Shown: piece by piece, positions 1 through 32,000 of the stretch
Layout of the letters: each line of letters starts with the position of its first letter
How positions within the stretch are numbered: position 1 is the first letter of the stretch
Assembly (NCBI GenBank): GCA_054661495.1
Contig: BAAFSQ010000067.1
Location: forward strand, 12,520-44,519
Length of the DNA: 32,000 nt
From: Zygophlyctis sp. KS116
Taxonomy: Eukaryota > Fungi > Chytridiomycota
Direction: 5' to 3'
The notes under the pieces: model-generated
Told to the model about the DNA's origin: nothing
The model's input: only the letters and a program-made list of their open reading frames with translations
Database searches by the model: none
Made by a program: the position numbers and the translations under genes

Positions 1-83
1 AAAACAAATTCATAAATTCCCCTGACCAAAGTGGCCCCTGATCAGTTGGAGACCTGTTCTATATTAAATCTTTAAAAATTAGA

Positions 84-456
84 ATGTTTGCTGAATCTTT
101 AATTGACCTTTGTGCTCTTGCATTTTATAAACCAAAAGACTATTCAAGTCAACTTTATCCTGATCTTGAAATTCCTGAATCGCAAGTCTCTGATTCCATA
201 GACTCAATCTTTAACTGTGCAATCTGTATAAAAGGCCCTGTAAATTTAGTTTTACTACCTTGCTTCCATATTTGTGCTTGTTCTAATTGCTTGTTAAAGC
301 TTAAAGGTAATAATAGAAAACTCAAAAATAGTCAATAAAGTATTAAAATGCCCAATTTGTAGACAAAAAGTAGAAAAATGCTCAAGATTCTACTTTGCGG
401 CAGATATAAATCAAAATTTATTAACTAAAAGGTCTCAGAAGGAAGGCAACAGATGA
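84..456 (+). CDS. RING-HC (C3HC4) zinc-finger protein, 3' part; likely E3 ubiquitin ligase; true start probably upstream
   Basis: CAIC..PCFHICACSNC in ORF 84-338. Removing the GT-AG intron 307-331 (25 nt; an alternative acceptor at 340 is also in frame) gives VNKVLKCPICRQKV, completing the RING. Stop TGA at 454-456. Confidence 0.8.
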
Positions 457-580
457 TTTTAATCAACATTATTGTTTAGAAAGACACGATTATCTGATTC
501 ATCATTGACCTTTTTTTTTAACTTCATTCCTAACCACTAATTTCTTTTATACTTGGGTAAAAAGACCTAACCCTGCATAA

Positions 581-1150
581 TTACCAAAAAGACTCCAAAG
601 AGTTCCAAGAGAGCCATGATTTTCTCTCTGATCTTTTTTTACCCTTTTCTACAATTGAATCATCCTTCATTCTTAAGAAAAATATTGCTGTTTGATGATT
701 AATGACACGTCGAATACTGATCCATCCAAAAATAATTTCAGGAATGATCAAAATTAGATATACAATATTTAGAGCGATTTCAATAGGAAAAGCAAATCCT
801 GATCCAGTAAAAGGTTGTAATAATATGAAATAAAATGCAACAATCAATTGAGGAAATAATGAAAATATAAATAGTCCAGAGAGCTCAGAGACTCTTTCCT
901 CAAGATTTCCAGAGAATCCAGAACGAAGTCTTATAGGTTCTATTAGAATCCAGACTATATACATAAATGCCATGAGCGCAGTATGAAAAAGTGAACAATT
1001 AAAGTATTTAATCTATATTTTAGATACTATGAATACCTTTGTGACCACTGCTAGACCCATGCCTATAGCATATACTGGAAAATACCATAATGAACAATTT
1101 ATGAGAATTTGTAGAGGAAGAGAGCTTGATATTTCCAGTTCCTTTGTCAT
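581..1150 (-). CDS. TMEM17: TMEM17/TMEM216-family ciliary transition-zone membrane protein (~181 aa)
   Basis: Exon 1 reads MTKELEISSSLPLQIL...; 24-nt intron 1013-1036 (gtattcatagtatctaaaatatag); then IEPIRLRSGFSGNLEERVSELSG, matching the family motifs SSLPLQ and E.IRL..G..GNL.E. Several TM segments. Confidence 0.8.
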
Positions 1151-1345
1151 TTCGGACACGATCAAGGATTTTCGGGTTAAAAATGTCCCGTAAAAAGTGC
1201 CATAAACGTTTCTTTCAGTAGATCGACAGCATTTAGCAGCCTTAAATTACAATGCATACATATTTTCAGAGTTGTAAGATTTAATGCAATCATCAATTCA
1301 CCCTAACTTGTATCTTGCAGCTAGTACTAACCATTAGAATCAACA

Positions 1346-2247
1346 ATGGAGATGTAAGCATATTTTGTAAACATTAGACATCCACTAGTCCTTTTCCAGC
1401 TGTCGGATGCATATGCCAGATCATTATCTACTCCTCTCTTTGGGATTCTCTTGGGAAAGTTTGATTCTACAATAGAAATTGTGTCTAGTTTTGAAATCGT
1501 TCAAGAGGAATTATCGGCAAATTCAGAATTCTTATTAAACCGATTCCAATTGTCAAAACAGGTATCTCCATCCTTGGAAATTGTCGGATGGTACTCTATA
1601 GATTCTCAAATTACTGGATACTCTGCAATTCACAAGGCGGTAAATTAGATTATTAATTATAGTTGTTTGGAGTCGAGCCAGGACTCTTTTTACTCTTTAA
1701 TCCTTTTGAATCTAGTTCAGAATTACCAATCAAGGTATTTCGGTTACATGATCAATTTGATCAAGAAGTACCTTTTTCTGTAAAAATCAATAATATTCAA
1801 AGGATTGGTATGGAATCTGTCGCTAAAAGTACAAGTAATAGCCAAGAAAACTGGTGTATTTTTTTTAAAAAAATTCTAAATAATAGTAGCTCCACAACTA
1901 GTATCTCAAGTAAATGCGCTAAAAATGCTTTCAAATCAGTTAAATATTCTTACAAGATACTTGATTGATGTACAAAACGAGAAATTACCCTCTGATTTAG
2001 ATTTATTACGTGAAATTAAAGGATTTTTAAATAGTTTGTCTAGAGAAATGATTGATACGACTCAAGACTACTTGTTAAATGAACAAGACAATATAAAATT
2101 GATGAATTTCTGGTCTGTTGCTTTCAAGAGCTCACAAATGATGAATGGTGTAATTTCTAAAAAATTAAATTTAAATTATAGGCAATAGAAAAATTTCAGA
2201 CTAGTTGGTTTTCTAAAGACCGGAAAAAAAGTTTATCTAGTCTCTAA
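1346..2247 (+). CDS. CSN6: Inactive MPN-domain protein, COP9 signalosome subunit 6-like (~263 aa)
   Basis: Spliced start MEIHPLVLFQLSDAYAR..GILLG; IEIVSSFE; LEIVGWYS; APQLVSQVNALKML; DLLREI. Introns 1354-1377 (24 nt), 1640-1662 (23), 1856-1886 (31), 2150-2181 (32). Spliced length 792 nt is in frame. eIF3f is a less likely paralog call. Confidence 0.75.
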
Positions 2248-3033
2248 TTTTTGTTTTTTCCTGATTTCATCTTGCATTATTTGTTCTAGAGCAGTCATTT
2301 TCCTAGATTTTCCATCATCTTTACTACTTCCTTCTAAATCTCTACTTGAATCAAGTTTAGAACCTGTAGAGGATCCAAAAGAATTTAATTTTTTAGACTC
2401 TAGTCTTCTTTTTCCTAGAGAAATTGAATTAAATGAAATTTTCCCATCAGATTCCCTTTTTAATTCTGTTGGAACACTAGACTCTGGTACAGTTAAAGTT
2501 GCAGCTTTACTCATAATTTCTTGTAAAACTGCCTCATCCCTCTCTTGATCTGTTCTATCTGCCTTTAATTTTCTAGTCTCTTTTTCCTTTTGTAATTTAT
2601 CTTGTAAATTATTATCAATCCAAGTCAAAAATATTCCCTTGTCTGTTTCTTCAACTTTTGCAATTCCATTTCTATCCAAATAAAAGCAAAATTCCCTTAG
2701 ACCGCCCCATCTAGTCCCTGATAAGTGGATATGACTCTTATCAGCAATGTATTCCTGATAGACTAAATTTGAATGTACTCTATTTGTAGAATGCCTATGA
2801 GCTAGAATTCTAATGAATCCAGAAGAGAATATTTGAGAATTTGAAGCAATAATTGATCCCTTGTGTTGAGAGAAATGCTTCATATTCTTCATATGTGACT
2901 CTGACAGACAATGATTCTTGAAACCATTATCATCTCTACATTGCTTCTTACACATTTCACAGTACCATTTTAGTTTCTGAAGGCCAGCGGCTTTAATCTT
3001 TTTAGCGACGGCCTTGTAAGTTGCGTCTCTCAT
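2233..3033 (-). CDS. KIN17: KIN17/RTS2 zinc-finger DNA/RNA-binding protein
   Basis: KAAGLQKLKWYCEMCKKQCRDDNGFKNHCLSESH and VYQEYIADKSHIHLSGTRW are KIN17 signatures. ATG at 3033 matches the family N-terminus. Confidence 0.92.
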   Translation of the reverse strand: MRDATYKAVAKKIKAAGLQKLKWYCEMCKKQCRDDNGFKNHCLSESHMKNMKHFSQHKGSIIASNSQIFSSGFIRILAHRHSTNRVHSNLVYQEYIADKSHIHLSGTRWGGLREFCFYLDRNGIAKVEETDKGIFLTWIDNNLQDKLQKEKETRKLKADRTDQERDEAVLQEIMSKAATLTVPESSVPTELKRESDGKISFNSISLGKRRLESKKLNSFGSSTGSKLDSSRDLEGSSKDDGKSRKMTALEQIMQDEIRKKQKLETR

Positions 3034-3045
3034 TTGAAAATTTTT

Positions 3046-3120
3046 ACCGTTGAGCGACCGTTTTGTGACCGTTTTGTGACCGTTGAGCGACCGTGGGTCC
3101 GTGGGTCTGTGGGTCCGTGG
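3046..3120. repeat. GC-rich compound minisatellite in the KIN17 / Nup49-58 divergent promoter
   Basis: Four 11-bp units in A-B-B-A order (ACCGTTGAGCG, ACCGTTTTGTG x2, ACCGTTGAGCG), followed by about 3.75 8-bp units C(C/T)GTGGGT. Confidence 0.9.
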
Positions 3121-3178
3121 CGAGAAATGACACGCGTCCAGGCTACACAAGTGTTGGGCTAGTGTACAGAAAAGAGAA

Positions 3179-3826
3179 ATGCAATACAATCAACTGGCTC
3201 CTCCTCTCAAGGACAAGATAAACCAAGTTGAGAAATTTATAAAATCTCAAATACAATTACAAGAGTCTTTAGAAGGAATAGATTTAGACAAGAAATTCAA
3301 GGAAATAAATTTACAAGTCTTGGAAAATAAACTTGCTGTTGCAACTCTCTCTGTTGAAAAAGACTTTTATAGGATAAATAAGCTCAATTTGCGTGTAAAT
3401 AAGGAATTGAGAAACTCTGATTTAATTTCTCGATACTTGAGTTTAGGAGGTAAAACTAATCAGGATGGATTTTTTAATTATTTTACTAGTTTAACAAGGG
3501 AATTAGAGACTAGAATTGTTGATTTAAAAAACAAATTGGATGAATTAGAGTTGTGTTGTAGGTCAAAAAGGGACTTAGGGTCACCCCTAGTAATTCAAGA
3601 TACAATTATTAGACAAAATGAAGTCTTGTGTTCAATGGCAAATTTAGTGTCTAATTTACATGATCAGATTTCAAAATGTAAAAGAGAATTTTTGGAATTT
3701 TCTAAAAAATATTCAATTCAAGAAGCATCAAGATATTTACCATTATTGGAAAATTCAATAGGGAATAATGGAGTCAAGAGTAAAGAAAGTCTATCTGATA
3801 TTGCTGCTAATTTGATTCCAACTTGA
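3179..3826 (+). CDS. Coiled-coil protein resembling the helical domain of nucleoporin Nup49/Nup58
   Basis: 215-aa intronless ORF. QYNQLAPPLKDKINQVEKFIKSQI and YFTSLTRELETRIVDLKNKLDELE resemble the Nup49/Nup58 helical region (recognised from memory, not searched). Confidence 0.55.
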   Translation: MQYNQLAPPLKDKINQVEKFIKSQIQLQESLEGIDLDKKFKEINLQVLENKLAVATLSVEKDFYRINKLNLRVNKELRNSDLISRYLSLGGKTNQDGFFNYFTSLTRELETRIVDLKNKLDELELCCRSKRDLGSPLVIQDTIIRQNEVLCSMANLVSNLHDQISKCKREFLEFSKKYSIQEASRYLPLLENSIGNNGVKSKESLSDIAANLIPT

Positions 3827-3919
3827 TTTTTTAAAATTATTAAATGACCTTGCACCGCACAACCGTAAATAACTAAAACCGCACAACTAAAACGTCATTT
3901 TTGTCGTTAAAATTTGAAA

Positions 3920-4561
3920 ATGTCTGATGATGATTTTGACATTGAAAAGTTTCTAAGGGAAGAGTCAAGCGCTTTTAACCAAGAAAAGGAAGTCAAGCGC
4001 ATCATAGAATTAGAAGAAACTTCAAAGAATCCTTTTGAAATTCTAAATGTAGATCCTAAAATTTGGACAAATCCGCCAGGCTCTGCTCTGCACATTCATG
4101 AATGGTTTGACCCGGCTCTCATTAAGAAACTGTTTAGAGAGAAATCTTTACTAGTACATCCTGATAAATGCTCTCTAGAAAAAGCACCAGAAGCTTTTCA
4201 GTTGTTGAAAAAAGCTCATACTCAACTTACAAATCCAGAGATTGTCAAGGAATTGTATCATTATACCAGAGATGCTATTTATCTTGTAAAATCAAAGGAT
4301 AAATCTCCAATTGCGGATATTATACTCACTGTACGGAGACTCATCAAGGATGTAAATGATAGAATTCAGTTGAGAATCAAAAATACAGAAGAAAGAGATG
4401 TAGAACAAGTAGTAAAACAAGTGGATGATTTAATTAAAGTTGCAAAGCAAGAAAAGGAATGGGCTGCAACAAGAGAAAAAAGAGTTGGGTCTTGGAGAGA
4501 TTGGCAGACAAAAGGTCCTAAAAAGAAAAAAGTAAAGAGGAATTTAGGAGTCTTGGGTTGA
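3920..4561 (+). CDS. DNAJC8: J-domain protein DNAJC8/Spf31
   Basis: NPFEIL...REKSLLVHPDK...APEAFQLLKKA J-domain, plus the C-terminal W...REKRVGSWRDW typical of Spf31/DNAJC8. ATG at 3920. Confidence 0.88.
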   Translation: MSDDDFDIEKFLREESSAFNQEKEVKRIIELEETSKNPFEILNVDPKIWTNPPGSALHIHEWFDPALIKKLFREKSLLVHPDKCSLEKAPEAFQLLKKAHTQLTNPEIVKELYHYTRDAIYLVKSKDKSPIADIILTVRRLIKDVNDRIQLRIKNTEERDVEQVVKQVDDLIKVAKQEKEWAATREKRVGSWRDWQTKGPKKKKVKRNLGVLG

Positions 4562-4622
4562 ATATTCTATATAAAAGTTTTTTAAAAAGTTAAGATTTCC
4601 TGAGGACGTTTTATTTCAGAGA

Positions 4623-5869
4623 ATGGTGTACCTGTTCTTGTGTATGATTGTCGCTATGATTTATGGCAATTTGGATCAATTCGATTGGATTTCAAAATCA
4701 GTCTCATCTGAAGAAATGGTAAAGATGTATCATGACTATAAGCCAAATGATGATTTTCCAAAATCTAGAAATTTCAACACTTCATATGTTCTCGCATATG
4801 TGACTCCATGGAATGGAAAAGGTACATTTGAACTTTTAAATTAAGGCTATGATATTGCAAAAGAATTTAGAGGTATATTACGTTATTAAGGCCGAGGAAA
4901 GTTTACACATATTAGTCCCGTTTGGCTGAATTTAGAGCCCGATGATGCCAGTATATTTAAGATCACTGGGACACATGATATAGATGTAGGATGGATGGAT
5001 CAAGTCAGGCAGGATAATGATGCTCTAATTGTTCCAAGGCTAATATTCTCAAAAATGGCAACCAATCATTACATTTCACTAATTCAAAATGAAACTTTGT
5101 CGCTGGCAGTGGTTGAATTAATTATAAAGAATTTAAAGCATTACAAGTTTGATGGTGTGGTTCTAGAGGTTGGTAAGTTTAGAAATGTCGTGATCTAAAG
5201 GAGTTCCTATACGATATTTGCAGAATTTCATTAAATTCTTATCTAAAGAATTGAAATCTTTATCTAAAAGAATGCAAATATTTCTTGTTATTCCTCCATA
5301 TCATACGTATCATCAAGAAGAATTGGTTTCTGAAAATGATTTGAAACTAATCATTGATTTTATAGATGGGTTAAGCTTGATGACATATGATTACACAGCA
5401 TCTTCTCTCGGTGGTCCAAATGCGCCTATTCAATGGATTTCTGATAATGGTAATGGTTTGTGATTTTTCCTAAATATAGTTGCAAGATTGGATCCGCATG
5501 AACTTTACAGGTCAAAGATATTAATGGGTATGAATCTATATGGATACGATTATTCAAAATCTAATGGTAGACAGGATATTGTAGGCAGTACATTTGTCGA
5601 CATCATCAAGGAAAACTCGGTAACTATAACATGGTCCGAATCTGATGGCGAAGTAATTAAGATTTTTTTACTAAATAATTCAGCATTTTTTCGAGTATCA
5701 AACGCAAGGGGATAGTCATAATTTGTATTATCCCACTTTGCCGGTAATTCAAATTGATATGAACATATAGTCGTTGAATGAAAGAATTAACTTGGCTCAA
5801 AAAATGGGAACTGGTCTTAGCTTGTGGGAAATCGGACAAGGCCAAAATATGTTTTATGAGCTGCTTTAG
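4623..5869 (+). CDS. CHID1: Chitinase-domain-containing protein 1 (GH18 fold, non-catalytic), with signal peptide (~360 aa)
   Basis: VLAYVTPWNGKGYDIAK..GKFTHISPVWL; FDGVVLE (no DxxDxDxE); SLMTYDY; GPNAPIQW; LWEIGQG. Introns 4822-4845 (24 nt), 4873-4896 (24), 5173-5200 (28), 5450-5479 (30), 5653-5683 (31), 5744-5770 (27). Spliced length 1083 nt is in frame. Confidence 0.9.
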
Positions 5870-5880
5870 TTACAGAGTTT

Positions 5881-8368
5881 TTATTTGGATGGGTCAACAA
5901 TTCCAAGAATTTTTTCAAGAGTATTATCTCCAAAAATGTGTTTAATTTGATCTTGCAGCTCCCCTTTCAGAAAATCATCATATGAAAACGATAAATTCGA
6001 AGGATTAGTAGTTCCATCTCTAGTCCAGGTTTGAGACATTCTCTTTTTTGGCCATGTTCTAAGAATCACATCTGATTTTGTCACAACAACTTGATGATAC
6101 CTAAAGATTTAGATCAAGATCCAAACCTACGATTGCGAAGGTGCAGGTGCTTCAGCCTGTTTCTCGAATAATGATTCGTATGATTTTTTCACTTCTGTAG
6201 GCTCATCTGTCTTTGTATTTGTTCCCATACTAGTATGTCCGGAAGTTTTGAGAAACTAAAGTTTAAGTTCCGAACTGCTGCACGCGAAGCCTATTAGAAA
6301 TCACTTTGAAGTTTCATCAAATAATACAAGTACAACTGATTCTTCAATCTCTGTTTCCAAACTCGTATCTTCATTTTTTTCATGCGATTCTATCTTGATT
6401 GCCGTATTTAAAATTGGAACAATCGCTTCTAAATCTGCATTACTATTGTCTATTTCTTTTTCGGGATGTATCAAATCAGATGTGGCTATTTCAGATGCAA
6501 TATTTTCTGTGTCAGGTTCCATGGTGCTGCATATATTCTCTGAAGTGCTTGGCCCCGGCAAATCAAAAGCAGGGACTGATTCCGTCGAGGGGTTCTGCTT
6601 GGCTTCAATATAAACTTCACTGTCACTACTAGTTGGTGATTGTTTTTTGATTAATTGATCGGGAATTTCTAAGCTATCTAATTTTGGCCCGTCTTGTGGT
6701 GCGGCGCTATTTTGGGCCTCTTCTCCGCCCGAAATATGATCGTGCTTTCCATTATAGTCTTCAGAATCTACTTCTGAAATGCTATCGCTAGCAATGCTTT
6801 CTGAAATACCGATAGACTCGCCAGCTTCTTCATCAACAGGGACCAGCGACATTTCATCTTCCTTAATATGGTACGTGTTGTAAATATATTGAAGCGTTTC
6901 ATAAACATTCCAAACAGGAACAGACATTTTTCTTCTTTGACTTTTTCCCAACCCAGTCCAGTCCTGAAAAAATTTGGGCATTGGAGGAAGTTTCAAATTT
7001 AAGTTCATGGCATTCACTCCAAGAGTACTGACTTGTAAGGTGTCTTTTGAAATCCAACTCGGTCTTTCCGGAGAAAAAATTCCAGCAAATTGGATAAATA
7101 CCAAATCTAGGCTATTCTCCAACGATTTTCCATTATCACCAATTTTGAAAATATCCATAATTACACAAATTGTTGTTAATATTCCCAGATCTAGTCTCTG
7201 ATGAAGTACCACACTTTTTCTTAATTTAGAAGTATCATTTTCCAAAAAAGAGATAAATTCACCATCTATTAAAGATTCCTTCTTTTAACCAATAAAATTA
7301 ATACCTTGATTGATAAAAAGAAAATTAGCAGCAGTTGAACCAGAAGTTTAATATCAAGTGTTTCGATCATAGACCATTCTCCACAGTTTATTTTGGATTG
7401 CATTTTTGTAAACTCCTCGCTATTGACATGATAGTCCAAATGCTCAATTTCATCAATTATGATTACCCGATTTTCCTGTATCTGAAATAGTTCCTTGAGA
7501 CGTTTAGAAATTAGATATACTGGCTTTGGAACCCACCTTTAAATTAGAAAAAAACTGCAAGATATAAAGGCCTTTTGACCAAATATTTTTCTTACATACC
7601 TTAGCTTTCTTTGCTCTTTGCCATGAAGGCATATACTCTGATTTTGAAGAATATCCAAGAAAGTTTGAGATGGAGTAGAAATCATTCCTGACATCATCAT
7701 TTGGGGATAATAAAACCGAAGCTTTGTCAAATACGTTCGAAATACATCTAAAAATGCAGTCTGTTTCTTATTCTGAATTGATCCTGGTCTGGCCAATCTC
7801 ACTAGCTGCTGAGCCTCTATTGGAGTCATTTGCTTATCGAATATAAGATACGATGCAATTAATAGTCCAGTTCTTCCCAATCCCGCATGACAATGGACTG
7901 CTACCTTTTTTCCTGATCCAATGAGAAAGGACATTAACTGCACAGCCCCTAGTATAAGTTCGCAATGTGGAATATCCATATCAACCCAGCCATACTGCAG
8001 ATAAGATATTCCTGATTCCATCCAAACTTCTGGTACATAGCTGAAATCACTACCGGGATCTAGCCCATCACCACAAGCCATGTGCTCACCAGGCTGCTGT
8101 AGATTGAAAATTGCACCGATACCTGCCTCCTTAAACTTTCGAATTAAATTGTATTCCCTCATCAGTCGGGTAGAAGGGCGTTGCATAGCCAAAACATTAT
8201 TCGTTATCCTAGCGGTAAGATATGATCATGATACCAGTTACTGTAAAGACCATCAAATGCATTGGTTCCTTGACCAACCCAAAGCTTCCAATTCTCATAT
8301 TTGCAACCTGCTCCACCACAAAAGTAGCAGTGGATCGTAGAAAGTGATCCGGCTGGAGAAATACTCAT
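5881..8368 (-). CDS. PTPDC1: Protein tyrosine phosphatase domain-containing 1-like, with a long acidic C-terminal region
   Basis: CYFCGGAGCKYENW..LYSNWITNNVLAMQRPST; NLQQPGEH..CG; active site VHCHAGLGRTG. Introns 8209-8234 (26 nt), 7537-7599 (63), 7279-7304 (26), 6101-6130 (30). Exon structure around 6250-6330 is unresolved. Confidence 0.88.
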
Positions 8369-8429
8369 AAACAAATAATTGTCAAGTGGCGTTCAGGGTG
8401 GCTCAAGTGCTATTTAATGTAAATCAGCT

Positions 8430-11400
8430 TTAAGAATCTGTATTTAAAACTAATGCTACGCCTTGCAAAACCCAGTGGGATATATGATCATTGGTACTAA
8501 GATCTGCATCAAAGACCCATCCAATTCCTGACGCATTACGTCTCATTTGAGTCGTGTAAACTGGTGCTCTGAAAGTGTTTTGTAATTTTAATCTAGTGGC
8601 TTCTATTGGAATAATTCGCAATATTGGGAGTTCAGAAACCAATTTTCCGCCACCTTCCAATAGTGCAAGCGCACCTCGCGATCTATCCCAAGCTGCACCT
8701 TCTAAATACAGTCCCTGTACATAGCATCCAGAAGGATGGCGGTCCAGTATTTCTTTAGGATCCACAAAACTTGTGACTTGTGTGTATAGCGTTGATCGAT
8801 CAAGAGCCCAACCATTTTTGCGGCAAGTTGTCTGTACAAGAGCAGTAATATAAGCCTCAGGCACATGAAGTCCAGAGAGCCACATCACAATTGGTTCACC
8901 ATTCTTTACCCATGAAGAATATTGCTGGTATCTTCGCTCAAAATGCTGCATCCAGGAACTCAAGCCTTTTTCAGTTTGAGGGGCCAAGCTTCTCCAGTGT
9001 GGGGGTAGCACCCCATTAAATAAAGAGTTAGAAAGAATGTCCAAATTCGCACCCATGCCGATTTCACCTTTCAAAGCCCTTCTTAGATCCCTTAAAGAAA
9101 TCGACATTGCTCTATATAATTAATACTTTAAAATTATTACTCTACGAGCGTATTCCATCTTTCTAATTCCTGCAAAAGAACCACTTGCGTTGGAGAAGGT
9201 GTTCCCATCGCCTTATATATTCTAGGAACATCAAAAGCTGGCGGCAGTTTGGCTTGCACATCTGATGCTATAGATCCTATGAAATCTTCCCTACTGATAC
9301 CACCAGCTGCCTCAGAAGTACGGGGCTGCAAAGAAATTAGCTGAGACCAAATGTCTTTCACGGCCGTAGTAAGATATCCAATTTCTGCATCAGGATGCAA
9401 ACCAAAGACATCAGGGGCATTAGTAAGTGGCAGTCCATCAATTACAACAATATAATCATCTCTTGAGCTGTACATAGGTAATTTGTATTGCACCATGTTG
9501 TTAGAAAAGAAACTGAATGGCTGATATGGATCGAAGATAAAATCACCCAGATATTCATCAAGATAAGTCATCAAGACCCTTCGATCATAATCATCGGTTA
9601 CTCTTCCGCCATATATTGTTTCTCCGATCAAATATTTCAAAGTTGTCCATGGTATTTTACCATCTTTTGATGTCGCAGCCTTATTAAGGTAAGTTCTTAA
9701 GATAGTATTTCCTACTCTAAAATCAGACTCATTAAAATCATATTTCACATTCCATCCAATCTTCCCATATTTCCCACGCTCCTGAACAACAGCATGGAAA
9801 AATGCCAATACATAGACGAGTGATCTAAACGACTGTGAGAGACAGTCTTCCAAGTGATGTTCAGTGAGTTTGTAGTAGCTACTTCTTAGATTTAGTTTTA
9901 AGCCATTAGGTGGTTCGGTTACTACTTTTAATGACTTTTGCAAAATGCCAATAGGAAAAGATGGGGTGGGCTCAGTTGTAAGCCATAGCCTGAAGTCTTT
10001 ATGTGGTCTTTCAATCTTTTCTAATACCTTTTCCAACGTCCGCAGCCAGCCAACCAATAGATGACAATTTTGTAGCATCAACCATTGTCCACGAGCAACA
10101 GCCGTTTCGAGTAACTGTAAAGCAACGGGAGCCTGCCCCTGTCCAAGAGACAGGAATTTGAGCTTGTTTCCACCAAATCCTAAACTTTCTGCTAATTTTT
10201 GTAAATCACTTTGAGGATCTGCACCGGGCGATAAAATAAATACAACGGGGCTTAAAGGGGTTGACTGATCAAATATGTTTTGAAAGTTGATCACAGGGGG
10301 CATAACGAACCTTTCACCCATGTTTTTGATTACAAAATTTGTAATTGAGTTATATACACGATCAATTCTGAAGCAACGCAAAAGGCAAAGCTGTTGAAAG
10401 ATATTAAGGCGCTGAGAATAATCCATCGGTAATTCGGACGCTTCAGGTGCCTCTAATTTCACCCATTCTCTCCAGGATTTTTCATTATCGCGAACGTGCT
10501 GCGGAAGTAACCCAAAATTGGCATTTAAAGTCGAGAGTTTCAAAAGATCTTTCCAGCCTTGATCCGATATCCATGAAAACGGCTTTTTAATAGCGGGCTG
10601 GTCCAGCGAAACATTTCCTTTTAGGAAAAAGTCGAGCTCGATTAAGTCAATCAATCCTTCAGCTTCTAAGATTTTAATAGTGATCTGGAAAGAAAACATG
10701 AGTTTATGTTTTTCAAAAAGACCAGTGCATCCATAGTTATAGACGGTATATCGTAAAGTATCAATTATTTTAGTCAACCTTTTGCTGAGAACCGTGTCAG
10801 GTTTTGCTTTATGAAGAGAAATTATGAAAACTTCAAGAAATGATTTCAGCGAATATTCATACATAGGATTAATTGCTGACAAATCAGCCAGAACAAAGAA
10901 TAAAACAGCACCGCATTTTGCGACAGGCCTATAAGCATCTCTTGATATCTCCACTTCTTTAGAGGTTTGATTGGCTAACACTAATTTTTGGGCAACCTCG
11001 GTGGCTTTTGCTTTGGTTTCCTCAAGTGTTCGAATTAATTCAACATTATCCAGCATTAAACCTGTTGAAGATGCCAATTCTCGAAGCAAAGTATCTTCCA
11101 AGTCTTTAAGTAAACTCTTGTTTTGACTAACTTCGACCACAAGCTTTTCTTTCATTTCTTCCAGCTCCTTTCTTTCATGCGCAACAACTACATTCAATAG
11201 CTGATCACTAAGTCCCTTAAAAGTCACACTGTAATTTATAACAATGGCAGAACCGAAAACTTTTGGTGTGTAAATCGGATTAGCGATTTTGGTAGTCAAG
11301 TAGAGTCTGAAATTGGGATCATAGTCAATTTCCTTGTCACCAAGCACAATGTATTTACGAGATCCATTAACTTTCACATTTTTTTCAAGTATATTGTCGA

Positions 11401-14400
11401 TTACTGGATCAATATACTCATCAACATCTTCAAATAGAAAAGGAAATCCATATGTTACAGCCATTTCTAAATGTTTTAAAAAGTCTGGATCACTAAATGA
11501 CGAAATTTTCAGATTATTAGCTGCTTCCTTCTTTTTTATCCATGAGATAGCTTGTTGCTGAGGATCTATACATAGCGGAAATCGTGAAGCCTTTGTAGTG
11601 AGTATTCCATTTTGGATGGAAAGCTCGTCAGCAGGTAAGCCTTCAGATGCCCACTTACTTAATTCCACATCTGTTACCATAAGCTTTTCAATTCGAAAGC
11701 TGGGACTTATAGGGACATCTTTCATTTTAAGATCATTATACCAGGATTTATAAACCATTTCAGTACGTAATTCCCAATTGAAAGCGCCTGCATATGACAT
11801 AAATCCTGAAATTAACAAGCAATCTCCGAGAAGCTGTACTCGTTGTTCTTTAAGGGATTCTAAGTCCTTAGCCCATCTTGTCCTCTCTGATCCTAGTCCA
11901 GAGATCAATTTATCTGCAGCTATTAGTCTCCTTTCCATGAGCTCTGCCATTTCTTTCAATTCCATCTGTTCCGTTTTAGCTTGATGGAACTGTGTTTGAA
12001 GAGTTTGAAGCTCTTCACTGATACGCTTCAGTTCTCTAGTAATTTTATCAAACTCCATCTTAGAAATTGCAAGATTTTTTTCGAGGGTGGCGACAGCCAT
12101 TCTTTTTGGTTGAATAAGCTTAGCAACGTTACAGTATCCAACAACCGCCAAGACAAATCGAAGTAGACCTGAACCAGCAGCTGATATTTCAGTCATCCTA
12201 GGGACTGTGACGTCCATCTCTCGTAAAATAGTCTTCACAGCTTTAATTTGATTTCCTGTGATACCATCAACATCAAGAGCTTGCAAAGATGTCTTAAAAT
12301 CTGTTGCGGACATCATACCTTTAGCGCTTTTCCAAGAAGTGTCTTTGATGGCCTTAATTACACAGATGCATTCACAAACTTTTTGGACTTCCTTTGGAGG
12401 TTTTGCAAAAGACCTTATTTCAGTAATCTCAGAAGATGATAAATTTGCCAAAGCCATTCTAGCCTCCTCGAGAGCCGGAAGTGCTTCAGCTAATGCAACC
12501 TCTGCTTCTTCTTTGTCCTTTGCAATTTGTATATTTTGAGACTCGAGCTCTTTCTCTTTGCTTTCGGCCAGCGACTTTTTTTCTTCAGCCAATTTGGTGT
12601 TGACTGTTATAACCTCCAGCAGCTTGTTGCAGGCTTCTGTTTTATTTTTCACAGCGATATTTTGCTCTAAAGAATAACTATTTAAAAAATACCTGCTAAT
12701 TGAGCGTTCAAAACATCTAATTGCCGCGAGCTTTCTTCTAATTTATCTAACCCGGAACTCAGCCGGTTGCAAAGACGGCCGTTCTGCTGTCTATATTCTT
12801 GTAAAAGTGAATTGTATGAACTGATATAATCAAGATAGTTTTTGGGGGTGACAAAATTGTATCGGCGGTATTTTTGTTGGAAAAGAGTACTCATATCACC
12901 TACTGAAAGATGTACTTTGACCATATGAGAAACTATGGCCTCTTTATTCTCTACAGGAATTAAATCTTCTTTGAGAAAAGCGTCGGCCACAGCGAGCAGG
13001 GCTTGTTCGGGCCACTGATGATTAAATAACGAAAAATCACCTGCGGGAACCAATTGATCATGGTATTATTAACCAATCCGGGAAATGATCTACAACGATC
13101 ACGCAACTTTTCGCCTTGTGGAGACATGCAGAGAACTATATGCAGGTTATCAGAGCACTTGCCAATAAAATAATTCCACATTGCCTCTCTACTTTGAATA
13201 ATTCCTGAAAGCTTATTTGTTTAAAATCTCACCTAACTTTGCGCATTCATCCCTTACTGAATTTAATATTTGATCCTTTTCTTCATCCTCATACAGAGCT
13301 GGAACCATACCAGTTGTTAGCATATTGTTAATAAGCTCAAGAAAACTTTCTTGCACCACATGGGCGTCGGTAAACAAAAATACTGTCTTTTTTCCAGATC
13401 CTAACTGTGCGTACAAGTTTTTCAGCGTTTCTCTAAATTCATATTCACCATATCCACGACTAAGAGTTATCTCAAATACAGAAAAAGATGCTGTGAAAGC
13501 GGCAAGTTTAGTTAAACTACATTTAGAAACTTCAATTAGAACTTACCTCTGCTTCCCTGATCCACCAACTCCTACAAGTAGAGCATGGCCCCGCTTCATT
13601 CGGATAATTCTGTGGATTCTAGTTAGATGCTCCAGAGCATCATCAAAAAGAACAAGATTCATTGGGCGAACTTTTTCATTGAATTCCGCCAAAATTTCAC
13701 GGAAAATCGGCCTCACAGCTCCAAAATCCAATAAATCTTCATAAAGTCTAGCCTGATCTTCTTGCAAACTATTTCTGAAATCACCAAATAATATAGGGTT
13801 TTGGCATATATTTTCTTCTTGAGCAGGAAAATTATCCAACACAAGGCGATTGATTAATTTTGAGACATATGAACGATCTACATCATTTATCAACCGGTCA
13901 TAGAAGACTCTCAAAGATTCATTTCGCCAAAGTCTTACGAACTGGCCTATCAGATGGAAAAAATCAGGAGTTGCTTGACATAAACCACAATATACCCTTG
14001 AAATATCCCGCAAGTTAAATATGTAATGAAATTTGCTCGGTGTAGGAAGCAGAGTTTTAGAGATTTCAGCGTAAAGCCGAAGAGTCATTTCAGTCAGTTT
14101 CCCAGATATATTTTGAATTTCGCCAGAAAAAATACTTGTATGGCCTTTTAGGATACTCGAGTAGATAGTGGTTAAACTTAGCTCCTTTGGGAATGTGATA
14201 TTAAATACAGAAAAAAGAGAGGCAAATCTTGGATCAATTTCGTTATGTCCTCCACCTGGGCTGCACATAGCACCGACAAACTGAAGATCCTTAATATTTT
14301 TCCAATTTAATTCCTTTCCTCTATCATACAACCCACCTCTTTCAATTAATAGTTTGAGCAAGGCGATGGGTTGTTGGGTGCCGTAAGTATCTTTAGAAGG

Positions 14401-17400
14401 CATATTTAAATCATCGATGAACAAAATAAGCCGTTTTCCTCCAGGAGGTCCATATGTATCTTTAGTTCGTTTCTCCACATTTGCTTCTAAGTTTCTTTGT
14501 ACATCCAAAGAGCTAGTTCTAGAAGAAAAATTAACATTCAAAACTATATTGGAATCAGAAGGCAGCTGCTTCAGATAGTTCTGAACCGTGATGGTCTTGG
14601 ATGTACCCACGTCACCAACAAAAAGAGCCGGTCTGCGTATGCTCATTGTTTTTTTTAGAATCCAAGTATGTCTAACAGTATCCATGGTAGGCACCAAGAT
14701 TTCATTGAATGCAACATTTCGATCATGTTCATAGGCAGGAACGTATGAACTCCATGGTATCCAAGCATTTTCCGCTACATCAAAATGATAATCGTAGAAA
14801 GAAGCATATGCAGGAGGAATTTGTCCTAAGGGAATGGCAGAATCAGAGCTTCCATATTGCAATCCCGAAAGCTTCCCTAATGCAGCAGAAAATTTAATCC
14901 GATCATCTTCAAGCAATGTGGCGCCTAATGACCAAGTAATAGATTGGATGAATACCGCTTCAATAGCAGATTCAACATGCATAGATTTTATCTCATTTAG
15001 TTGAGTTTCTAGCAAATAGCACAACTGTACCACTGTAGAGAGCATAGTTACCGGAATAACTTTTTTCATAGGTTCTGCCATAAATCCTTCGAAAGTTCCC
15101 TCTGATATATATTCTATCAAGGGTCCCACATACTTCAGAAATAATTTACCAAGGAATTCACTTTCGGCCTTATTTTGTCTCAAATTTAGCCACCTATTGA
15201 AATAAGGAATATATCCCAAGTTTTTTGGGTCCATGTAAACCATTCCACAACGCGATACGGTTGCAGGAGATGCATACTGCAAATCCCCGACTTCAAAAAG
15301 CAAAGAACATTGTTTTTGTAGACGGATACGTTCCCCATTCGGTAATGTTAGAAGCCTATTGTCATCCATGACAGAATTCATATTTTCCACCCAAACTGCG
15401 TCGACATCACCGTCAAATACGATATACTTTCTTTCTTTCTTTTCGGTTGGCTTATTAACATCCCTAAATATACTTGACAAAAGTCCGTCAGTCCAATCTC
15501 GAGTTACAGGGTCTAGAACGCCATAAAGCTCTGCAACAGTGACAGCTTTAGCATTTAAAATGTAAAGTTTAGTTGAGATCCCCAGTCTAGTCTGAGCCTT
15601 TGCCAATGTATCAATTACCACCGATTTTCCTCCACCAGCAGGACCGACTACCATAGTTGTATGACGAGTCAACATAGTTTCATAAAGTTGAATCACCTTA
15701 TCGATTTGTTCTGATACAGCAACATAATGTCCATCTTTTAAAATATCCTCAACCGCATCATTAAAGTTGGGATATCTTACTCTTGGACAATCTAATCCTG
15801 GGAATAAATCACCAATAAGACCTAAAAAGAGAGGAACGTCTTCGAAAACAAATTTCGGTAGATTCATATCACGAAGCGCTCGCATAAGAACTACGTCCTC
15901 ATCCAAATCAGAGCCTCTTTTCAGAGATCCAGCCATCACCAAGACCGACTTTAAGGCTCTCAAACCAAAATCATAATGGTGTTGTTTTGATAATTGACCT
16001 CTGGCTAATCTATATAGGACGACCATTTTCTTCGCAAGATTTTTAGCAAGTATGAATCCCTCTGAAAATAACATTATTTCACAAATCAGCTCTAAATCAG
16101 GCACAACCATTACAACAGGTCTAAACAGAGCTTTAAGATTATCAGGAAGTTCAGTTCGGCCAGCATACCCAGGGTTCATTGTAATAAATATCCCAGTTTT
16201 AGCATCCAAAGCGATCTCATTTCCTTCAAATTGAAACCTTTTTAGTCCCATAACCATCGCATTCTGAATTGTTTTGATCTGAGCAGAAATAACAGAAAGA
16301 ACAGCAAGTTCAATTCTATTGAATTCATCAAAACATCCCCAAGCACCACTTTGTACAAGACCAGAAAATATTTTCCCCATCGCTTGATAATCCATTCCTT
16401 CACCGCAATTGGTTACCATGCACAGCAGTCCCAAAGCTTTAGCGAGATCCTTAACGGTTTCGGTTTTACCAGTTCCTGCAGGACCGGCGGGCGCACCACC
16501 CAATTTCATCGATAATGCCTGCGTCAATGTTAAATAGCACCTATCCGTTAAAGGGGTTATAACTAGCCGCCCATTGAGCCCCATGTACTAATCATTAAGA
16601 AGATATAGAAAGCTACCTCATGTCCATATTCAAAATTGCCGTTGCATTGTCGAACAATGAGTTCATCAGCACTTCTATCCCAATAAAATCTCAGCTGAGA
16701 CTCCCATTCAAACTCATTCTCGTCCATAATCGAATCTCGCACAAAGCGATCAACGATATCTCTAGCATGTACATCGACGATGATTTGTGCATTAACTTTT
16801 TTACGATCATTTGACGATAGGTCGGACCTAACTGATGCAACCAGTTGTTCAAGATCTTCCCCAAGAGACTTTGAAAATCTTTTCATGGCGAGCTTGTTGC
16901 CAGATTTAATTTTATGGAATACATCCTCAACCTGCCATGTCCACCAGACCTGCGCTCCAGCGAGGCCAACCATTCCCTGATAAGTCATAAGCCAGGTCAA
17001 ACGGTCCATATTAGCATAATGAAAGATAGCTTCTTTATGAATTGTCCGATTAGATTTTTTCATTTGATTTTCGACTGCCAGCATCCATTCTTCAACTCTA
17101 CCATCAATTTGAACCGACTTTCGAAACTCCAGTATCTCTCCTTCAGAAGAAGACATACCCATTATAAACTTCTCATATTTGCCAGATCCAAAATTCAATT
17201 TCAGGACATTATCAAACATTTTAATTATATGTTCTTCACGTTAATCGATAAAAATACCTTGAACATTTTTCGGGTCTAAGCTACCTAAAATAGAGAGTAG
17301 TTCTTCATCAGAAATAAAGAAAAACCGCGGGAAAGCATTTCTTTTAGCCTCTAAATAGTCTGAAAGAGATTTTTGGCATGATTCTAAATCGTCAGATAAT

Positions 17401-20400
17401 GAACATAGCGATTCTAATCTGTTTTCCACCCCACAAGCTTCTATCACGAGATTATGTTTAACCGTATCAGTCATAATCTTCTTAAATAATTTATCGATTC
17501 TATCAAATTTAGCAGCCTCATCCGGAAGCTGCATCCTTATATCACCCGAGCCAATAAAAATCGACTCAAGATACATCCATTTCCGTTGAACGACCATCCA
17601 AACTTCTAAAACCTCCCCAATATGAGAAAGTATCTTTTCCCATTGCTGGACATTAGATGCGAAGGCAGCAACAAATTTGGATGCATTCATAGATTGTAAA
17701 GACATCGCATTATCATCTAAAGCTGTGCTGATTTCATCTATCGCACCAAGAATATACCCTCTGTCATCAGCCCCCTTGGAATATTTCATTACAGTAAATT
17801 TGAGATTCTTCCAGTTATGCTCGATCTCACGCAGTGCATTTTCAATACTTAATTCCTTCATTGCGCCAGACACCATTTCTCCGATAGCTTCTGAATGTTG
17901 TGATAAATTCATTGAAAAAACTTTCTCAAGCGTAAAACTTTCAGGATTCATATCAAAAACCTGACCTGTTATCTCCATCAATCGTTTCCAATGCCTTTCA
18001 CGTAAAGCATCATTTTTTAAATCACTAAAAAGAGGAATAGAATCTTTAAATGACAAAATTTTTTCTGCTACCACATTGTACGGTTGAAGTAATTTGAGCT
18101 CCTTTGGTAGCTTTTTCAATCTGGTGGCAAAGTTATCCATCCCCTTTGTGAGTGCCAATATATCAATATTTATCCATAATGCTTTAGCCCATAGATTGAT
18201 AGCTTCCCTCACATCTATATAAAGCTCGTAAATTTTCTCCAACTCCTTTGTTTCTGAAGCGACCTCGTGAAGCTCGTTATAAGAGGTGATGGTCAAATTA
18301 AAAAGTTTTTCGGCCTTAACAAGAGCTTCCCTTTTGAGGAAAAGAGATTCTAAAGTTGACTTATATTGCTGCAAAATTGTCAGTCCTTCTTCGAGATCTG
18401 ACCTTATCACACCAGGGCCACTAGTGATAAACTCCTCCTTCATTTTTTTCAATTCCAATTTAAATTCTTTAACTTGGTTCTAAAAAAATCAAACTTAAAT
18501 GGGCTTACTTGAGTAGTCTCTGCAAATTTGATCTTAACGGGAATAAGGTCATTATCAACCTTCTTTGATTCCGATAGTAAATCATTCCATTGATCTGCGA
18601 GAGAGTAGGCTTCATTAACTTCATTAACTTCTATTTCAATATTATACATGAGAAGTGTTCTATAAGACTCTGCAACATCTCGGTATTGAACTTCAGTGTC
18701 TTCCGAAGTACTCCATATTTCCGAAATCGTATTTAATACAAATGTGAGCTCATTAAGATCGGTTGGAAGTTTAGATAAATTATTCCTATAAGTTGAAATT
18801 TTCGTGTTAATTGAATCCAATCCGTGTTTGCAAATCTCATGAAGCCGACAGCCGATTGAGTAAATCCAGCTAGTAGCTTCACTATGGATAGCTGCCTGAA
18901 GAGGTGTAGTATAAATACGAATGAAATCAATATCCTTGGTTGATATTTGTGCATCTACATCATTTGCCAGTTTTGAGTAAAAAATTAACTTATCATCATA
19001 ATTAATGACACTGGGCTTCTTCTGCGCAAACTTCTCCAGGGTGATGACCTAAATATTAGTTTCAAGTCAAGTGGCTACTTTGTCAATTTTCCAAAGAGGT
19101 CTATATTTGCGCCAGGTATCAAGATAGCGACCCAAAGATGAAAAAGACTTTGATAATGTGTTATTAAAATTGCTGACCAAATTTAGAATCATCTGATTAT
19201 TCACCACGTCAGTGTAAAAACTAAATACATATGGATCATCTTCATCACTGATTTTTTGAGGAGGGGTGATGATACATGATCCATGTTGCCAACGGTGAAA
19301 CTGCTTAGAAGTATCCACTAATCCTCTCGTCAACTTAACCATCAGTTTATAAATCTCGGGCGCCGAAGGAACTGTCACAATTTCCGGTGCAGATAAGATT
19401 GCCTGTACTTTAAAAAGAGGAGCATTTCTTGGCTTAAAAACCTTTGATCCCTGGCTACTCTTATTTCGAGGCTTTTTAATACTGTTACTTAAAAGAGACT
19501 CCATTATGTGCATATTATTAATTATCAACTAAATATTAAAGGAAAATAAGAAATCACATAGTTTATAGCCCAAAATATTCTTGATTCCCAATACGCATAA
19601 TATTCCTTTAGCATTTTGCTCTTTCCAGTATTCGTATTAGCAACTAAAGATTCCATTTTAATTAAAAGAGGCCCAATACTTTTATATTTTTGGACCAGAT
19701 TCTCCACGTATTGAGTGCGGTGCTTGTTGTTTAAATCAAAGAACTCCTAAATCGTCATAAAAAATAATTTACGCTGGCATCGATCACTTCCTCCCCTTGG
19801 GGCTCTTTCACCAATATACATTGAGATATTTGTTCAATAATATGATTGATATTACTTGAATTCTTGCGAATTTGATTTACCAGAGAAGATACTTTATTGA
19901 TTTCCTGATTACATTTTGATAAAAATTCGGGAATCCCCAACGAATTCCAATTCAAACGAGATAATCCAGGCTTCAGAACTCGTTTAACATCATTGAGATG
20001 TGTATATAGCAGCTTTCTTTCGGCAGGTGTTAAAGGATCTATCACATTGTACAAATTCTGCAACATATTCTGTAAGTTTTCTACTAACTGGTAGTATTTC
20101 TCTTCCTAAAAATAAATAAATATAAGTACTTGTAATGCAACGTTAAGAGCAGCTTCAGGGATGGAAAATCCCATTCGATCCAAATAACGGGATTCTTTGA
20201 TTATAGCAGATAGATCCGGGCGAAAATTGACCTTTATTCTTTCATTTGCTGGAAATGCCTCAGCAGAGTCAGCAGTGGGCGGTTTTATATCATCAACTAA
20301 GTTATTTTTTCGGACATGTTCAGCGACCAAAATTTGACATTTAAGATTCAAAAGTGACACTGAATCCACTGAAAGGCACCATTGATGATATAGCTGTATT

Positions 20401-22757
20401 TTTAAAGCATAGTGAGTTACCTGTTCTTCATATTCTCTCATAGATCGGGCCACATTCAAGTATTTACGAGTAACAGCCCGTCCTTGTTCTGAGGAAAGCA
20501 TTTCTTGAAGTGATTGAAATCGAACAATAGTTTTTTTAATTCTAAACGATGATAAATTCAGCATTTACCTATTGAATAATGAATGCGACCAGGCGATAGA
20601 ACCTGCAACTTTAGGTTGATTTTTAGCAATAGGAGGAAACTCCCTAATTTTATGGAGTGTAACCTTACTTATTCTTTTTAAATATATCCTCAATTATATC
20701 AACTTCCTTGGCGTACTGGTCAAGAATTTCATACCATTTACTCATCAGCTGGTTATTGATAGACTCCCTTGATCTTATATTTTTAATGTTTTGCAGCATA
20801 TCGAAGGCACCTTCTGCAGAGCGCAACTTTTTAAAAGAAGCATCAATAAACTGCTTTGCCATATCTTCAATCTGAACTATTTGTTCTCTGAAGCGATTCA
20901 TCAGTGCGTCCCAAGAAACTTGGTGTCTATTAAATAAATTAAAAATTAATCACCTCTTGTTAAAAACATCATATGTGAGTTGTTCGAAAGGAATGATTAG
21001 CGCATCTACACGTTTAATAACTTCATCAATCTGCTGTGGATCACCAGTAACCGACTTCAATTCGGGACCAAATATACTATAAAACTGTTCCATTACTTCT
21101 GCAATCTCATAAAGATCAGTACAGCGCAAAGCCATGTAATTTGTTTGCTCAAATAGTTTTTTTCTGTCAAACTCCCAGCGCTGATCTCTTCCAGATAATT
21201 CAATACGTTCTCTCACAACAAAGTAAGTCTTAAAATTATGTATATCAATCTTACCTTTGACCAACCTTCTAGCAAAGTTCTAGCTGAGACTATAATTTTT
21301 TTAGCATCCGCAGGATCATCTCGTAATATTTTTTTCACATCTACAATATTCGAGACTTTATTGGAAATTTCCCACGCAATTCGAGCCATAAGTGGCACCA
21401 TTCTTTCGTCACGATTATAATGTCTAGATATGATCCAAACCATTCGAATTGCATTCATAAGAGACGGAAGACCGTCCAAAACGCTCACTAAAGATCCCGT
21501 AACAATATTTTTAAAATGTCGCTCTAGAGTACTGAGAAACTTGACATTATCTTTAGCCTCGGTGTATGATTTCGTTAATTCACTAAGCTGAAACTCTAAA
21601 GAAGAGGAGCAAGGAATCTGAGATTTGTTCAAAATAGAAATTATGGTGCTAATGATAGGAACATTTAATTGTTCATAAAGAGCAGAGAGTGATGTATAAC
21701 GATCTCTCCAAAAATCGATTTCTGCAAGAGCCCCCTAAATCTTAAAAAATCTAAAACACTCACATTTCCCGCTGGCTCTTTTTTAGTCTCTAAAATTAGA
21801 CAGTTGGAGACTGCCTCTATCCATTCTTCAGCCAGACCCTCTAATTTTTTTGTAATTTGTGAATTCTTTGAGGCTTCATCAATGTCAGTATTCTTCAATG
21901 AATACAGCTCTTGTGGGATATTTAATCTATTTCCACCTGTAACTTGCTGAGAAAAGTTTGAGACTTGAGTAGCAAATTTTTGGATAGAAACAACCAAATC
22001 AGCCTTTAAAGAGGAATGTTTTCCTAATTCTCGATCTTTCTCTTCAACTTTATCTAATGATGAGTTTGACAATAGTGGCAAATAAATTTCAGATAAAACC
22101 TGTTCCAACATCAATAACACATGCCCAGACAAATAACCTATTTCAATATAAACCGGCATAATCGTTGATGCATCTACAGCATTTGCAGCTATAGGGATTG
22201 GATCAGACTTATTTCTTAAAAAATAGACTGAATTCATATCTGCAATTTTCTCTGGAAGACTTTCCAACGACATATTAATTCTAGTAAATTCATGTATAAC
22301 TTCAGTCGTTGCCTGCTTTACAGTCGGTGTTTGAGACAAACCGGTCTAAAATAAAATTAAACATTCTTACAGTATCATCAGTAGCATCCTCTACACTTGT
22401 ATTATTAACCTCATTAGTTGCAATATCCTGCGATTTTTCATCCTGATCCACATCCTCAACTTTAGATTCCTCATTAATATTAACGACTGTCTTTTCCTGA
22501 ACCAACTCTGCCCAAAATACAATTGCAAGAGCATTCTGATTAACAGAATTTAAGAATGAATTCAATAGTTCCAAATTCTTTCCTTTTTCCCTTTCCAGAC
22601 ATTCAGTAAAAGGATCCGTGATTGTTGGCGGCATTGGCACAAGGCCTTCTTCTCCTGCCTTTAAACTTGGAGGCAATTTAGCTTGCTGAAATTCTAAGAA
22701 CAGCCCAGACTCTACTTTGGACTTTATCCAACCTATGCGAAAGTCGGACACCGCCAT
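8430..22757 (-). CDS. DNAH10: Axonemal inner-arm dynein heavy chain, I1/f alpha type (~4603 aa)
   Basis: P-loops [49 protein letters not shown] is DNAH10-type. C-terminus [14 protein letters not shown]. 19 GT-AG introns at 9112-9140, 12667-12692, 13015-13040, 13205-13232, 13517-13546, 16588-16616, 17234-17257, 18480-18508, 19049-19078, 19529-19557, 19747-19772, 20106-20129, 20394-20420, 20542-20568, 20644-20668, 20927-20953, 21229-21254, 21735-21763, 22346-22370. They total 516 nt, leaving 13,812 nt = 4604 codons. Confidence 0.95.
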
Positions 22758-23011
22758 TCTAATTCTCCTTTTTAAGACGCGATTTTATCGGATGCGCGAT
22801 GAGAATGACGACTTATATAATACCTGACGTACAAATCAGATTGTTTCTTTAAAATAAGAACTCGAAACATGTCGACGTCATTCGTTTTCCTATATATTCT
22901 GTCATCTTTCAATCTAATCCCAATCTTTTACTATGTTTTATTGATTATTAATCATCCATTTCCTAATCAGTCAATAAAAAGAGTTTCAGGAATTTAGATT
23001 TTATTAATCAA

Positions 23012-23515
23012 TTAACGAGATTTAGCCTGAACCTTTGGAGCAACTCCTTTTGACTGTTGTTTACTGACTTTAGGCTTTCCTGTTGATCTTGAAGCCGACA
23101 ACTATAATCAGTCTATAAATTCTATTACCTTTTGTTTTTCAGTCTTTTTCTTATCTTGATCTGCCTTTTTCTTTTCCTTTATAGATTTAATCAATTGATC
23201 TCTTTGGGCAGCACGTACTTCAGGCTTCATATTTCTTTTAGCCTTGATGGCATCAAGATCTGCACCGACGACTGCTCTTTGTACTTTTACAGATCTCTTT
23301 GATCTCTTCTTGGAAACTTCTTCAGTGATTCCCTTCTTTCGCAATCTTCTAAACACAACGGTCCAATCCAACTTTGATGGCTTTAGTCTCTGTAAAAAGT
23401 ATGACTCTGCTTTACCATTGATGAATCGAAATGATTTTGAGTCTCCTCTAACAAAGATTTTTCCTTTTCCTGGATATATTTTAAAGCCTGAGAATGAACA
23501 AATTTCAGTCTTCAT
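23012..23515 (-). CDS. RPL24: 60S ribosomal protein L24 (eL24, ~158 aa)
   Basis: MKTEICSFSGFKIYPGKGKIFVRGDSK...WTVVFRR; 27-nt intron 23102-23128; C-terminus KGVAPKVQAKSR*. Confidence 0.95.
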
Positions 23516-23578
23516 TTTTTATTTTTTGAATACGCCACTTGCGTTGGATTAACGCTACTCCTACGTTTAAACTATAGG

Positions 23579-23650
23579 CCCCTTGTCTATTGTCCTATGG
23601 TACCCCTTGGTCTCCCCTTGGTCATTGACACACACCCTGTGTCCCCTTGT
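23579..23650. promoter_or_regulatory. Cluster of four CCCCTTG motifs upstream of RPL24
   Basis: CCCCTTG at 23579, 23603, 23614 and 23643 in a locally GC-richer patch, 64-135 nt upstream of the RPL24 ATG. The regulatory role is inferred. Confidence 0.45.
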
Positions 23651-23717
23651 GTAGTTTCACCCTAGACTTCTTTCAGACTCAGACTTCAAAAACACTTGGT
23701 TTAACTAATAATAGATT

Positions 23718-24658
23718 CTAACTTAAAACAGAATCAGTACTTTTTGCTGTTGACAAATTGGATTCATAATGATCAGATCTTACTAGATCGAAAACCACTA
23801 CAAAATATGTCTTTTTTCGATCATTAGAAGAACATACAAATCTGATTGGGCGTCCGTTCCAGTACTTTAATGCATTTAATGAAAATCCAGGAAGAACGAT
23901 TCTAAATTGATTGAAATCAAAATGAGCATCGTAAAATTCAAAACTGATAATATCTGATTTGCGAAATATAACTTTGGATCGATTGGCCTTTTTGACAAAA
24001 TACTTTTTACGTTCTACTGGAGTAGGAATAGAAATAGAGTCTGAGACTAGTCTAGAATTAGATTCTGTAAAAAGATTTGAATTATATGCCCAGCCAGGAT
24101 CATTAGTATCATTGTTTTTTGTCTAGATTTAGCTATTAAATTGGTTTACAGATGGAAATTTGCTTATAAATTCTTCCTTACTATGTACCGCCAGGAAATT
24201 TATACAAGTCAAAACTAGATTTAGTCAAGGATTTTTAAGATACCAGGTGCAATCATGTATGGATTAGATCCATTAACTTCATACTCTAAACTTGGTTCTA
24301 ACCATCTGGCTATTCTTAGTCCAATTGATGCTCCGGGTGGTGTTTTAATTGGATGGTCAAATTCCAATCCAAATATTAGATCATCTCCAGATACATCTTC
24401 TTTAAAATTGCCTTGAATGGATATTGTGTAGAGTCTCTGCTTTGATGAGAAGTATTCGGATTTGGGATTGGAAAGGCAGCAAACTTGGTCTGGACTAGAT
24501 CCACTAAAGTCCTTCATTCGTACCAGTAGATATCCACTAAACAAATCAGATTCTATTCTTGTGGGAGACTCTTCATTATTGACCGAGAGCGGACTCAGGT
24601 TATCAACGTTGGGTCCTCCCTTGACGGTTAAATTGTAATCCGATATATTTCCACGCAT
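23718..24658 (-). CDS. DUF1769-family protein (~294 aa)
   Basis: IESDLFSGYLLVRMKDF; SEYF..RLYTISIQGNF; GDDLIFGLEFDHP; ERKKYF; LKYWNGRPIRFV. Introns 24215-24243 (29 nt) and 24123-24149 (27). Spliced length 885 nt is in frame. Confidence 0.82.
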
Positions 24659-24850
24659 TACGAACCTGTGAATTCTTCCGATCGGACAAAAAGACTCAAA
24701 TAGCAAGACAATCTGTTAATATTGCATACAAACTCTATTAATGCATAATGACTGATAATGCAAAGCAGTCTGCTAAAATATGAAAATTGCTCTGCTGATC
24801 AAACTAATTTTGCTGATCACTCATGTAAGCAGCAAGAGCTTAACCTTCAA

Positions 24851-26707
24851 ATGATTTCTCTTGGATATCTCTTCTTATTGGGAAGTCTGTCAGTTCATGG
24901 CTTTAGCTTTCAAAGTGAGCCTGCAGGTTATACTGATAGGATCAATCGGGTTGTGGGAACTTTAGAGATGGGCTCTGATGCAGACAAGAATGATTTATTT
25001 TCCACAAATGATTTAAAGAATAGTTGGTCATTAATTTTGGAGCAAAGTATACTGCAAAAGAAGAATTCTGCCTTAAGTGCAATTTTGGAATGTCCGAGAT
25101 TAATAGATTGGGCAGGTTCAGATTCTTCAGGATTTCTATTAGCTCCTATTCAGTTTGCAACGGTGCTTAAACAATTAAAGCTTGAAGGTAAATAGATTTC
25201 TAAAAGTAACATATTAGAACATTTTATTTTTGATTATGGTGATCAGGGGAAGATTATTGCTGATTTTGTCTTTAGCCAGGATTCTTTAATTTCTAATCTT
25301 ACAAGAACCACTGACGTTGAAATTGTGAATTTTGTTTTTGGTTGGATGGTATCAATCAAGTCAATTGATCATGTTCGATATATCCTGGATAATCAGTCCC
25401 TGTTTGGCCTAATCTCTGAAAAGAGTTTTGAAAATCAGATCATTCTTTGTCTTCAAGAAGATAATTTAGAGATTTTCAGACTTTTGTTGGAGAATTCAAA
25501 CTCTCTTAAAAGGGTTGTCAAGGATTCAAACTCTATTTGGTCTTCAGTTTTCCCTCGGGTACTAGATTATAATATGAATTTGGCTCAACGAAAGAAGAAT
25601 CGTCCGTCCAAATTGATGTCTTACATCTTGTCTTCAAAAGAAATCATGAAGATGATCAACCCTAAAATTGTATCGTCAATTTGTGATGCTAGTATTTCAA
25701 ACTATGAAAAGCTGGATTTGATTTCAGATAATGCAGAGGCTCTAAGAAAGATTAATAAGGATCAATTGAGTAGAGCACTTTCTGCTGGATTGAAGCGTGA
25801 TGTTATTAGTGAAGTTGTTGCTCGGCTCTGGCTAACTAAACCTGAACTTTCCACATATTTGACACCCGAAATTCTTGGATTAATATTTCTCAAATCTGCT
25901 AAAAAAACTTGGAGAACAATATTTGAGGTAATCATAGATAGAGATGATTTACTGGCTTCAGTGGACGTTGGACTATTGAATAAGGGGATCGCAATTAACA
26001 CTGATAAAAATTTAGATATAATTGGAACAAAATTAATTTCATCTTCTCTTCTTCAGGAAAAGGTTACACGTTTATCTTTGGGAATTCTTTTCTCAAGATT
26101 CCTTGCTTTGCAATATGATAATATTGTAAATGCTTTTTTGGAACGAGACGAACTAATGTCTTTAGTACCTCCTCAATATTTAGCAGAAGGAATTGATTCT
26201 TTGATTGTTGAAGATACTGGGACCAATACCGAAAGCCTTGTTCAATTGTTTTTGACTGACAAATACATTGCCCGTATTACAGATGCTGATTGGTGGACTA
26301 TTGTCAAACATTCCATTCGATTTAACAAAAGAAAAATCTGGACTAAATTTTTCCAACATGATTCTATAATTCGTAGACTTCCTACTACATTCTTAAAGAA
26401 AATCAAGAAATATGTAGAGCAAGACCAGCAGACCGCCATTACACAAATTCTTAAAGAAAGGCCATCAGAAAACATTATGTCTAATGTTAGAAAATATGTT
26501 CATAGATTTAAAGATCGCAGAGTCAAACCTCAAATCAGTTATTCTCTTCCAACATTCAGTCGTGAAGAGATTCAAGCTGAATTTAATGAAATTAAAGATA
26601 TGGTAAAGGAGATGACAAAAGATGGACATGCACTAACTTTAAGTGAAAAGGATAGTTTAATTCATAGAGTTTTGGAAAATCATGTTCCTAAATATGGAGA
26701 AATATAA
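24851..26707 (+). CDS. Predicted secreted protein with degenerate ~34-aa helical repeats (~608 aa), unknown function
   Basis: Signal-peptide-like MISLGYLFLLGSLSVHG. The 30-nt intron 25188-25217 joins ORFs 24758-25195 and 25325-26707 in frame. 34-aa periodicity in the C-terminal half. Confidence 0.7.
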
Positions 26708-26811
26708 TAAATAAGTTCTGAAAGTTTGAAGACGATAAGTCTGTGTACACGACACGAGCGGTCATATTAAAACGCGTTTTAAAGAAGCGTGAGAATACAT
26801 TTATCTTTCAA

Positions 26812-28024
26812 ATGCCATATTCTCAATCAATATTGCTCTTGCTTGTGGCAGGCATGCTATTTACTGGAACAATAAATACTATTTTAAACAAGTTGCAAGA
26901 TTTGACATGCGTTGAAAATTGTGATGCTGATCCATCTCAACAGCATCATTTTGAACAGCCTATATGGCAAACACTCAACATGTTCATCGGAGAAGCATTA
27001 TGTCTAATTGTATATTACGCAAGCAGTTTGTTTGAATCGCGGTCGACGGAAAGCGTAGCTGATCAAGAGTCTCTAAACTCACAAGATCTAAACTCTACTC
27101 AGTCTTTGAATGCTCCGAAAGGTATTGCGATGACAGGAAAATCTAATTTTCTACTTTGGATCCCAACAATGTGTAAGCATTAAACATGATAACTTGTCCA
27201 GGCGATCTTACAGCGACAACACTCATGAATGTAGGTCTTATTTACATTTCAGCATCAATCTATCAAATGCTAAGAGGATCGGTAGTCCTTTTCACTGGAA
27301 TTTTATCATCAATATTTCTTCATCGAAAACATCCACGTTATAGATGGTTTGCTCTATCGACTATATTTTTAGGCGTTGCTATTGTTGGACTAGCTGGAAT
27401 AATTCAAAATGGGAAAACAGCAAAAATATCAATACATGGATCACCGATTGGTATTTTTATGGTTGTTTTGGCTCAAGTTTTTACTTCTATTCAGTTTGTG
27501 ATTGAAGAGAAAATAATGCATAAATACTCTGTTCCTGCTCTAAAAGCTGTCGGTTTAGAGGGAATCTTTGGCTTGATTACAGTTTTGATTGTTCTTCCTA
27601 TTCTACATTTTTCTTATGGTATAAAAGGACCAAAAGGGAATTTCGCTGATGTAGTGACTGGATATCATGAAATGTTTGATAATCCTCAAGTTTGGATTGC
27701 AGGAATAGGAATCATTTTTAGTATTGCATTTTTTAATTGGTTCGGACTAACTGTCACTCGCAGTATATCGGCTACATCCAGATCTACGATTGATACATGC
27801 AGGTAAATATTTCAAGAAATAAGAATAGAACTATATTTATTTGGATCATATCACTAGCTTTAGAATGGGAAACATTCAAATCATTACAAGTGGTTGGATT
27901 TGCGGTGTTAATTTATGGAACGTTTATCTTTAATGATGTGATTCGACCTCCTCCATTAAAAATCCTTGAAGCACCTCAAGATTTGGCAGGGGAAGAAGAT
28001 CCTCTGCTCCAGGGCGTTGAGTGA
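26812..28024 (+). CDS. SLC35F6: SLC35F6-like nucleotide-sugar/DMT-family transporter (~385 aa)
   Basis: MLFTGTINTILNK; FEQPIWQTLNMFIGEALC; CDLTATTLMNVGL..ASIYQMLRGSVVLF; QFVIEEK; SATSRSTIDTCRTIFIW. Introns 27173-27201 (29 nt) and 27803-27828 (26). Confidence 0.88.
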
Positions 28025-28078
28025 TTTTCGCGTTTATAAAATGAAATTGTTTTTATCATTTATCTTGTCCATTGTATG
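27866..28078 (+). repeat. 213-bp perfect direct repeat, copy 1
   Basis: Identical base for base to 29956-30168 (offset 2090). Contains the last 159 nt of the SLC35F6 CDS, the 16-nt spacer and the first 38 nt of the MCFD2-like CDS. Confidence 0.97.
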
Positions 28079-28129
28079 ACAATTTCGATATTCACTCTTA
28101 TCCAAAGGAATATATAGGGGATTTATCTA

Positions 28130-28700
28130 CCATTGTATCGATAACTATAGAAATCAGCTATTGTTTTAATAATTCAATAATACCAACGCCACTCTTGGTA
28201 CTTGAGCATTGAATAGACCCATATACGGAAACCTTAAGAGCAGCTTGACAAATCTTATAATTGCCCATGACTTGAAGCTATTCACTCTAATATATTATCA
28301 AAATATTATAAAAATACCCCCAACTACTTGAAAAAGCCAAAAGATCAAGTGGTAAACTAGAAAGGAGATTAATCCATCCCCATTTAGTTACAAGATACAT
28401 TTTTGTAGCAGCCCCTGAATCTGTAATATGAATCCCATATTCATCCGTAAAAGACAAGTGTGCTGAAAGATAACAATCAATCAAAAAAACAATATCTAGA
28501 CACAAAAAGCAAATAACCCATCCAACAGACATAAACTGAACAAACCATCCAAACAATACCGGAGTTATAACCAAATTTAAAAGATACAGCAGTAGTATAT
28601 ATAGGGGACCGAATAATACCAGTATTTGTTATAAAGTATGTAAAAAGATGATTGGGTTTCCTCCAATATATTGAGGGATATATCATCCAAAATACAAACT
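28130..28700 (-). pseudogene. Displaced 5' half (S1-S4) of a cyclic-nucleotide-binding channel gene; probably disrupted; upstream boundary uncertain
   Basis: YLLNLVITPVLFGW (S1); LDIVFLIDCYLSAHLSFTDEYG (S2); INLLSSLPLDLL (S3); after intron 28287-28317, WAIIRFVKLLLRFP (S4); after intron 28158-28183, LISIVIDTMV, then junction sequence. A stop/frame break lies just upstream of S1 near 28600-28635. Confidence 0.7.
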
Positions 28701-28964
28701 TTTGGCATTTAGCTTTTAGAATCAAATCAGAATCTAAATGTCTAATTTTAAAGGCATCTCTCTGTGCTGTGACACAAACTATAAAATTGGACAGAGCTCT
28801 TACCAATTTGTTGAAACATCAATTTATCGGAGACAGCAATATTGGTTAAAAATGGCTGAGCAGTATGCTGCGTTGCTTCTGAGTTGAAATTTAGATCAAG
28901 AATCTGATTTTTATGTGAAGAATTTAGGAAAACTTAATTTAGATCACATTTTCTTTATGGACAC

Positions 28965-29924
28965 TTAACGTTCAATGATGAACTCTGTCGGTGGGTTTTT
29001 TACATCGTAAAGGTTTCCAGATGGATAAACACAAAAAAATCCTTGGTTGTGTGCATTCTCTCTTATCTCCTTCGGAAACAAGGTACCACACAATACCCCA
29101 ACATACTTTGTACAATTTCTAAACTCTGGTTGGGCGTTGAGCTGAAACTTCTTGAAATCTTTGATTCTTTGAGGCAACTTGTTAACTTGCTTCAAGCTCA
29201 TATTATGCTTAGCTACACAGAGATATAATACATCACCATCTCTAAAGACAGCGCCCCACTCTTGAACAATGGTTTTTTCATCTGGGCCCATAATATCTGT
29301 TGGCATATCTACTACTGAATCAGCAAGCTCATTTAACAAGAAGCGCTTCATGGCCAAGTAAGTTTCTTCCTCCATCGCTCTGTCTTCCAGTTGCTGCCAT
29401 CGCAGTTCGTCAACAAACGACTTTTCGTAGCGAGAATATACATTGTACTTTTCTCCATCAACCAATTGTTCCAACGATGTTATCCGCTTCTTTGGATTGG
29501 ACAACAAATAGAGAGCCGAGCCTTTTCCTTCAAATATCTGCTTCAAGTCAGCTTCTTTTCGGACAACAACCTCTGTAAAACTATCAAGAGGACGACATTC
29601 TTCATCAATATCCTGGACAAAGATATTTTTAATTGATTCTTGAGTTTTCACAAAGACAGGTGATTCATCGGTATTTGGTTCAACAAATTTAGACAATTCT
29701 TCAATTGTAAGTCCAGGGCGAAGTGGAGCATCAGTCAATGTCTTGTGAATGGTGAGTTGATCAGAGGAAATAGCGTTGAGCTTTGGAGAGAGTTTCTTCT
29801 TGATAGCTAGAGTAAAGTCACTGATATTCAAACAACCAGAAGTATAGACTTGAGTTGCTTGACTGCCATTGTGTTTAACCCATAACTTGGCTAGACTGCT
29901 TCTGAAACGAACGATTCTCAACAT
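28965..29924 (-). CDS. Crinkler (CRN)-like protein: ubiquitin-like N-terminal domain plus PD-(D/E)XK restriction-endonuclease-fold C-terminal domain; intronless
   Basis: N-domain pattern KLWVK..QATQV..GC.NISDF..AIKKKLSP.L..DQLTIH..LRPG..N..ESPVFV. C-domain EEE..QEWGAVF..LYLCVAKH..YVGVLCG..A...GFFCVYPSG. Family recognised from memory, not searched. Confidence 0.68.
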   Translation of the reverse strand: MLRIVRFRSSLAKLWVKHNGSQATQVYTSGCLNISDFTLAIKKKLSPKLNAISSDQLTIHKTLTDAPLRPGLTIEELSKFVEPNTDESPVFVKTQESIKNIFVQDIDEECRPLDSFTEVVVRKEADLKQIFEGKGSALYLLSNPKKRITSLEQLVDGEKYNVYSRYEKSFVDELRWQQLEDRAMEEETYLAMKRFLLNELADSVVDMPTDIMGPDEKTIVQEWGAVFRDGDVLYLCVAKHNMSLKQVNKLPQRIKDFKKFQLNAQPEFRNCTKYVGVLCGTLFPKEIRENAHNQGFFCVYPSGNLYDVKNPPTEFIIER

Positions 29925-29955
29925 GTTTTCAAGTTGAAACTAGGGTGACAGTTGG

Positions 29956-30168
29956 TGGGAAACATTCAAATCATTACAAGTGGTTGGATTTGCGGTGTTA
30001 ATTTATGGAACGTTTATCTTTAATGATGTGATTCGACCTCCTCCATTAAAAATCCTTGAAGCACCTCAAGATTTGGCAGGGGAAGAAGATCCTCTGCTCC
30101 AGGGCGTTGAGTGATTTTCGCGTTTATAAAATGAAATTGTTTTTATCATTTATCTTGTCCATTGTATG
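29956..30168 (+). repeat. 213-bp perfect direct repeat, copy 2
   Basis: Identical to 27866-28078. Here the SLC35F6 tail is orphaned and the MCFD2-like ORF continues intact. Confidence 0.97.
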
Positions 30169-30538
30169 TGCGGTTGAGCCGGACTTTGGAGATATTCACT
30201 CTGATCCAAAGGATTTTAGAAAGGATTTTATTGCTCATCATAAAAGAGATGATAATGTTGGTGATGTCAAGTAAATTCCAATCATTTACTCTAGAGCGTC
30301 AGAAATTTTTGATGAGGATCAAAACGATGATACGTTTTACTGGTTTAGCCTTCATGATTATAATCATGATGGGTTTCTTGATGGGCATGAATTGAGGTAT
30401 GCATGGATGGCGTCTGATCCGTCGAAATATACAAAAGAAATCGCTGAGACAATGGTAGATAAGATTCTGGAAAAGGATGATTTAGATAATGATGGAAGAA
30501 TATCTTGGGAAGAATATTTATCTGCTAATAATAAATAA
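30131..30538 (+). CDS. MCFD2: MCFD2-like secretory-pathway two-EF-hand protein (~127 aa)
   Basis: Signal peptide MKLFLSFILSIVCA; 24-nt intron 30271-30294; FYWFSLHDYNHDGFLDGHEL and VDKILEKDDLDNDGRISWEEY. Confidence 0.8.
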
Positions 30539-30550
30539 AATTCTGTCCGA

Positions 30551-31909
30551 TTATGACTTTGTATTGCTAAATGATCGTGATTGTCGACCTGGTGTTGTTA
30601 GGAATGGTTGAGTTGTTGAAGGGGCTCTGAAAGATGGTGATTTCAGAAATTGTCTTTGCGGATTAATGTCTTGTTTTGATGACATGTTTGAAACAGGTTG
30701 ATGTTGATCTCTAGAAATGATGCTAGAGGCAAGTGATGCAATACTTCCAAAGATTGATGATTTTGGACGAATCTCTCTTTCTAATTTTGCCTGAGCTTCT
30801 CTTTCTTCTTCTAGCTTTTTAGCGGCTTCCAGAGCTGCCTGTTCTGCCTTTTTACGCATTTCATTTTCTTCTCTTTCCTTGATTGTGCGTTGAATTCGTT
30901 CAGAAATGATTGGGAATTGAGTTAAAATAAAGTTGTAATCATCTTTGGTCAGCATGCATAGTTCAACATTTCCTTTTGCTCTAGCTGATGCAGTTCTTTT
31001 ACAATCTAATTGATAAGTTTGATAAATGTTACTTTTAAAAAGTGCAATTTCCCCAAAGAATGATCCTGTTCCTAATGTTACAAATATTTGTCCAGAGTCT
31101 CCCACAATCTCTACTTGTCCTGATTTAATAAAGAACATTTCTTGTCCTTCATCATCCTTTCTAAATATAAAACATCCTTCAATGATATGTATAGGCTAGA
31201 TTTTTTAATTAAGATATAGGTACCTTTATCTTTAAAGACACAGAATATTGAAATTGAATGTCTGTATCCTGGAATAGCGGGACTTTTTTAACCAGATCCA
31301 AATATAAAAAGTTTTTGATTTCTTGTTGAAGAGATTTAGGAAGGTCGTCAAAGAGTTTTGCTTCATCAACACCTTGACTTCGCATCCACTGTAACTCTTT
31401 GTGAGAGTTTACCATCTTCAATTATTTTATGTTTGGTGTACCTTTTGTAGCTCTGGAATAATACCCTTTTCTCTCATATACTGTCTCAGCCTATCCATCT
31501 CAAATTTATGTCGTTCCTCTAATAACTTAGTTTTCAAATTGTATTATACCAGCCTGACTTGATATAACCGTATCATCCATCATTTCTACAATACCTAGAA
31601 TTAGAAATATTGGTATTTACTATGTATATTCCCAAATACAGTGCCATATGCTAAAATTCCAGCTATAAATTCAAAAACAACATAAACGTTTTCTCCATCT
31701 TTATATGCACTCCGAAGTTTGAGAACCAGGGACTTTAAAGCTGAAATATAACTCACAAGATATTGTGTAGAGAATACAGCTTCTGATAGGTGCTCCTTGT
31801 CTATCCATCGCGGAGGACTAAGACAAGACTCTAAAAACCAAAATAAGCATCCATCAATATGACCAAGTACAAGTAAAACAACCATTGTCTTGATCAATCT
31901 AGAAATCGG
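30551..31909 (-). CDS. 3' half (S5-pore-S6, C-linker, cNMP-binding domain) of a CNG/HCN/KCNH-superfamily channel
   Basis: GHIDGCLFW (S5); GILAYGTVFGNI (S6); LFDDLPKSLQQEI..LVKKVPLF; EMFFIKSGQVEIV..GSFFGEIALF..RTASARA. Introns 31595-31620 (26 nt), 31519-31549 (31), 31416-31441 (26), 31196-31223 (28), 31006-31032 (27). Spliced length 1221 nt is in frame. Confidence 0.88.
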
Positions 31910-32000
31910 CTTGCCGCTAGAGTAGAAAGACCAGTAGAAAGCAATGGCTTTTTAAAATTGACGCATGTTCCAAATTTAGCTGACAATTCTTCAATGCTAA
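31910..32000 (-). other. Fragment resembling a second Crinkler-like N-terminal domain, running off the window edge
   Basis: 31971-32000 caaatttag[ctg]acaattcttcaatgctaa aligns with 29684-29710 caaatttagacaattcttcaattgtaa. Translation SIEELSAKF..N..KPLL versus TIEELSKF..N..SPVF. Confidence 0.45.

Follow-up and report, generated by a model that had tools for sequence, protein, structure and literature searches.

A Crinkler-type nuclease gene in a candidate mobile cassette between copies of a duplicated host segment in Zygophlyctis sp. KS116

Host genes and repeats at the locus

A SLC35-type transporter gene, an MCFD2-like EF-hand gene and a cyclic-nucleotide-binding channel gene are found near one end of the window, i.e. 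the whole 32,000-nt stretch of Zygophlyctis sp. KS116 DNA that was analysed. In the open reading frame list the last exon of the transporter has its stop codon at 28022–28024, and the preceding exon matches an EamA/nucleotide-sugar-transporter Pfam entry. The MCFD2-like ATG is present twice, at 28041 (copy 1) and 30131 (copy 2), and the EF-hand Pfam matches are on the next exon.

As originally observed, a stretch of host sequence is perfectly repeated: 27866–28078 and 29956–30168 are 100% identical in the assembly over 213 nt, with a spacing of 2090. This repeat, R, joins the tail of the transporter gene to the start of the MCFD2-like gene across a 16-nt spacer, and is confined to these two sites across the 12.7-Mb assembly. 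The R copies are separated by 1877 bp, which carry an intact 319-aa minus-strand open reading frame (28965–29924) and part of the channel gene (28157–28590).

The geometry is directly observed. The insert lies between two copies of what was ancestrally a single continuous segment, as in a tandem segmental duplication. On the left, the copy comprises R, remnants of both ends of segment C (Table 1) and the channel 5′ part; on the right, R and C are followed, in independent samples, by the same part of the channel gene. The channel 3′ part in segment C encodes the pore region and the cNMP-binding domain, and the fragment at 28157–28590 continues towards the 5′ end of the gene on contig C10. The ATPase-fragment junction at the contig end is seen in the source sample alone. 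Rfam and tRNA scans of 27000–32000 gave nothing above noise.

Table 1. Features of the locus in the window, and five further nuclease cassettes of the same genome
Feature	Positions	Strand	Flanking repeat	Remarks
R copy 1	27866–28078	+		Functional 3′ end of the SLC35-type transporter, 16-nt spacer, dead copy of the MCFD2-like start (ATG 28041)
Segment C-start remnant	28079–28124	+		Diverged; pseudo-MCFD2 exon 1
Segment C-end remnant	28129–28156	+		Diverged; putative ~1.65-kb deletion junction just left of the remnant
Channel gene 5′ part, second copy	28157–28590	−		N-terminal membrane part
30-nt terminal motif	28591–28620	+		Cassette left end; abuts the duplicated target exactly
Non-coding block, ~95 nt	28708–28801	−		77% identical to a block downstream of the Ubl-HNH gene on C98
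Nuclease ORF	28965–29924	−		319 aa, intronless; two ubiquitin-like domains and a C-terminal PD-(D/E)xK domain
ORF 5′ flank	29925–29955	−		Cassette right end; 31 nt, without recognisable terminus
R copy 2	29956–30168	+		Dead copy of the transporter tail, then functional MCFD2-like start (ATG 30131)
Segment C	30169–31910			Rest of the MCFD2-like EF-hand gene (+), channel gene 3′ part (−)
Contig end	31911–32000	−		90 nt of the 5′ end of a P-type ATPase gene (contig C210), inverted, 1 SNP
C7			543 bp, 100%	30-nt terminus at the junction; PD-(D/E)xK-motif ORF, same orientation
C14			653 bp, 99.7%	
C98			1002 bp, 99.9%	Ubl-HNH gene
C569			150 bp, 98.7%	38%-identical paralog of the window protein
C27			245 bp, 94.7%	

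The nuclease protein and its cassette

The restriction-endonuclease-like fold that had been proposed for the open reading frame is confirmed by structural matches to PD-(D/E)xK nucleases. An AlphaFold model of the 319-aa protein, built with 27 homologs, has a pLDDT of 78.5; residues ~12–162 match the tandem ubiquitin-like proteins ISG15 and di-ubiquitin (Foldseek E = 1e-6, probability 1.00). A model of the nuclease domain (residues 170–319) has a pLDDT of 85.3 and a pTM of 0.79. Its top matches are nearly all PD-(D/E)xK nucleases (VIA Z 8.7–5), e.g. AF1548 (Z = 8.7), NucS (8.5), Can2 (8.4) and McrC (7.7). Searching PDB sequences with a profile of the nuclease domain gave nothing significant, and an Atlas look-alike search gave no usable match.

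The family motif, a conserved D and then E-x-K, is present in at least 90% of the homologs. Both conserved acidic positions are substituted in the window protein (G224 and V237, where homologs show D and E), and a 95%-identical relative keeps D and E at these positions. With both residues replaced, DNA cutting by the window protein is improbable, and judging from its sequence this strain probably has a nuclease without activity. Codon differences in the open reading frame amount to 14 non-synonymous vs 7 synonymous.

Crinkler (CRN or CR-effector) proteins were defined by Zhang et al. (2016), as summarised in PMC5289972. The window protein resembles these in having an N-terminal ubiquitin-like header and, after it, a 'toxin' domain of restriction-endonuclease fold, and in belonging to a large, patchy family in chytrid-grade fungi; homologs in Batrachochytrium dendrobatidis are 62–64% identical. 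It differs in having two Ubl domains, in lacking an NTPase or kinase partner domain and in the substitution of both conserved acidic residues. The window protein itself shows no match at E ≤ 10 to Pfam PF20147 (Crinkler N-terminal, with an LxLFLAK-type motif), an entry that gives a weak match in 7 of the 27 homologs (best E = 5.4e-4).

The inserted cassette occupies 28591–29955 (1365 bp, ~1.4 kb) and is situated exactly at the junction of the duplicated target copies. It had been described as having no termini. This holds for an inverted partner, a poly(A) tail, a transposase and a reverse transcriptase, but a 30-nt terminus is present at 28591–28620. The terminus shows at least 37 genomic copies vs 0 for the reversed control and, on this sequence evidence, is part of a dispersed element family. 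It is found at the 3′ end of the strand that carries the intronless open reading frame. A search of 27000–32000 for an inverted partner gave a best match of 16–17 of 30, which is noise. No poly(A) tail is found at the terminus end of the cassette and no reverse transcriptase in the insert, and Pfam shows no transposase in the window open reading frames or in the tested open reading frames of other cassettes. The ~95-nt non-coding block has the same position relative to the Ubl-HNH gene on C98.

Paired inverted copies of the terminus with 6-bp duplications are found at C11 and apparently also at C223/C71; the interiors of most motif-bearing elements were covered only to 1.5 kb. The motif is not a coding sequence, as no frame is open across the copies. 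The terminus elements display Polinton-like traits (6-bp duplication, AG start, long inverted arms), but a Polinton origin was rejected as the genome has no protein-primed polymerase. Most of the many rve matches in the genome come from long frames of retrotransposon type, located on short contigs.

Empty site, junctions and extent of the duplication

A metagenome contig with ~75% DNA identity, L034, shows the transporter followed directly by the MCFD2-like gene and the channel 3′ end, with nothing between. The empty allele that had been anticipated is thus present in a relative and, together with junctions found in independent samples, it establishes a real derived insertion. These samples, X4 and X7, are contigs of independent freshwater metagenomes from other studies and carry SNPs. 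X4 record 12 covers 27866–28412 (R, the remnants and the channel fragment) with 15 SNPs, and the junction from the CRN gene into R is crossed by X4 record 14 (29305–29985) and X7 record 29 (29887–30145). Contigs of both also join 31908 directly to 28157, giving the natural contiguous channel gene; this junction is not seen in the source sample, where the contig runs into the inverted ATPase fragment instead. The repeat-to-insert and CRN-to-repeat junctions are both crossed in independent samples, but no read or contig spans the whole A-R-insert-R-C arrangement.

The graph around R has two entries and two exits without a spanning piece. It would fit just as well if the chromosome were empty and the assembler had threaded into the contig a 2090-bp circle or tandem array made up of R, the remnants, the channel fragment and the cassette. 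Recombination between the direct repeats would yield exactly such a circle, and the word depth of the cassette in the source sample (126) is ~2× that of the left flank (66.6). However, in X4 the cassette depth equals the flank depth (4.0–4.1 vs 3.5–5.8, i.e. a cassette at ~1×), and the assembler took the integrated path. A separate circle, with host DNA specific to its locus, would be required for each of the six loci, and an earlier integrated state would still be presupposed. An extrachromosomal form is unlikely.

The extent of the duplicated target can be estimated from the sequence between R copy 1 and the cassette. Positions 28087–28124 match 30191–30228 at 84% over 38 nt, after a 14-nt indel. 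Positions 28129–28155 match 31881–31907 at 22 of 27 nt with a score of 34, where the best score among 2000 random window segments is 26. As 28079–28156 contains remnants of both C ends and 28157–28590 is a copy of the channel 5′ part, the duplicated target appears to be ~2.39 kb; R would be the surviving identical block, and the left copy would have lost ~1.65 kb.

The original prediction was that a CRN-family element had inserted between the transporter and MCFD2, with the 213 bp as a true target-site duplication and the channel piece as captured cargo. The repeat is perfect with sharp edges, flanking duplications at other cassettes lie in a similar range (150–245 bp), and the channel piece immediately adjoins the element terminus. 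However, a decayed copy of the sequence that follows copy 2 is found directly after copy 1, and a decayed copy of the natural preceding gene sequence directly before the channel piece; neither is predicted by cargo capture. One 2.39-kb duplication and one deletion account for every segment in order. Because the 213 bp appears to be the remainder of the longer duplication, the channel piece belongs to the duplicated target. Thus a mobile cassette with a very long target duplication is supported, and a 213-bp target-site duplication with cargo capture, which is quite unlikely, is not.

The remnants are 16–19% diverged while R is identical, so that gene conversion or mutagenic repair is needed. 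The perfect identity of R may in part be an assembly effect, because the source sample's Logan contig for R shows a G>A variant at 30080 and the graph can traverse one collapsed node twice.

Recurrence at other loci and mode of insertion

Paralogs were to be checked for long, locus-specific flanking direct repeats; at least five further cassettes with nuclease or CRN-type genes in the same genome have them, with flanking duplications of 150–1002 bp (150, 245, 543, 653 and 1002 bp). The long duplications leave both neighbouring genes intact at the loci inspected. In ~110 kb of other loci of the same genome, such repeats are found only at two terminus-motif loci, C7 and C129.

Shared termini, also to be checked, are found in one pair. 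Two of the six cassettes, in the window and on C7, have the 30-nt terminus, with a constant open reading frame orientation relative to it; C569, C14, C98 and C27 do not, and the motif was rejected as a general cassette feature. Cassette ends share nothing beyond this motif and the 95-nt block common to the window and C98. A common entry motif, GGATCT, was rejected as well; it is present at C7 only and absent from the window and the other four loci. A recombinase gene is absent from the cassette loci, as is an att core shared by them. Junction microhomology across the loci is 0–1 nt, a pattern unlike that of classical template switching or of any named transposon.

A local tandem duplication followed by deletions, with the CRN gene as an old immobile neighbour, had been offered as the alternative. 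Its geometry is right, and neither a transposase nor a reverse transcriptase is seen in the insert. As a claim that nothing was inserted, it fails: the natural channel gene continues into C10, where no CRN gene lies and where the next long open reading frame has no nuclease or Crinkler features, and L034 lacks a CRN gene at the boundary of transporter and MCFD2. In addition, homologs are found in unrelated contexts in other genomes, the cassette starts with a dispersed element terminus, and the layout recurs around unrelated nuclease genes. A passive rearrangement is very unlikely. Conserved synteny of the CRN gene was rejected, none being found in other genomes, and the B. dendrobatidis homolog loci show no long direct flanks within 5 kb. 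An assembly or whole-genome-amplification chimera without biological counterpart, suggested by uneven source-sample depths (54–207) and by the odd inverted ATPase-fragment junction in which the contig ends 1.8 kb away, can practically be dismissed, as the R-remnant-channel fragment and CRN-to-R junctions are present, with SNPs, in metagenomes of other studies.

The preferred reading, with a probability of about 0.62, is that a mobile cassette inserted with a ~2.39-kb tandem target duplication, the left copy of which later shrank by ~1.65 kb. We infer the following order of events and mechanism. The 1365-bp cassette with its Crinkler-type gene would have entered a compact row of transporter, MCFD2-like gene and, on the opposite strand, channel gene. 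On insertion ~2.39 kb of target, from 27866 in the last transporter exon through the MCFD2-like gene to the region of the first membrane helix of the channel, would have been tandemly duplicated with the cassette exactly between the copies, and one intact copy of each of the three host genes would have been retained. The redundant left copy would then have lost ~1.65 kb internally, so that only R, the channel 5′ fragment and, between them, two short decayed remnants were left. Gene conversion, possibly aided by assembly collapse, would have kept the 213-bp block (nearly) identical.

Mechanistically, one defined element terminus may be end-joined to the target, while host repair or replication would complete the other end, with strand breaks hundreds to thousands of bases apart or with replication restarting upstream. 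Selection would keep only those insertions whose duplication spares both neighbours. An undescribed insertion route for selfish nuclease ('CR-toxin'-type) and other cassettes, duplicating 0.15–2.4 kb of target, is suggested only tentatively. Where genes are spaced by as little as 16 nt, a duplication of this kind would preserve the 3′ end of the gene upstream and the 5′ end of the one downstream. Such a route might rest on a dedicated mechanism, one-ended or assisted by a nuclease, or on a repair pathway that is visible only in such genomes.

Crinkler-type proteins have mostly been treated as effectors, and a link to mobile DNA has rested mainly on domain ancestry. Here an insertion has an empty site in a relative, and the same unusual footprint is seen around several unrelated nuclease genes of one genome. 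The spread of such genes thus becomes directly testable, as does the tolerance of insertions in a genome almost without intergenic DNA. For annotation, caution is needed, as the 213-bp 'perfect repeat' is easily taken for a target-site duplication, and the channel fragment for cargo that the element had captured.

Alternative transposition of maize Ac/Ds produces tandem direct duplications, kilobases to megabases long, with the transposon at the junction, from pairs of resident elements. The loci described here are similar in the order target segment, element, same segment, in the variable long duplications and in the precise joining of an element end to the target. They differ in having a single small cassette with one recognisable end, duplications of 0.15–2.4 kb and no identified transposase. 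Campbell-type integration of a circle (integrative plasmids, prophage att) likewise gives a long host direct repeat around the insert, intact neighbours and possible excision by recombination, but the circle would need locus-specific host DNA before integrating, and the cassette loci carry no recombinase gene or common att core. Occasional atypically long target duplications occur at LINE-1 insertions. A fixed terminus, a variable other end and a constant open reading frame orientation (window and C7) resemble one-ended transposition or LINE-1, but the cassette has no poly(A) tail or reverse transcriptase. Elsewhere the terminus is paired in inverted orientation and accompanied by 6-bp duplications, an arrangement known from cut-and-paste DNA elements, but unlike a cut-and-paste TIR transposon the window cassette has one terminus and no Pfam transposase. 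Phytophthora infestans CRN genes form tail-to-head arrays associated with Helitrons (Haas et al., 2009, as cited in PMC5289972). In both cases a CRN gene is tied to mobile DNA and local duplication, but at the present locus neither Helitron ends nor a Rep/helicase came to notice, and the unit here is a single gene within duplicated target DNA.

Repeat, insert and empty site

The window is the final 32 kb of contig BAAFSQ010000067.1, and its right end is the contig end; the assembly comprises 12.7 Mb in 1175 contigs. The window DNA has a G+C content of ~35%. Spacers and introns are very short: the last intron of the transporter gene is ~26 nt (27803–27828), and a 16-nt spacer (28025–28040) separates the transporter stop codon from the ATG of the next gene. 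At least 142 integrase (rve) matches are found genome-wide, many in frames of 1100–1500 aa on contigs of 3–9 kb. These look like many copies of LTR retrotransposons in an otherwise very compact genome.

The two copies of the direct repeat R are identical over all 213 nt in the assembly, and R does not occur elsewhere in the genome. R consists of the end of an EamA/nucleotide-sugar-transporter-type gene, the spacer and 38 nt from the start of an EF-hand MCFD2-like gene. The DNA between the copies contains a 319-aa open reading frame (minus strand) and part of the adjoining cyclic-nucleotide-binding channel gene. The exact host repeat around a Crinkler-like (CRN) open reading frame and a channel fragment, as described in the original prediction, is borne out.

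Segments of the window around the insert, and other loci of the assembly where a nuclease cassette lies between long direct repeats
Segment or contig	Window position	Direct repeat (identity)	Insert	Content
Segment A	left of 27866			
R	27866–28078 and 29956–30168	213 bp		
Segment j	28079–28156			
Segment Bl	28157–28590			
Cassette	28591–29955			
Terminus motif	28591–28620			first 30 nt of the cassette
Cassette ORF	28965–29924 (−)			
Segment C	30169–31910			
C569		150 nt (98.7%)	1852 bp	38%-identical paralog, intact motif
C14		653 nt (99.7%)	1304 bp	Ubl-header ORF
C98		1002 nt (99.9%)	2015 bp	Ubl-HNH gene, Pfam HNH_2
C27		245 nt (94.7%)	2447 bp	Ubl + PD-(D/E)xK-motif ORF
C7		543 nt (100%)	1400 bp	PD-(D/E)xK-motif ORF, orientation as in the window

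The best matches to the window sequence come from freshwater metagenomes. Window positions 26500–32000 were compared with the Logan contigs of four runs. X4 is a freshwater metagenome of a different study; one of its contigs spans 27866–28412 (R, j and the beginning of Bl) and differs from the window at 15 positions, and a second spans 29305–29985, with the ORF, its 31-nt flank and 30 nt at the start of R. A contig of X7, from a third study, covers 29887–30145. Both the R-to-insert and the ORF-to-R junctions are therefore present in related strains and are not chimeras of the source library, which contradicts an assembly or amplification chimera.

Contigs of the same independent runs also join 31908 directly to 28157 (short side 45 and 93 nt), so the natural channel gene is contiguous, with segment C followed by Bl. 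Bl also extends into contig C10: the first 77 nt of C10 are identical to 28509–28585, after which C10 encodes the N-terminal region of the channel. Consequently Bl is present twice in the population, once after C, where it belongs naturally, and again between j and the cassette. The contigs of the source sample support a different junction: they leave C at 31910 and continue in 90 nt (31911–32000) from a P-type ATPase gene. This is its 5′ coding end in inverted orientation, and it differs by one SNP from positions 1–90 of contig C210. The natural junction is not seen in the source sample's contigs, which points either to a further rearrangement in the strain or to a low-coverage path lost by both assemblers.

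The empty site that the original prediction proposed to look for, with the transporter directly followed by MCFD2, is found in L034, a 2.65-kb JGI metagenome contig of a relative (85% protein and ~75% DNA identity). It shows the transporter, the MCFD2-like gene and the channel 3′ end with nothing between. Thus the insert in the window is derived.

Extent of the duplication

The R alignment extends to 28124/30228 at 84% identity, past a 14-nt indel. In addition, 28129–28155 matches 31881–31907, the last bases of C before the natural Bl junction (22/27, score 34; the maximum among 2000 random window segments is 26). Segment j is therefore made up of the two decayed ends of C rather than of assorted snippets. 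To the left of the cassette there are then R, C (minus ~1.65 kb) and Bl, and to its right R and C, after which Bl comes in the natural gene. The simplest history would be one tandem duplication of ~2.39 kb (213 + 1740 + 434), with the cassette at its junction, and later one internal deletion in the redundant left copy. One intact copy of each host gene is present: the transporter ends in the first copy of R, the MCFD2-like gene starts in the second, and the channel gene is whole on the right side of the cassette after the duplication. The stretch lost from the left copy contained nothing but a surplus copy of MCFD2 and a channel fragment lacking its head.

Window and X4 differ at 7 of 78 positions in j compared with 2 of 213 in R, thus j is free to drift. 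In each R copy one half is non-functional and would be expected to drift as well. The identity of the R copies, as against remnants that are 16–19% diverged, is likeliest due to gene conversion across the uninterrupted homologous block, with the 14-nt indel as its right limit; mutagenic repair at the deletion is an alternative cause, and assembly collapse may contribute. The source sample's own contig for R displays a G>A at 30080.

Terminus, related loci and insertion

The terminus motif has at least 37 copies in the genome, on both strands (reversed control, 0). At each copy one flank is unique and the other belongs to sub-families of ~80–450 nt. Many contigs stop 77 nt into the motif, which is how a repeat should behave in an assembly graph built with k = 77; copies are also often found 48–77 nt from contig ends. 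On contig C11 (717–3296), a 2.58-kb palindromic element lies between two inverted copies and has a 6-bp target duplication outside them. This repeat pattern, together with inverted pairs that carry 6-bp duplications, identifies the motif as an element terminus. The window holds a single copy, with no inverted partner found there, and no transposase was found in or near the motif copies that could be read.

The C11 arms (~700 bp each) carry a small ORF and one whose N-terminus resembles a Crinkler-type header by eye (no Pfam match). At the ends of contigs C223 and C71 there seem to be the two halves of a single short-chain dehydrogenase gene, apparently split by an element whose 77-nt inverted ends are identical, with 6 bp duplicated.

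Long, locus-specific direct repeats, which the original prediction proposed to look for around paralogs, flank other nuclease cassettes at five further loci (table). At C569 the repeat comprises the beginning of a host gene whose remainder follows only after the second copy, and the C14 repeat consists of the end of one gene and the start of a thiolase gene. The C7 insert starts with the same 30-nt terminus as the window cassette, 6 nt past the repeat. In ~110 kb of other loci of the same genome, such repeats are found only at two terminus-bearing loci, C7 and C129. At C129:16000–21500, the direct repeat is 100% identical (1–102 and 5400–5501, spacing 5399), is cut by the locus ends and encloses a terminus copy at 3690 (−). 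A ~95-nt non-coding block of the window (28708–28801) is 77% identical to a block on C98 (1501–1600 of one C98 segment); it lies at the same place downstream of two nuclease genes (REase type in the window, HNH type on C98) and contains short internal inverted repeats.

In the window and C7, a defined terminus is precisely linked to the duplicated target at its right edge, and the other cassette end is undefined. Cassette junctions show 0–1 nt of microhomology and duplications measure 0.15–2.4 kb; these four features together do not fit any named element class. We infer, as the favoured route, that one element end is joined to the target and that the other is resolved by host repair or replication, with breaks far apart on the two strands or synthesis restarting upstream. 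Where spacers are 16 nt long, an insertion would survive only if its duplication restored both neighbours, and such a filter would give the loci their gene-sparing look with no other cause needed. Template-switching replication and Campbell-type integration of a circle are possible routes as well. An empty chromosome accompanied by a 2090-bp circle is a possible substitute for an integrated insert, as no single piece spans R; the X4 depth, even across flanks and cassette, argues against a multicopy episome.

The cassette protein and its homologs

None of the 76 homologs of the cassette ORF has a precomputed Pfam domain. Its closest named relatives come from Batrachochytrium dendrobatidis, Globomyces, Coelomomyces and Amoeboaphelidium; together with the freshwater metagenomes, they place the organism among early-diverging, chytrid- or aphelid-like fungi. 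Identity is 95% for a metagenomic copy, 62–64% for Batrachochytrium proteins and only 44% for the nearest paralog in the same genome. The structure model (pLDDT 78.5) displays two ubiquitin-like domains matching ISG15 and di-ubiquitin (E 1e-6). The C-terminal domain folded alone (pLDDT 85.3, pTM 0.79) matches almost exclusively PD-(D/E)xK nucleases, e.g. AF1548, NucS/EndoMS, Can2, Card1, McrC, PaqCI and CdiA-CT (Z scores of 8.7 to 5). These model matches bear out the REase fold first proposed for the ORF. The Pfam Crinkler N-terminal model gives a weak match in 7 of 27 homologs and no match to the window copy; a Crinkler-type architecture of the predicted protein is supported by its fold.

The family alignment shows a nearly invariant D and E-x-K, and the window copy has G and V in place of D and E; both acidic residues are retained in the 95%-identical relative. 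The two copies differ by 14 non-synonymous and 7 synonymous codons, which points to relaxed constraint. Judged from its sequence, active nuclease function of the window copy is not supported.

The homolog loci of B. dendrobatidis have no long direct flanks within 5 kb. In two strain assemblies the same 318-aa homolog shares its right flank and differs in its left flank; the two assemblies diverge at locus position 4972, which is 29 nt before the ATG. The left flank in the second assembly is similar to the one found at another paralog locus. This suggests ectopic exchange at these genes, or misassembly. In B. dendrobatidis JAM81 and a further assembly, a ~70-nt inverted repeat (81%; 4828–4897 and 6502–6568) brackets the homolog gene (5001–5999), and a third copy is found at 921–1001.
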